A stretch of DNA of 64,000 nt from Candidatus Hydrogenedentota bacterium (GTDB lineage Bacteria > Hydrogenedentota > Hydrogenedentia > Hydrogenedentales > JAEUWI01): positions 15,354 to 79,353 of the forward strand of contig JAXMOL010000039.1 in assembly GCA_034669905.1 (NCBI GenBank). Direction: 5' to 3'. Below the pieces are notes generated by a model. That model had not been told where the DNA came from. It saw only the letters and a list, made by a program, of their open reading frames with translations, and ran no database searches. Of this stretch, positions 1-64,000 are shown one piece after another. The translations under genes were made by a program, and so were the position numbers. Each line of letters opens with the position of its first letter. The stretch's first letter is position 1.

Positions 1-2
1 AA

Positions 3-698
3 TCGAACACAGACCATTTCCGGAACCTGGAGGCCCTTTCGAAGGGGAGCTTCGGCCGCTATTGGACCCACAGTGATTCCCAGGAATTTGCGGCGACGGT
101 CCAGAAGATTCATGATATTAATCGCTCGGATTACGTGGTGAGTTTCCGCTCCTATGTCGACGTGGACGGTGGCCAGCATCCCTTTAAGATTGGCCTCGCC
201 TATCCGTCCAATACTGGACGCTTTATCTGGGAAGATGGCAACTTTGAAGCCATTGATTCACCGGCCCAATATATTCCCGAGACCCAGGCCAAGTACCAGG
301 CGACACAAGCATTGATTCCCGCGCTCGCCAACGCGTGCCCCTACGTAGGTTGCGCCCCTGCAGCCATGGCCGCGCCACCCGCCGCGGCACCTGCGCCTTC
401 AACAGCACCTGCGCCTTCAACAGCGCCGCCCGTCCCGGCAGAAGCGACTCCGGCCGCCGCGCCAGTGACGGAAACCGCAGATACGACTGCAAGTAAAGAG
501 GAAGAAGAAGAGAAATCCTTCCTGGAAGAAAATGGCGCCCTCCTGGGACTTGGGGCGGGTATACTTGCCTTGCTCATTGCCATTCTCAGCTGGGTCCGAG
601 GCGGAGGAGGCCCCAAGGGCGGCGGTGGCACGTCTCCCGGTGGCCGCCATTCGGCACCACGCCTGGGTTCTTCCTACGACGTTGATACCGAGCTCTAA
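3..698 (+). CDS. 5'-truncated membrane-anchored protein, probably VWA-domain, with Pro/Ala linker, C-terminal TM helix and Gly-rich cytoplasmic tail
   Basis: Frame is open from the window edge (SNTDHFRNLEALSKGSFGRYW...RSDYVVSFRS), resembling the C-terminal end of VWA domains; PAAAPAPSTAPAP linker; TM ALLGLGAGILALLIAILSWV. Confidence 0.6.
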   Translation, partial: SNTDHFRNLEALSKGSFGRYWTHSDSQEFAATVQKIHDINRSDYVVSFRSYVDVDGGQHPFKIGLAYPSNTGRFIWEDGNFEAIDSPAQYIPETQAKYQATQALIPALANACPYVGCAPAAMAAPPAAAPAPSTAPAPSTAPPVPAEATPAAAPVTETADTTASKEEEEEKSFLEENGALLGLGAGILALLIAILSWVRGGGGPKGGGGTSPGGRHSAPRLGSSYDVDTEL

Positions 699-767
699 GC
701 TGCGCATGGGGCGGGAGGGCGGAGGTGCCCTCTCGCCTGCGCGGTAGCCTGAATAATTGGGGATACC

Positions 768-3275
768 ATGTCGAAACGCAAGGCTGTTGCCTACCTTGAA
801 GCCTCCGACCCCTTATTGTTGCAGCCCCATTACCCGATCTTTGAAGGTGGGGTGAAGGTTGGTCGCGATTCCGATGTGTGTGAAATTATTCTCTCCCGGG
901 AGTTTGTCTCACGCCGTCACTGTGCCCTGCGTGCAGAAGACGACGGGGTGGTGGTTGAAGATCTGGAAACCACCAATGGCACCTTTGTAAATGGCGTTCA
1001 GGTACGCCGTCAGCGACTGAATCCCGGCGACCGCATTGGGCTGGGGAAGGCCTCGCCCCACCACTTCATCTTCACGTTAAGTGACGAGACGCCCAAGCGC
1101 AAATACGTCTTGCCGACCCAGAAGGTCTACCGTATCGGCCGTGCGCCTGAGTGCGACCTGCCCCTGTTACGGGACCCCACGGTTTCCAATCGCCACGCCC
1201 GTCTCTTGGTACGTGCCAATAAAATGACCATCGAAGACCTGGGGAGTTCCAGTGGTACCTTCGTCAACGGTCAGTGGGTGCGGGTTGCCGACATCAGTCC
1301 CGCCGACCAGGTACGTATCGGTACCACGGAACTGAATTTCCAGCAGGGCGTGGAAGGCATGCGGGTCACCGCCCAGACCCGGCAGAACCAGGTCCGTCTC
1401 GAAGCCCGGGACCTCGTGCGCACCCATGGGAAGCTCCAACTCCTGAAAAACATCAACCTGGTCATCGAGCCGGGCGAGTATGTCGGGGTGCTGGGGCCCA
1501 GTGGGGCCGGTAAATCGACCCTGCTCAACGCCCTCAATGGCTTTTACCCGGCGACGGGGGGGCAGGTCCTCATGAACGGCACCTCCCTCTACGATAGCTA
1601 CGACATGTATCGCAATGCCATCGGCTATGTGCCCCAGGATGACATTATCCACCGGGAATTATCTGTCGAGCGCTCGCTGGCGTACACGGCTCAGTTGCGC
1701 CTGCCCCGTGATACGGGACCGGAGCAGCTGGAAGAGCAGGTCACCAGCGTGATTGAGACGTTGGGCTTGAGTCACGTGCGCCAGAGTCCAGTGCTGAACC
1801 TGAGTGGTGGCCAGCGGAAGCGCGTCTCTATCGGCTGTGAATTGCTTACCAAGCCGAGTCTACTCTTCCTCGATGAGCCCACCTCGGGGCTAGATCCGAG
1901 CACGGAAGAAAAGCTCATGCGTCACTTCCGGCAGATGTCGGAGCAAGGGCAGTCGGTCATCCTCACGACCCACATTCTCTACAACCTCGACCTCCTCGAT
2001 ATGGTGATTCTCCTGTCCCGGGGGCGTCTGGTCTATTTTGGACCCACCTCCGAAGTCTGCCAGCATTTCGATAGCCCCAATCAGCGCGTTGAGCGGCCCA
2101 TTGATATCTTTGATCTCCTCGAGCCCGATACGACGGATCCCTCGGTGCGGGAAGAACGGGCTGAGCACTATGCGCGGGTTTATCAGGGTTCTCAATTGCA
2201 CAAGGAATACGTGGCCGGTCGTTCGACCAAACCTCCGAAATTTGATGTCGGGGTTCAGGTGAACGCCCGGGAGACCGTGGCCCCCGGAGAACGCCCCAAG
2301 TCACGCAGTGGATTCGGTAGGCGTACCCGCGGACTGCTGAAAGGGATGGCCAATGTGGGGCAGTTTATGGTGCTCACGCGCCGTACCCTGGACCAGAAGC
2401 TGGCCTTCCCCAAGCGGATGCTGATTCCCCTTTTGACGCCCCTGGTGCTGGCCATTTTGACGGCCACCCTGGAATTGGGGGACCAGCAGGCCCTGACCCA
2501 GGCCCAATTGGACTTTGAACAGGCCAATCCCCAGTTTCTGGGTATGCTGGACCAGCCTAATATGCCGGTCAGCCGGGAGGAGTTTATTGGTCTGCGATTT
2601 CAGGGCTTCGGGGGGCTGGCCATTCCGCTGGCCTTACCCCTGACGATGGTGATGACCGCCGTATTTCTCGGTACCCTGTCAGCCTGTCTGGAGATCTCAG
2701 GCGAACGTCCCATATACCTTCGGGAACGGGCTGTAAACCTGGGAATCGTCAATTATCTCGGCAGTAAACTACCCGCCCTGTTCCTCCTCTCTGTGGTACA
2801 ATGTTTTATGTATGTCGCCTGTGTGATGGCCGTGCTCCATCCACCAGGTGTGAATGTGTTAGGTGTTGTGCTTATCTGTATTGCGGTGGCCTGGGTCTCC
2901 TCGATCATCGGACTCTTTATCTCGAGTCTGGACCCGACACCCGGTCAAAACTCGGTGATGCTGGCCGTGATTGCCATGTTGCCCCAGATGCTCTTTTCCG
3001 GCGCGATGGCTCCGGCCTTCTTTGATGGTATGCATCCCGTGACCCAGGGCGTGGCCGCCATACTGCCCGCACGTTGGGGCTTTGAGTTGCTCCTGACGGT
3101 GCTTTACGAAGAACCGTCCTGGGCGCGAGACCTGATCACGGCCGCAAGCCCATCCGGGATGGGTTTTGGTTTTGGCACCGAGGTCATTAAGACCAACGGT
3201 GCGGCCCTGGTGGCCCTGGCCGCAGGATATTTTGTGGCGACCTGTGTAAGCCTGCGACGCTTTGACAAACTCTAG
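768..3275 (+). CDS. FHA-FHA-ABC ATPase-ABC2 permease fusion (Rv1747-like exporter)
   Basis: Two FHA motifs (GR..SRRH..NGT; GR..SNRH..SGT), Walker A GPSGAGKST, signature LSGGQ, Walker B LFLDEPT, C-terminal multi-TM domain. Confidence 0.93.
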   Translation: MSKRKAVAYLEASDPLLLQPHYPIFEGGVKVGRDSDVCEIILSREFVSRRHCALRAEDDGVVVEDLETTNGTFVNGVQVRRQRLNPGDRIGLGKASPHHFIFTLSDETPKRKYVLPTQKVYRIGRAPECDLPLLRDPTVSNRHARLLVRANKMTIEDLGSSSGTFVNGQWVRVADISPADQVRIGTTELNFQQGVEGMRVTAQTRQNQVRLEARDLVRTHGKLQLLKNINLVIEPGEYVGVLGPSGAGKSTLLNALNGFYPATGGQVLMNGTSLYDSYDMYRNAIGYVPQDDIIHRELSVERSLAYTAQLRLPRDTGPEQLEEQVTSVIETLGLSHVRQSPVLNLSGGQRKRVSIGCELLTKPSLLFLDEPTSGLDPSTEEKLMRHFRQMSEQGQSVILTTHILYNLDLLDMVILLSRGRLVYFGPTSEVCQHFDSPNQRVERPIDIFDLLEPDTTDPSVREERAEHYARVYQGSQLHKEYVAGRSTKPPKFDVGVQVNARETVAPGERPKSRSGFGRRTRGLLKGMANVGQFMVLTRRTLDQKLAFPKRMLIPLLTPLVLAILTATLELGDQQALTQAQLDFEQANPQFLGMLDQPNMPVSREEFIGLRFQGFGGLAIPLALPLTMVMTAVFLGTLSACLEISGERPIYLRERAVNLGIVNYLGSKLPALFLLSVVQCFMYVACVMAVLHPPGVNVLGVVLICIAVAWVSSIIGLFISSLDPTPGQNSVMLAVIAMLPQMLFSGAMAPAFFDGMHPVTQGVAAILPARWGFELLLTVLYEEPSWARDLITAASPSGMGFGFGTEVIKTNGAALVALAAGYFVATCVSLRRFDKL

Positions 3276-3312
3276 TTTTAACCATCCCGATGGGTAGCGC
3301 CCCGGGTGGTCG

Positions 3313-5079
3313 TTGAGCAAAAAAGGTGATGTGGTGGACGATCTGAATATAGCCGAGGAATTCATTGGTGACCGCTACCAGGTCGTGCAGCATCTGGGTG
3401 CGGGGGCTATGGGGAGTGTCTATCTCGCTTCCGATACCCAGCTCAACCGACAGGTCGCCCTGAAGGTACTCAAGGGCGAGTGGGTCAGCCGTCCTGAAGT
3501 GGCAAAGCGCCTGGAGATGGAATGCCAGCTCATGGCCCAGCTGGGTCCCCACAACAATATCGTCACCCTCTTTGATCGCATCAACCATGGGGACGCCGTC
3601 GTCCTGGTTATTGAGTATGTGGCCGGAGAGAATGTGGCCGACGTCCTGGATCGCGCCCGGGAAATGAATCGGGAAAAAGAGTCTTCCCGCAAGACGACCC
3701 CGGTGCTTGCCGGGGTGTCGACCATCGCTCTCACTCCGGAGGACGCCATCGATATTACCCTCCAGTGTCTGAGCGGTCTTGATTTCGCCCACAGCCGGGG
3801 CGTTATTCATCGGGATATCAAACCCGCCAACATCATGGTTTCTCACGACCACAACGGCAACATCGTAGCCAAGATTACCGACTTCGGTATTGGCAAGGCC
3901 ATCGCCGGGCTCGATGGGGAAACGGCACCAGCCATGACGGCCCTGACCCGTGCGGGTGGGCCTGGACCGGGTACGCCCGCCTATATGGCACCGGAACAAA
4001 TTGACCAGGCAAGATTTGGTGAGGTGGGGCCCGCAGCCGATCTCTACGCGCTGGGCGTATCCCTCTATGAAATGCTTTCTCTCGGGTTACCGTTTCACGG
4101 GACCTACACCGAACTGCTCCACCTCCATACCAACGTGGAAGCACCGGATTTACGAAAGACCATCCCGGGCCTGAGTCCCGCCCTGGCGGCCGTGGTGCGC
4201 AAGAGTCTGGCCAAGGAGCAAAAGGATCGCTACGAGTCGGCCCATCGCTTTCGCCTCGAACTGGCCGCCGCAACCCGGGATGCGATGCCCGCGTGGTCAC
4301 CGGATACGGGAGGGCATGGCCGCTCTAAGACGCCGTTGATTTTTGGTGCGGTTGCGGCAGTGGCCCTTTCAGCCGGTGGTTACTTTTATCTTATGGGCTC
4401 CGATACGCCCAAGAGCGAGGAGCCTGTGGTTGCAGAACCCGTGGCTGCGGAGGTCGAGGCGCCGGTAGCGCCCGTAGCGCCGCCCCTTACTACATCCACA
4501 CCCGATTCGCCGGAGATACCGGTGGCGGCCACGGTCACACCCACGCCGGCGACGGACGGTGCGGTTCCGCCAGCGATGCCCGCAGCGACAACGCCCGCGA
4601 CGCCTTCCCCCCAGGTGACACCGCCAACTCCAACTCCGGCGGCTCCCGTGGCCCAGCCCGGGGCGTCGGTGATTGCCGCGAAGAACAGCGCCGAGGCGGC
4701 ACGGGCCACGGCGGTGCAACGATTCGATGGGAAGACCCCGAGCGACAACGCTGATTTTTCCCAGGGACAGGAATGGTTGGCGAAGGCCCAGGCCGCAGAA
4801 ACAGCGGGGGACTACGACGCGGCACGGAGCTATTTGCTCCAGGCGACCCAGCGATTTGACGGTGCGAAACCGGCTCCTGCCGCTCCCGCCCCCAAGGTCG
4901 TGGCCGTTAAGCCGGCCCCCAAACCCGCGCCTAAGCCCAAACCAGCACCCGCACCGGAGCCTGAGCCAGCGCCTGTGGTAAAAGCGCCCGATCCTGCGCC
5001 AGAACCCGATCCACCTGCGCCCTCCAGTGGGGGGGGATTCCGGGCGGGGAAGAGTAAAGTAACCCATACCAATCCGTAG
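3313..5079 (+). CDS. Hanks-type Ser/Thr protein kinase with TM helix and Pro/Ala-rich extracytoplasmic region
   Basis: LGAGAMGSVY, VALKVL, HRDIKPANI, DFG, GTPAYMAPE, DLYALG; TM LIFGAVAAVALSAGGYFYL. Confidence 0.95.
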   Translation: MSKKGDVVDDLNIAEEFIGDRYQVVQHLGAGAMGSVYLASDTQLNRQVALKVLKGEWVSRPEVAKRLEMECQLMAQLGPHNNIVTLFDRINHGDAVVLVIEYVAGENVADVLDRAREMNREKESSRKTTPVLAGVSTIALTPEDAIDITLQCLSGLDFAHSRGVIHRDIKPANIMVSHDHNGNIVAKITDFGIGKAIAGLDGETAPAMTALTRAGGPGPGTPAYMAPEQIDQARFGEVGPAADLYALGVSLYEMLSLGLPFHGTYTELLHLHTNVEAPDLRKTIPGLSPALAAVVRKSLAKEQKDRYESAHRFRLELAAATRDAMPAWSPDTGGHGRSKTPLIFGAVAAVALSAGGYFYLMGSDTPKSEEPVVAEPVAAEVEAPVAPVAPPLTTSTPDSPEIPVAATVTPTPATDGAVPPAMPAATTPATPSPQVTPPTPTPAAPVAQPGASVIAAKNSAEAARATAVQRFDGKTPSDNADFSQGQEWLAKAQAAETAGDYDAARSYLLQATQRFDGAKPAPAAPAPKVVAVKPAPKPAPKPKPAPAPEPEPAPVVKAPDPAPEPDPPAPSSGGGFRAGKSKVTHTNP

Positions 5080-5147
5080 TGCAGCAAAGAGGAAAATTTC
5101 GGTGCCCCAGGGCATATGGATGAAAACCAAGTGAGAAGGATAGGACC

Positions 5148-5804
5148 ATGAAAAGAAAATCGATAGCGGGTGTGTTAATTGTGTCATTGGTGGCCACGGG
5201 CATCTTGACTGGCTGTGAAACGACCGGACAGTCCGCGGGGCTCGGCGCGGTCATTGGTGGTGCGGCTGGTTATGCCATTGGCGGCGAAAAGGGCGCCCTT
5301 ATCGGTGCGGCAGTCGGCGCTGGTGCGGGCTTTGTCATCCACAAGGCGAAAGAGCGCCGGGTTAAGAATGCCGAGGAAACCGCCACCGAATATAAGTATG
5401 AGCCCAGTGAGGGACTCAAGGCGGATTTGCGCCCGGCCACGTCGGCTTCGCCCAGCACGGTACCCCAGGGTTCCACCGCGAATGCCGAGCTGGAATACTA
5501 CATTCTCGGTGCGGGAGATGATGGCACCGCCGTCCATGAGAAACAGATTATTATCCAGGATGGTACCGAGCTCGTTACCCTCCGCGATCAATCGGTTTCC
5601 CGGGTAGACGGCACATGGAATGTTTCCACGCCCATCGAAGTCGATTCTTCGGTCGCGCCGGGAAACTATGACTTGGTCCAGACCATTTCGGTGGCGGGGA
5701 ACAACATGTCCACCCGCACGCCCCTGACGGTGACGACCAAGACGGCCATGGCCGACAGTCGTGTCATTTTCGGACAGCCGGAGCCTTATACGATTTCCCG
5801 CTGA
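5148..5804 (+). CDS. Lipoprotein with glycine-zipper motif
   Basis: Lipobox LTGC; GLGAVIGGAAGYAIGG..GALIGAAVGAGAG; RBS AGGA upstream. Confidence 0.8.
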   Translation: MKRKSIAGVLIVSLVATGILTGCETTGQSAGLGAVIGGAAGYAIGGEKGALIGAAVGAGAGFVIHKAKERRVKNAEETATEYKYEPSEGLKADLRPATSASPSTVPQGSTANAELEYYILGAGDDGTAVHEKQIIIQDGTELVTLRDQSVSRVDGTWNVSTPIEVDSSVAPGNYDLVQTISVAGNNMSTRTPLTVTTKTAMADSRVIFGQPEPYTISR

Positions 5805-5837
5805 TCCGCGACGGACTTAGAACAGGTGATAAAGTTT

Positions 5838-5865
5838 CGCCGGAGGTCGATCTAGACCTCCGGCG
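5838..5865 (+). terminator. Stem-loop, probable terminator of the kinase operon
   Basis: CGCCGGAGGTC-gatcta-GACCTCCGGCG perfect 11-bp stem followed by tcgttt. Confidence 0.65.
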
Positions 5866-5944
5866 TCGTTTATGCTGCTCTTCCCTGCGAAATGACTCGC
5901 GGGAGGGCGGTGAATCGAGTGAACTTCAGAAAGGGTTATCTGTA

Positions 5945-7150
5945 ATGGCGTGGAATCAGTTCGGTGTACGTGGAAACTGGCAGGCAATCATCCCGGGGTT
6001 GTTAACCCTCTTGGTGGCAACGACGGCCCCGGCGGCGGATTATCCCCATCCGAAGGACCACCCCGAATCCACCTTGATGTTGACGGGGAAGTGGGTGCCG
6101 GAGAATACCCACGACATCGATTTCGATCTGCTGCCCCGCATTCCTTCGAAGCACACCGTGGTGAATGATGCGCGCCCTCATGATGGTGTGAATCAGCACA
6201 ACTATCTCGCCTTTTACGACGGCCAGTATTGGGCCATGTGGAGTGACGGTCCCCGTGTCGAGGACATGGCCGGTCAGCGGGTGAAGTACGCCACGAGTCC
6301 GGACGGCCTGGACTGGAGTGACGCCCAATTCCTTACGCCCATACCGCCCAATTCCGGGCCCGATTCGCCGGTCTACAATACGCGCTCCAAAGAGGGCTTT
6401 CGCTGGATTTCCCGGGGACTTTGGGTGCGAGACGGAAAACTGATTGCCCTGGCCTCCCTGGATGAGTCGGCGGGGTTCTTTGGGCCGAGCCTCGCCCTTC
6501 ACGCCTTTCAATACAATGGTGAGACCAAGGCATGGGACAGTCTTGGTGTGGTCTATGACAATGCCATTAACAACTTTGCGCCCAAGAAGATCCCGACTGG
6601 GGAGTGGATGATGACCCGCCGCACCTTCGACCGCCATGTCTCTTTTCTGGTCGGCGGTACGGAAGCCATCGATCAGTGGGAATCCTTTGAAGCGGTCTCC
6701 TACAGCGATTCCCGGTTGCTCGCCGAGGAGCCCTATTGGTGGGTGCTGCCCGACAAGAATCTGTTGGCCCTCTTCCGCGATAACAAGCGGAGTGGCTATC
6801 TGTTTCGTGCCTTCTCCACCGACAACGGACGCACCTGGAGTGACCCGGTGAAGACCAACTTCCCGGATGCTACGTCCAAATTTAACGGACTCCAGATGAG
6901 CGACGGACGTTATGTCCTGGTGTCCAATGCCAATCACGAAAAGCGCGACCCCCTCGTGCTTTCCATCAGCGACGACGGTATGGTCTTTAATAAGATGGGT
7001 TATCTTACGGGTGGCCGATGGATCGACTATCCCCACGTCATCGAACACGATGGCCACCTCCTCGTCGCCTTCGCCGGCTCCCGGAAACAGACCTGTGAAG
7101 TCTTGAAAATCCGCATCGCCGATCTGAGTGTGTTGGACGTGCAGGAGTAA
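5945..7150 (+). CDS. Secreted BNR/Asp-box (sialidase-like) beta-propeller protein
   Basis: Signal peptide; Asp-boxes TSPDGLDW, STDNGRTW, ISDDGMVF; terminal YPHVIEHDG motif. Confidence 0.8.
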   Translation: MAWNQFGVRGNWQAIIPGLLTLLVATTAPAADYPHPKDHPESTLMLTGKWVPENTHDIDFDLLPRIPSKHTVVNDARPHDGVNQHNYLAFYDGQYWAMWSDGPRVEDMAGQRVKYATSPDGLDWSDAQFLTPIPPNSGPDSPVYNTRSKEGFRWISRGLWVRDGKLIALASLDESAGFFGPSLALHAFQYNGETKAWDSLGVVYDNAINNFAPKKIPTGEWMMTRRTFDRHVSFLVGGTEAIDQWESFEAVSYSDSRLLAEEPYWWVLPDKNLLALFRDNKRSGYLFRAFSTDNGRTWSDPVKTNFPDATSKFNGLQMSDGRYVLVSNANHEKRDPLVLSISDDGMVFNKMGYLTGGRWIDYPHVIEHDGHLLVAFAGSRKQTCEVLKIRIADLSVLDVQE

Positions 7151-7157
7151 AGAAATG

Positions 7158-7354
7158 TGAAGTTTGAAGGGTGAAGGGTGAAGGGTGAAGGGTGAAGGGT
7201 GAAGGGTGAAGTCTTTGGCTCTAAATCCTCCACGCTTTCTATAAAACGCTTTCGTGCGCAGCTATTGCGAGGATACACCACCAGCCGAATTTCGCTGACC
7301 TCATCTTTCAAACTTCACGCTTCACGCTTCACGCTTCACCCATCACCCTTCAAA
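7158..7354. repeat. Two oppositely oriented heptamer tandem arrays
   Basis: (TGAAGGG)x6 at 7165-7206 with flanking variants; complementary CTTCACG/CTTCACC array at 7306-7354. Confidence 0.9.
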
Positions 7355-7370
7355 ACCGGAATGCCAATAG

Positions 7371-8966
7371 ATGCAGCATCTCCCATTCTTAATTCACCAT
7401 TCCCTATTCGCCAGTCCTGCCACGCCGGCGATTCGTCCCCTCGATATTGCGGCGGTGGTCGTTTATCTGGCGGTGATGGTGGGGGCGGGGCTCTATTTTG
7501 CACGGAAGAACACCAGCACGGAAGCCTATTTCGTCGGCAATCGTAGTTTTCCGGGCTGGGTGCTGGGGCTCTCCATGCTGGGCACCATCATCAGTTCCGG
7601 CACCTTTCTCGCCCTGCCCGCGGCCGCCTACGTGTTGGATTGGCGCCAGTTGAGTGTGAACCTCGTGCTGCCCTTTGTGGCCGTACTCGCGGTCGTGCTC
7701 TTCATTCCCTTTTTTCGTCGGGGCAAGCTTACGACCGCCTTTGAGTATCTCGGGCGGCGCTATGGCACCGTGCCCCGAATCTACGGCACCGTGAGCTTCA
7801 TCCTGTTGCAACTTATCCGTATGGCCCAGATACTCTTTCTGGTGAGCTTACCCATCCAGTTCCTCACCGGCGCGCCCATCACCCTGGTCATTGTGGTGAG
7901 TGGCGTTTTTATCGCCTTTTACACCATTGCCGGGGGGATAGAGGCCGTGGTCTGGACCGATGTGATTCAGGCCCTCATCCTCATGGTAGGGGGGATGTTC
8001 TGCTTCATCGCCGTGGCCCTCGATTTGCCTGGTGGGCTGGGGGAAATCATAGCCACCGGCGCCGCCAACGACAAATTCAGCCTGGGCAGTTTTGATTGGA
8101 ACCTCAATGAGCGCACCTTCTGGACCGTGCTTATCCTCGGCGTTATCAACTGGCTGGCCATCTACTCCGGCGACCAGAATATGGTGCAGCGCTATGCCGC
8201 CGCCAAATCAACCCGGGAAGCCCGCAAGGCCACCTTGCTCTACTCCGCCATCGCACTGCCGCTCTGGATTATGTTCTTCTTCGTCGGCACCAGCCTCTAC
8301 GTTTACTACCAGGCCTTTCCCGACCCCGCGACTACCGATATGGCCGCCGACCAGGTCTTGCCCTACTTCATCCTGACCAAGATTCCGGCCGGGGTCGCCG
8401 GCATCGTCATCGCCGCCGTGATGGCTGCCGCCATGAGTTCCCTGGACTCGGGGATCAATGCGATTTCGACCGTGTCGGTGGTGGACCTGATGAAGCCCTA
8501 TCTCGCGAAGGGGCGGAGCGATGGCTATTACCTCATGGCCGCACGGCTCATCGCCACCGTGACGACGACGTTGGTGGTGTTGGGGGCGATAATCTTCAGC
8601 AACCTCGAAAAAGAGAGCATGAACGACCTCAGCCTCATCGTGACCAGCGTCTTTGGCGGGTGCTTGATGGGCCTTTTTCTGTTGGGATTCTTCACGACCC
8701 GTGTCGATGGCAGGGCCGCGATTGGTGCCATGGTCTTGGCCATTTCCTTCAACATCTACCTGGGCATGGGGCTCGCCGGTCTCTTGCCCGAGGCCATCAC
8801 CTTTCCCGCCCACAGCTATTGGACCGGCGCCCTGGTGAACGGCGTGTTTCTGGTTGCGGCCTACGCCATTGGATGCCTGCGGGGTAATCGCAGCGATTTG
8901 ACGGGGCTCACCGTGTGGACCATGGGGAGCAAGGGCTCGGGTGGCCTGTCTCAGGAAGAGCAGTAG
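7371..8966 (+). CDS. Sodium:solute symporter (SSS family)
   Basis: YFVGNRS, YTIAGGIEAVVWTDVIQ, DQNMVQRY, AAAMSSLDSGINA motifs; about 13 TM helices. Confidence 0.93.
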   Translation: MQHLPFLIHHSLFASPATPAIRPLDIAAVVVYLAVMVGAGLYFARKNTSTEAYFVGNRSFPGWVLGLSMLGTIISSGTFLALPAAAYVLDWRQLSVNLVLPFVAVLAVVLFIPFFRRGKLTTAFEYLGRRYGTVPRIYGTVSFILLQLIRMAQILFLVSLPIQFLTGAPITLVIVVSGVFIAFYTIAGGIEAVVWTDVIQALILMVGGMFCFIAVALDLPGGLGEIIATGAANDKFSLGSFDWNLNERTFWTVLILGVINWLAIYSGDQNMVQRYAAAKSTREARKATLLYSAIALPLWIMFFFVGTSLYVYYQAFPDPATTDMAADQVLPYFILTKIPAGVAGIVIAAVMAAAMSSLDSGINAISTVSVVDLMKPYLAKGRSDGYYLMAARLIATVTTTLVVLGAIIFSNLEKESMNDLSLIVTSVFGGCLMGLFLLGFFTTRVDGRAAIGAMVLAISFNIYLGMGLAGLLPEAITFPAHSYWTGALVNGVFLVAAYAIGCLRGNRSDLTGLTVWTMGSKGSGGLSQEEQ

Positions 8967-9096
8967 CGGCCTCGCGTCGGGAGAAGTCTGTTGCATGGCC
9001 ATCGTCTCGTCACAGGTACGATATTCATAGACCTTCGAGGTAATGCCGTGCTACAATTCCGCGCTTCAAATTCCGCCCTAACCCCGAGGTAATGCC

Positions 9097-10002
9097 ATGG
9101 CGCCCTCCGCCGCTCCCCAGAAGTTCACGGTTGGCCTGCTCCAATTGCAGGTAGGCCCCGACCCGGACGCCAATACGAAGAATGCCCTCCAGTGGCTCGA
9201 AAAGGCCGCTGCCCAGGGGGCCCAGGTGGTCTGTCTGCCGGAGTTGTACCGCAGTCAGTATTTCTGCCAGAAGGAAGATGTGGACCTCTTCGAATTGGCG
9301 GAGCCCATCCCCAACGAGAGCATCGAAGCCTTCCAATCGGCGGCTGCCCGGCTGGCCGTTGCGGTTCTGGTGCCCGTTTTCGAGCGTCGGGCCGCTGGGG
9401 TCTATCACAACAGCCTCGTCTGTATTGACGCCGATGGCACCCTCGTGGGCATCTACCGGAAGATGCACATCCCCGATGACCCGGCCTACTATGAGAAATT
9501 CTACTTCGCACCCGGTGACCTGGGCTTCAAGAACTTTGACACCCGCTATGGACGGGTGGGCACCCTCATCTGCTGGGACCAGTGGTATCCGGAAGGCGCC
9601 CGTCTTACGGCGCTCCGGGGGGCATCCATCTTGTTTTACCCCACGGCTATCGGCTGGCACCCCTACGAAAAAGAGCAGTACGGTGCGGCCCAGCGCGATG
9701 CCTGGATGACGGTCCAACGGGGCCACGCCATTTCCAACGGTATCTATGTGGCCGCGGCCAATCGCGTCGGCTTCGAGCAGCCCGTGGCCGAACAGGCGGG
9801 CATTGAGTTCTGGGGCTCATCGTTTATCGCCGATCCCCAGGGCGTCATCATTGCCGAAGCCAGCACGGACAACGAAGAAGTGCTTCTTGCGGAAGTGGAC
9901 CTCGCCCACCTGGAAAACATCCGGCGCAATTGGCCCTTTCTGCGGGACCGGCGCATTGATGCCTATGGCGACATCACCCGCCGCTTTATTGACGAGTCCT
10001 AG
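9097..10002 (+). CDS. aguB: N-carbamoylputrescine amidase (nitrilase/CN-hydrolase family)
   Basis: CLPEL, YRKMHIPDDPAYYEKFYF, LICWDQWYPE (E-K-C triad), WPFLRDRR; adjacent to agmatine deiminase. Confidence 0.9.
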   Translation: MAPSAAPQKFTVGLLQLQVGPDPDANTKNALQWLEKAAAQGAQVVCLPELYRSQYFCQKEDVDLFELAEPIPNESIEAFQSAAARLAVAVLVPVFERRAAGVYHNSLVCIDADGTLVGIYRKMHIPDDPAYYEKFYFAPGDLGFKNFDTRYGRVGTLICWDQWYPEGARLTALRGASILFYPTAIGWHPYEKEQYGAAQRDAWMTVQRGHAISNGIYVAAANRVGFEQPVAEQAGIEFWGSSFIADPQGVIIAEASTDNEEVLLAEVDLAHLENIRRNWPFLRDRRIDAYGDITRRFIDES

Positions 10003-10007
10003 GGCCC

Positions 10008-11039
10008 ATGGATAGCGCCCGACGTCTCCCAGCGGAATGGGAAGAGCATTATGCGACCCTCCTGGCCTGGCCCCTGAACAAGGCCGATTGGCCCGGGAAG
10101 TTTCAACCCATCCCCTGGGTTTTTGCCGAGATGATCCGCCAGTTGAGCGTGGGGGAGCGGGTGGATCTCATCGTGCCCAATGGCTGTCTCGAAGAAAAGG
10201 CCCGCCGGACCCTGTCTAAGGCCCACGCCAATCTGGATAACCTTCGTTTTCTTCATCACGCCCTCGACCGGGGATGGATGCGGGATTGCAGTCCTGCTTT
10301 TGTGCGCTGTGGTGAGGAAGTCGAAGCGGTGCATTTTGGCTTTAACGCCTGGGCGAAATACAACGACTATGCCCGTGATGCCACCGTGCCAACCTTCCTT
10401 GCGGAAGTAGATGAGATGTCTTGTGTGCCCGCCATGCACGGGGAGCACCACGTGGTTTTGGAGGGGGGCGCCATCGACGGGAATGGTGCGGGCACGCTGC
10501 TCACGACCGAAGAATGTCTCCTGCACCCAGATACCCAGGTGCGTAATCCAGGCTTTACGCGGGAAGACTACGAGGCGGTGTTTCAGAAGTATCTGGGTAT
10601 TGAAAAGGTCCTGTGGCTGGGAGAGGGTATCGCGGGGGATGACACCCACGGCCATGTGGATGATCTCTGTCGTTTTGTAAATGAATCGACGGTGGTGCTG
10701 TGCCAGGAGCCCAATGAGCACGACGCCAATCATCGGGCCCTCGCGGAGAATCGGGAGCGCCTGGAAGGGGCGACGACGGCCACCGGTGCCGCTATCGAGG
10801 TGGTGGGGCTCCCCATGCCAGCACCCCTCTATTTTGACGGCACCCGTCTCCCGGCGAGCTATGCGAATTTTTACATCGGGAACGAAGTGGTCCTGGTGCC
10901 GACCTTCAACGACGTGCAGGACTACCGTGCGTTGGGTATCCTCGCGGAGCTCTTCCCCGACCGCCGTGTTCTCGGGATCCACGCGGTGGATTTGGTCTGG
11001 GGCTTTGGTACGGTGCACTGCCTGAGCCACGAGCGCTAG
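10008..11039 (+). CDS. aguA: Agmatine deiminase (PPAD family)
   Basis: LPAEWE, WMRD, LEGGAI, DDTHGHVD, ASYANFY, GTVHCLS. Confidence 0.93.
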   Translation: MDSARRLPAEWEEHYATLLAWPLNKADWPGKFQPIPWVFAEMIRQLSVGERVDLIVPNGCLEEKARRTLSKAHANLDNLRFLHHALDRGWMRDCSPAFVRCGEEVEAVHFGFNAWAKYNDYARDATVPTFLAEVDEMSCVPAMHGEHHVVLEGGAIDGNGAGTLLTTEECLLHPDTQVRNPGFTREDYEAVFQKYLGIEKVLWLGEGIAGDDTHGHVDDLCRFVNESTVVLCQEPNEHDANHRALAENRERLEGATTATGAAIEVVGLPMPAPLYFDGTRLPASYANFYIGNEVVLVPTFNDVQDYRALGILAELFPDRRVLGIHAVDLVWGFGTVHCLSHER

Positions 11040-11220
11040 GGGATTGGCGCGAAGAATTCCTTCCCGGGGAGTCTGTGGCGCGCGCATCGAATCCAGATAG
11101 GGTCAGTAGCCGCCTTGGGTACTTCGCCTCCCAACGGGCCTTCCCTTGTCTGCTTTCCGGAATTCCTTTATTATCGGGGGGACGAAATCGCGGCCAGTTT
11201 TTCAATTTGAAGGTTTTACT

Positions 11221-12597
11221 ATGTTTCGGGCTCTCCCCCTTGTATTGCTCCTCACTCTTTTTCTCAACGGTCTACAGGACGCCACGGCGGAGGCGGCCCT
11301 CCGACTTGGGGTCTTCAACGTCGATGTCTCGCCTCCCATCGGAAGTCCGGTGGCCTATGTGGACGCCAAAGAAATTGTCGATCCCCTGAGTGCCCGGGGC
11401 GTCGTGCTCCTCTCCGGCGAACGTCCCATCGTATTGTGCGCCGTGGACTTCATCGGTATCGGCAATGAAGGACAGGACGCCTGGAAAAAGGCCCTGGCGG
11501 AAGCGGCGGGCACCACGCCAGACCATGTTTCGGTCCATGCACTCCACCAGCATGACGGCCCCCGATGCGATTTGACCACTGAGCGCCTTATGGAAGCACA
11601 TGGTCTGGGCGGAACGCGTTTTGACAACGTCTACCTTCTCGACGCCATTGCCCGTACCGCCAAGGCGGTGGGGGAGGCAGTGGTGAATGCTGAGCCCTTG
11701 ACCCATGTGGGGTCGGGGCAGGCCACGGTTGAGAAAGTCGCGTCCAGCCGACGTATCCTCGGCGAAGACGGCAAAGTTAAGAAGGTGCGTTATAGCGCCT
11801 CGAAGGACCCCGAGGCCATCGCGGCCCCCGAAGGTACTATCGACCCATGGTTGAAGAGCGTCAGTTTCTGGAATGAAGACAAGGCCCTGGCGGTTATTTC
11901 CTTTTATGCGACCCATCCCCAGAGTCACTACGGCAAGGGCGGCGTGACCTGCGAATTTGTAGGGATCGCCCGCAACGCCCGTGAAGCCAAGTCGGGCGTG
12001 CCCCACATTTATTTCACGGGCGCCGGCGGCAATGTGGCAGCAGGAAAATACAACGACGGTGCGCCCGAAACCCGGCCCATACTCGCCGCGCGGATCGAAG
12101 CCGGCATGAAAGCCGCCTGGGAAGCCACCGAGAAAAACCCGATAGAGAAATCGATGATCGAGTGGCGCACCCGGTATGCCGCGCTGCCCATCGCCGAGCA
12201 TCTTGTGGAAAAGGACTTGATGGCCGAGCTCGCTGACACCACGCGCAAGGCGAACGACCGCTTCCGAGCCGCGGACCGGCTCGCCTGGATCCAGCGGAGC
12301 AAAGCGGGTATTGGCGTGACCGTTTCTGCCCTGCGGCTGGGAAAGATTTGGTTGTTGAACATGCCGGGTGAACTCTTTGTCGAGTACCAGCTCGCTGCCC
12401 AGGACATGAGGCCAGACGAGATCGTTTGCCTTGCCGCCTACGAAGACTACGGCGCCGGCTACATTGGAACGGAAATCGCCTATGGACAGGGAGGATATGA
12501 GACCAGCAAGCGGACGGCCAAGGTGGCACCCAGCGTGGAGAAGGTGCTTATGGATGCGATGAAAGAGGTGTTGGCGGATGCGAAGCCCAAGGAGTGA
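11221..12597 (+). CDS. Secreted neutral/alkaline ceramidase-like hypothetical protein
   Basis: Signal peptide; DPLSARGVVL, LHQHDGP, YATHPQS, TGAGGNV, MPGELFVEYQL, GYIGT..AY..GGYE. Confidence 0.7.
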   Translation: MFRALPLVLLLTLFLNGLQDATAEAALRLGVFNVDVSPPIGSPVAYVDAKEIVDPLSARGVVLLSGERPIVLCAVDFIGIGNEGQDAWKKALAEAAGTTPDHVSVHALHQHDGPRCDLTTERLMEAHGLGGTRFDNVYLLDAIARTAKAVGEAVVNAEPLTHVGSGQATVEKVASSRRILGEDGKVKKVRYSASKDPEAIAAPEGTIDPWLKSVSFWNEDKALAVISFYATHPQSHYGKGGVTCEFVGIARNAREAKSGVPHIYFTGAGGNVAAGKYNDGAPETRPILAARIEAGMKAAWEATEKNPIEKSMIEWRTRYAALPIAEHLVEKDLMAELADTTRKANDRFRAADRLAWIQRSKAGIGVTVSALRLGKIWLLNMPGELFVEYQLAAQDMRPDEIVCLAAYEDYGAGYIGTEIAYGQGGYETSKRTAKVAPSVEKVLMDAMKEVLADAKPKE

Positions 12598-12637
12598 AGG
12601 GCTGACGGGCCCATTGAGACAGGAAAAGGGGTGCAGA

Positions 12638-13546
12638 ATGCCGCACAACAGGATGGCTCCATCGAGACGGACGGGGCTTTGGGGCCTCGCCCTGCTCCTT
12701 GTTTCGGCGATTGCACAGGGGGCTCCAGGGGCCCCTGGAGCCGACTGGCCCGAGTCCATCGCGACCCGGGTCGGTACGCTATCGGTCCGTTTCGAAAGCC
12801 GTTCTTTCTGGACCCTCTACCGCATCGATCACGAGGACGTGCGCCTCGGTCTTGATACGTGGGGGAGCCACTATGGCAGCGTAGCGAAGTTTCCCGGAGT
12901 GGGCTTCATCGGGAGTGGACATACCGAGAATGAAGACGAAGTGTTGGAGTCCCTGGCCTTCTATGTGGACGGCGCAACGGTACCGGTGCCGTCGGATGTG
13001 CCATCAGCCCAGTCGGTACGTCTGGAAAAGTGTTCCCGACTGCGCACCCTTCAACTCCATACGGTCGTGACGGTCTTGCCCGACCGCATCTATGAGTCTG
13101 TCTCGGTGACAGCCACGGAAGATACACCGTTGGAACTTATGTATCATTTCATGCACCCGTGGGACCCGGCAATGACCCACTACGTAGGCGAACAGAGCAA
13201 CGGAACGGTGCTGCGGGGTACCTTTGATAACGACAAAAAGCAGGAATTAGATGTGCCTACGGCGTGGTCCGCCGTATACAACGAAGCGCAGGAACGGGGC
13301 GCCCTTACGGTGGTTCTGGAGGCTCCAGATCAGGATTGGCGGACCCGGTACTGGGACGTCCCCAAGCGCTATCGAAAGCACTATTTTACGACCTTCTTGG
13401 CGGGGGCTGTCCTGGCCGGAACGCGCTATGACTACCGTATCGTTACGATTCCCTTTCAGGCGGACACAGGCGATTGGGAAAATCGTGCCCGTAAACTGGC
13501 CGAGGAGGCACGTGAGACTGCTCGTAAGAATAGGGTATCATATTGA
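12638..13546 (+). CDS. Secreted hypothetical protein
   Basis: Long ORF with signal-like N-terminus; no recognised motif. Confidence 0.7.
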   Translation: MPHNRMAPSRRTGLWGLALLLVSAIAQGAPGAPGADWPESIATRVGTLSVRFESRSFWTLYRIDHEDVRLGLDTWGSHYGSVAKFPGVGFIGSGHTENEDEVLESLAFYVDGATVPVPSDVPSAQSVRLEKCSRLRTLQLHTVVTVLPDRIYESVSVTATEDTPLELMYHFMHPWDPAMTHYVGEQSNGTVLRGTFDNDKKQELDVPTAWSAVYNEAQERGALTVVLEAPDQDWRTRYWDVPKRYRKHYFTTFLAGAVLAGTRYDYRIVTIPFQADTGDWENRARKLAEEARETARKNRVSY

Positions 13547-13755
13547 ATTCTGGCCAGTGCTGTGCCACCATACGGGAAGCGGCATCGAGCACCCGGGTGT
13601 TCGACTGTTTGATGGCGAATTCAACTATCCACAACGGTGGCCCCGTTTCATGAGCAGCACTTCTTTGGTGGTGTGTCTACGCGTTCAATAAAGACTTAGC
13701 GGAAACTTCTGTCATCTGGATCGGGAATGGGTGAGGATGCCTGGTTGAAGGTGCG

Positions 13756-16056
13756 ATGAAGAACATAGATGAGGAAAGCCTGTCGGCCCCCGGTGAATCG
13801 CGTGGGAGCCGTGACATGCTCGTGCTGTCTGGCGCGCTTCTGGCCGTTTGTTGGACCCTCTCGCTGGTGGGTGCCGTCTGGTCCTGGGAACTCAATCGGG
13901 AGGAAGGACGCCTTCTTTTCGAACGGCGGGCAGACCGGTTGGTTGCAGAAATTCAACGGCGCGTGAGCCTCCCCGTATATGGCCTCATGGGCGCACGTGG
14001 ACTCTATCGTGCAAGCAAGGACGTGACGCGGAAGGAATACACGGCCTATGTCGATTCCCGCAATCTGAATATCGAATTTCCCGGGGCCATTGGGTTTGGG
14101 GTTATTGAGCGGGTGAAGCGCAATGACCTGGAAGACTTTGTGGCGCGGGAGCGTGCCGATGATGCCCCGGAGTTCTCCGTGAAGCCACCGGGCGACTCGG
14201 AAGATCTCTACGTTATCAAGACGATTGAACCGCAGGAAACCAATGCGGCGGCGTGGGGCTTTGATATCGGATCCGAGGCGCGCAGGCGGGAGGCCGTAGA
14301 GACTGCCATTCGCACCGGAGAGGCCACCATGACCGCCCGTATCGATCTGGTGCAGGACGATCTCAATCTCTCGGGGTTTCTTTTCCTGTTGCCGGTCTAC
14401 AAAGACGGTACGTCGCCGAAGACGCCGGAAGAACGAATGGCCATGCTGGAAGTCGTGGTCTACGCCCCGATTATTATTGAGCACGCGTTCGTGGGTATCG
14501 CGCGCTACACCGAAGACCTTCTGCAATTCGACGTCTACGACAGTCAGCCAGGGGGAGGCGGTGAGGCGCTCTTTGACTTTGATGCTCACCTCTACGATGT
14601 GACGGGACTCCATGTAGAGGCGGCTGGTCGGGGCGGGCTTTATCGAACGGTAAAGGAAGTGACCGTTGGAGGACGGATCTGGACCCTTGACGTCGTCTCT
14701 ACCGCGCGCTTCGACGGTACCATCGACCAGATTGCTCCTGCGGTGATAGGGGGCGGGGGCATGTTGCTGAGCATCATGCTCGCCGCCGTGGTGTGGGCCA
14801 TGGGCAGTAGCCGAATGCGTGCCCTCCGCCTTGCCCGGTCCATGACCCGGGACTTGGCCGATGCGAAGTTTCGGGCCGACGCCGCCAATCAGGCGAAGTC
14901 GGAATTCCTGGCAAATATGAGCCACGAAATTCGGACACCCCTGACAGCCATCTTAGGCTATGCCGCCTTGCTCCGTGAGGAGGAGGCAGGCGGGGTCCGT
15001 ACGCCACGTCATGAGGAAGCGCTTGATACGATTCACAGCGCCGGAGAGCATTTGCTTCAGGTTATCAACGATATCCTCGATCTGACCAAAATCGAGGCGG
15101 GGAAATTGAATATCGAGTCCGTGGAAATCTCGTTGGTGCACCTGCTCACCGATATCGAGGGGCTTATGCGTCAACGTGCGGCCGTGGGCCATATCGCCAT
15201 GAAGACCACCTTCCTCAGCCCGGTTCCCGAACGTATCCTCAGTGACCCCACCCGACTACGCCAGATTCTGGTGAATCTAATCGGCAATGCCGTGAAGTTT
15301 ACGACCGAAGGCGAGATCAATATTCGCATTGCGCAACTCGAAAAGTATGGCCGCGCCCTTCTCCGCGTAGAAATTGAAGATACGGGCGTTGGCATGGATG
15401 AGGCCCAGGCCGCCCTGCTCTTTGAGCCCTTTACCCAGGCGGATAATTCCGTTACCCGGAAACACGGCGGCACGGGACTCGGACTCGCCATCAGTCGTCG
15501 TCTGGCCCAGAAGATGGGTGGGGACGTACGGTTGGAAAAGACCGCTCCGGGTGTAGGCTCTACCTTCGTGGCGGAAGTGCCGCTGGTGCCCGTCCCGAAC
15601 ACGCCGCTGACCCGTGCCTTGCGAACAGCTCCGAAGGCTGAAACTCCCGAGCTGACGGAAGAGTCGGAGAACATGACGGTCAAGGGCACCATTCTGATCG
15701 CGGAAGACAACGCCGTCAATCAACGGCTTATCGAGTTTCACTTAAAACGTGCCGGGGCAAAAACGGTGGTGGCGAGCCACGGGCGGGAGGCCTTGGATAT
15801 TCTGCTGGCTGCCCAGCCGGGGGAATTCGGGCTCCTGTTAACGGATATGCAGATGCCGGAAATGGACGGGTATACCCTGGCCGCAGAGCTCCGCAAGCGG
15901 GGTTTTACACTGCCCATCATAGCCCTTACCGCCCATGCCATGGCCGAAGATCGAAAGAAATGTCTGGATGCCGGCTGCAGCGACTACGTAACGAAACCAA
16001 TTGACCGTTCGATTCTAATCAAGACTTGTCAGAAATGGCTGGAAACATCGGCGTGA
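13756..16056 (+). CDS. CHASE-domain hybrid sensor histidine kinase with receiver domain
   Basis: TM-CHASE-TM; H-box FLANMSHEIRTPL; NLIGNAVKFT, DTGVG, GGTGLGL; receiver IAEDN..LTDMQMP..KP. Confidence 0.95.
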   Translation: MKNIDEESLSAPGESRGSRDMLVLSGALLAVCWTLSLVGAVWSWELNREEGRLLFERRADRLVAEIQRRVSLPVYGLMGARGLYRASKDVTRKEYTAYVDSRNLNIEFPGAIGFGVIERVKRNDLEDFVARERADDAPEFSVKPPGDSEDLYVIKTIEPQETNAAAWGFDIGSEARRREAVETAIRTGEATMTARIDLVQDDLNLSGFLFLLPVYKDGTSPKTPEERMAMLEVVVYAPIIIEHAFVGIARYTEDLLQFDVYDSQPGGGGEALFDFDAHLYDVTGLHVEAAGRGGLYRTVKEVTVGGRIWTLDVVSTARFDGTIDQIAPAVIGGGGMLLSIMLAAVVWAMGSSRMRALRLARSMTRDLADAKFRADAANQAKSEFLANMSHEIRTPLTAILGYAALLREEEAGGVRTPRHEEALDTIHSAGEHLLQVINDILDLTKIEAGKLNIESVEISLVHLLTDIEGLMRQRAAVGHIAMKTTFLSPVPERILSDPTRLRQILVNLIGNAVKFTTEGEINIRIAQLEKYGRALLRVEIEDTGVGMDEAQAALLFEPFTQADNSVTRKHGGTGLGLAISRRLAQKMGGDVRLEKTAPGVGSTFVAEVPLVPVPNTPLTRALRTAPKAETPELTEESENMTVKGTILIAEDNAVNQRLIEFHLKRAGAKTVVASHGREALDILLAAQPGEFGLLLTDMQMPEMDGYTLAAELRKRGFTLPIIALTAHAMAEDRKKCLDAGCSDYVTKPIDRSILIKTCQKWLETSA

Positions 16057-16211
16057 CGATTGGGCTCGGTCTGAATCGGCACTACCCTCACTTTTTTCGG
16101 AATTCACTTGATTGGCGGGTGGATTTATGATTAGATGCTTCTTTCTGGTTCCGTGTCGGTGCGGTACTTACCGTCACGCGGTTCCGATTAATTGTTTACT
16201 TGGGAGAATTC

Positions 16212-17339
16212 ATGATGCGTAGCGGTCTCTTCGGTTGGGTAGCTTGGGGTATGGTGATGGCGGGTATGGGCAGTTTGTCTGCCGGGGCCGCCGTGCACGC
16301 GGTCTACGTGGGTACCTACACCCAGGGCGAAAGCGAGGGGATTTACCGCCTCGAATTCGACGATGAGACCGGTGCCCTCACGCACAAGGGGCTGGCGGGT
16401 GCCATCGAGAATCCCTCCTTTCTAGCGATTCATCCCAGTGCACCAGTGCTCTATGCCGCCGCCCGAAAAGGTGATGCCCAGGTGGTCGCAGCCTTCCGGA
16501 TTGAAGCCGATTCGGGACTGCTCACGCCTCTCAATGAACAACCCGCCGGGGGCAATGGCCCCTGTCACGTGGCGGTGACGCCCGACGGTAAGCATGCCGC
16601 CGTGGCCAACTATGGTGACGGTACCGTTTCGGTCTATCCCCTCGAAAAAGAGGGAGGGCTGGGCACCGCGTCCGCCTTCTTCCAGCACACGGGTTCGAGT
16701 GCGGACCCCAAGCGCCAAACGGCACCCCATGCCCACTCAGTAAACTTTGATGAGACAGGCCGCTACCTGGTGGTGGCCGATCTGGGTATCGACAAGCTCA
16801 TGGTCTACAAGCGGGAAGGGGGTACCTTTGTGCCCAACGACCCGGCCTATGGCGAAGTGGCCCCCGGCGCGGGACCCCGCCATTTTGCCTTCCACCCGAC
16901 CCGTCCCTATGCCTACGTGGTCAATGAGATGGGCAACACGGTCACGGCGTTCCGCTGGGATGAGAAAACGGGTACCCTCGCCGACAACGGCTCCGTTGGC
17001 ACCCTGCCGGAAGGCTTCGAAGGGGTTAATCACACGGCCGATATCGAAGTCCACCCGTCTGGAAAGTTTGTCTTCGCCTCGAACCGTGGGGATGACAGTA
17101 TCGCGGCCTTCGCGGTGGATGAATCCAATGGCAAGCTCGCACCCCTCGGCCAGACCAAGAGTGGGGGCGTACGCCCGAGAAACTTCACCCAGTCGCCCAA
17201 CGGTAAATTCCTGCTGGCCGCCCACCAGGATACGAACGACATTTTTGTCTTCGCTATCAACCCCGATACCGGCGAACTGACGCCTACCGGTGCCAAGGTA
17301 GACGTGCCAGCCGCCGTATGCCTGGTCTTCGCGAAGTAG
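16212..17339 (+). CDS. pgl: Lactonase family beta-propeller (6-phosphogluconolactonase-like), exported
   Basis: VYVGTYT, NPSFL, GPCHV, VANYGDG, HAHSV, ADLGID, GPRHFAFHP, SNRGDDSI, PRNF. Confidence 0.85.
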   Translation: MMRSGLFGWVAWGMVMAGMGSLSAGAAVHAVYVGTYTQGESEGIYRLEFDDETGALTHKGLAGAIENPSFLAIHPSAPVLYAAARKGDAQVVAAFRIEADSGLLTPLNEQPAGGNGPCHVAVTPDGKHAAVANYGDGTVSVYPLEKEGGLGTASAFFQHTGSSADPKRQTAPHAHSVNFDETGRYLVVADLGIDKLMVYKREGGTFVPNDPAYGEVAPGAGPRHFAFHPTRPYAYVVNEMGNTVTAFRWDEKTGTLADNGSVGTLPEGFEGVNHTADIEVHPSGKFVFASNRGDDSIAAFAVDESNGKLAPLGQTKSGGVRPRNFTQSPNGKFLLAAHQDTNDIFVFAINPDTGELTPTGAKVDVPAAVCLVFAK

Positions 17340-17405
17340 CTGGGCGGTTGCTTTATGGTGGGGATAGTTATGGTTTAGAAAGCGTACGCGACTTTCAGAA
17401 GATTG

Positions 17406-17433
17406 CCAAAGTGGGTTAGGCATCCTGCCTGAC
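17406..17433 (+). repeat. REP sequence, variant A (upstream of RAYT)
   Basis: CCAAA-GTGG-GTTAGGCA-TCC-TGCCTGAC, identical to copies at 18349, 18655 and 18962. Confidence 0.9.
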
Positions 17434-17606
17434 TAAAAATCCACGACACGTGTCGATGTAGACTAGCGGTCAATCACGTGGACTCGGAGATCGAGGAAGG
17501 TGGCGGGGAGGCCGCCTGACCCACGTTGACGTCCATTCTCAAGCGCTGTTTCGAGCGTAGGAATGCTCAAATACGGTGATATGGTGCCCGTCGGCGGCAG
17601 GAGCCA

Positions 17607-18281
17607 TTGAACAGCGATTCAATAGAGGAGTCCGAGCCGAGTCCAGAGTCTGATTCGCCTTTTCTGCGCCGAGACTCGCCTGTACGCAAAGATCGACGAC
17701 ATCTTCCTCATTGGCGTCTAAGCGGTTCCTTCAACTATGTGACGTGGCGACTCGCTGACTCCTTGCCCCAGGAGAAGTTCAAGGCTTGGGCGGAGCTAAA
17801 ACGTCTCTGGCTGCAGAAGAACCCCAAACCATGGGATACGCAGACCGCAGCCGAGTACGGCGAGCGCTTTCCCAAGCGGCTTGAAACATGGTTGGACGCG
17901 GGTTATGGCGCGTGTTTTTTGCGCAAACCGGAATGCGGCCGCATTGTTGCCAACGCGTTTCATTATTTTGATGGCGAGCGTTACGACCTGGCTTCCTTCG
18001 TCATCATGCCCAACCACGTACACGCCCTCTTTCAACTGCGAAGTGGATGGGAGATAGAAGATGTCAGCCATTCGGTGAAGAGTTACACCGCCAATGAAAT
18101 CAACAAGGTACTCGGGCGTCAGGGTGCGCTCTGGCAGCAAGAGGGATTTGACCACCTCCTGCGCGGTGTGTCTCACTTGGATCGGTGTCTTTCGTATATC
18201 CGAAACAACCCCACTGCAGCCCACCTGAAGACCGACGAGTATGTCTTCTATGAAGCGCCGGGTTTTGCAGATCTCCTGTGA
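17607..18281 (+). mobile_element. REP-associated tyrosine transposase (RAYT/TnpA-REP, HUH Y1 family)
   Basis: RRHLPHW..YVTWRLADSLP N-terminus, HUH motif IMPNHVH, WQQEGFDH, catalytic YIRNNP; flanked by REP hairpins; no tnpB. Confidence 0.9.
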
Positions 18282-18348
18282 TTCTCGACACCTGGCTTAC
18301 CATAGATGATTGGAGGGTGCGATGTGGTGCAGGGAAATCGAAGGTGTA

Positions 18349-19149
18349 CCAAAGTGGGTTAGGCATCCTGCCTGACACAGGGACACCCTGGGTTTACTGT
18401 GCGCTGTCGCCATGGCAAAGTTACGTTGAGTCCTGTCGTTGTGGCTTTCGGAGGCCAGTGCCTTGACACGTGACCCCACACGTGTTTGGGGAACCTACGT
18501 AACCGTTGTGTCAGCCTGGAAGGCTAACCCACTTTGGTGCTCGTTTCTTGAACAGCGTCACGGCAAAGTGACGTAAAACTCCAGCCAGGCGCGTCGTTGT
18601 GGCTTTTGGAGCCGAGGGGGCTTGTACAAGGTCTCCTCGGAAGTAGAAGGTGGACCAAAGTGGGTTAGGCATCCTGCCTGACACAGGGATACTCTGTGTC
18701 TAATGTGCGCTGTCGCCACGGCAAAGTGACGTTGAGCTCTGTCGTTGTGGCTTTTGGAGGCCAGGGTCCTGGTACGTGACCCCACACGTGTTTTGGGAAC
18801 CTACGTAACCGTTGTGTCAGCCTGGAAGGCTAACCCACTTTGGTGCACGTTTCTTGAACAGCGTCACGGCAAAGTGACGTAAAACTCCAGCCATGCCCCG
18901 TCGTTTCGACCTTCGGGGCCGAGGGGGCTTGTACAAGGCCCTCTCGGAAGTAGAAGGTGCACCAAAGTGGGTTAGGCATCCTGCCTGACACAGGGGTACT
19001 CTGGGTTTAGTGTGGGCTGTCGCCACGGCAAAGTGACGTTGAGTTCTGTCGTTGTGGCTTTCGGAGATCAGGGTCGTGTACGTGACCCAACGCGTGTTTT
19101 GGGAACCTACGTAACCGTTGTGTCAGCCTGGAAGGCTAACCCACTTTGG
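18349..19149. repeat. BIME/REPIN-like tandem array, ~306-bp period, three A/B REP doublets
   Basis: REP A (+) at 18349-18376, 18655-18682, 18962-18989; REP B (-) at 18510-18537, 18816-18843, 19122-19149; alternating linkers of 132-133 and 117-118 bp, similar but not identical between units. Confidence 0.93.
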
Positions 19150-19237
19150 TGCTCGTTTTTGGTCCACACGGGGCGGAAAAGATAACAGTCCCGCCTTTGC
19201 ACGGCACCAGAGAGTGAGTTCTTCTATTCACCATTCC

Positions 19238-20212
19238 CTACCCGGGAAACAATGCCGCCAGAAATTCTTTCTCCGTGCCGTCAAAGCGCGCCTCGGCTAA
19301 GAACTCGAGTCCCCGCTGATTACCCCACGAGTAGTTGATCACCAGTTTCCCCTCAAACTCGCAGTAGTCGAAATCCGAGTTGTTGCGGTTCTCCGCCTCG
19401 GCGATGTGTTTGCGCTGTTCCTCGGTGAAATTGGGGTTGGCAATCTGCTTGTCCTCATCGCCCCACATAAGGAAAGGGTGGATGGGCGTCCGCTCCCAGG
19501 TGATGAGGTCCTTCGAGCGGACCACGCTCTGGGCATAGCCACCCTTCATGGATTCCAGATAGAAGTTGTAGTAGAAACCGTCTACGTAGCGGAGACAGTG
19601 GGGGGCCGTGTAGCGGTCTTTGGCGTAGTTGCACTCGGGCGGCGTGAGCGTCCAGGTCTTAAGGTCGGTGGAGCGGGCGAAGCGCGCGGTGAAGCGACTG
19701 CCGGCCTCTTCGGCAGGCTTGCCGATTTCAAACATGAGGAGGTAGCCCTGGGGGTCTTTGCAGAGGGAGGTGTTGAAGATGCCGTAGCCCGGGAGATCCA
19801 AGGCGTTCCACCGTTCCCAGGTCTGAAGGTCTTTCGACACAAAGATGTCGACTTTCTCGCCGTCCCAGATGTCCGTAACGGTGACAATGACACGGTCGCC
19901 ATCGACCGCCGCGCTGCCCAGGTGAAATCCTTCCGCAAAGGCTGGCGTGGCCTCACCGGTTTCATGGTCGATGAAACGGGAGTAGGATTTCCCCGTGGTG
20001 TTTTTCTTGTAGCGTTCTCGGACGTATTCGTAGCGGTAGACCTTGCCGTTGAACACGATGGGCGTCGTTTCGACCAAGTCGATGTCGATAGTGCCGAGCT
20101 TGACGATTTTCGGGCCGGCCGGGTCGGCGTGGCTGGTGCCTGCTGCGGTCAGGGCGGCGGCGGCGGTGATAGCGCCAAACTGGCGGCGGGTGAGGGTGTG
20201 ACTGCTTGTCAT
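19238..20212 (-). CDS. Tat-exported beta-propeller protein (GH32/43/130-like fold)
   Basis: TRRQFG twin-arginine signal; repeats SKDLQTW, STDLKTW, SKDLITW; RBS upstream of ATG 20212. Confidence 0.7.
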   Translation of the reverse strand: MTSSHTLTRRQFGAITAAAALTAAGTSHADPAGPKIVKLGTIDIDLVETTPIVFNGKVYRYEYVRERYKKNTTGKSYSRFIDHETGEATPAFAEGFHLGSAAVDGDRVIVTVTDIWDGEKVDIFVSKDLQTWERWNALDLPGYGIFNTSLCKDPQGYLLMFEIGKPAEEAGSRFTARFARSTDLKTWTLTPPECNYAKDRYTAPHCLRYVDGFYYNFYLESMKGGYAQSVVRSKDLITWERTPIHPFLMWGDEDKQIANPNFTEEQRKHIAEAENRNNSDFDYCEFEGKLVINYSWGNQRGLEFLAEARFDGTEKEFLAALFPG

Positions 20213-20273
20213 GGTGTTCTCCCTTGGGTTGAATGTCCACTGTAGCCGAGTCGGGAGTTCGCGGGCAACTGGC

Positions 20274-20351
20274 AGTCTTATGGGACATATAAGTCCTATG
20301 GGTCTTATAGAGCACTGTCCCACGGGTCCTACAAGTCCCACCGGTCCCACA
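20274..20351. repeat. Degenerate nonamer tandem repeats
   Basis: agtcttatg ggacatata agtcctatg ggtcttata ... ggtcctaca agtcccacc ggtcccaca, intergenic. Confidence 0.75.
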
Positions 20352-20365
20352 CCGCAATCCATACC

Positions 20366-22495
20366 CTACTTCGCCCGCGTCTCTGCAATCTCTCCGGTAT
20401 ACACCACTTCGCTCCAGTCCTCAATTCCGATGACCGCCTTCGCAAATTCGGTCGCTTCGGCTTCTTTGTCCGTGCCCAAGGCTTGGAAGACATACCACAC
20501 CGGCTTCTTGCCGTGGGGGTCTTCCTCGTCATCCGGGAAACGGCGGAGCCCAATCCGCAGGCCCCCTTCGTGGCGGTTGTCGACCCAGTTGTGAACGTGG
20601 AACATACTCACCGAGTCCAGGGCCTCCATTTTTTTCCAGAGATAGGCCATACAGGCCGCCTGGTCCCGCAGCGACTCCTCGGAGTAGTCGGGTGAGTTGG
20701 GAGCCTGCTCCGTAAACTGGACGTCCCGCACGTGTTTTCCCAGATAGCGGGTCTCGGGTCGTTTTACCCAGGCGTTGATGACCTCCATGTTCTTAAACGT
20801 GATGCGGGGGGTGTCAAAGGAGAACCATGCCGTGTCATCTTCCCAGGCGCGGGGATCGCGCAGGTTTTCCGGGTAGGGGTGGTAGGCAATGGCCCAGGGG
20901 AAATCCCCTTCGGCGCGGCTGAAATCCAATAACAAGTGGAGCAGGTCCTTGCCCTTATAACAGTGGTCCGCATAGACCGAGTCCCAGTGGTGTTCCAGGG
21001 AGATGTAGACCTTCGCGTGGGGGTCATACTGCCACGCAATGAGCTGGGTCATTCGCATGGACTTGTGGTAGGCATCCATATAGCGCAGGGCGGATTTCTC
21101 CCCCATATTGGTCCACACCCAGCCCGAGTTTACTTCGTTGTGCACAATCCAATGGTGGATACGGCCAAATTCTCCGTCGGGACGGCTGTACCGTTCGGCC
21201 AGGAAATTGAGCGCCGCAGCATAGGCATTCACTCCCTCGGGACGCGTAAAATTGGGCATGACGTAGATGCCCGCCGGGTCCGCATCGGGGTGGGCTACAA
21301 GACGGGAGAAACTGCCTTCGGGTGCATCGCCCGCTTGCCCCAACAAGACAATGGCGGATACGACGACGTCATAGGTCGCGGCAAGCTGCATGGTGGCGTC
21401 CATCTGGGCTACGGCACCGTTGTCCGTGTACCACGTACGCCCGCCATACTCAAAGGCGGTGCGTCCCTCGCCGCCCTCGGCGCGCATGAAATGCTGGAGG
21501 ATAATATTCACCGTCACCGCCGAAACGTCCAGGTCCTTCACATCTTCCACGGGACGACCGGGGGAGAAGGCACCCAATCCCTTACGATTGCGGAGTGGGG
21601 CTTCTGTCAGTCCTTCACGGTGGGTTACGGTGTCGGCATAGCGTCCGTGAGCGAGGAGCGTCAGGCCGATTTCGTTTTCCCGCGCCACAGCCCAGCGAGA
21701 GTAGAGGCGGTCCCGACCCTGTTCGTCAAAACGGGGGATGACCTGCTCGTGGAGGTCACGGTTACCGTCCCGGATAGCATCATGAAGTATCCAGTCGTTA
21801 GGATTGGTCGCCTCGCCCCATACGGGAATCTCGACGAGTACAATACGGCGGGCCGCTCCCCGAGGATTAACCGTCACGCGAACGGACTCGTGCTCCACCT
21901 CGACCCGCTCAATGGTGGCAGGGTAGGGGGTGTCGAGATAGGTGCGCGTGGTCTGGTCCAGGGCCGCTTCCCGCGCTTTCCGGTCCGCCGCGTCGCGGGC
22001 CAGGCGTTTTTCCGTTTCATTCAGGGGGCGCAATTGGACCCCACGAATCTGGGCGCTCTTCTCCGCCTTGCGTCCGAAGTCGATGCGCAGTTGGGTGACG
22101 GGTGCCGTGAGTTTTTCCAACAGAGGCGTCAGGTCAATCCGGTGAGAAGACCAGCCTTCGCTCCGGCTCAATCCCGAGGCCCGGACCGTGACGGATTCTT
22201 GCTGGGGGGGCACCGCAAAGACCTGGAATTCATCCGTCCCGGTGAGACTGAAATACGCGAAGGAGAGAATGGGATTCGTGGCGATATCGAGGCCGCCGGG
22301 CACCACGTTCGTGAAGAGGTAAGGGTCCGAACCCGTGGTGGTGATTTCGTAGACACCGCCATCGAGCGTCGTCAGCGTCAGGTCGTTGGCACGGTCCGGC
22401 GTCAGGGTCAGGGGCTGGGATTCGGCAGAAACAAGGGGGGCGATAACCAGGCTGAGAAGCGCCAAGGCAATCAGGCGCCGTGAGGGGTACTTCAT
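20366..22495 (-). CDS. Secreted DUF5722-like glycoside-hydrolase-type protein
   Basis: Signal peptide; RIHHWIVHNEVN, VYISLEHHW, IAYHPYP, FTEQ (GH-A clan-like NE and E). Confidence 0.75.
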   Translation of the reverse strand: MKYPSRRLIALALLSLVIAPLVSAESQPLTLTPDRANDLTLTTLDGGVYEITTTGSDPYLFTNVVPGGLDIATNPILSFAYFSLTGTDEFQVFAVPPQQESVTVRASGLSRSEGWSSHRIDLTPLLEKLTAPVTQLRIDFGRKAEKSAQIRGVQLRPLNETEKRLARDAADRKAREAALDQTTRTYLDTPYPATIERVEVEHESVRVTVNPRGAARRIVLVEIPVWGEATNPNDWILHDAIRDGNRDLHEQVIPRFDEQGRDRLYSRWAVARENEIGLTLLAHGRYADTVTHREGLTEAPLRNRKGLGAFSPGRPVEDVKDLDVSAVTVNIILQHFMRAEGGEGRTAFEYGGRTWYTDNGAVAQMDATMQLAATYDVVVSAIVLLGQAGDAPEGSFSRLVAHPDADPAGIYVMPNFTRPEGVNAYAAALNFLAERYSRPDGEFGRIHHWIVHNEVNSGWVWTNMGEKSALRYMDAYHKSMRMTQLIAWQYDPHAKVYISLEHHWDSVYADHCYKGKDLLHLLLDFSRAEGDFPWAIAYHPYPENLRDPRAWEDDTAWFSFDTPRITFKNMEVINAWVKRPETRYLGKHVRDVQFTEQAPNSPDYSEESLRDQAACMAYLWKKMEALDSVSMFHVHNWVDNRHEGGLRIGLRRFPDDEEDPHGKKPVWYVFQALGTDKEAEATEFAKAVIGIEDWSEVVYTGEIAETRAK

Positions 22496-22654
22496 GGACA
22501 ATTCCTTTGTGGGGTTAAACTGGGGCACAGTATGCCAGATTGCAACGCGGAGAGGGGAGCTTCCAAGCCTCATAGCCGATCCGCTGGATTCATTGTCCTT
22601 TAGGTCCTTTACGGTGCTCTGAGGGCAGCTCCTCCAGAAGCTGAGCAGCACCCA

Positions 22655-25048
22655 CTACTTTCCCGCGAAGGTATCCGGTCCACCCAGCCAGCGATAGGGG
22701 CTCGAAAACTGGACCGTAGCGCGGCCATTGGAAAAGTTACCAGCGCGTTGAAACCGAGGCGGGATGACGCACTTGCCGGTGGTGTCGATGTAGCCGTAAC
22801 GTAAAGACTGGAACTCATCGTCTTGAACCCCAGCGTATGCGAGCCCTTCGAAGAACGGACTGACGTGTCTGAACTGAGGCGTGATCGCCATCGCGCCGTT
22901 CTTGTCGATGTAGCCCCAGCGGTCCTTTGGCGCGTCCCCCGTATTGACGGCTGCCAGGCCTCCACTGAACCACGATGCACCGGAGTAGGTAAGAGCAATT
23001 ACCAGCTCTCCCTTCGCATTGGCGAAACCGTAGCGCATCCCGCCCGATTCCGTGCTTTCAGCCACCATGATCAGGCCTTCATTTGAAGGGATGATGATTT
23101 CGTACAAGGCGGGAAGAATCTCGTGGCCATCGCGGTCGAGGAGACCGTAACGCCGACCGGTGGGGCCCGACTTCCTAAAGGTCATGGAGCCGTCGGAATA
23201 GACCGCCTGTATATTTCGCTCCGCCCCAAAAATAATTTGACCGGTGTTGTCGATGACCACTGTTTTCCAATCTTCGAGCCGGACAATGGCCCGTCCGCTT
23301 TGAAAATCGTTGGCCTGCTCGAATTGTGGTGGGATGACGATCGTGCCATGGGCGTCTTCATACCCCCATTTACCGTCCTTCGCGACGGGAAAGGGGCCTT
23401 CCCCTACGCGCGGTGCCGGCTCCGAGGCCAGATTGCCGCGGGTATCGATGTAAACGGGGGCAGCGCCTCGGCTAACTTGGGCAATACCCTCTCGAAATTC
23501 ACCCGCGTAGGTAAACTGAGGTGGGATAGTCAGGGCACCGGTCGTATCGATGTAGCCCCAGACGCCGTTCACAAAGGAGGGCATGGGATCCGGTTGTTCT
23601 TCGAACCAGGTCTCCCAGCGTACTTGCGCCGTTTTCATTTGCTCCCGGGAAAGATCGGTCAACGGTGCCTGGGCATCGCCGAGATACCAGCCACCCGCGA
23701 CCTGGCGCACGAGTTCCAGCGCACGGTTTCGTTTCTCCGGGGCCTCGTCATCCAACAAGGTGATGAGATTCTTAATCAGAATTCGGTGTTGGGCCACGGG
23801 CAAGGGGGAGCCAAATTTGTAGCTATTGTGCAAGCGATACTTCACACGTTCGTCCGCGTCCAACAGAAGCGAGGTGGCACGGGGACTTTCCATCAAGCTA
23901 AGGCCATGGCTCAAGGCGTTACGCTTGATGTACTGGGGATCGGCGTGCACCCACTGCTCAATGACCGGCAGGAAGTCCTCAGACAGGGAGAAGTGTATCG
24001 CCCCCAGGGCCGCTCGCTCACGGGATTGCCAATTCGTGGGGAGTTTGTCGGGGCCCGTCAGGTCACGCCACTGTTCCACCATCGCTTCCCGCTCCGCTGG
24101 TGTGCCAACGGTTATTTGAATGGGGAAACGTGCATAAACCTGGGCAGCGCCTATGGCACGTTGCCGCTCCGAGAGCACGTGGCGTTTAATGATATCGTCG
24201 CCTTGTAGGGGGGCACCAATCGCCGGCACCTCCTCGGCCAGGAGGGCGTGGATAGCATCAGGCATGTGCGCCAGCAGCGCGGAATCGTTCCTGTCTGACC
24301 CGATGGATTGGTCTTCGATGTAGTAGTGTTTGGAAACCTCATCCGTCGCGTTGTCGATCAGTCGACCATAGCCTTCCACGCGGTGCGTTTCAAGAACTTC
24401 CCGGGGCAGCAACGCCTTCGCCGCTTCCGTGAGTGCTCCGGGAGTGTGCCATCCCATTGGACGATAGAAACAGAAGAGTTCGTAGTGCCCCGGCTCGGTG
24501 ATGGCGGCCCAGCGTTGGACGGCTTGCCAATCGGAGGAGGGGTTCTCCTTGTCGGCACGGTTCCCACCGCCCAGACCGCCACCGAAACCTCCCAGATTGG
24601 GGTGTACCTCATCGACCCAGGTTCCGTCATTCCGTCGAAGGAGAAAGTAGAAATTGTCATCCCGGCCCCGGGACCGATAATTACCGCCTCGGCCCTCGGT
24701 CCAGCTGCCCTCGCCATCGAGTTCGATACGATATTCGACGAGAATAGGTTCACCCAGCAAGAATTCCCCTTTCTCCAACCGGAAGCTCCGACGGAGATCG
24801 GCCGGATCGCAGTCAAAATCCGGCATAGATTTTCCCAACAGCGCGCCCGTCTCATGGTGGAGGGCCCGGCTGAATGGGATGGTGTTGTAGGTCGTACCCA
24901 CGGAGTCGTCGGTGTCGGCTGCTACACTGGGAAGGGGTATCCAGATATTTTCCACGTTGTAATTGATGGGAATAGGGGTGGGTAGCTCTTCCCCGTAGGC
25001 CACGAGCGCCATTACCAAGGACAAAAATCCACAAAGTGTGTTTCGCAT
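22655..25048 (-). CDS. Secreted WG-repeat (WG_beta_rep) protein
   Basis: About six C-terminal repeats WGYIDTTG..IPPQF..A..F.EG.A.V; signal peptide. Confidence 0.85.
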   Translation of the reverse strand: MRNTLCGFLSLVMALVAYGEELPTPIPINYNVENIWIPLPSVAADTDDSVGTTYNTIPFSRALHHETGALLGKSMPDFDCDPADLRRSFRLEKGEFLLGEPILVEYRIELDGEGSWTEGRGGNYRSRGRDDNFYFLLRRNDGTWVDEVHPNLGGFGGGLGGGNRADKENPSSDWQAVQRWAAITEPGHYELFCFYRPMGWHTPGALTEAAKALLPREVLETHRVEGYGRLIDNATDEVSKHYYIEDQSIGSDRNDSALLAHMPDAIHALLAEEVPAIGAPLQGDDIIKRHVLSERQRAIGAAQVYARFPIQITVGTPAEREAMVEQWRDLTGPDKLPTNWQSRERAALGAIHFSLSEDFLPVIEQWVHADPQYIKRNALSHGLSLMESPRATSLLLDADERVKYRLHNSYKFGSPLPVAQHRILIKNLITLLDDEAPEKRNRALELVRQVAGGWYLGDAQAPLTDLSREQMKTAQVRWETWFEEQPDPMPSFVNGVWGYIDTTGALTIPPQFTYAGEFREGIAQVSRGAAPVYIDTRGNLASEPAPRVGEGPFPVAKDGKWGYEDAHGTIVIPPQFEQANDFQSGRAIVRLEDWKTVVIDNTGQIIFGAERNIQAVYSDGSMTFRKSGPTGRRYGLLDRDGHEILPALYEIIIPSNEGLIMVAESTESGGMRYGFANAKGELVIALTYSGASWFSGGLAAVNTGDAPKDRWGYIDKNGAMAITPQFRHVSPFFEGLAYAGVQDDEFQSLRYGYIDTTGKCVIPPRFQRAGNFSNGRATVQFSSPYRWLGGPDTFAGK

Positions 25049-25327
25049 GGTGCATTCTCCGATGGGTGCCCGTTGCCGCATTCGTACGTTTCAATCGGTT
25101 AAGGCCGAAACGGAAGGCCTATAATTGAAGTATCAACCATATTATCGGGTCAATCAAGTCTTGCGATAATCCCAGCGATACAGAATACGAGGTAGTCCCT
25201 GCCAATAGAGCGCTTCGATAGCGGATAGTATTTCGTCCATCCCATGGAGTCGTTTCCATCGTTTCCGTCCCGTAGGTCCTTTTACCCTTAACCGCGACCA
25301 CGTACCGCAATGGCAGAAATTTCGTGC

Positions 25328-25357
25328 TTGATACATCTCCCCGCCATGTACTACAAT
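25328..25357 (+). promoter_or_regulatory. Sigma70-like promoter of tRNA-Pro
   Basis: TTGATA-N18-TACAAT ending 12 bp before the tRNA. Confidence 0.55.
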
Positions 25358-25369
25358 TCGTTTCACATT

Positions 25370-25446
25370 CGGGGTGTGGCGCAGTCCGGTAGCGCACTAC
25401 GTTCGGGACGTAGGGGCCGGAGGTTCAAATCCTCTCACCCCGACCA
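25370..25446 (+). tRNA. tRNA-Pro, anticodon CGG
   Basis: CGGGGTG acceptor stem paired with CACCCCG-A-CCA; anticodon arm CTACG-TTCGGGA-CGTAG; T-loop GGTTCAAATCC. Confidence 0.97.
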
Positions 25447-25459
25447 TTTTTATGGTCGC

Positions 25460-25494
25460 AAACCGCATTTGACTTCGGTCGAATGCGGTTTTTT
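25460..25494 (+). terminator. Intrinsic terminator after tRNA-Pro
   Basis: AAACCGCATTTGAC-TTCG-GTCGAATGCGGTTT with cUUCGg tetraloop and T-tract. Confidence 0.85.
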
Positions 25495-25573
25495 GGTATA
25501 TTCAGACTTCCTGACCCCTTTACTCAGGAAGCACATGTCCTCGTTTCGGGGCACAACGACAGGGGATTCGGCG

Positions 25574-26398
25574 ATGGCCGTCCAGATGGACCACACAGGT
25601 AAACGTTGGGTAGAAGTGAGCCGCGAAGTGGCGGGCACCCAGGAAGAAGTTTGGGATGCCATTGCCACCGGCCCAGGTATCTCGTCCTGGTTTGTGCCCA
25701 CCGATGTGGAATGTGACCGGTCGGGCAAGCCGGTCCGGGTCGTTTCCCATTTCGGGGATGACCCCACCATGGACTCTGTCTCGAAAATCACCACGTGGGA
25801 GCCGCCTCATCGTTTTGTGGGTGTGAGTGCTGACCTGGGTCCCGATGCGCCGGAAGTCGAGACCGAATGGAGCGTGGACATCCTGTCGGGAAGTACCAGC
25901 ATCGTTCGGGTGCGCCATCAATTGGTGAGCGAGGCCGATACGTGGGATGTACAGATGGAAGATTGGGAGGGGGGATGGCCCTGGTTTTTCAATGTGCTTG
26001 GGCTGTATTTGCTCCATTTTCTCAGGCAGGAGAGTGCGGCCTTTCGGGTTATGGGCGGCGCACCCCAACCGACCTGGGATGCGTGGGACGACTTTTCCCA
26101 TGCCATCGGTATCGCGAATGCGGAAGTGGGGGACCAGATCAAGGCCCCCGATGAATTGCCGCCCCTGGTGGGCACGGTGAAATTCACCAGCGGGGAAGAT
26201 CAGGAGTTCGGCACCATCGCGCGGTTGGATGAGCCGGCAGCGGGAATACTCTCGGCCTTTGCGATGGCAATGGACGGACAGGTATTTCTGGTCCTGGATT
26301 TTTTCTTTTATGGTACCCAGGCCGTAGAGACGGCGGCCCGCTGGGAAGGGCGCTGGCACAACTGGATCTCAGAGCGATTTGGCTTCGAGGAAGAATAG
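25574..26398 (+). CDS. SRPBCC/AHSA1 domain protein
   Basis: EVAGTQEEVWDAIATGPGISSWF, ITTWEPPHRF, VRVRHQL, GWPWFF. Confidence 0.85.
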   Translation: MAVQMDHTGKRWVEVSREVAGTQEEVWDAIATGPGISSWFVPTDVECDRSGKPVRVVSHFGDDPTMDSVSKITTWEPPHRFVGVSADLGPDAPEVETEWSVDILSGSTSIVRVRHQLVSEADTWDVQMEDWEGGWPWFFNVLGLYLLHFLRQESAAFRVMGGAPQPTWDAWDDFSHAIGIANAEVGDQIKAPDELPPLVGTVKFTSGEDQEFGTIARLDEPAAGILSAFAMAMDGQVFLVLDFFFYGTQAVETAARWEGRWHNWISERFGFEEE

Positions 26399-26494
26399 GA
26401 AATACCTGAAAGATTCGACGGATTGACTATACATCCCGCGCCCCAACGTAGTATCCTTTTCGGCGAGGCAATCCCCAACACGACAAGGCAAATC

Positions 26495-27544
26495 ATGACG
26501 GTTGAAGTTCAAAATGACACCCTGCTGCGGGCACTCCGTGGAGAAGAAACCCCCTACACCCCCGTATGGATGATGCGTCAGGCAGGCCGAACCGATCCGG
26601 AATACCTGGCCCTCAAGCAGCGCTTGGACTTGCCGCTGGAAGACCTCTTCCGTCATCCGGAGCATTCGACGGAAATCACGCTCCTACCCCAGCGTATCGG
26701 GGTGGATGCCCTCATCTATTTTCAGGATATTCTGACGCCCTTGGCGCCCATGGGAGCCGAGTTTGTCTTTGCGCCGGGGCCCCAATTGAAGACGCCCTGC
26801 GACAGCCTTCAGGCCATTGAGGCCCTCCATGCCTTCGACGTGGAAGCGGAGCTCCCCTTCGTCCGAGAGACCTTTCAGGGAATCTTCGGGAAGCTGGAGG
26901 GTGCCTTGCCCGTCCTCGGATTTGCCGGGGCACCGCTAACACTCGCCGTATTTATCCTCGAAGGAAAGAGCTTTGGGACCAGTGCAGACAAGGCCATGGC
27001 CTTCCTGGAGTCCGAGCCGGAAGCCCTCCATCAGCTCCTCGAAAAAATCACGGTCATGACCATCGATTACCTGAAGTATCAGGCCGATTGTGGGGTGGCT
27101 GCGGTACAACTTTTTGAGTCGGCGGCCTTTTTGTTGTCCGAAGCACAATATCGGGAATTCGCGCTGCCCTACCAGCAGCGCATCTTTGCGGCGCTCAAAG
27201 GCCATGTGGCCACCATCAACTTCGCACGGGAATGGTACGACCTCGGCGACCTTGACGCGGCCGGGGCCGACGTTATCAGTCTCCCTGCCACCATCAGCAT
27301 CCGTGAAGCCCGGGCCCAGTTGGGCGTGGATCGGGTCTTTCAGGGCAATCTGGACAACCAGCTATTGGCCCATGGCGCGGAAGCCGACATCGCCAGGGCA
27401 ATCGAAGATTGTGTGGCGTCCGGGGAGCATCGGGGCCATATCTTTAACTTGAGCCATGGCCTGTTGCGTGAGACGCCCTTCGACCGCGTCAAGGGCGTCG
27501 TGAAACAGGTCCATGCGATCCGCAGGGATGCCAAGCAGGAGTAA
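26495..27544 (+). CDS. hemE: Uroporphyrinogen decarboxylase
   Basis: PVWMMRQAGR, IYFQDIL, GFAGAPLTL, QLFES, QGNLD, IFNLSHG. Confidence 0.9.
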   Translation: MTVEVQNDTLLRALRGEETPYTPVWMMRQAGRTDPEYLALKQRLDLPLEDLFRHPEHSTEITLLPQRIGVDALIYFQDILTPLAPMGAEFVFAPGPQLKTPCDSLQAIEALHAFDVEAELPFVRETFQGIFGKLEGALPVLGFAGAPLTLAVFILEGKSFGTSADKAMAFLESEPEALHQLLEKITVMTIDYLKYQADCGVAAVQLFESAAFLLSEAQYREFALPYQQRIFAALKGHVATINFAREWYDLGDLDAAGADVISLPATISIREARAQLGVDRVFQGNLDNQLLAHGAEADIARAIEDCVASGEHRGHIFNLSHGLLRETPFDRVKGVVKQVHAIRRDAKQE

Positions 27545-27548
27545 TCTC

Positions 27549-27719
27549 ATGGGGAAATTCCAACAGGTCCTTCTGTTCATGTTGGTCACGGTGATGGCCC
27601 TCAGTATAAGTGGCTGTGCGGTGCCTAGGGCGGCCGCAGGGGTCACAAAGGGGGTCGTAAAAGGCACGGGGAAGGTCGTCCATAAGACCGGTAGCGTGGT
27701 GACCAAGCCCCTGCGCTGA
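27549..27719 (+). CDS. Small basic lipoprotein (56 aa)
   Basis: RBS AGGAG overlapping the hemE stop; lipobox ISGC; amphipathic VTKGVVKGTGKVV. Confidence 0.7.
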   Translation: MGKFQQVLLFMLVTVMALSISGCAVPRAAAGVTKGVVKGTGKVVHKTGSVVTKPLR

Positions 27720-27826
27720 CCGACAAACCGGGGACAAACCACGGATGAAACACCGTTGGGTCGGTACATTTTCTCCCCCTTAAATCATATGCTATACTCG
27801 GCGCTCAACCGAATGAAGGAGAAGTT

Positions 27827-28873
27827 ATGGCTACCGTAGGTTATGGAATTATCGGATGCGGAAACATCGGACCAATCCACGCGGCGAGCATCGCCGAAGT
27901 GCGTGGGGCGCAATTGGTCGGAGTGGCCGACGTCCGTATGGAAACGGCAAAAAAACTTGCCGACCAATATGGCGCAGATGCTTTCGACGATTATAAAGAA
28001 ATGCTCAAGCGGGATGATATTCACGCCATTTCCTTGTGCGTTCCCAGTGGGTTGCGCATGGAAATCGCCGTCGATTGTGCCAAGGCGGGCAAACACATCC
28101 TCTCTGAAAAGCCCTTGGATGTAACGACGAAACGTATCGACAAGATCATCAAGTCCTGCGATGATGCGGGCGTGAATCTCGGCTGCATTTTCCAGAGTCG
28201 CTTTGCCGAAGGGTCCGAACAGATCCGCAAGGCCATTGACCAGGGCCGTTTCGGGAAAATAGTCCTGGGCGATGCCTATATCAAGTGGTTTCGCTCCCAG
28301 GAGTACTACGACAGTGGTGCCTGGCGTGGCACGTGGAAGTTTGATGGTGGCGGTGCCCTGATGAATCAAGGTATCCACTACATCGACCTCCTCCAGTGGT
28401 TTATGGGACCGGTGAAATCCGTCTACGCCCGCACGGCGCTGGTGGCCCACGAAGGCCTGGAAGTGGAAGATCTGGCTACGGCCATCCTGGAGTTCGAAAA
28501 TGGGGCCCAAGGTGTGATCGAAGGCAGCACGGCCATCTGGCCCGGGAATCCGGCCCGTGTCGAAATTCACGGCACGGAAGGGAGCGCCGCCATGGAAGAC
28601 GGCAAGATCGTCTCCTGGCAATTCAAGAAGAAGCGCGCTGGCGACAAGAAAATTGAAGCCGCCATGGCCGGTGATTCTGAATTGGGCTCCGGTGCGTCTG
28701 ACCCCCTGGCCAGTCTGAAAATTGAAGGCCACCGGCGTCAGATTGCCGACTTTACCAAGGCCATTCAAAAGGGAGTGCAGCCGGCCATTCAGGGGCGTGA
28801 AGGTCGTCTGGCCGTAGCCCTCATTGAAGCGATCTACAAGTCGGCCAAGACCGGCAAGGTGGTAAAGCTCTAG
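27827..28873 (+). CDS. Gfo/Idh/MocA oxidoreductase
   Basis: GIIGCGNIG, EKP, GGGALMNQGIHYIDL; extended -10 TGCTATACT at 27790-27798. Confidence 0.93.
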   Translation: MATVGYGIIGCGNIGPIHAASIAEVRGAQLVGVADVRMETAKKLADQYGADAFDDYKEMLKRDDIHAISLCVPSGLRMEIAVDCAKAGKHILSEKPLDVTTKRIDKIIKSCDDAGVNLGCIFQSRFAEGSEQIRKAIDQGRFGKIVLGDAYIKWFRSQEYYDSGAWRGTWKFDGGGALMNQGIHYIDLLQWFMGPVKSVYARTALVAHEGLEVEDLATAILEFENGAQGVIEGSTAIWPGNPARVEIHGTEGSAAMEDGKIVSWQFKKKRAGDKKIEAAMAGDSELGSGASDPLASLKIEGHRRQIADFTKAIQKGVQPAIQGREGRLAVALIEAIYKSAKTGKVVKL

Positions 28874-29043
28874 GCCCTGGTGCAGGAGCGCGCTTTTAGT
28901 CGGCAATACGATTCGTAACACCCACCATACCTTTGCTATGGTGGGTGTTTCGTACCCTGAGGCGGCAGGGCGAGAGCGGTCCCTTACGTAGTCGTTTCCG
29001 GGGCCGATGGTATTCAAAACCTGGCAATACGAGGTATCTACAG

Positions 29044-30066
29044 ATGATGAAGTTTTCCTGTTATGTCCTGACGCTGGCGTTGGTGTGGGCCGCGGGCCTG
29101 GCTACTGCGCAAGAGCTGACCGCCGAAGAAGCGGCCCAGGTGATCGCCCGGGTCGGAGACGAAGAAATCACCGCAGGCGACTTCGCCCGTGACCTTCAGT
29201 TTCGATTGGCCCAGATGAAAGCAACCACGGGGAAAGAGGTCCAGGCCGACCTGCGTATCCGGCGTGCCCTGATGAACGAATTGATCCAGGAGCGAGTCTT
29301 AAGTATTGCCGCCCGAAACGCCGACGTTACCGTGGACGACGCGACGCTGGATGCGGAGTTTACGGAACGAAAAGATATCTTCGATTCGGAAGAAGCCTAT
29401 CAGGCCTATCTCGGTGCCCTGAAACTGACCGAAGATGAGCTGAAACGCCACATGCGGGCACGCCTGCGAATCAAAGCATTTATCGACGCCGAGACGGGAC
29501 CTATCGAAGCGAGTGCCGAAGAGATTGAAGAATACTATGCGCTGTTAAAGTCCCAGGGTACCATGACCCGAACCAATGATACGCGGGACATCGCCGTGAT
29601 CCTCTTCCGCGCCAAGGGCGGTACCGATGAGAGCTGGCGGGATGCCGAAGAGCGTGCGAAGGCGGCCCGGGAGCGTCTCACGGCCGGGGAGGCATTTGCC
29701 GACCTTGCCAAAGAGTTGTCGGAAGACCCGAATACCGCGCCAGACGGGGGTAAATTGGTTGAGATGCAGGTGGGGAGTTTCTATCCGGAGTTAGAAGAGG
29801 CCATGTCGGAACTTTCGATCGGTGATGTTTCCGCGCCGGTTCGAAGTGTCATGGGATGGTATCTTATCACCGTCCTCGAAGAAAACAGGCCGGGTATCGT
29901 GCCCTTGGAAAAGGTCGCCGACATGATTGAGAACCAGATTGTAGAACGGGAACGGAAAGCGAAAATCAAGGAGATTGTCGCAGAGGCTCAGAAGCTGATT
30001 CGGGTAGAAATCGTGAAAGCGGAAGATGCTCCGGAAGACGTGGAAGCTGCGCCGGTGTCCCAGTAA
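29044..30066 (+). CDS. SurA/PrsA-type parvulin peptidyl-prolyl isomerase
   Basis: Signal peptide, VIARVGDEEIT, GEAFADLAKELSED...GGKL, VSAPVRSVMGWYLI. Confidence 0.88.
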   Translation: MMKFSCYVLTLALVWAAGLATAQELTAEEAAQVIARVGDEEITAGDFARDLQFRLAQMKATTGKEVQADLRIRRALMNELIQERVLSIAARNADVTVDDATLDAEFTERKDIFDSEEAYQAYLGALKLTEDELKRHMRARLRIKAFIDAETGPIEASAEEIEEYYALLKSQGTMTRTNDTRDIAVILFRAKGGTDESWRDAEERAKAARERLTAGEAFADLAKELSEDPNTAPDGGKLVEMQVGSFYPELEEAMSELSIGDVSAPVRSVMGWYLITVLEENRPGIVPLEKVADMIENQIVERERKAKIKEIVAEAQKLIRVEIVKAEDAPEDVEAAPVSQ

Positions 30067-30151
30067 GTCGCCCCGGGCGATGGAGTAACGAAAACTAAAT
30101 GAGCGCTGGGGTACGTGGTGCCGCAGGGTGAATTCTAGACAGGAAGACCGT

Positions 30152-31417
30152 ATGAGCAAGACGTTGAAGTTGGGATTGATTGGCGCCGGGATGTTTGGCG
30201 GAGACGTACATCTGCGCACCTATCTGCAATTGGAACAGAATGGGTTGATCCCCTGGTTGGGTCGTCTCGGACTCGACAATATGGCCCGCAAGTTGGGTGA
30301 TATCGAAATTGACTTCGTGGCCCTGGCTACCCATACTCCCGCTTCCGGTGCGCGCACCCTGGAGCAGTACAGCAAACTGGGCATGTCCTTCGCCACCTAT
30401 CATGGTGAGACGCCCTGGATCGACCTCCTTGATGCCCATCCCGATCTGGATATCCTGGCGGTGGCCACCCCCGACCACCTCCATGCCGCACCCATCCTGG
30501 CCGCCCTGGAACGGGGCGTTCATGTCATCACGGAAAAACCGATGACCCTGGATACCGAAGAGGCCGACGCCATACTGGAAGCGTCGAAGAAGTCGGGCTG
30601 CATGGTGGGTGTCGATATGCACAAGCGCTACGACCCGGATCACCTCAGCATCCGCGACAAGATTGCCGACCGCATCGGCGAGCCTCTCTATGGCCGTGCG
30701 GTGCTGGAAGAGCCCCTGGAAGTCTCCACGGAGGTCTTCAAGAGCTGGGCCGAGAAGAGTGACCCCTTCAGCTATGTGGGATGCCACTGGACGGATCTCT
30801 TCATTGCTTACTTTGGCGTCAAGCCTGTTTCGCTGCATGCCGTCGGGCAAAAAAAGAAACTCCGCCAGGAACACAACCTCGACGCCTTTGATGCGGTCCA
30901 GGTGAAGGTCCAGTTTGATAACGGTATGAGTATCGATTTCATCAACAACTGGATCGTGCCGGATAAGTTTGAGGCGCCTGTGAATCAGGAAAGTCAGATT
31001 TTTGGTACCCACGGCATGGTGGAGTCCGATAGCCAGTATCGGGGACTCCGTTTCTGCACGACGGAAAACGGTACCCAAACCATGAACAACCACATGACCC
31101 GCGACGTCAAACGGGAAGACGGCAGCACCGGCTATGTAGGCTATGGCGTGGACAGCCTCGTCGTGTGTATAGAGAAAGTCGCCGAGCTAAAGTTTCTTGG
31201 CAAGACCCTGGAAGACATTCACAAGGGTTATCCTAATCCCGAAGAAGCACGCCTTTCTGTACTGATTGTCCATGCGGCCCGCGCCGTGGTGCAGCGCAAC
31301 CAGACCTATATCGAGGCAGGAAAAGGGGCCCCGGTGACCGCCGTATTCAATGAAGAAGGCATCACCATGTTCGACCCCTATGCCGGGCCCGAAAAGATCT
31401 ATAATCGGCCGGTGTGA
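30152..31417 (+). CDS. Gfo/Idh/MocA oxidoreductase
   Basis: GLIGAGMFG, VATPDHLH, EKPMT, HKRYDP. Confidence 0.88.
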   Translation: MSKTLKLGLIGAGMFGGDVHLRTYLQLEQNGLIPWLGRLGLDNMARKLGDIEIDFVALATHTPASGARTLEQYSKLGMSFATYHGETPWIDLLDAHPDLDILAVATPDHLHAAPILAALERGVHVITEKPMTLDTEEADAILEASKKSGCMVGVDMHKRYDPDHLSIRDKIADRIGEPLYGRAVLEEPLEVSTEVFKSWAEKSDPFSYVGCHWTDLFIAYFGVKPVSLHAVGQKKKLRQEHNLDAFDAVQVKVQFDNGMSIDFINNWIVPDKFEAPVNQESQIFGTHGMVESDSQYRGLRFCTTENGTQTMNNHMTRDVKREDGSTGYVGYGVDSLVVCIEKVAELKFLGKTLEDIHKGYPNPEEARLSVLIVHAARAVVQRNQTYIEAGKGAPVTAVFNEEGITMFDPYAGPEKIYNRPV

Positions 31418-31418
31418 T

Positions 31419-33968
31419 ATGGCCCGACGCGCCCGCGCTATAACCTTCCTCAGCCTGCTCGTGATGCTCTTCATTGGCATCGCAGCGGGGGGGCTGTTGT
31501 GGCGTTGGACGGGGGGCAACGTTCCCTGGGGTAGTACCCTCACCTGGCAGCAGATGGAGGGTTTCGTAGAGACCCAGGTTATCGCAGCCACCGATGTGGT
31601 GCTCGATATACGCCCGGCCGTGCAACGCCTGGAAGGGGTGGCCACGCTGACCGTCGCCGCACCCGGAGGAAATGGGGCGGAAGTGGCCGTCCTGCTGAAT
31701 CCCGGGCTTGCCCTGGATTCTGTGACGTTGAATGGCGAGCCCCTCCGCTATGACCGTTATCGCGAGCGTATCCGCGTCAGCCTTCCGCCCGACCAGAACA
31801 CCGGCGCCCTGCAATTCACCTATGGGGGGTGGCCGGAAGCGGTCAATAGCTCCACCCATGTGGCCAACGGCGATGAGCTCCTGCTCGACAAACTGCAATG
31901 TTGGTACCCGATTGATCTCAAGAATTTTGCTTCTTTTTCAGCCACCCTTACCGTGCCGGAGCACTGGGAAGTGGTGTGGGGGGGCGCCCTCAAAGAAAAC
32001 CAACTGAGCGATGGCCGCCGTCGGGTGGTCTGGGAAGAGACCCGACCCGTGTTGGCGGTCGGATTGGCTGCTGGTGCCTACGAGCGCCGGGCACGGGTGC
32101 AGGGAAGTATCCGATGTGCCGTCTACGGGAAAGGCCTCGATGAGGACGTCACCGATGCCCGCCTGGCCGCCCTGGGCGATGCCTATAATGCGCTGACGAC
32201 TCGGCTCGGCACGGATCACTATGAAGTAATCAACCTAGTTGAGAGTCCTGCGGTGGAGGCCACGGTCCATGGCGGGGGCTCCCTGATCTTTACTGGTACA
32301 CGTGCGCTTCGCGATGCCGACCACCTCTTTGTCGATCTGGCGCGCAACGTGGCCGCCAATTGGTGGGGCGACACGGTCTCCGGCCGGTGGTTCAGCACAC
32401 GGCCCGAAGCCGGGGAATGGATGGTGTCCTGTCTCTCCGAATTCAGTGCCTGGCAGGCCCTGCGGACCGTCAAGGGGCGGCGTTCCTATCTGCGCTATAT
32501 CGAAACCCAGGCGTGTCCGCCCCAGTTTGATGTGCCCATGAAGACCTTTAATCTCGGTCAGCGCCTTCGTCCCAATGGCGGCTTCGACGGAGAAGCCCTG
32601 CGGGTTCGCGGTGCGTTTGTGGCAGCGGTGCTCTCCGAGTATGCCGGCGCAGAAGCCTTTGAGCGGGCCTCCAAGAATTTCATGTCGGTACACCGGTATA
32701 CCACCGTATCGTTTGCGGCCTTTCTTCACGAACTCACCCTCGCATCGGAGCAGCCCCTCGAAGAATTGGTGCGTGTGTGGTTTGACCGACCGGGCACCTT
32801 TGATTACCGTGTTGCCCGGGTAGAAGAAGACGCGGGACGCGTCCATATCACCGTCGAGAACATGGGGGACATCCCCGCCTATGTCCCGTTGAAACTGGGT
32901 ATCATCACGGAGAACGGCTATCATACAGAGTCGCTTACTGTCGGAAGCAGTACCACGACGGTCCGTGTTGCACTGGATGGCCCCGTCCGCCGGGTGGTAT
33001 TGGATCCGGAATTTGAGGTAGGCGATATGCGGCGTGCCAACAATTGCTGGCCGGCTACCGAATGGCCCACGGCCTTTGTCGCCGGGGCCAACGGGCGCAT
33101 CGCCCTGATGCGCCAGGAGGAATGGGGTGAAGCGGAACCGCAAACGGTCAGTATCTTTTCGCGAATGGACAAGTCTCCTGAGTTTCAGCTGGTCGTGGGG
33201 ATAGATCGTCCCTGGTCGTTCGAATGGGACCCCGCCGGGCTGCAATTATCCTTCGCCAGTGATGCGCTGCAGGGGAGCTTTCAGCAGGGGCAGTGGCAGA
33301 TGACCGAAGGGCCACCCCATGCCCTGAAGGCATGGCACGGAAGGGAGCTCAAGACCTGGAACGAAACCGCTCTATTTGGAAGTCCCGAAGGGGGAGAAGG
33401 GAAAAGCCTGGTCGCTGTCGAGCAGGATAGCGGTGATGCGGTGATTGCCCGGGCCAATGGTCACCTGGTCCTGCTGGAGGGTGAAGGTGAGCGGGCCACC
33501 CTACTGGGAGAAGACATCTTTCCAGCGAACGACTTGGGGTGGCGCGCTGGCGAGCGCGCGCTGATCTACTTTGAACAGGGGGGCGATCTGGTTTTCCTGC
33601 CCCTGGAAGGCAATCTGCGCACGGTCCTGCTGCACCGAAATTATGCCGTGACCCGTTCCCGGGTAAGCCCTTCGGCCCAGTATGTCGCCTGGGTAGACCC
33701 GGCCGGCCTGCTTCGTGCCGTCGATGTAGTCTCAACCAACCCGGTCTATCTTTCCCTGCCCGGGGAAATCGTGGACTTTGCATGGGAGGGCGATGCGGCC
33801 TTGCTGGCCCTGGTGGCGACCATACCACGGCGGCTCCCCATGCGGTACCACGCCGATTACAGCCTGTGGCGAATTCCCGTTTCCACCTGGCAAGGCACCC
33901 AATTGCCCTATAATCCCGAGCAATTCGTACGCGATGTCCCCGATTCTACGTTGCCACTCCTGCCCTGA
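31419..33968 (+). CDS. Membrane-anchored M1 aminopeptidase-like protein with degenerate active site and C-terminal TolB-like propeller
   Basis: M1-like N-domain (WYP, LTVPEHW, LAAGAY); ARNVAANWWG in place of AHExAHQWWG; WFDRPG. Confidence 0.7.
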   Translation: MARRARAITFLSLLVMLFIGIAAGGLLWRWTGGNVPWGSTLTWQQMEGFVETQVIAATDVVLDIRPAVQRLEGVATLTVAAPGGNGAEVAVLLNPGLALDSVTLNGEPLRYDRYRERIRVSLPPDQNTGALQFTYGGWPEAVNSSTHVANGDELLLDKLQCWYPIDLKNFASFSATLTVPEHWEVVWGGALKENQLSDGRRRVVWEETRPVLAVGLAAGAYERRARVQGSIRCAVYGKGLDEDVTDARLAALGDAYNALTTRLGTDHYEVINLVESPAVEATVHGGGSLIFTGTRALRDADHLFVDLARNVAANWWGDTVSGRWFSTRPEAGEWMVSCLSEFSAWQALRTVKGRRSYLRYIETQACPPQFDVPMKTFNLGQRLRPNGGFDGEALRVRGAFVAAVLSEYAGAEAFERASKNFMSVHRYTTVSFAAFLHELTLASEQPLEELVRVWFDRPGTFDYRVARVEEDAGRVHITVENMGDIPAYVPLKLGIITENGYHTESLTVGSSTTTVRVALDGPVRRVVLDPEFEVGDMRRANNCWPATEWPTAFVAGANGRIALMRQEEWGEAEPQTVSIFSRMDKSPEFQLVVGIDRPWSFEWDPAGLQLSFASDALQGSFQQGQWQMTEGPPHALKAWHGRELKTWNETALFGSPEGGEGKSLVAVEQDSGDAVIARANGHLVLLEGEGERATLLGEDIFPANDLGWRAGERALIYFEQGGDLVFLPLEGNLRTVLLHRNYAVTRSRVSPSAQYVAWVDPAGLLRAVDVVSTNPVYLSLPGEIVDFAWEGDAALLALVATIPRRLPMRYHADYSLWRIPVSTWQGTQLPYNPEQFVRDVPDSTLPLLP

Positions 33969-33976
33969 GCCAGCGC

Positions 33977-36169
33977 CTATTCCGCAACGACGGTGCAGAC
34001 GGCCTGGACCGTGGCGGGGGCCATCGTTTCTGCAGGTTTCGCAGCCTTTTCGTAATGGAGGGGAAAACGGGACTGGGTGCCTTCTGCAGTCACTTCGATT
34101 GACATCGGGCCACTGGGATATTCGGAAATGTCGAGGGTATGGTGGCGCAAGGCCGGATCAGTCTCAATCAAATGGCCGTTTACCCGCAACGCGATACGTT
34201 CCGGCTCTTTGCCCAGCCAGTCCCATGACACATCCAGGGTATCGCCCCACACTTCGGCCCCGTCCGTCGGGTGGGCCAGCACCAATACGGTGGTCTCCGG
34301 CGTCTCCTGATGATAGAGGTCTACCAGCCCACGGAGCAGATTGAGGTAATAGAATCCCCAGCCACCGTCACCCCGATAGGCCGCGGCAGTGCGGGATACG
34401 GGCTCGATATCGTCACTGAATTCGATACTGTACGAATCCACGTAGATGTCTTTGTTGGGCCCATAGCCGAAGCCTTCCCACTGTCCCGCAAATTCCTGGT
34501 ATTGGTGCAGCTGCAGAAATCGGGGTCGGTGCTGCTGGGCTGCCCGGAAGCCCTGGAGAAAGGTCCAGCCGCCCCGTCGTCCGTAGGCCCCTTCTTTCTT
34601 CCATCCCCCCTGGGAAAAGAAGGCGCTGGACACCGTGAGGGCCTCCACGGCACCGTCGTACAACGTCGGCACGGGCGTCAGGGTAGCGTCCATCCAGGAC
34701 CAGAAACCATGTTCCTCGTGATCGTTAAACTCATGTTGGAAGGATTGGTACCGAACCGTGAAATTCGATTCATCGATACGGGAAGCGCCGGTGGCGTCTT
34801 TCCACTGGGGCCCACCACCGCTGTGCACCAGGAGCAGGGGCTTTTCGAGATAGGCTTCGAAAAGGCCCGCGAAGCGGGGGTTTCGCACATAGGTGCTGTG
34901 AATCCACTGAAGTTCCTCGTTTACGGCTTCCACCGTCGTGCTCGGACCATTGTTCAAACCGACGTAGAGCACGACCGTGGGTACGGAATGGCCCTCGTCC
35001 CGAAGAACTGCCAGCCCTTCGAGCAGTTGGGTGGTCGCGTGGATTACCTCATTGGTATTGCTGTCGCGCTCGTGCCAGTGCGATTTACCCCAGAGATGGT
35101 TGGTCCAGTCAACCACGAGGAAGTCGATGCCGGACTCTATGAGCCAAATCATCTGTTGGCGAATGACGTCGGGGTTCCACGACCAATAGCGGCCGGTAAC
35201 AGGGATGGCGTGGGTGGAAGCCCAATGGGCATAATGGGGCGTAAACCACGGCTCAAACTGAATGCCCACCCGGTGCGCGCGATTCCCTTCAACGCGGTGG
35301 AGTGTTCGGTCCGCGACAGTGACCATAAGGGGCTCGGAGAAGAGCCCTTCTGCCGGTTTTGGGGTGCCGGCAATATTCAGTTTCCCGTTTGGAAGCCCCG
35401 GCCAGTCCCTCATGGCCTTGCGATAGGGGCTCCAGTCGATAGCGGCGAGCACCTGGGGTTTTTCGCCATCCACTTCCGCCCGAAAGGGCCACCCATAGGG
35501 TGCTGCCGGAAAATAGGTCCAATCCGCATCGGTGACGAGCAAGGGGGGCGCACTGTCGTCGCCTCCGTCCACGCGCACCAGCAGCCCCGCAAGGCCACCA
35601 CCACCCGTGGCGGCAACGGAGAGCACGTTTTCTCCGGGGAGCAGGTGGGGTTGCAGATCGCCGACCGGTTCGTTCGTGCGCCAGCCGGATACCTGGGCGA
35701 CTTCCTCGCCATTCAAATAGATAGTGGCTTCGTCGTCTACGGCGACAAAAAGACGAAGGGGGGCGGTGTTATCTTCCACCAGGAAGGTCTGCTGAAAATA
35801 CTGCGGGCTGTCCTCTGCCGTGGTGTTGCCCCAAATCCATTCGCCCTGCGGTCCGCTGGAAAGGGGCGCTTCAACCAGCACCTGTACTTCCTGAGGGCCT
35901 ACGTTGGGCAGGGGGAGGTAGTGAATGGTCTGGCCGTTCGCGTCTGTCTTTTCAATGGCTCCCCACCGTTTACCGTTCACAAAGGGGATGACGCGATGTC
36001 CTTCCGCGGAGCTGCCGTTTCCGGTGCGGACTCGGGTCGTAAGTATGACGCTGTCACCCATGCCCACGGCCTGCTGGTCAAGGGTGGTATGCACCGTGTC
36101 GGCGGCGAAGGCAGTGGAGAGCAATGCCAGGGCGATGGTGGTCATGAGGGTATGCATGGGGCGCTTCAA
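33977..36169 (-). CDS. Secreted glycoside hydrolase-like protein (GH71/99-like barrel with galactose-binding-like domain)
   Basis: Signal peptide; VAVDDEATIYLNG...GENVLSV; GRYWSWNPDVIRQQ..GIDFLVVDW; DIEP; RBS GAGGT. Confidence 0.65.
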   Translation of the reverse strand: MKRPMHTLMTTIALALLSTAFAADTVHTTLDQQAVGMGDSVILTTRVRTGNGSSAEGHRVIPFVNGKRWGAIEKTDANGQTIHYLPLPNVGPQEVQVLVEAPLSSGPQGEWIWGNTTAEDSPQYFQQTFLVEDNTAPLRLFVAVDDEATIYLNGEEVAQVSGWRTNEPVGDLQPHLLPGENVLSVAATGGGGLAGLLVRVDGGDDSAPPLLVTDADWTYFPAAPYGWPFRAEVDGEKPQVLAAIDWSPYRKAMRDWPGLPNGKLNIAGTPKPAEGLFSEPLMVTVADRTLHRVEGNRAHRVGIQFEPWFTPHYAHWASTHAIPVTGRYWSWNPDVIRQQMIWLIESGIDFLVVDWTNHLWGKSHWHERDSNTNEVIHATTQLLEGLAVLRDEGHSVPTVVLYVGLNNGPSTTVEAVNEELQWIHSTYVRNPRFAGLFEAYLEKPLLLVHSGGGPQWKDATGASRIDESNFTVRYQSFQHEFNDHEEHGFWSWMDATLTPVPTLYDGAVEALTVSSAFFSQGGWKKEGAYGRRGGWTFLQGFRAAQQHRPRFLQLHQYQEFAGQWEGFGYGPNKDIYVDSYSIEFSDDIEPVSRTAAAYRGDGGWGFYYLNLLRGLVDLYHQETPETTVLVLAHPTDGAEVWGDTLDVSWDWLGKEPERIALRVNGHLIETDPALRHHTLDISEYPSGPMSIEVTAEGTQSRFPLHYEKAAKPAETMAPATVQAVCTVVAE

Positions 36170-36402
36170 CAGTCTTACCTCGTGTCAGGTTGCGGTTGGG
36201 ACGTTCGGTCCTGCTGATGGTACGGGATCTGGTGGTGCGGGTGCCAGTGCCGCGGCAGGTGACGGAGCCCCTGTCGACCGCGTATAATGCGCCGTTGGAC
36301 CTGTTTCTACCGTGTCCTGACGTGGGGTGGAAACATGGTTTTCGTGGAGTCCTGCCCCGGTGCGGGCGGACACCCCCATGAAGTTGGAATGAGGAGAGTG
36401 CG

Positions 36403-38223
36403 TTGCTTTTGGAATGGGATGGCTGGGTGACCATAGGCGTTATTCTGTCGGTATTTATCATCTTGGTGCGGGGCTGGGCTCCTTCCGACATGGTCATGAT
36501 TGCGGCGGCCGTTCTGCTGGGCGTCATCGGCGTGCTCGACGTGCAAACCGTTTTCGGCGGTATGGTCAATCCCGGCGTACTCGCTATTGGGGGACTCTTT
36601 GTCGTGGCGGCCGCCATGCGGGAGACTGGCGTCATCGATCTGGTCGGCGCACGTCTCTTGGGATCTGCCCGTACCGAAGGGGCGGCGTTGAGGCGTCTCG
36701 CTGTGTCGGTGGTGCCCCTGTCGGCCTTCCTCAACAACACCCCGGTGGTGGCCATGCTCGTACCCATGCTCTCCAACTGGTCGCGCAAGAACCAGGTGGC
36801 CGCTTCCAAACTGCTCATCCCCCTTTCTTATATGGCCATTCTGGGCGGCACCTGCACCCTTATCGGGACCAGCACCACCATCGTGGTGAATGGTTTGATG
36901 AAGGAACAATACGATCATTTCACCGCATTGGGTCAGACGGCGTTCGCCGATGGACTGAGGCGCATCGAAATGTTCGAGATCAGTATGCTCGGCATTCCTT
37001 TCGCCCTTATTGGTGTGGTCTATCTGCTGACTATCGGGCGCCGTCTCTTGCCCGAACGTACCGATTTGCTCCAGGAAACAAACAGTGGCTCCCGCGACTA
37101 CCTGGTCGATATGCGCCTGGAGCCGAGCTGTCGCCTTGTGGGCGATACCATTGAGGTGGCCGGATTGCGTCATCTCCCGGGACTCTTCCTCGTCGAAATC
37201 GTTCGCAACGGAAAGTGCATCACACCCGTGCGCCCCGATGAGGTGCTCCATGCCGACGATGTGCTGACCTTTACCGGGGTCCTGTCTACCATCGTAGATC
37301 TGGAACGCATTCCCGGACTCGTGCCCAATGCGGACGCCGGCTACGAGGCCGAAGCACCCCGCGCGCGGGATAAGGCCCTGAGTGAAGCCGTCATTTCGGA
37401 TCGCTCTCCCGTCATTGGCAAGACCGTGCGGGCGGCCGAGTTTCGTGCCCTCTACAATGCCGCCATTGTCGCCGTGCACCGGGGGGGGCAACGTATTCGT
37501 GGCCGCGTGGGGGATATCGTGTTGCAGGCAGGTGATACCCTCTTGCTCCAGGCCGATCCCCACTTTATCCGGGCACATCGTTACAGCCGCGACTTTTTCC
37601 TGGTGGGTGGTGTGGAGGAGGCTCGGGCCGTGCGCAATGACAAGGCCGTTATCGCCCTCGGACTCTTATTGGTGCTTATTGGGCTGATGAGTTTCGGCCC
37701 GTTGATAGGTTTGGATATCGCCCTCGCGGCCGCCTTGATCGCGGGGCTTATGGTCTTGACGCAGTGCATATCACCGGCCGTTGCCCGCGAATCCCTCGAC
37801 CTGCGGACGCTGATGACCATCGGTGGCGCCATCGCGCTCGGCGAGGCCCTGAAACAGACCGGTGGTGCCGAGTATCTCGTTGCCCAGTTCAATGTAGAAT
37901 CGCCGTACATCATGTTGGCGGCGATTTATATCATCACCAGCATCCTCACCGAATGCGTTACCACCAAAGGTGCCGCAGTTATCATGTTTCACATCGGGCT
38001 TGCCACGGCCGCGCAATTAGACGTCAGTCCACGGCCCTTCGCCATCGCCGTCGTTTTTGCCGCAGCCGCGAGCTTCGTTACTCCCCTGGGATACCAGACC
38101 AATCTCATGGTCTATGGCCCGGGTGGCTACCGCTTTACTGACTACATTAAGACGGGGTTGCCATTGAACGTGGTACTGACCACGATCGGAATCATTGCGA
38201 TCCCGTTTATATGGCCCTTCTAA
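36403..38223 (+). CDS. SLC13/DASS-family permease with two TrkA-C domains
   Basis: SAFLNNTPVV, GGTCTLIGTSTT, two RCK-C domains, TPLGYQTNLMVYGPGGYRF. Confidence 0.92.
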   Translation: MLLEWDGWVTIGVILSVFIILVRGWAPSDMVMIAAAVLLGVIGVLDVQTVFGGMVNPGVLAIGGLFVVAAAMRETGVIDLVGARLLGSARTEGAALRRLAVSVVPLSAFLNNTPVVAMLVPMLSNWSRKNQVAASKLLIPLSYMAILGGTCTLIGTSTTIVVNGLMKEQYDHFTALGQTAFADGLRRIEMFEISMLGIPFALIGVVYLLTIGRRLLPERTDLLQETNSGSRDYLVDMRLEPSCRLVGDTIEVAGLRHLPGLFLVEIVRNGKCITPVRPDEVLHADDVLTFTGVLSTIVDLERIPGLVPNADAGYEAEAPRARDKALSEAVISDRSPVIGKTVRAAEFRALYNAAIVAVHRGGQRIRGRVGDIVLQAGDTLLLQADPHFIRAHRYSRDFFLVGGVEEARAVRNDKAVIALGLLLVLIGLMSFGPLIGLDIALAAALIAGLMVLTQCISPAVARESLDLRTLMTIGGAIALGEALKQTGGAEYLVAQFNVESPYIMLAAIYIITSILTECVTTKGAAVIMFHIGLATAAQLDVSPRPFAIAVVFAAAASFVTPLGYQTNLMVYGPGGYRFTDYIKTGLPLNVVLTTIGIIAIPFIWPF

Positions 38224-38453
38224 TCGCCATGGGCTCGTCTGGCGTGGAATAGGCGTCCCGCGTGTCATGTCGTGACGTAAACCGTGAGCTGGCCGAAATC
38301 TTTGGGGTGCCGTTTTGAAGAGGGGGAGGGCCCCGACGTCCGGGGGGATATGCTGCGGGGAAATCTTTCTCGCCACCTGGTGGGTGTCAGGGCTGCTCCG
38401 TTTGCCGCGTCGGGGCAGTCTCCGCCTGCGGCGCGTCTTCGACCCGCCAGCGG

Positions 38454-39752
38454 TTATTCTTCGGCCTGCTTCCGGCATTGCACGATGAGCTCCGCGCCGG
38501 CGATATGGCGGTGTGCCTCGATCGTCAGGCCCCTCTCACCCAGTGCCGCGCGCAGCTTCTCCAGATCGTAGTGGGTCACATGTTCCCTGGTGTAGGGATA
38601 GGGCACGATGCGATGGTACAGGCCCTCGATAAGAGGCCACTGCCAACCGCCGTAGTCAGGCGTCCCAAGCAGCAGACAGCCTCCTGGCCTCAGCACCCGT
38701 GCCAATTCATCCAGCAATGCCACGCCGTCATGGTCGATGTGCTCAAGTAGCTGAGAACACACGAGGGTGGCCACCGTGGCATCGGCGAAGGGCAAGCGAC
38801 ATGCGTCTCCCTGAACGAGCGGATGGCCACTGCGGCGCATGAAGCGAAGCTTTTGCCCATTCAAATCGAGACCAATGCTTCCCTCCGGCAGTTGAGTCAG
38901 CAGGGTTGAAGTGCCGCAGCCTACGTCGACACAGGGCAGATCGGAAGGCGCGAACTCCAGGATATGGCTGGCCCGTTTTCTGTGCCACCAGCGTTGGAGG
39001 GGAATGCGGCTGTGACAGGCCCGCCAATCATAGTCGGGAAAGTCACAGGCGTTGCGGATGCGCCACATCTGGTAGAAGAGCCGACAGTAATCGACGCCAA
39101 ACTGAATAATACGCGCATTCGAGCGGCCTTCTTCCCGGGGTTCATAGTGGAAGGGAATCTCCGCCACGTGGCCGCCGCGGGCCATGATTTTCAGCAGGAG
39201 TTCCACCAGGAACACGAAGGTCGTAAAACGGATCTCGAGTCCTTCAAAGACTTTCCGGTGGTAAAGCCGGTAGCCGCTGGAGAGGTCCAGCACGGTGAGA
39301 CTCAGCCCAAAACGAAAGAAGGCATTCAGGATCTTGCTCAGCAGGAGACGGAAAAACGGCTGGTCGGCACCGCCCCCTTCCACATAGCGAGAGGCAATCA
39401 CCAGATCGCCCTTATCCCGTGCAGCCCAAAGGTCCTGAATGAATTTCGTCGGATGGGAGAGGTCCGCGTCCATGGTAATCATATAGTCGCCGCGGGCGGC
39501 CTGTGCGCCCGTGAGGATGGCGTGGCCGTAGCCCCGTCCTTTCTCACGCAAATAGCGCGCACCGTGGGAGGCCACAATATCAGGAGTGCCATCGTCCGAA
39601 TCGGCATCCACTACCAGCACTTCCGTCGCGATGTCCAAACCCGCCAGCGCATCCTGAAGAGCGGGGAGGAGCAGCTCCAGATTGGCCCCCTCATTTTTCG
39701 CCGGAATGACTACCGACAATGCTATGGCCTGTGCACCTTCGCTTACCGACAT
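38454..39752 (-). CDS. GT2 glycosyltransferase (DPM1-like) fused to class I SAM methyltransferase
   Basis: SVVIPAKNE, MDADLSH, DLSSGYRLY; VDVGCG, GDACRLPF, LLEH, RVLRPGG. Confidence 0.88.
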   Translation of the reverse strand: MSVSEGAQAIALSVVIPAKNEGANLELLLPALQDALAGLDIATEVLVVDADSDDGTPDIVASHGARYLREKGRGYGHAILTGAQAARGDYMITMDADLSHPTKFIQDLWAARDKGDLVIASRYVEGGGADQPFFRLLLSKILNAFFRFGLSLTVLDLSSGYRLYHRKVFEGLEIRFTTFVFLVELLLKIMARGGHVAEIPFHYEPREEGRSNARIIQFGVDYCRLFYQMWRIRNACDFPDYDWRACHSRIPLQRWWHRKRASHILEFAPSDLPCVDVGCGTSTLLTQLPEGSIGLDLNGQKLRFMRRSGHPLVQGDACRLPFADATVATLVCSQLLEHIDHDGVALLDELARVLRPGGCLLLGTPDYGGWQWPLIEGLYHRIVPYPYTREHVTHYDLEKLRAALGERGLTIEAHRHIAGAELIVQCRKQAEE

Positions 39753-39818
39753 TGTACTACCTTAATTTGTGGGGAGTCCCCGAGCCCTGTTTCATGAGTA
39801 ATTCGTCGCACCTGACAG

Positions 39819-42167
39819 CTAGTCCAGCGCCAGGGCGGGCGTTGCTTTGTCGCGCATGGAAAACAGGGCACAGACGTAGACCACAATCGCGAGTAGATAG
39901 AGAGACTGATAGCCGAACATCATGGCGTTGTACTCCAGCAAGCCCCCACACATGGCCCCGAAGACATTGGCCGCCAGACCGCCCGCCACGCTGACGTCGG
40001 TGCGGAGCAGACCGGCAAAGAGAATGCCGGAAAAGAGCATGGGAAGGGTCAGGATGACGATGGCCACGATTTTGCCCGTTACGTCCGACTGGAATCCCCA
40101 GAACATGGCGACGAAATAGCCCACCAGGATGGATGCCATGAGCAGTCCACCGGGAACCCAGAGTTTCTTTGGTTTGGCCAGGGCGACGATAAAGTTGGCC
40201 ACCAGCGACATGAGCAATACGCCGCAGATGACAAATCCAATTACCTGCCAGGTGTTGCCAAAAACGAGGCCCAATTCGGTGATCGCCTTGGTTTCCACCA
40301 ACATGAATCCGGCCCCGAGCAGGAAATAACTCAAATGGCCCCGGCGTGGTTTTCCGGGCAGGAGGAGTCCGGTCATGAGAAGTGTCATGATCGCCACCGC
40401 CGCAGCCATGCCCAGGTAGGAGAAGGGATAGACCCGTTTCGGCATGTAAAAGAAGGGCCAGTCGTCTGTCGAGAGGGCGAGGGATTCATTGCCCTCCGCA
40501 AACTCGGCGCTGACTTCCTGATAGCCTGCCGCGGTATACACCTCGGCCGGGATTTCGAGTCCATCGTTCCGGTGCACAAAGATGTACCGTTCGCTCTCTT
40601 CCGAATAAAGCGCCAGCGGGGCGTTCCCATCGAAGGCCACCTCGAGCATCCGATAAATCTTGTGGCCCAGGACCTTGTCGCCCAGATTCACAAAGGATAG
40701 GAAGAGCATGCCCTGTTCACTCAGGCGGGCGCGGGCTTCCTCGAAGCCTTCAATTGTGTAGACGAAGGAATCCACCCGGACATTGGCCGCATGGCTCAGG
40801 GCGGAGTGGGAATCGAGGAGCCCATAGATGATGAGGTCGTAGTTGGCATCGGTCGCCCGAAAATGGGAGCGGGCGTCGTTGATAAACGCGGTGACCCGGG
40901 GGTCGTCATAGGGGCGTTCCGGGTGGTTTTCCCGTCCCAATGCGACGATGACGGGATCTATCTCCACGGCATCGATGGCACCCACGTTGGCACGAAGTGC
41001 CCCGGCCACATCGTTGCCCGATCCGGCACCTACAATGGCGACTTGCTGGGGTTCGCCCGCCAGGGCATAGGGTAAATTGTAATAGGATTCTTCGGCCTGG
41101 GCCCATTCATCGTCCAGGTGGGCCACATGCTCCGCACGCAAATCATAGACCCGCTGATAGAAACGCCCGGCCACACGAATGGTCATGAGGCCATCTTCAC
41201 GGGTCACCCGCTCGATCATCTGGTAGGGCGAATGGATGGCCTGCACGCCAATGTCCTGCTGCCAGCCCAGCAGCATAAGGAGGGCCAGTGCACTGATTGC
41301 CGACGTCCGTAAGCCCCGTGCGGTGCGGGCCATGAGGTAAAGGACAACGGCACAGACCAGGGCCAGCCAGATTACCGGACTCGTCCAATATTGGCCCATA
41401 AGCAGCATGAGCAAGGTACCTGCCACACTGCCCACCAGGTTCAGGCCGTAGCCCTTCAAATTGGCGGTTCGCATCATCGCCTTGCCGCAGAGTTGCCCGA
41501 TAGGAATCAGGCAGGCCGCCGTCTGAAGAAACAGAGATGCCAGCATAATGTAAATAGCGAGGACCTGCACCCGGGTGCGTGCGGAATTCAGGCCGATGTC
41601 GAGCTGTTCGGTAATGGGGGAGGCATGGAGGCTGACGCCCTGCAGATCGCTCAGGCCATAGACCAGGAGGAACTGGGCAAGTACCTGCCAGAGTATCAGG
41701 GGGATCACAAAGGCGAGGGGGATCGTTTTTTGTCCCGAGAGGGCGTAACCCAGGCCGATGCCGGCGAAACAAGCCAGCAGACTGAAATTCTTGTAGAAGG
41801 CGAGGGCGGGAAAGATACCCACCTGCCAGCGAATGAGGGCCAGTTCGAGGAATAGACTCAAGCCCGCTGTGAGCACGATGACCAGGGCCACCTTACGATG
41901 GCTCAGCAGGGCCAGCCAGGTATCCTGCGCGGCGCCCATGTACTCTGTGTTTTCCCGGAGGCGATAAGCAAAGAATCCCAGCAGGGCCGTCACGACCACG
42001 GTCAAGGCACCAGCAATGAGAAATTGCTGGGTGAATTCCGACGTGAAGAGGGGGCCCGCCTCACCTTCCCGGAGATGGGTGAGATGGCGGGAAGCATAAA
42101 GGATGGCCATGGGGGCCACCCCGGTAAAAAGGGCTATGAGTGGAAAAAGACGCAAAAACCGGGTCAT
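39819..42167 (-). CDS. Multi-TM membrane protein with spermidine-synthase-like SAM domain
   Basis: SPYQ, IVGAGSGNDV, AVEIDP, DAR, YDLIIYGLLDSH, STDDWPFFY, FLLGAGFMLVETK. Confidence 0.85.
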   Translation of the reverse strand: MTRFLRLFPLIALFTGVAPMAILYASRHLTHLREGEAGPLFTSEFTQQFLIAGALTVVVTALLGFFAYRLRENTEYMGAAQDTWLALLSHRKVALVIVLTAGLSLFLELALIRWQVGIFPALAFYKNFSLLACFAGIGLGYALSGQKTIPLAFVIPLILWQVLAQFLLVYGLSDLQGVSLHASPITEQLDIGLNSARTRVQVLAIYIMLASLFLQTAACLIPIGQLCGKAMMRTANLKGYGLNLVGSVAGTLLMLLMGQYWTSPVIWLALVCAVVLYLMARTARGLRTSAISALALLMLLGWQQDIGVQAIHSPYQMIERVTREDGLMTIRVAGRFYQRVYDLRAEHVAHLDDEWAQAEESYYNLPYALAGEPQQVAIVGAGSGNDVAGALRANVGAIDAVEIDPVIVALGRENHPERPYDDPRVTAFINDARSHFRATDANYDLIIYGLLDSHSALSHAANVRVDSFVYTIEGFEEARARLSEQGMLFLSFVNLGDKVLGHKIYRMLEVAFDGNAPLALYSEESERYIFVHRNDGLEIPAEVYTAAGYQEVSAEFAEGNESLALSTDDWPFFYMPKRVYPFSYLGMAAAVAIMTLLMTGLLLPGKPRRGHLSYFLLGAGFMLVETKAITELGLVFGNTWQVIGFVICGVLLMSLVANFIVALAKPKKLWVPGGLLMASILVGYFVAMFWGFQSDVTGKIVAIVILTLPMLFSGILFAGLLRTDVSVAGGLAANVFGAMCGGLLEYNAMMFGYQSLYLLAIVVYVCALFSMRDKATPALALD

Positions 42168-42286
42168 TAGAAGCCTTTCGTAACCGGGAAACAATCGTAG
42201 TCGCACAAAATGCAGGGGTTCTTAGCGCCGATTATCCCATGTAACACGTAGGACTGTACAGGGATAAGATTCCAGGCACGCGTGGG

Positions 42287-42490
42287 TCACTCTTCGGGCG
42301 GATTGGTATCGTTCGGGACCGGGGCGTCTTCACCCGGGTCGCCGGAGAAGTAGGCCTTGATGCGGCGCCAATAGCTCTTCACCACCAGTGCCGCTCCCAG
42401 GAGTCCTCCGATAAGCCCTTGCAGGATGAAGGCCTCCAGGCCACCAAAAATATAGGCCGCTTGGGGCCGATGTGTAACAGATTGCTTCAT
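42287..42490 (-). CDS. Small single-TM membrane protein
   Basis: AYIFGGLEAFILQGLIGGLLGAALVVKSYWRRIKAYF; co-oriented ahead of the SAM/GT operon. Confidence 0.6.
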   Translation of the reverse strand: MKQSVTHRPQAAYIFGGLEAFILQGLIGGLLGAALVVKSYWRRIKAYFSGDPGEDAPVPNDTNPPEE

Positions 42491-42609
42491 GCTCTCACTC
42501 TCTCGAATCGTTACTGCGCCAGATTTCACCCAACAGGAAGACGTGCCCCTCCGTTGCTAGTATCGGACGCGAAAGGTCGCGCCTTTAACACCCTGCGTGT
42601 TGCAACGGG

Positions 42610-45012
42610 CTATTCCACGATAAAGCCGTGATAAAGCCCGAGGTAGTAGCCCAGCAGAAAGGGCGACCCCTCATCGAGCCACTTGCCGTTACGACCCGCA
42701 TCATCAAGGCGCCACGTGTCTTCGCTGAAGGATATGGCGTTGCGTTCGTCGATGGGAATCACGTAGCCGTCCACCCGGTGCCCCTTGCCTTCGGCTTTAC
42801 CCGGTTCCCGGGTGTGGGCTCCCAGGGGTACAATATCGATGCGGTGGCTATTGTTCATCGGCCACAGGACCAGATCCATGGGGAAGCGTTTGAGGGTGTC
42901 GACGCTGTCCTCCAGCCAGTTGTGGGTGGGAGAGAGGTCCGTCACGCCCCATTGGGTCTGCATGCCCTGGCCGTCGCAGAGTGCGGCGTACACGAAATTG
43001 AAGAAGGGGTTCTTCTCCTGGCGAACGATCTGCCAGTAGTAAAAGATTGAATTCTGGAACATACGGAGGACTTCGGGGTCTTCCTCGTAGCGAATCAGGT
43101 TGTAGTAGTTCATAAAGGCCATTTTGTCGTCAAACTGGACATGGGAGCCCGGTCCGGCCTGAAGTTTCGGCATGACCATGCCATTCAGGGCGTAGTAGTG
43201 ATTCTCCACAAGGTCCATGAAGACATCGCGGTATTTCTGCTCGCCGGTCACGTGATGGGTCACCGTGAGATAGGTCAGCAGACTCAGCGAATTCAGACCC
43301 CGTTCCGTCCACCAGTTCGGATCGCCGTTGAGCGATTCCGGGCTGAAATTGCCCCAGCGCGTGGGCGTGCGGTCATGATCCACCAGGCGGAAATCGTTCG
43401 CGATAAGGTGATCCATAACCCGGGCGCACACCTCCCGCACACGGGCCTTTTCCGCATCGGTTCTGGCCACGTGATCGTAGTAGAGGGCATACATCAGGAA
43501 GTGACCATCGAGTTCATCGGAGCTCGCGTCCGTTTTCCAATACCACTTGCCATCACCGCTCGTGGGCCAGCGGGGGATAAGGATCTTCCAGAGCGCGTCA
43601 CCTTCTTGTTTCTTTCGGTCGCGCTCGGGGCTATCGTGCTCGTTGGGGTTCCGGCCATCCGTTGGCAAGATGGAACGGGCAATAAAACCCGGAGGCGCGG
43701 GATTAGAGCCCGATTGGGTCACTTCGCTGAGGAAGGCCAGGGCTTCAAAGGCTTTCGTGGCCCGTTCTTTGGCCTTCGGGGCTCCCGTGGCACCGTAGGC
43801 CAGGCACTCCGCCGCGCCGTAGAGTCCCGTGTATTGGCCGTCATTGTCCGTGTCGTGCTGGGTCCATTGGGACGTGTCGCCTGCCTTTTCCAGGGTTACG
43901 CCATTGATAAACTCGAACTCGGTCCGGCGACCGAAGCGGTCAATTTCGGACTCGAAATATTCCGCTTTTTCGGCGAAGGTCATGGGCTTGAAATAAATAT
44001 GGCTGACGCCGCCGGCGGTAGCTATCCACGCACCATCATCGGTGGCCACGATATCGCGGACCTCATTGTTCGGCAACCAGCGTTTCCCGGCGCGATAGGC
44101 CCAGTTGTCGCCGTCGTAGTGGATAGCGCCGTTGCGCGTGCCCAACCAGAGGCGCCCGTTGGGGGCGGTGTTTGCGGTGGTGAAGTCGCTGTAGGGCAGG
44201 CCGCCTTGGCCGTCCGTGAGCTGCCAATCGTTATTCGAGACCTGTTGTGCCACACCTTGGGGAGCCGTGAGTAGCAGATGACCGGCGTGGTCCAGCAACA
44301 CCGCTCGGGCATCTACCATGCCCCAACTTTCCGTTTCGTGTGTCGGCAACAACCGTTGCCACTCGATTCCCTTACGGGCCTTGGCAAGACCTTGGTCACC
44401 ACCCGTGTAGAAGAGCCCACGTTTTTGGAGAACATAGAAACCGGAAGGGGTAGCAACGATCGTGTGCCCCGACGCATTGACGGCCACATCACGAATTTCG
44501 TTCACCGGGTCGAGGTTTTCGTCGGAGACCTGAAATGGGTTCATCGCGCCATCGGATAGGGAAAACAAGCCCTTGCTGGTGGCCGCCAGAAGTGACTGTG
44601 GCGGATTGACGCTGTCGAGAACGAGACGATTGGCCGGCGCAGGCAGTGCGTCGCTTAACAATTCCAAACGTTCTCCTGCAAAACGGTAGACGCTGGTCGC
44701 CGTGGCCACATAGAGGACGTCGTCATTCGCCAGCAGGGCACGGATATCACCCGGCGAGTCTGGTACGGCCTGCCACGCCATACCATTCCACTGGGCTAAT
44801 CCCTTCGCCGTACCCGCGTAGACGGTGTCGTTCGCCGTGACCGCCATGGCGCGCACGTCATCCGAAGGCAGGCCTTCGACCATGGTGTAAGTGTCCTGCA
44901 TTTCCTGTCCGTAAGTTTTGACTTCCAGGTGTTTATCGCTCTGTAGGGGCGCGCCTTGGGCAACGTGGGCGGTAAGGAACAGAGCGAGTAGGACGAGCGT
45001 TTTTTTCTTCAT
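42610..45012 (-). CDS. Secreted protein: regulator-propeller repeats plus alpha/alpha-barrel-like domain
   Basis: Signal peptide; GLPSDDVR, GLPYSDF, WLPNNEVR repeats; DNDGQYT, SSDELDGH. Confidence 0.75.
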   Translation of the reverse strand: MKKKTLVLLALFLTAHVAQGAPLQSDKHLEVKTYGQEMQDTYTMVEGLPSDDVRAMAVTANDTVYAGTAKGLAQWNGMAWQAVPDSPGDIRALLANDDVLYVATATSVYRFAGERLELLSDALPAPANRLVLDSVNPPQSLLAATSKGLFSLSDGAMNPFQVSDENLDPVNEIRDVAVNASGHTIVATPSGFYVLQKRGLFYTGGDQGLAKARKGIEWQRLLPTHETESWGMVDARAVLLDHAGHLLLTAPQGVAQQVSNNDWQLTDGQGGLPYSDFTTANTAPNGRLWLGTRNGAIHYDGDNWAYRAGKRWLPNNEVRDIVATDDGAWIATAGGVSHIYFKPMTFAEKAEYFESEIDRFGRRTEFEFINGVTLEKAGDTSQWTQHDTDNDGQYTGLYGAAECLAYGATGAPKAKERATKAFEALAFLSEVTQSGSNPAPPGFIARSILPTDGRNPNEHDSPERDRKKQEGDALWKILIPRWPTSGDGKWYWKTDASSDELDGHFLMYALYYDHVARTDAEKARVREVCARVMDHLIANDFRLVDHDRTPTRWGNFSPESLNGDPNWWTERGLNSLSLLTYLTVTHHVTGEQKYRDVFMDLVENHYYALNGMVMPKLQAGPGSHVQFDDKMAFMNYYNLIRYEEDPEVLRMFQNSIFYYWQIVRQEKNPFFNFVYAALCDGQGMQTQWGVTDLSPTHNWLEDSVDTLKRFPMDLVLWPMNNSHRIDIVPLGAHTREPGKAEGKGHRVDGYVIPIDERNAISFSEDTWRLDDAGRNGKWLDEGSPFLLGYYLGLYHGFIVE

Positions 45013-45147
45013 AGATGAACTCCTGGAGCACGGGCAACGATAGAGGATAGGGCGCGTAACCGACGATCGTTACTATAGCGAGTGTCTCGGACTGGATACA
45101 ATGACGGCGTTGACGGACTCTTTCCTCGGGCGTAGAACTCGACCGTA

Positions 45148-45185
45148 CCCCCGTTGGCCAACGGGGGATAGGCTTCCAGCCTGTC
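45148..45185. repeat. Composite palindrome plus solo REP variant C
   Basis: Perfect 20-bp palindrome CCCCCGTTGGCCAACGGGGG overlapping by one base GATAGGCT-TCC-AGCCTGTC. Confidence 0.7.
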
Positions 45186-45356
45186 ACGTCGCCCGCTCAA
45201 CCCGGCCAGGGTGTGGGGGACCACGGGGTAGCCCGTTCGATACCTCAGCCCACGTTCCTGAAGTTGGCTGGAGCGTGCTGGCGACGGCGTTGCGGCCACG
45301 TTCGATGTTGAATCGAGCACGATACGACGGTACACTAGCACGGTGGCGCAGAGAGC

Positions 45357-46784
45357 ATGCGCCTTGCAGCAGGCGAAGCAAATATTGTGGGGGTGCGCGT
45401 GAGAATCTTACGGTTTATATCAGTGGGGCTTTGGGTTTTGGGGTTGACTGCGCTGCTTCTTCCCATGGTGCGCGATGACTCGGCTTCAAGCAATGCCCGT
45501 CTGGAGCAGAACGCACAGAATCGTGCAGAGCGACAGGCCCGATTGGAGTCCTTGGGGATAGCGCAGCGTTACGAAGTCCATTCTCTGTTGGGCGACTACC
45601 GCGACGTGCTCTTCCTGGAGCAGGATTTCGAGCAGGTCGAGGCGTGGCTGGAGGCACTGTACGCCCAATCCGATGATCCGTACTTGGCGCTCAACTATTA
45701 TCGAAGCATGTTCAAGCTGATTGAAATTCGGCATGGACTATCACCCGAAGATATGGACGAGGTTCTGAAGGCTTGGATTGCACGAAATCCCCAAGCGTAC
45801 AGGCCACACTTCTTACGTGGGCGATTCCTAATCCAACGCGGTTGGCATGTAAACTCTTATTCATTTGGTTACGGACTCAATATTGGGGCCCGGGAGCTTT
45901 TTCGCGAGGCAGAATCTGAATTGCTAATGGCGGAAAGCAAGAATGGAGCCGATCCGAACGCAGCCGCTGCATTGATTTTTGTAGAAATGGGGTTGAAGCG
46001 TGGAATGGAGCGGGTCGATGCCGCCTACCAACGGGCTATCAGGACGGATCCAGATAGCGTGATCGCCCGTTACAATCGACTCTACGCGGTATTGCCGAAA
46101 TGCGGCGGTTCATGGGAGGCGGTGGAAGAGGTGGTTGCTGAGGCCAAGAGGGCCAGTGTGGAGTTTCCCTTGCTGAATATTATGGCGCGGTATAGCGCCT
46201 TTGAAATGAAGACTCGTGGTCGTTCCTATGAGGAATACCATGACGCATGGGAAACCCAGCTGAGTTTCGCCCATCCATTCATGGGCCAACTGGACCGCAA
46301 TGAGGGCGATCTGATTCTTCTGTGCAACGCCGCGCGCTATGCGAGCAAAGGACGGGAGTTCGCTTTGGCGGAATCGTTTTTTGCAGAGATCGGCGACCGT
46401 TATCACGTCGACAGCAATTTTCGGGATCTCATGGAGTTCAATGATTATCGCGCCTGGACGCACGCCAAAGTGGCACGTACGAAAGAAGAACCCATGCGTT
46501 CGGAAATGCTCGCGCGCGCGCTGGAAATCGCGCCTACGCACTATTACACAAATTATGCCATGGGAATGGAAGAATTGGCTGCAGCGGACCTGGTGTCCGC
46601 AGCCAATCATCTGAACCGCTCTCAAGAGCGCAATCCGGATTACGGCCCCGTATACGTAGGCCTTGCTGAATTGGCGCAACGACAAGGCGATACGAAAGGC
46701 GCAGAGAATCATGCGCGGCGTGCGCTGAAACAAGGAGTCTCAGGTGCATTGGAAGTGCAAGCCAGAGAAATACTTAATAATTGA
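45357..46784 (+). CDS. DUF4034-like / TPR repeat membrane-anchored protein
   Basis: N-terminal TM; LKAWIARNPQAYRPHFLRG, LPKCGGS; TPR-like ALEIAP and SQERNPDY; start codon uncertain. Confidence 0.7.
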   Translation: MRLAAGEANIVGVRVRILRFISVGLWVLGLTALLLPMVRDDSASSNARLEQNAQNRAERQARLESLGIAQRYEVHSLLGDYRDVLFLEQDFEQVEAWLEALYAQSDDPYLALNYYRSMFKLIEIRHGLSPEDMDEVLKAWIARNPQAYRPHFLRGRFLIQRGWHVNSYSFGYGLNIGARELFREAESELLMAESKNGADPNAAAALIFVEMGLKRGMERVDAAYQRAIRTDPDSVIARYNRLYAVLPKCGGSWEAVEEVVAEAKRASVEFPLLNIMARYSAFEMKTRGRSYEEYHDAWETQLSFAHPFMGQLDRNEGDLILLCNAARYASKGREFALAESFFAEIGDRYHVDSNFRDLMEFNDYRAWTHAKVARTKEEPMRSEMLARALEIAPTHYYTNYAMGMEELAAADLVSAANHLNRSQERNPDYGPVYVGLAELAQRQGDTKGAENHARRALKQGVSGALEVQAREILNN

Positions 46785-47015
46785 CCGGCAGCAAGGGTGA
46801 ATAGAGCTTAGGCCCAGGCCGTGCTCAAACTCGACCCAAATGATGAACAGCGCGCTCGGGCGGAGGAGATGATAGCGCGGAATTCATCCTAATTGCCGGA
46901 CGTATGGGGAGGGGCGGGGGTAGTTGACCGCGTCGACGGTGTCGGTTATGCTGAACCGTCGCAGCGGATGGGTTGTCGCTGCATCTGGGTAGTGAGCGAA
47001 TGGAGGAGCGATACC

Positions 47016-47822
47016 GTGTCGAATTTACGTCTAAGCCCTGCGCAAAAGGCATCTTATCACCGGGAGGGCTATCTCACCGGTCTGGAACCCATTTACGATG
47101 CGGAGGGGGTGGCCGAATTGAACACGGGCATCAAGGAAATTCTCGCCCTGCTGGAGCCCGGGGAGCGGCCCCTGGAAATACGGGAATGGCACCAGAACAG
47201 CACCTTTCTTTTCGATATCTGTATGAACCCGCAGATTCTGAACTACGTGGAAGACCTCATTGGTCCGGATTTCTATATGTGGGCGAGCAGCTTTTTTATC
47301 AAAGACCCCCACAGCCCCGAAACGGTGGCCTGGCACCAGGATTCCTTCTACTGGCCCCTCACGCCACCAGATTCCTGTACCGTCTGGCTTGCTTTCAGCG
47401 ACAGCGACGAGGAAAACGGGGCCATGCGGGTCATTCCGAAGTCCCACCGGGGCGGCATTATTCAGCACACCTCCGATGCCGACGCGAATTCCGTACTGAC
47501 CCTGAAGTGCGATACGGCGGAATACACGGATGACACCGCAGTCTTTATGAACCTGAAGGCCGGACAGATTTCTATTCACGATGACAAAATCATTCACGGC
47601 TCGCTGGGCAATAATTCGCCACGGCCGCGAATCGGATTCACGATTCGATATTCCAAGACCAATGTGAAATGTGATCTGGCCGTGAATCCCAATTTCAAGA
47701 CCTATCATTGCCGTGGGGAAGACCACTTTAAGCACAATCCCGTGGGCCCGGTTCCATCCCAGAAGTATGGGCGTATCTGGCAGGATTACCGAAACGTTGA
47801 AACGCTCAACAGGGAAAGTTAG
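47016..47822 (+). CDS. Phytanoyl-CoA dioxygenase (PhyH) family Fe/2OG enzyme
   Basis: WHQD (HxD), TVWLAF, ENGAMRVIPKSH, IHGS..N.S..PRIG; RBS GGAGG with GTG start. Confidence 0.92.
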   Translation: MSNLRLSPAQKASYHREGYLTGLEPIYDAEGVAELNTGIKEILALLEPGERPLEIREWHQNSTFLFDICMNPQILNYVEDLIGPDFYMWASSFFIKDPHSPETVAWHQDSFYWPLTPPDSCTVWLAFSDSDEENGAMRVIPKSHRGGIIQHTSDADANSVLTLKCDTAEYTDDTAVFMNLKAGQISIHDDKIIHGSLGNNSPRPRIGFTIRYSKTNVKCDLAVNPNFKTYHCRGEDHFKHNPVGPVPSQKYGRIWQDYRNVETLNRES

Positions 47823-47855
47823 TCTCTATCCTCAGGAAACGGAGAAAAGGACATT

Positions 47856-49184
47856 ATGAAAATGAACTCAATTGTGTTCGCCGGGTTATCGTGTATCGTC
47901 GCCGGGAGCGTTGCGGCGGGCGGCTGGACGCAGTTTCGTGGGGAAGGGGCACGGGGGGTGGCGGAAGACCAATCCATCCCCAGCACCTGGAGCAGCACGG
48001 AAAACGTCGCCTGGAAAACGGAAGTGCCGGGGAAAGGCTGGTCCTCGCCGGTTGTCTGGGAGAATCAGATCTTTCTCACGGCGGTGATTAATGAGGGCGA
48101 GACGGAGGCCCCAAAAAAGGGGCTCTATTTCGGCGGGGAGCGTCCTGAACCTGCCGCCACGCCCCATCACTGGATGGTCTATGGTCTGGACCTTGCCACC
48201 GGAAAGATCCAGTGGGAGCGCGAGGTACATGCGGGAAAACCAGATGCACCCGTCCACGTGAAGAACAGTTACGCGTCGGAAACGCCGGTCACCGATGGCA
48301 CCCATGTCTACGCGTATTTTGGCGGTGTCGGGCTTTTCTGCCTGGATATGGACGGCAATCTCGTGTGGGAGCGGCGCGAAGCACCGCGCTCGATGCGCTA
48401 TGGTTGGGGGACCGCGGCATCGCCTGCGCTCCATGAAGACCGGCTTTACCTGGTGAACGATAATCAGGACCAGTCCTATGTGGAAGCCCTCGACAAAAAG
48501 ACCGGCGAGCAAGTCTGGCGGGTACCCCGTGATGAGGCCAGTAACTGGTCCACGCCCTTTGTCTGGCAAAACTCATTACGGAAAGAGCTGATTACCCTGG
48601 GTTCAGGCGCCGTTCGCTCCTATGACCTCGATGGTAAACTTCTCTGGCAGCTCTCCGGCATGTCTACCATCACCATTGCGACCCCCTATGCAGAGGGAGA
48701 CACCCTTTACTTCAGCTCGGGCTACGTAGGCGACCGGAAACATCGGCCTGTTTACGCGGTGCGACCGGGTGCCAGCGGCGATATTTCCCTGAAAGAAGGG
48801 GAGACCAGCAATGCATGGATTGCTTGGTGCCAGCCCATGGCCGCGCCCTACAATCCCTCAACCTTGTTGTATGAAGGACGCCTCTACGTGCTGCACGACC
48901 GGGGCCAATTCAGTTGCTACGATGCCCAAGACGGTTCGGTGCTCTATGAAAAAGAGCGGCTCCCCCGTGGTGCCGGCTTTACGGCTTCTCCCTGGGCGAA
49001 CAAGGGGAAAATTTTCTGCATGAATGAAGACGGCATCACCTATGTCCTCAAAGCGGGACCGACCTTCGAACTGCTCGCGACCAATCCGCTGGGGGAGAGC
49101 GATATGGGAATGTCCACGCCCGCTATTGCAAATGACACCCTTATTCTGCGAACCTCTTCAGCAGTCTATGGTATTCGGAATTGA
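47856..49184 (+). CDS. PQQ-binding-like beta-propeller repeat protein
   Basis: WTQFRG, WKTEVPGKGWSSPVV, NSYASETPVTDG, ASP and STP repeats. Confidence 0.9.
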   Translation: MKMNSIVFAGLSCIVAGSVAAGGWTQFRGEGARGVAEDQSIPSTWSSTENVAWKTEVPGKGWSSPVVWENQIFLTAVINEGETEAPKKGLYFGGERPEPAATPHHWMVYGLDLATGKIQWEREVHAGKPDAPVHVKNSYASETPVTDGTHVYAYFGGVGLFCLDMDGNLVWERREAPRSMRYGWGTAASPALHEDRLYLVNDNQDQSYVEALDKKTGEQVWRVPRDEASNWSTPFVWQNSLRKELITLGSGAVRSYDLDGKLLWQLSGMSTITIATPYAEGDTLYFSSGYVGDRKHRPVYAVRPGASGDISLKEGETSNAWIAWCQPMAAPYNPSTLLYEGRLYVLHDRGQFSCYDAQDGSVLYEKERLPRGAGFTASPWANKGKIFCMNEDGITYVLKAGPTFELLATNPLGESDMGMSTPAIANDTLILRTSSAVYGIRN

Positions 49185-49314
49185 GCACTTCCCGGTATTT
49201 TACGGCGGGGAAAGGCCAATACGGATAGACGGGCGGGTAGTAGGTGTGGTCTGGGGCCACGTCGCTATGCGCCCCGGTCGCTTTCACAGTTAGCCTCAGG
49301 AGGATAGTGCGTTC

Positions 49315-50268
49315 ATGCGGGCATTGGTATTGTCAGACAGAGACGTGCGGGTTACGGAGGTGCCAGACCCCGAGCCGCAGAAGGGCGAAGCCCTGATCAA
49401 GGTGTTGATGGCGGGGGTCTGCAATACCGATTTGGAGTTGGTCCGCGGCTATATGGGATTCCGTGGCATCCTCGGCCATGAGTTCGTCGGCATCGTGGAG
49501 CAGGCGTCCAATCCCCATCTGGTGGGCAAACGGGTGGTTGGTGAAATTAACTGCGTGTGCAACACCTGCCACTATTGCCGCATGGAAATGCCCAACCACT
49601 GCCTCGACCGTTCCGTGCTGGGAATACTCAAACGCGATGGGGCGTTTGCCGATTATTTAACCCTTCCCGAAGAAAATCTCCACCTCGCACCCGCATCCGC
49701 ACGGGATGACGTTGCCGTGTTCACCGAACCCACGGCGGCCGCTTTTCGCATCATTGAGCAGGTAAAACTCAGCGACAAAGACCGGGTGGTCGTGCTCGGA
49801 GATGGCAAGCTCGGCCAGCTATGTGCCCAGGTAATTCATCTTCACACCAAAAACCTGGTTTGCGTGGGGAAACATGCCTGGAAACTCAAGATGCTCTCGG
49901 ATCTGGGTATTAAGACAGCCCTTGCCGATGAGCCCCTCATGCGGGGGGCCGATGTCGTCGTAGAGGCCACGGGCTCCCATCTGGGCTTCGAACGGGCACT
50001 GGAACTCGTACGGCCCGAAGGGACCATCGTGCTGAAGACCACCGTGACCCATCCGACGGCCTTGGATTTTAGTGTACCGGTTATCAATGAGATTACGATC
50101 CTGGGGTCGCGCTGCGGTCCATTCCGCCCCGCCCTGGAAGCCCTGAGTCTGGGCAACGTGGGGGTGCGCCCCCTCGTAACAGACACCTTCACGCTGAACG
50201 ATGCCGACAAGGCACTTCAACGGGCGGCGGAGCCGGATGCCATGAAAGTGCTTATTCAGATGTCATGA
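49315..50268 (+). CDS. Zinc-dependent alcohol dehydrogenase (MDR)
   Basis: GVCNTD, GHEFVG, CxCxxCxxC...C structural zinc site, GDGKLG. Confidence 0.92.
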   Translation: MRALVLSDRDVRVTEVPDPEPQKGEALIKVLMAGVCNTDLELVRGYMGFRGILGHEFVGIVEQASNPHLVGKRVVGEINCVCNTCHYCRMEMPNHCLDRSVLGILKRDGAFADYLTLPEENLHLAPASARDDVAVFTEPTAAAFRIIEQVKLSDKDRVVVLGDGKLGQLCAQVIHLHTKNLVCVGKHAWKLKMLSDLGIKTALADEPLMRGADVVVEATGSHLGFERALELVRPEGTIVLKTTVTHPTALDFSVPVINEITILGSRCGPFRPALEALSLGNVGVRPLVTDTFTLNDADKALQRAAEPDAMKVLIQMS

Positions 50269-50396
50269 AGGCCGCGCTCCGGGTTCTGAGAGGGTGAACA
50301 TCCCTGGTAGGGAAATGGCTGCGGGGCAATGTACGGTGATTCTCCTGCAAACCGAGGTTTGTTAATGGTTTTTCGTAGTGTTCGCGGATTGCGTGT

Positions 50397-50424
50397 TTGC
50401 GTTTTTCGCCAGGTGTGGTATAGT
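50397..50424 (+). promoter_or_regulatory. Sigma70-like promoter (extended -10) before flagellin
   Basis: TTGCGT-N16-TATAGT with TGn extension. Confidence 0.5.
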
Positions 50425-50481
50425 TAAGGCGACACACGGTACACGGCTTGGGGCTGGGTACAACACAGGAGGACAGCGCCT

Positions 50482-51285
50482 ATGGGATTAAACATTAATA
50501 CCAATGTGCCTGCCCTGACTGCCGGGAGGCAAGCACGACGCGCCGAAGGAGCGCTGTCAAACGTCTTGGAACGTTTGGCGTCTCAGCGTCGTATCAACCG
50601 GGCAGCGGATGATGCGGCCGGTCTGGCGATTGCAGAGCGTTTCAACACGCAGATTCGTCAGGGGCAGGTGGAGATCAATAACCTTCAGTCGGGCATCAAT
50701 GTGGTGCAGACGGCGGAAGGTGGGCTTGGTGTGCAGCAGGACGCGGTGCAACGCATCCGTGAACTGTCGTTGCAGGCCCAGAACGGTACGTTGAGTGACG
50801 AGAATCGCGCTGCACTTAATGAAGAAGCGCAGCAGCTCCGGGCACAGATTGACAGTGTGGCCCGTGATACGGAGTTTAATGGACTGAATCTCCTGGACTC
50901 CGACGGCAACATCGACCTCGGAACGTCCGGCAACGAAATCGAGATTACGGCCTCGAACAGCGCCTCCCTCAATCTCGACACCCTCGATATCAGTACGGTA
51001 GAGGGTGCGGCAGCGGCTGTGAGTGCCTCCGACAATGCCTTGGACCAGATCAGTCGAAACCGTTCCACCCTGGGTGCACAGGAAAACCGATTCGAAAGTG
51101 CCATCAACCAACGGGAAATATCCGTGTTGAATGAGCAGAATGCAGAATCCAGCATCCGGGATTTGGATTTGGCCCGGGCGTCGATTGAACGTTCGCGAAA
51201 CGAACTGCTCTTGCAAGGCAGCATTTCAAGCCTGGTACAGACCAACGTTACCCCCCAGACGGCCTTGGGCCTGTTGGGCGGCTAG
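50482..51285 (+). CDS. fliC: Short flagellin (conserved D0/D1 only)
   Basis: INTNVPAL, ERLAS..RINRAADDAAGLAI, QTAEGGL, QRIRELSLQAQNGT, RSTLGAQENRF, AESSIRDLD. Confidence 0.9.
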   Translation: MGLNINTNVPALTAGRQARRAEGALSNVLERLASQRRINRAADDAAGLAIAERFNTQIRQGQVEINNLQSGINVVQTAEGGLGVQQDAVQRIRELSLQAQNGTLSDENRAALNEEAQQLRAQIDSVARDTEFNGLNLLDSDGNIDLGTSGNEIEITASNSASLNLDTLDISTVEGAAAAVSASDNALDQISRNRSTLGAQENRFESAINQREISVLNEQNAESSIRDLDLARASIERSRNELLLQGSISSLVQTNVTPQTALGLLGG

Positions 51286-51320
51286 TTTGCCAGGCTGAAG
51301 ACCCAACGCTTTTAATGGAG

Positions 51321-51355
51321 ACCTCCCGAGTGGTACAACCAACGGGAGGTTTTTT
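51321..51355 (+). terminator. Intrinsic terminator after flagellin
   Basis: ACCTCCCG...CGGGAGGT followed by TTTTT. Confidence 0.8.
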
Positions 51356-51421
51356 GTATGAATTCGCGTGTCGTAGGGGCGGACAGGGCAGCTTCGATGG
51401 ATCGAAAGAGGAGGGCGGTAG

Positions 51422-52027
51422 GTGAGTCCAATACATTCTAATGTTCGGGAGGCGTTGGTGGATGCGCTCGCCCAGTCGCCCATGTTGCAATTGTTGGGGA
51501 AGGACGGCTCGGGCCATCCGGAACTGCGCAGAATGCTTGCGGAGGGCGAACTGCAGACCTTTCCGCCGAAGGAGATCATTATTCGGGAAGGGGACGAGAG
51601 TGATCGAATGTATGTGCTGGCTTCAGGCACCGTCAGTGTGCAGGTAGACGGAAAAGAAGTGTGCGTCATGTCGGCCCCCGGCGAAATCTTTGGCGAGTTC
51701 GGGGCCGTGACCGGCGACTTACGCTCCGCTTCCGTCCTGGCTGTGGACCGGGTCGTCTGCCTTGCCATGAATCCTCAGTTCACCTGTCGCAATAAACTCG
51801 ATGATGACAGCGTATTTGCCCAGCTCGTCCAGCGTGCCCTGACCAAGATCTTACTGGGACGCCTTCAGCAGACCAGTTCGGAGTTGGCCGCGAGCCAGGA
51901 AGCGCTGAAAAGCATCGAACGTCAGGTAGCCTTTCTTCGCCTCGACAACGACACGCTGAATAATGAACTGGAGACGGCGCGGAAGACCATTCGGGAAGGG
52001 CTGAGAGGCACCCGCGGGAGCGAGTGA
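51422..52027 (+). CDS. Cyclic-nucleotide-binding domain protein with C-terminal coiled coil
   Basis: IIREGDESDRMYVLASG, GEIFGE, RSASVLA; heptad tail without HTH. Confidence 0.85.
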   Translation: MSPIHSNVREALVDALAQSPMLQLLGKDGSGHPELRRMLAEGELQTFPPKEIIIREGDESDRMYVLASGTVSVQVDGKEVCVMSAPGEIFGEFGAVTGDLRSASVLAVDRVVCLAMNPQFTCRNKLDDDSVFAQLVQRALTKILLGRLQQTSSELAASQEALKSIERQVAFLRLDNDTLNNELETARKTIREGLRGTRGSE

Positions 52028-52036
52028 CAATTGCTT

Positions 52037-53944
52037 CTATTCCGTTCGGGGTTTCAGGATTTCCGCCAGTCGGTCCGGGCTCTCCTCGTGACGAACCAGA
52101 TGGAGATACCGCGCGCCTTCGGCGTAGGGCAGGGTAAACGTCTTAAAGAGATCGCCGTCCAACGTCAGCAACTCCACGTTGCGTCGGGTCGTCGAGTCCT
52201 TGATGGCGTCGCGGAATCGGTCGAGCGTAAACTTCTTACCATTGACGCCGACTACTTTCATTCCGGGAGCCAACCCGGCTTCGTCGGCGGGCATGCCGGG
52301 TACGAGGGCCCCAGAGACTGACCCATCGCTGGTAACCGTCAAGCCGAGGGAATGAAAGGCCGACGCGTAGTTGCCGTTCTTTTCCCGGTCCGCATCGTAT
52401 TTAGACGCTTCGCTTTGGAATTCGATCCGATAGCCGAGACGTCCCACAACTTCCAGGGGTAAGGCCTCTTGTGCTCCCTTAATGGAGCGGTCAATCATGC
52501 CGCGCCAATCATGGGGCTGGAGGTTGTTCAGCGTGGCCAGAACCTCCTCTTCGTCAAAGCCCAGCATCTCTGGGTCATCCCCGGACTTTCCCAGAAATGC
52601 GGCGACAAAATCGTCCAAAGACTGCTTGCCATCCGAAAGCTCCCGCAAGGTGGCATCTACCTCCAGCCAGAAGAGCAGGCCCTCGTTGTAATAGTCCTGA
52701 CCCCGGCGGAGTTTGCTCCAGGAAGGGCTGCCGCCCCGCAGATGGTAGGAATCCGCCGCCGTATCCTCCAGTGAGCGCCACTGACGCCCTTCCTGCCGCA
52801 TGAAGCTGCCCAGATTGGTGGCCAGGACCTGACGATAATGCGCCAGGTCCCATATCCCACTGCGCACGGTAAGCACATGGCCCAGATACTGGGTTAACCC
52901 TTCGTAGACCCAGAGAAGCCGCGTGTCCTTGGCCGTATGAAAGTCGGAGCGCACCATCCCCGCTGGACGCCGGTATTTTCCGCACCAGGAATGGACATAT
53001 TCGTGCGGGAGCAGGTAGCCCACCCAACTCTTGAGTTTATCCTCGGAATGGAGGTCCCGTTCACCGACTCCATTGAGGCTGGACCGCAGATGCTCCAGCC
53101 CCGTGTAGGGTATGTTGTTGCTGCACGAGACGAGGAAGTGGTAGTTGTCGTAGTGGGCACCGCCGAAGAGGGCGTAGGCCTCTGTCACCATCTTGCCATA
53201 TTTGCCGATGAGCTCTTCCTTGATTTGAAGGGCCTGGGGCGATTCGGAGCCCAGATGCAGATAGACTGGCGGACCATCGCCATGGTCCAACGCGATCTGT
53301 CGGAGGTGTTCGCCCAACAAAAGGGGGCTGTCCATCAATTCCGTGAAGGAGACCGCCTTGTAGTGGTTGGCACCATCCCGTTGCTCCTCCAGGGGGAGCG
53401 ACGTGGCCACGTGCCAGTCTTCTGGCAAGATGATGCGTGTGGTGACCTGCAGCTCGGAGGTCGCTTCCCCGTCGGGGTACAAGAGCACGGTATTCCAATT
53501 CACGACGCCGAGTAAGCTGTTGCCATAACTGTCCACTCCCTTGGAATTGGTCGAAGGCTGATTGGTGATGTAGTCCATGGAAATGCGGAGCGTTGTAACC
53601 CCGGCGGGCACCGTGCAGTCAAACCGATACCGGTTCAGCGGGTCCCGGGTCCAGGCAATGGTGTTGCCATCCGGATCGGTGACCTTCAAGCCGGCCATGT
53701 TTTGAATCGGACCCCGGGGCGCATGGATCCCGGGAATCCATTCGGGATACCAGAAGGTGAAAGGGCCGGGGGAGACGGGCATCTCGATGGTGCTGTGAAG
53801 AAGGCGGCGGGGGAGGTCCCGGGTATCAAGGGTCACTTCCATCGTGGCGGCGGATGCCATGGTGACATGGACCAACGCCAGCACGATGGAGAGTGCGAGA
53901 ATACGTAACGAAGAAGGATTTGGATGAGTATGCACGGCCAGCAA
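52037..53944 (-). CDS. M61 family glycyl aminopeptidase with PDZ domain
   Basis: PEWIPG, GLEH, HEYVHSW, LWVYEGLTQY, PADEAGL..G..VVGVNG. Confidence 0.92.
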   Translation of the reverse strand: MLAVHTHPNPSSLRILALSIVLALVHVTMASAATMEVTLDTRDLPRRLLHSTIEMPVSPGPFTFWYPEWIPGIHAPRGPIQNMAGLKVTDPDGNTIAWTRDPLNRYRFDCTVPAGVTTLRISMDYITNQPSTNSKGVDSYGNSLLGVVNWNTVLLYPDGEATSELQVTTRIILPEDWHVATSLPLEEQRDGANHYKAVSFTELMDSPLLLGEHLRQIALDHGDGPPVYLHLGSESPQALQIKEELIGKYGKMVTEAYALFGGAHYDNYHFLVSCSNNIPYTGLEHLRSSLNGVGERDLHSEDKLKSWVGYLLPHEYVHSWCGKYRRPAGMVRSDFHTAKDTRLLWVYEGLTQYLGHVLTVRSGIWDLAHYRQVLATNLGSFMRQEGRQWRSLEDTAADSYHLRGGSPSWSKLRRGQDYYNEGLLFWLEVDATLRELSDGKQSLDDFVAAFLGKSGDDPEMLGFDEEEVLATLNNLQPHDWRGMIDRSIKGAQEALPLEVVGRLGYRIEFQSEASKYDADREKNGNYASAFHSLGLTVTSDGSVSGALVPGMPADEAGLAPGMKVVGVNGKKFTLDRFRDAIKDSTTRRNVELLTLDGDLFKTFTLPYAEGARYLHLVRHEESPDRLAEILKPRTE

Positions 53945-54026
53945 CGCTCCAGGTTGAGTCAGGAATCAATGCGTCCCAGTCTAGTGGGCCTATGGTCCGA
54001 TTGCAAGACTAAGGCACATCGGCACG

Positions 54027-54055
54027 TTGACTCCCGTGTGACTTCAATTTAAACT
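54027..54055 (+). promoter_or_regulatory. Sigma70 promoter for the acylase gene
   Basis: TTGACT-N17-TAAACT. Confidence 0.6.
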
Positions 54056-54135
54056 GCTGTAGGATGATACGACCGGGATAGCCGCGCTATCTGGATAGGC
54101 CATCACTAACAACATGAGTCGGGAAGGGTTCTTCA

Positions 54136-56673
54136 ATGACCAGATTGTTTCACGGTGCCGTGGCACTGCTTACCACGACACTGGCCGCCACCGTAATGGC
54201 AGCACCACTACCAGGTACCGGACCAGATGAAGGCAAGACGGTGGTCTACCGCGATACCTGGGGAATTCCCCATATCTATTCCCCCACGGCCGAGGGGGGG
54301 CTCTATGCCATGGGGTGGACCCAGGCGGAGGACCGTCCCGAGGAACTGCTGAAGAATTTCGCCCGGGCCATGGGGATCAGTGCCCGCTTCGACGGCTCGG
54401 GTGCCGTGAAGAGTGACATGGTCTCCCATATGTGGGACCACTATGGCGTCGCGCAGCGCGGGGAACAGACCCTGCGCCCGGAATTGCAGCGCCACCTCCA
54501 GGCCTATGTGGACGGGGTCAATGCCTTCTACAAGGCCCACCCGGAAGACGTACCTGCCTGGTGGGGCGACAAGGAGGTCGATGTCCCCATGGTCATCGCC
54601 TTCGGGCGCATGTTTCTCTATTCCTGGTCCATCGATGATGGCTTTGGTGATCTGCGTCGTGGCGGTATCGAACCGGGTATCAAGAAGACCCGTCGTGCTT
54701 CCAACCAGTTCGCCATTGCGCCGTCGCGCAGTGCCAGTGGTAAGGCTATACTCTATGTGGATCCCCACCTGGCCTGGTTTGGCCCGTCCCGTTTCTGGGA
54801 AGTGCGGATTCATGCCGGCGACTTGGTCGGGAGTGGCTTCAACCTGGCCGGTACCCCCTATATCGGCCTGGGACACAATGAGCACCTTGCCTGGGCCATG
54901 ACCACCGGTGCGCCAGATACGGCCGATGTCTATGCCCTTACGCTGAACCCCGACAATCCCCTGCAGTACAAATATGAGGACGAATGGCGGGACATGACAA
55001 CCCGGGAGATTACGCTGCAGGTCGCTGATTCCGACGACGTGACCATGACCCTCTACGATGCGCACTATGGCCCCGTTGTGGCCATGGAAGGGGAGAAGGC
55101 CTACGCACTCAAGACGTCCTACGCGGATATCGTAAACGGCAATGAGGCCTGGTATGAGTTGAATTTTGCCAAGGATTACACCGGTGCGGTCGCCGCCATG
55201 AAGACCCTGACCATGTTCCCGCAGAACGTCATGGTGGCCGATACCCAGGGGAATACCTATTACCAGCGGAGCGGCCGCGTGCCCCATCGCCCCGAAGGCT
55301 TTGACTGGGATCGCCCGGTAGACGGCTCCACCTCGGCGACCGAGTGGTTGGGCATCCATGACCCGTCTGACCACGTCCAGATACTGAATCCGGCGCAGGG
55401 CTACATGCAGTGCTGTAACATTCCGCCGGATGCCATGATGGCCAACAGCCCCCTGACACCGGACAAGTATCCCGCCTACCTCTACGGTGATTTGGGCTAT
55501 GGGCCACGGGGTGGGTGGACCAATCCCCGCGGTGCCCGCGCGGTGGAGTTGCTGGATTCCGACGATTCGGTTACCATCGCGGAAGCCTTGGACTATGCAC
55601 TGGATGTAAAACCCTACGGTGTAGAGAATTGGCTGAAAATACTTCGCGACGCCCACAAGAACTACGGGGACCTCTTCGAAGACGATGTCGCTTACCAAAA
55701 AGGCATGGCGGATATCCTCGCGTGGAATGGGGAACTGCGGCGCTACGCGACCGGTGCCCTCAAGTACCACTACTGGCGCAATCAGTTGGAGTCCGACTAT
55801 GGTCGGGACACCATGGAAGAAGTTCGGGACCGGGTGGACCAGTATTACAAGGTCGTTTCGGGCGAAACGTATGACGTCGTCACCATCGGGGAAGAAGAAG
55901 CCACGGCTGCCCTCCAGTCCTTTTCCAATGCCATGGCCGCCATGGAATCGGACTTTCACACCATTGATGTGACCTGGGGAGAATACTTCCGTGTCGGGCG
56001 GGATGAAAAGTCCTGGCCGGTAGGGGGCGGCGGTGATGGCAACCTGGGTACGGTCACCCTGCGTAACGTGAAGTACCAGGGCGAAAAGGATCATCAGCGC
56101 ATGGGGCGTGGAGGGCAGACGTCGACACAGATCATTCACCTGAGCACACCGATTCAAAGCTGGACGGCACCGCCCATTGGCCAGAGCGACCGTCCCGACT
56201 CGCCCCACTACAATGACCAAGCCGAAAAGATATTCAGCAAGCGCATCATGAAACCGACCTGGTGGCTTCCGGAAGATCTGGCTAAACACATCGCCTCACG
56301 GACCGAGTTGTCTTACGGCGCGACGGCAACGCCTGAAGCCGCGGTACAGGCCCGGCTGGAGGCATGGGCAACGGCGTTGGAAGAACTTCAAGTGGAGCAG
56401 TCCCTCTCCTTTTATGCCGATGACCTCGTTGGCGAAGAGGGGAGGGGGAAACCGGAACTGGCAAGTTTCCTGGAAACGGCCGTCGCGAATGGCATGTTGG
56501 ATGGCCTCGATATAACGGTGGACCCGGCCAAGATCTCCGTGTCCGGCTCGCGCGCCACCGTGAAAGACATCGATATCGAAGGTACCTTCGGCGGCATGGC
56601 TATTGCCCTGGAGTTGGAAGAGCGTGATGGCGTCTGGCTGATAACCAAGAGCAGTAGCGGGGATTCCTACTAG
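54136..56673 (+). CDS. Penicillin acylase family Ntn hydrolase with C-terminal NTF2-like extension
   Basis: RDTWGIPHIY, QAEDR, catalytic SNQFAIAPSRS, DPHL, GQS..PDSPHY.DQ. Confidence 0.9.
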   Translation: MTRLFHGAVALLTTTLAATVMAAPLPGTGPDEGKTVVYRDTWGIPHIYSPTAEGGLYAMGWTQAEDRPEELLKNFARAMGISARFDGSGAVKSDMVSHMWDHYGVAQRGEQTLRPELQRHLQAYVDGVNAFYKAHPEDVPAWWGDKEVDVPMVIAFGRMFLYSWSIDDGFGDLRRGGIEPGIKKTRRASNQFAIAPSRSASGKAILYVDPHLAWFGPSRFWEVRIHAGDLVGSGFNLAGTPYIGLGHNEHLAWAMTTGAPDTADVYALTLNPDNPLQYKYEDEWRDMTTREITLQVADSDDVTMTLYDAHYGPVVAMEGEKAYALKTSYADIVNGNEAWYELNFAKDYTGAVAAMKTLTMFPQNVMVADTQGNTYYQRSGRVPHRPEGFDWDRPVDGSTSATEWLGIHDPSDHVQILNPAQGYMQCCNIPPDAMMANSPLTPDKYPAYLYGDLGYGPRGGWTNPRGARAVELLDSDDSVTIAEALDYALDVKPYGVENWLKILRDAHKNYGDLFEDDVAYQKGMADILAWNGELRRYATGALKYHYWRNQLESDYGRDTMEEVRDRVDQYYKVVSGETYDVVTIGEEEATAALQSFSNAMAAMESDFHTIDVTWGEYFRVGRDEKSWPVGGGGDGNLGTVTLRNVKYQGEKDHQRMGRGGQTSTQIIHLSTPIQSWTAPPIGQSDRPDSPHYNDQAEKIFSKRIMKPTWWLPEDLAKHIASRTELSYGATATPEAAVQARLEAWATALEELQVEQSLSFYADDLVGEEGRGKPELASFLETAVANGMLDGLDITVDPAKISVSGSRATVKDIDIEGTFGGMAIALELEERDGVWLITKSSSGDSY

Positions 56674-56732
56674 GCAATACCACGGGAACCGGAAGTAATC
56701 TCTTAGAAACGCGTTAGAACGGAAGAAGTAGC

Positions 56733-57515
56733 ATGCACGTACTGGAACAGTTTTCACTCGAAGGAAGAACGGCCCTGATAACCGGAGGGGCGGGCCTCTA
56801 TGGACGCCAGTTGGTGCGGGCACTGGCCGAAGCCGGCGCCACAACCTATGTGGCTTCCCGGAACGTGGCTGCCCTGGAATCCCTCGCGGAGACTCTTGCC
56901 AAAGAGGATCTCATCATTCATCCCCGTTCCCTGGATTTGGGTGAGGAGGACAGCATCTTGTCCCTTCGCGATGGGATTCAATCCGAGCAGGAGTCTATCG
57001 ACATTCTGGTAAACAACGCGGTACTCCAGCCTTTGAGTCACTACCGCGATGGGAGCGATAAGTTCGAACTGAGCATGAAGGTGAATGCCACCGGGCTCTT
57101 CCTGATTACCCGCGCATTTGGCGACTGGATGGCCGAGAAGGGGTGCGGTTCCATTATTAATATCGGCTCTATGAAAGGCATGGTCGGGCCCAACCATTTC
57201 AACTATCGTGGCACGGATATGCACGCCTGGCACCCGGACTATTTTTTCCACAAAGGAGCCATGATCAACTACACGAAATTCCTGGCAAGCTATTACGGAT
57301 TGCAGGGGGTGCGATGCAACTGCATTTCCCCCGGTGGCTTTCAGACCGAAGATCACCCGGAAGCCTTCGTGCGTCAATACAGCGAACGAACCTGCCTGGG
57401 ACGTATGGCCAACAGCACCGACCTCATGGGCGCGCTCGTTTTCCTCGCCAGCGACGCTTCCGCCTATCTTACGGGAACCAACATTCCGGTGGATGGCGGT
57501 TATACCGCGAAATAG
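56733..57515 (+). CDS. SDR family oxidoreductase
   Basis: TGGAGLYG, LVNNA, YFFHK (YxxxK), NCISPGG, VDGGY. Confidence 0.93.
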   Translation: MHVLEQFSLEGRTALITGGAGLYGRQLVRALAEAGATTYVASRNVAALESLAETLAKEDLIIHPRSLDLGEEDSILSLRDGIQSEQESIDILVNNAVLQPLSHYRDGSDKFELSMKVNATGLFLITRAFGDWMAEKGCGSIINIGSMKGMVGPNHFNYRGTDMHAWHPDYFFHKGAMINYTKFLASYYGLQGVRCNCISPGGFQTEDHPEAFVRQYSERTCLGRMANSTDLMGALVFLASDASAYLTGTNIPVDGGYTAK

Positions 57516-57559
57516 CCCGCATGCTGCAGGAGAGGAAACCGAAGAACCGGGGGAGCCGG

Positions 57560-57880
57560 ATGACGAGGTGGAAAGTTTTCGTCGTCCTGGTATCCGTGTT
57601 CGCAGGTGTTCACACCGTACTCTGGTTGCTCCTGCTCTGGGCACACACGACGGGCGGGCTCAGTGACCAGAGTCCCGTATTTCTACTGGTGGTCATCGCC
57701 AACCTGCTGGATAGTCCGGCCCGATGGGTGCTTGGGGCGATGGGTGTGAACGGTAACATGGTAGCGCTCTTTCTGGCTGGCACTCTTCAGTGGGTCATAA
57801 TCGCGGGAGGGCTGACGCAGGTGATCGGTATTTTCGTGAAACACGCCCATTGCACCGCGACGACTCCCACGTCCCCATGA
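57560..57880 (+). CDS. Small membrane protein (about three TM)
   Basis: Hydrophobic ORF with GGAG RBS. Confidence 0.6.
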   Translation: MTRWKVFVVLVSVFAGVHTVLWLLLLWAHTTGGLSDQSPVFLLVVIANLLDSPARWVLGAMGVNGNMVALFLAGTLQWVIIAGGLTQVIGIFVKHAHCTATTPTSP

Positions 57881-58093
57881 CAAGGCCTGCACGGCCATTC
57901 AGGTAAACTGGATTTGACGTGTCGCTCGGAGCAATTGTCAATCACAGCTGAATAACTTCTCATGCCGCAACGGGGTTGGGCGCAGGAAGAGATGGTGTCA
58001 CTTGTTTCGAACTGTTGGCGCTTAGGTGTGTAAGTCAAATAGTAAAAGTGGGTTAGCGGTGTGCGCATCCGCAGGTGCTGATCTCGCCATTGA

Positions 58094-58109
58094 TGGCCCA
58101 ATTCTTGCA
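58094..58109 (+). promoter_or_regulatory. Sigma54 (-24/-12) promoter for the PEP-CTERM gene
   Basis: TGGCCC-AATTC-TTGCA, exact GG-N10-GC spacing. Confidence 0.7.
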
Positions 58110-58340
58110 GGCTTTTGCCAGTCGGTGGAGAAGAAGGCGCTGGGGAAATGCGGTATACGGGTGGTGTCCTGCAAGGACATCAGGTTGCGGTTGATGAGGC
58201 TGCTTTGGGACTCATCGCGGGGGCATTTCTCGGGGCTTCTCTTTTTCCACCAAGCAATGGGTATCTCTGCGCCGTCTGTTGCGTCCATGGTGGACGCCAG
58301 GATGTGGCCGGAGATGAGTAGCTTACAAGGAGAATACAGA

Positions 58341-59174
58341 ATGAAGAAGAACTACCTGGGGCTGATTGCTGCGGCGATCATGGTGGCGGCAGCCACGCCT
58401 TCCTATGCGACGGTCCTCTTTTATGATGACTTTGAAACCGGTTGGACCGGCGACTATGCGAATGGCTGGGTGAACACCGCCTATCGCCATGGTGCGCCAC
58501 CGGTGGGTCAGATGATGCAGCAGACGACGACCGCACACGGCGGCTCCTACGGCCTGCAGTTGACGGCCGCTTCCGTGGCCGAGCCCTGGATGTGGTGGGC
58601 CGGTGTCAGCGTTGAATCCCTGGACCACGTTGCCCTGGACGCCGCATACAATCCCTATGTCAGCGTCTGGTACTACGACGAAGGTACGGCCAACGCGTCT
58701 GCCGGACAGCTTTTTGCCGTGCCGGATTGGGTCAATCCCTATCTTGCAGGCGGAGAAGACTGGACTGACGTGCAGTATGGTGCCCGTTTCAACAACACGG
58801 ACGACTACTACTACGTAGCTGCCGGTGAATCCTCTCCCGGTTGGGTTGATTCCGGAGAAGCGCGTAGTGACGGTTGGCACAACCTCATGTTCCAGCTGAG
58901 CAGCAGCGACGGGCGTATTCACTTCTTCCTGGATGGAATCGAAATCGGTGCGTCCTACCGGAATGATTACACCAACCTCGGTACGGAAATCGGCCTGTTC
59001 ACCCAGTTTGACCCGGCGAATGGTCCCCAGAATGGCGGCACGCCCTACACCATCTGGGATGACTTCGAAGTCGGTTCTGATTTCGCACCCGTTCCGGAAC
59101 CGGCAACCATGACCCTTATGGGTATGGGACTGGCCGCCCTCGCAGCCCGCCGTCGTTTTGGCGCCCGCAAGTAA
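58341..59174 (+). CDS. PEP-CTERM sorting-domain secreted protein
   Basis: Signal peptide MKKNYLG..YAT; C-terminal VPEPATMTLMGMGLAALAARRR; RBS AAGGAG. Confidence 0.93.
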   Translation: MKKNYLGLIAAAIMVAAATPSYATVLFYDDFETGWTGDYANGWVNTAYRHGAPPVGQMMQQTTTAHGGSYGLQLTAASVAEPWMWWAGVSVESLDHVALDAAYNPYVSVWYYDEGTANASAGQLFAVPDWVNPYLAGGEDWTDVQYGARFNNTDDYYYVAAGESSPGWVDSGEARSDGWHNLMFQLSSSDGRIHFFLDGIEIGASYRNDYTNLGTEIGLFTQFDPANGPQNGGTPYTIWDDFEVGSDFAPVPEPATMTLMGMGLAALAARRRFGARK

Positions 59175-59207
59175 TTCCCATACCGTTTGAAATCCCAAAG
59201 CACCATT

Positions 59208-59240
59208 GCCCCCCGGATAGTCTGACTTCCGGGGGGCGTT
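59208..59240 (+). terminator. Stem-loop terminator after the PEP-CTERM gene
   Basis: GCCCCCCGGA...TCCGGGGGGC followed by gttgtgtt. Confidence 0.7.
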
Positions 59241-59356
59241 GTGTTGTCAGCGTGTGGGTGGGGGGCCTTTTCGCAGGACTTGTGCTACCCCTGTTGGGTG
59301 GATAGAATGCAGAAAAAGCAGTTCCTCTTTGCAGTATCCTACGGAAAGACCTCCCT

Positions 59357-60700
59357 ATGTATTTCAAGTTTCTGGCCTGTGCGCTCGTTGTCGCCGGGGT
59401 AGTATCCGCCCAGCCATCCACCAACAATGAGGCCATACAGACCATCTATCGGAACGGTGTACCCCATACCGATGCCCAAGGACGGGTGCGGATGGACTAC
59501 GACCCTTCGGAATCTTTTCTTCCCATTGGCCTGTGGGGCGCCCAGCTTCCTGGCAAGCAGTGGGAATCCGAGTCGGATTGGGCCGTGCTCAAGGAAGCAC
59601 GGTTTAACACCGTCTGGCCCTGGTTTTCTCCCCTGCAACAGGCGCTGGATGCCGCCGAAGCGCACCAGATGCAGTTGGTCTACATGGGGGAAGTGCAGCC
59701 CGAAGAACGGACGCTCCTTACCGGTACGAAGCGCCTGCTGGGCAATGTGTGGCACGACGAGCCTATCGGCAAGCTTGGTAGCGTGGACATGGATGCCCTC
59801 TTCGCGGAATTCCAGGCCTATCGCGAAGAAATTCATCAGGTGGCGCCGTCGCTACCGGTCTTCATTAATGACGCCCCGTGGATCATGCCCCCTGCGACCG
59901 ACTGGTGGCTGAAGTGGAACGGAGCCGCCGAAATCGCCTGCCACGACAACTACCCCATCATGAACAGGAAACACCGCGCACGCTCCATTGGTGCGGAACC
60001 CAACGGAATTCCCCAATCTGTTTCGCTGGGTGTTTCCAACGGCCAGGAGAAACGTCCCCAGTGGCTCATTGTTGGCGCCTTCGAACAGCCGGGCGAATTT
60101 GGCCAGACCTTTGCCTTCCGCTTTCCCACACCCCAGCAGTTGCGTGCCCAGGTCTATGCCGGAATTATCCATGGGGCCACGGGCATCATCTACTTCACGT
60201 GGGATACCTACATCCCACGGGACGGCACCGTGATCGGTATGGCGCCCAACCCGAAGACCGCCTACACGCCTGTTCCCCATCAGGAGGGGTATACGAGACC
60301 CACCCCGGCAACCCCGATGCAGTTGGTCCAGTCCCGTGCATTGTGGGAGGCGACCACCCACATCAATGCGGAATTAGAGGCCCTGGCGCCGATCATCTTC
60401 ACACCCACGGCGGACGAATCGCTGGGACTGGGCCTGGCAGTAGAGGGCGAAGGGGTAACCGAAAACCCGATTCGTGTTTTGGCCAAACCCCTGGGCGACA
60501 ATGAGTATCTGTTGCTGACAGTGAATCTGGATGATGCGATGCTGCGGGGGACTTTCGAATTCACGCGCCCCGTGCAGCAGGTCCTAACCCGTTTTGAAGA
60601 CCAACTCCCAGTGGAACGGGAGGAAGAAAATCACCACTTTTCCATCAGCTATGAGCCCTTCGCGGTCCATGTGCTGCACGTAGCGCTCTCCGAGCCTTGA
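59357..60700 (+). CDS. Secreted glycoside-hydrolase-like hypothetical protein
   Basis: Signal peptide; FLPIGLW, ARFNTV, HDEP, DNYPI, IIHGATGIIYF. Confidence 0.65.
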   Translation: MYFKFLACALVVAGVVSAQPSTNNEAIQTIYRNGVPHTDAQGRVRMDYDPSESFLPIGLWGAQLPGKQWESESDWAVLKEARFNTVWPWFSPLQQALDAAEAHQMQLVYMGEVQPEERTLLTGTKRLLGNVWHDEPIGKLGSVDMDALFAEFQAYREEIHQVAPSLPVFINDAPWIMPPATDWWLKWNGAAEIACHDNYPIMNRKHRARSIGAEPNGIPQSVSLGVSNGQEKRPQWLIVGAFEQPGEFGQTFAFRFPTPQQLRAQVYAGIIHGATGIIYFTWDTYIPRDGTVIGMAPNPKTAYTPVPHQEGYTRPTPATPMQLVQSRALWEATTHINAELEALAPIIFTPTADESLGLGLAVEGEGVTENPIRVLAKPLGDNEYLLLTVNLDDAMLRGTFEFTRPVQQVLTRFEDQLPVEREEENHHFSISYEPFAVHVLHVALSEP

Positions 60701-60750
60701 TGCAGGGCCTGGAAAGCGCTCACAAGATTCTAACTGAAAGTTTATGCAGT

Positions 60751-60787
60751 CTCCTGACAGGTTCTGTCAGGAGCCCGGTGCTATGAT
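60751..60787 (+). promoter_or_regulatory. Palindromic operator plus extended -10 before the DinB-family gene
   Basis: CTCCTGACAG-GTT-CTGTCAGGAG perfect inverted repeat, then TGCTATGAT. Confidence 0.7.
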
Positions 60788-60844
60788 TTGCTTATGTCGC
60801 TGGGACATGAAATACCTATGAACTACTATAAGGAGTTGAGGACC

Positions 60845-61324
60845 ATGACACCGGAAATTTTTGCCAATGGACTTGCGGTATCGAAAGAATTCTTTGACCG
60901 CTCAACGCGCTGTCTGACCGAGGAGCATTCCACCTTTGCGCCGAAAGACGGCATGATGACGGTCGCGCAACAAGTCGCCCACGTGGCCCAGACCTTCGAT
61001 TGGTTTATTGAGGGGGCCTTCAAGCGGACCGATGGTTTCGATATGGAATTCGAGAAACACATGGTGCCCGTCATGAAGATCGAATCCCTCAAAGAAGCAC
61101 GGGAATGGCTCGACAAATCAGCGAGCGAGGCCGTGGCACTCATTCAATCGAAGACCATTGAAGAGCTGCGGGAACCCTTGCCGGAAGGCATTGTGATGGG
61201 TGGCGAGCCAAAGCTGGCCATTATCAGCGGTATCGACGATCACACGGCCCACCACCGGGGCGCACTGACAGTCTATTCGCGCCTGCTGGGGCTCGTGCCC
61301 GATATGCCCTATATGGATATGTAG
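60845..61324 (+). CDS. DinB/YfiT family protein
   Basis: MTVAQQVAHVA and DHTAHHRGALTVYSRLLG..P. Confidence 0.9.
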   Translation: MTPEIFANGLAVSKEFFDRSTRCLTEEHSTFAPKDGMMTVAQQVAHVAQTFDWFIEGAFKRTDGFDMEFEKHMVPVMKIESLKEAREWLDKSASEAVALIQSKTIEELREPLPEGIVMGGEPKLAIISGIDDHTAHHRGALTVYSRLLGLVPDMPYMDM

Positions 61325-61346
61325 TCGCTGAGGAGATGGATTGTAG

Positions 61347-61380
61347 AAGGGACGGTCCCCGATGGGGGCCGTCCTTATTT
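61347..61380 (+). terminator. Hairpin after the DinB-family gene, probable terminator
   Basis: GGACGGTCCCC-GAT-GGGGGCCGTCC followed by ttattt. Confidence 0.6.
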
Positions 61381-61487
61381 CTGCACCAGACAGCAGATGA
61401 GCGCGGCAAACGACATTGTGGGGCCTATTCTGGTATAATTTAAGCCCGTAACCCATTCGCCGCAGCCCAATCCCCAGAATCTCTATC

Positions 61488-62468
61488 ATGAAAATTGGCT
61501 CCATCGACATAAAGCATCCCCTTTGCCTCGCTCCCATGGAAGACGTTTCCGACGTCCCCTTCCGCCGTATCTGCAAAGAGCAGGGGGCCGATTTGCTCTT
61601 TACCGAATTCGCCAACTGCGAAGCCCTGGTGCGCAACGTCAAACAGACCATGAACAAGATTCAGGTCCACGACGGCGAGCGCCCGGTGGCCATCCAGCTC
61701 TATGGCAGTGGGGAAGAGTCCTTGGAACAGGCCGCCGGCATCGCGCAAGACGCCGGTGCGGACTGGGTCGATATCAACTGCGGCTGTTGGGTTAAGAAGA
61801 TTGCCATGCGGGGCGATGGCGCGGGGCTCCTCCGCGATATTAATAAATTTCAGGCCGTCGTGGAGTCCGTTATTCGCGGCACCGATCGGCCCGTGACCGT
61901 GAAGACCCGGCTGGGGTGGGATGAGAACAGTTTCGTCATTCTCGAAGTCGCCCAGATGTTGGAAGCCCTCGGGGTAGCGGCCCTCACGGTTCATTGCCGG
62001 ACCCGGAAACAGGGCTACACCGGCAGTGCCGATTGGTCCTGGTTGCCCCGGATCAAAGAGGCCAGCAAGATCCAGCTCATTGCCAACGGTGATATCGCCA
62101 CCCCCGAAGATGCCAAGGCCTGTTTCGACCTGGGCTGCGACGGTGTCATGATTGGCCGCGGGGCTATCCATAGCCCGTGGATTTTCCGCTACACCCGTCA
62201 TTTTCTGGAGACCGGCGAGCATTTGCCCGACCCGACCCTGGAAGAGCGTATCAAGATGTGCATTCGCCACCTCAGCGATTCGGTGGAGTATCGCGGGGAA
62301 CGCCGCGGTGTACCCTCCTTCCGCCGTCACTATGCTGGCTATCTGAAAGGCGTGCGTAATATTGCCAATCTGCGCAAAGACTTGATGGACTTCATGGAAG
62401 TCGCCCCGATTGTTGAGCGCCTGGAACGATTTCTGGCCGAGTATGACGACGCGGATGAAGCGGCATAG
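61488..62468 (+). CDS. dusB: tRNA-dihydrouridine synthase
   Basis: LAPMEDVSDVPFR, DINCGC, VTVKTRLGW, VHCRT, ANGDI, GVMIGRG; consensus extended -10 TGGTATAAT at 61431-61439. Confidence 0.9.
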   Translation: MKIGSIDIKHPLCLAPMEDVSDVPFRRICKEQGADLLFTEFANCEALVRNVKQTMNKIQVHDGERPVAIQLYGSGEESLEQAAGIAQDAGADWVDINCGCWVKKIAMRGDGAGLLRDINKFQAVVESVIRGTDRPVTVKTRLGWDENSFVILEVAQMLEALGVAALTVHCRTRKQGYTGSADWSWLPRIKEASKIQLIANGDIATPEDAKACFDLGCDGVMIGRGAIHSPWIFRYTRHFLETGEHLPDPTLEERIKMCIRHLSDSVEYRGERRGVPSFRRHYAGYLKGVRNIANLRKDLMDFMEVAPIVERLERFLAEYDDADEAA

Positions 62469-62504
62469 TTCGCTGCTTCTGCTTCGGAGAGGAATGTTCT
62501 TGTC

Positions 62505-63344
62505 GTGTGGATGACCGTCGCGTTCAGTATGCTGATGGTCCTCGTGGCGGCTTACCTCCTGGTTGCCGTGCTGCTCTACACCTTCCAGGACCGGATTCTC
62601 TTTCCCGCGTCCCGCCAAATGGATCGGGACCCCGCTGTTCTTGGCTGGGACTTTGAAGAGATCCGCCTACCCGTGGACGGCGAAGAGACTTTCGGTTGGT
62701 ACATCCCCCTTGAAAATCATCGGGGGGTGGTACTATTCTCCCACGGAAACGCCGGTAGTCTCGCGGGCCGCCTGGAGTCTATTGGGCTGCTGCGCAGTTT
62801 CGGTTTTTCCGTTTTGGCCTATGACTATGGGGGCTATGGCTACAGCACCGGGTCACCGTCGGAAGCGCGGTGCTATGCGGACATCCAGGCCATGTGGGAT
62901 TACTTGACGCAGGAGCGTGGGGTCGAGGCCAAAGACGTTCTCCTCTTCGGCCGCTCGCTGGGGGGAGCACCTACTGCGGAGTTGGCCCGGCACGTGGAAG
63001 CCGGGGGGGTAATTCTGGAGAGTGCCTTCTTATCGGTCGCCGATGTGGCCCGCCACAATCCCTTGCTCCGCACCCTGACCTGGGCGCTTCGCCACCGCTT
63101 TGAGAATAAACACAAGGTGGCCGATATACGAAGCCCCCTGCTCATTGTCCATGGACCTGCAGATGAAGTCATTCCCTTTGAGAATGGGGAAGGGCTCTTT
63201 GAGCGAGCGACCGAGCCAAAGTCCTTCCTGGAAATCGAGGGGGGCCACAATAACGGATTTGTGACCTCGGAAAACTACCGTTCTGGCTGGGAAGCTTTTC
63301 TCACGCCGCTGTTTGGACTGAATCCGACGGTTGCTCACAAGTGA
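62505..63344 (+). CDS. Alpha/beta hydrolase (ABHD17/BEM46-like)
   Basis: N-terminal TM, SHGNAG, DYGGYG, GRSLG nucleophile elbow, HGPADEVI, GGHN. Confidence 0.92.
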   Translation: MWMTVAFSMLMVLVAAYLLVAVLLYTFQDRILFPASRQMDRDPAVLGWDFEEIRLPVDGEETFGWYIPLENHRGVVLFSHGNAGSLAGRLESIGLLRSFGFSVLAYDYGGYGYSTGSPSEARCYADIQAMWDYLTQERGVEAKDVLLFGRSLGGAPTAELARHVEAGGVILESAFLSVADVARHNPLLRTLTWALRHRFENKHKVADIRSPLLIVHGPADEVIPFENGEGLFERATEPKSFLEIEGGHNNGFVTSENYRSGWEAFLTPLFGLNPTVAHK

Positions 63345-63579
63345 TGTTAGACCGGTGTAAACCTGTTGGGTGATTATTAGTTGTTCATAATTGAGTAATT
63401 GAGATAGGGAGATTGAAGCTACACTTTAGAAAACCTCGGAATAGATGGGATTGATATGACAATAGATTGGTCAGCCATGATTACTTCGATGGACCAGTCT
63501 ATTGATAATACGCAGAAGAAGATAAGAAATCGTAGTATTCTCTCAAAGTTCCTTCGGGCAAGATGATGCATGCAACAAG

Positions 63580-63595
63580 TGGCATGGATCATGCA
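63580..63595 (+). promoter_or_regulatory. Sigma54-type promoter
   Basis: TGGCAT-GGATC-ATGCA with GG-N10-GC spacing. Confidence 0.55.
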
Positions 63596-63701
63596 CTTCT
63601 ATCGCGGAAAATGCGAAGCGTGGTGCCAGTCTGTTCTGGGACCCACAGGCTCTTTCGCGCGGGTTGAACATGGGCACAATTCTGAGCCCGGGAGACACAT
63701 C

Positions 63702-63932
63702 GTGAAGAAGAAACTCTTTATTGGAATGGCTGCGGCGCTTTTTCTGGTCACAGTAACCAACGAGGCCTTTGCAACAGCGGTGAGTATAACCAATGGAGTC
63801 GGCGGGGCAGGCTACACCATCGGCACGCCCGACACCGTGCCCTTTACCCTTACGGCAAATGGCTACAACGACAACATTCTATACGTATCGGTAGATGTCA
63901 AGCATATTGAGACAGTCATAGGTTTTAATTAG
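63702..63932 (+). pseudogene. Short secreted ORF, probably a truncated PEP-CTERM-type protein
   Basis: RBS GGAG plus GTG; signal peptide KKKLFIGMAAALFLVTVTNEAFAT resembles that of the 58341 gene; stops after 76 aa with no PEP tail. Confidence 0.45.
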
Positions 63933-64000
63933 AGAGTATTTGGACTGTGTTTTTGTCTTTCTCCGGTGTATCCCGTTTGGGCGGATTTATCCAGACGGCC

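Follow-up and report, generated by a model that had tools for sequence, protein, structure and literature searches.

A TnpA-REP gene of subclass 2.7 among its own GTGG-footed hairpins in a Hydrogenedentota genome

What kind of element is a lone Y1/HUH transposase gene that stands among short inverted hairpins in a Candidatus Hydrogenedentota genome, and do the hairpins belong to it? The window, that is, the whole stretch of DNA analysed, covers 64,000 nt of contig JAXMOL010000039.1. An earlier note on it had described a Y1/HUH gene with one REP upstream and three inverted REP doublets downstream at a period of 306-307 nt, and this arrangement is seen directly in the sequence. The RAYT (TnpA-REP) gene, of subclass 2.7 type, lies at 17607..18281 (+), has a TTG start and encodes 224 aa; it was assigned from its ORF, motifs, profiles, fold and homologues. 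A lactonase gene adjoins it on one side and a convergent beta-propeller gene on the other, and the array is situated between the convergent stop codons. A lactonase-RAYT fusion was rejected, as the two share a frame but stops intervene. Upstream of the gene, the hairpin REP A, CCAAA-flanked and GTGG-footed, is found at 17406..17433 (+), followed at 17499..17524 (-) by the probable decayed partner of the same doublet, which was recognised by its position in orthologues and keeps its foot and 5′ arm, the 3′ arm being broken. This upstream doublet is whole at 8 of 9 other close-clade loci and is down to one good REP here, so that the description of the REPtron as apparently intact holds for the gene and not for the upstream doublet. 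Downstream, REP A (+) and REP B (-) are read at 18349..18376 and 18510..18537 in doublet 1, at 18655..18682 and 18816..18843 in doublet 2, and at 18962..18989 and 19122..19149 in doublet 3, which brings the locus to seven good hairpins. The inner linkers of the three doublets, placed by alignment, are 18377..18509 (133 nt), 18683..18815 (133 nt) and 18990..19121 (132 nt). The outer linkers are 18538..18654 (117 nt) and, again by alignment, 18844..18961 (118 nt), and the doublet periods are 306 and 307 nt.

Both hairpin types consist of a CCAAA-GTGG foot, an 8-bp stem with a T-G pair at position 3, and a TCC loop. Sequence and folding confirmed that REP A and REP B differ at four bases, which form two compensatory pairs at stem positions 6 and 8, and that the remaining elements are constant, as had been proposed. 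The four copies of REP A (+) are identical, CCAAA flank included, and so are the three copies of REP B (-). None of the 56 REP columns varies, compared to 22 of 133 columns in the inner linker (three copies) and 13 differences in 117 in the outer linker (two copies; Fisher p 3e-4), which bears out the contrast between identical hairpins and substituted linkers, with the caveat that the 22 inner-linker columns adjoining REP B are equally invariant. The inner and outer linkers have a common core of 62-72 nt in the same orientation (score 70, against 32 for the best of 1000 shuffles), situated in the window at 18408-18469 and 18556-18627. In a related strain, one contig (run X4; a single contig with 54 letters on its short side) joins the two linker cores, skips 466 nt and drops REP B; the run contigs came from 4 of 20 listed sequencing runs, and none spans the array. 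A genome search found the array linkers nowhere else, the REPtron locus gave no Rfam match at E 0.5, and no REP of the family lies inside the RAYT gene. The linkers had been called unusually long, a view that is not upheld, since the outer feet of doublets in congeneric REPtrons are 99-194 nt apart and the tandem arrays of Pseudomonas have spacings of 112 and 72 bp in the available text of PMC3116915. The presence of two covarying REP types had likewise been taken as special; in the accessible part of PMC6006769, several REP subfamilies flank nearly half of REPtrons, and its Table S1 holds a near-identical GTGG REP.

The protein carries the class 2 signature of an HUH motif and a lone tyrosine in Y-x-x-x-NP, here H137-V-H139 within NHVH and Y197-IRN-NP within YIRNNP. 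Y-x-x-x-NP is the signature of class 2 TnpA-Y1 proteins and Y-x-x-x-Q that of IS200/IS605 subclass 1.1 in the available text of PMC6006769. Across 34 aligned sequences chosen from 120 listed matches, H137, H139, W176, R186, Y197, N201 and P202 never vary, and the guide-contact positions are occupied by W176, Q177, D182, H183 and R186. The Pfam Y1_Tnp profile scored 33.8 bits (cut-off 23), the NCBIfam RAYT model NF047646 scored 61.2 bits, below its cut-off of 80, and the IS200 model scored 20 bits. NF047646 aligns to residues 107-207 only, because a two-helix insert splits the domain; the sub-cut-off score lowers membership of that model, not of class 2. In the predicted model (mean pLDDT 81.9) the insert occupies about residues 50-103, between the first strand and helix A. 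The best structural match to this model was E. coli TnpA-REP, 4ER8 (Z 14.1, rmsd 3.3, 140 aligned; Foldseek E 7e-6), and the next matches were IS608 TnpA (Z 12.2, rmsd 2.0, 101 aligned) and ISDra2 TnpA. Compared with its G004 orthologue, the gene has a dN/dS of ~0.12 and a dS of 1.28, near the 1.10 of the neighbouring gene; judged by these sequence comparisons, it is under purifying selection.

Within class 2, the locus is a REPtron of TnpA-REP subclass 2.7, and published examples exist for each of its traits, the GTGG foot, the stem variants and the tandem doublets. The motifs of subclass 2.7, as far as Table 1 of PMC6006769 gives them, are [ND]HVH, WQ and YI[LR][NQ]NP with an HUH-Y distance of about 58-67 and D for E100; the protein here has NHVH, WQ, YIRNNP, an HUH-to-Y distance of 60 and D at the E100 position. 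Table S1 of the same paper contains 51 rows for 2.7, and one listed REP equals REP A, T-G pair and TCC loop included, but for one compensatory pair. Clustering with 2.7 was judged through proxies for the reference proteins, chosen by REPs identical to Table S1 rows and not by the paper's accessions. For this, 151 genomes of another order were searched for a listed 2.7 REP, which was found in two of them, each time around a RAYT gene (L258 and L259). The two proteins can be aligned along their full length, together with the insert (29% identity over 181 residues, E 1e-24), and score 116 and 104 bits on the profile of the present clade, on which the other Y1 groups of the genome reach at most 43. 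They also group with this clade with an SH-aLRT of 91 in a quick tree without bootstrap, as both of our trees are. A published Chloroflexota 2.7 REP was not found in 61 genomes searched. Subclass 2.4 was rejected, as it expects a variable insert separating HUH from Y, an HUH-Y distance of ~88 and REPs inside the gene. The profile and phylogenetic comparison proposed in the earlier note gives a RAYT/2.7 grouping and not one with IS200 TnpA, and its reading of the locus as a REPtron with a BIME-like array agrees with profiles, fold, flanking REPs and tree.

The known members of subclass 2.7 (PMC6006769, e.g. AFZ59732.1) have, in the published passages available, the same HVH, WQ and YI[LR][NQ]NP motifs with D at the E100 position, a median length of 213 aa, near the 224 aa here, and long canonical GT[AG]G-footed REPs, as here. 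The present locus differs from them, as they are described there, in its host phylum, its three-unit tandem array and its conserved CCAA flank. The two-helix insert does not figure in the accessible part of the published description, yet it is present in the proteins flanked by published 2.7 REPs. Only the classification paper was found for TnpA-REP subclass 2.7, and no paper pairing Hydrogenedentota with REP, in a search that had most subscription journals outside its reach.

REPs of this family were found elsewhere in the host genome. In its 7.4 Mb (G000), exact REP A occurs four times, exact REP B five times and the degenerate A/B pattern nine times, the nine matches answering the genome-wide count suggested earlier. 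A hairpin census without a fixed foot gave 60 cases of GTGG+G followed by an 8-bp stem, compared to 6-18 for 12 other tetranucleotides, and this excess indicates that the REP hairpins are not chance. A looser scan returned 82 matches against 13 and 18 in shuffles; 55 of the 82, with GTGGG[AT]T and a TC or TT loop start, were retained and 27 dropped. The subfamily with an A-T or T-A loop-closing pair comprises 29 REPs at 17 loci in seven variants, A and B among them. CC stands at -5/-4 in 28 of these 29, compared to 5 of 26 in a sister subfamily, and 21 of the 29 lie outside ORFs in a crude gene model covering 90% of the genome. REP A, the type adjoining the gene, is rare elsewhere (one near copy), and the commonest variant, with 11 copies, does not flank the RAYT gene. 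Since the search pattern partly sets the table of stem pairs, the independent evidence for the T-G pair is the hairpin census together with the congeneric loci. All nine genomes of the genus carry the wider REP family, at 29 to 221 copies, and a reversed control gave none. A dispersed relative in the window, with a GGGG foot and a CCAAC flank, was located by the genome scan at 45163..45185 (+; G000:C39:60516). The sister GTGG subfamily (26 REPs on C2, C8, C10, C13, C40, C55, C56 and others) closes its loop with G-C or C-G and lacks the CCAA flank. No RAYT lies beside its REPs in this assembly, and it is either an orphan family or one whose gene is missing from the assembly.

The flank of the hairpins bears on where the protein might cut. 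With a GTGG guide, cleavage fell at CC and at CA in the available text of PMC8266576, and the conserved CCAA flank contains both dinucleotides; of the suggestion that a GTGG guide predicts CC or CT cleavage, CC therefore stands and CT does not, the published sites being CC and CA. In G002 and G008, CC is found at -6/-5 in 47 of 59 REPs. G005 mixes GTAG and GTGG feet: CT precedes 9 of 26 GTAG feet and 4 of 9 GTGG feet, and CC at that position precedes none. No covariation of guide and cut site was seen in G005, its 5′ flank being independent of the foot.

Comparison of filled and empty sites gave two clean breaks among 16 junctions examined. At one site in G007 (L163), a 259-nt doublet insert absent from G000 is bounded by a 4-nt CCAA repeat, the left copy of which is the REP flank. 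At a second site, present in G002 and not in G008, the borders are a 3-nt TGC repeat, GCA on the other strand; both short repeats thus include CA. Deletion at microhomology explains the two breakpoints equally well. No clean break was seen at seven other G007/G000 junctions, at three further junctions and at four others. Most REP sites are common to G000 and G007, so that movement is slow at best. The expectation that arms would be more conserved than spacers at these common sites was not borne out: spacers differ by ~10% and flanks by 13%, and several of the REPs there are interrupted or decayed.

How REPs spread is still an open question in the accessible text of PMC8266576. By analogy with the systems in PMC3333891 and PMC8266576, as far as these describe them, the RAYT protein would bind the hairpin strand on ssDNA, cut via Y197 and transfer strands, and such transfer would let doublets be excised, inserted and locally amplified. 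The TnpA-REP proteins of E. coli and of group 3 suggest that H137 and H139 bind the metal, that a 5′-phosphotyrosine forms on Y197, and that the T-G pair, whose counterpart on the opposite strand is an A-C mismatch, helps the choice of strand. The host genome suggests the CCAA just 5′ of the foot as the preferred cut site. The three-unit array may have come from a single doublet that was amplified in place, either primed by the RAYT or through ordinary recombination; the linkers would then have drifted and the hairpins been kept. Collectively, we consider it quite probable that the gene encodes a conserved single-copy HUH/Y1 nuclease living among its own GTGG hairpins, which likely binds hairpin ssDNA, has CC or CA as its predicted cut site, selected by the GTGG guide, and likely spreads doublets in trans. 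We put forward only tentatively, and with more doubt than belief, the bolder proposal that subclass 2.7 is not non-jumping: the doublet-gene-doublet cassette would relocate, in keeping with its five or more sites in one genus and with in-frame positions inside essential genes of other phyla, CCAA would be a natural cut-and-join site, and the L163 pair of G007 and G000 would be a real REPIN insertion footprint. If true, that footprint would confirm the guide rule in a genome.

The distribution of the gene raises a related alternative, that the whole cassette is a slow autonomous transposon and not a domesticated gene that stays in place, the dispersed doublets being its non-autonomous derivatives and relics, which we regard as rather unlikely. 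The ten close-clade genes occupy five or more neighbourhoods within the genus, with two genomes holding two each, which counts towards a mobile cassette, but the assembly of the host genome (95.7% complete in 102 contigs, so that a second copy may be missing from it) has one copy, its nearest paralogue is 47% identical, and four congeners keep the same site with saturated synonymous divergence: in G002, G008 and one G005 contig the gene comes after the lactonase, and in G004 it comes before the downstream gene found here too. Nor was a cleanly empty cassette site seen on the 3′ side of the lactonase in any of seven congeners examined, the place being taken by a solitary doublet, a collapsed remnant, repeats of other families or an intron; the G007 assembly is missing this region. 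The gene is also nearly absent from plasmids (one of 72,556 records with a match, at 29% identity). At one of these lactonase-3′ sites (L117; G006:C101, bases 1-170, minus strand) the second REP breaks off within its arm, where the 5′ end of a group II intron follows (Rfam group-II-D1D4-6, E 1e-4; a truncated match below the gathering score). The inversion of the cassette between its outer REPs relative to one neighbour, seen on comparing G002 with G008 (L288 and L276), also suits a transposon, although host recombination at REP sites could shift the gene passively. Nested domains in the wider clade also count towards mobility. An open frame of at least 450 aa contains the RAYT domain at 28 of 110 loci, and all 17 scanned long frames are host genes with the domain inside, in frame (L003, L005, L008, L009, L011, L018, L021, L025, L027, L031, L035, L036, L039, L048, L062, L065 and L066). 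The host domains are LeuRS, CarB, PriA, a DinG-type helicase, HsdR, MmeI, Eco57I, DUF1156 and an oxidoreductase, and these nested relatives, at 37-48% identity, are scattered over the quick tree; the close clade, however, has no nested member.

The reading of the gene as a resident nuclease spreading doublets in trans has also to be set against a host role unrelated to REP movement, with an array produced by RecA-type recombination, slippage and selection on RNA hairpins between convergent genes. The position of the array between convergent stop codons, the capacity of ordinary recombination to make tandem units and the X4 contig in which linker cores are joined would all suit such a role, as would the open frame kept by the 47% paralogue (G000:C50:6687-7295), which has no flanking repeats. 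We nevertheless think it improbable. At each syntenic congener the REP stem differs, changing with the local RAYT, but the foot type, T-G pair and loop are constant, a behaviour described for RAYTs in the available text of 10.1101/2021.07.10.451892. All ten close-clade loci have REPs of the GTGG type flanking the gene on both sides, with an 8-bp stem and T-G as its third pair. Furthermore, the guide-contact residues kept here are changed in the REP-less paralogue (Q to H and R to H, at the Q95- and R104-equivalent positions), and the unpaired foot and CCAA flank are conserved although a plain terminator hairpin does not need them. An ordinary IS200/IS605 insertion sequence with accidental repeats is very remote indeed: the Pfam Y1_Tnp match and the rank of IS608 and ISDra2 TnpA next in structure speak for it, but the protein has the Y-x-x-x-NP signature and stands far from the genome's class 1-like proteins in the tree, no tnpB lies beside the gene in the ORF list of the window, and REPs are dispersed without the gene. 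The single copy and both trees rule out that identity. A subclass 1.1 element would show Y-x-x-x-Q, copies that are nearly alike and a short core, which the locus does not.

Of 80 named loci from the wider clade, the filter used gave 47 where a REP family flanks the gene at both ends, three where it does so at one end and 30 where it does so at neither; the feet are GTAG, GTGG, GGAG or GGGG. A third insert-bearing clade member in the host genome (G000:C18:119474-120315) has its own GGAG-footed REP family, with 16-mers in up to 27 copies.

Compared with E. coli TnpA-REP and its BIMEs (subclass 2.2; 4ER8; PMC3333891, in the passages available), the locus has the same fold and, by analogy, the same HUH/Y chemistry, and likewise inverted REP pairs of two subtypes, variable linkers and a conserved stem irregularity. 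It differs in having a GTGG foot rather than GTAG and an 8-bp stem with one T-G rather than a long bulged stem. The two proteins are 14-15% identical, and the one here has a 55-residue insert and is without a C-terminal tail like residues 160-161. The group 3 RAYT-REPIN systems of Stenotrophomonas, Marinomonas and Pseudomonas (subclass 2.5; PMC8266576 and PMC3116915, as far as accessible) have the same 23-nt REP with an 8-bp stem and 3-nt loop and the same head-out doublets with variable spacers and tandem clusters. Their stems, in contrast, are perfect and a mismatch harms cleavage (PMC8266576), whereas T-G is constant here, and their copies number hundreds against tens here. The GTAG-20 repeats of Opitutus terrae (Di Nocera et al. 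2013, PMC3733652), likened here by their description alone in the available text, mostly carry GTGG in place of GTAG.

As a single locus the REPtron is ordinary, and its use is as a test case for REP spread. Biochemistry was found for groups 2 and 3 only, in accessible passages and with most subscription journals outside the search, and the locus offers a natural GTGG guide, a predicted adjoining cut site and natural compensatory stem variants. It is also free-standing, in a clade with relatives that are built in frame into host proteins.

Two other repeats were noted. A 22-nt micro-insert with CC-like ends has 46 genome matches, against none for the reversed pattern, and occurs in the window at 38423-38444 and in G000 at C13:74585, C13:82512, C16:51630, C30:24738, C7:89292 and others. 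In GTGG REPs it occupies a single position of the 3′ arm, the G007 orthologues being intact in three cases; it is also found in several unrelated repeat families, with tandem runs in G001. It resembles the small dispersed repeats described by Elhai et al. (2008). IS110 was rejected as its source, the 95.7% complete genome giving no PF01548 match, and a lone box in REPs is not seen for ISPpu9 boxes in the published passages. At ~7150-7355 of the window lies a short repeat of another family, which matches many G007 contigs and has a period near 28 nt in those matches.
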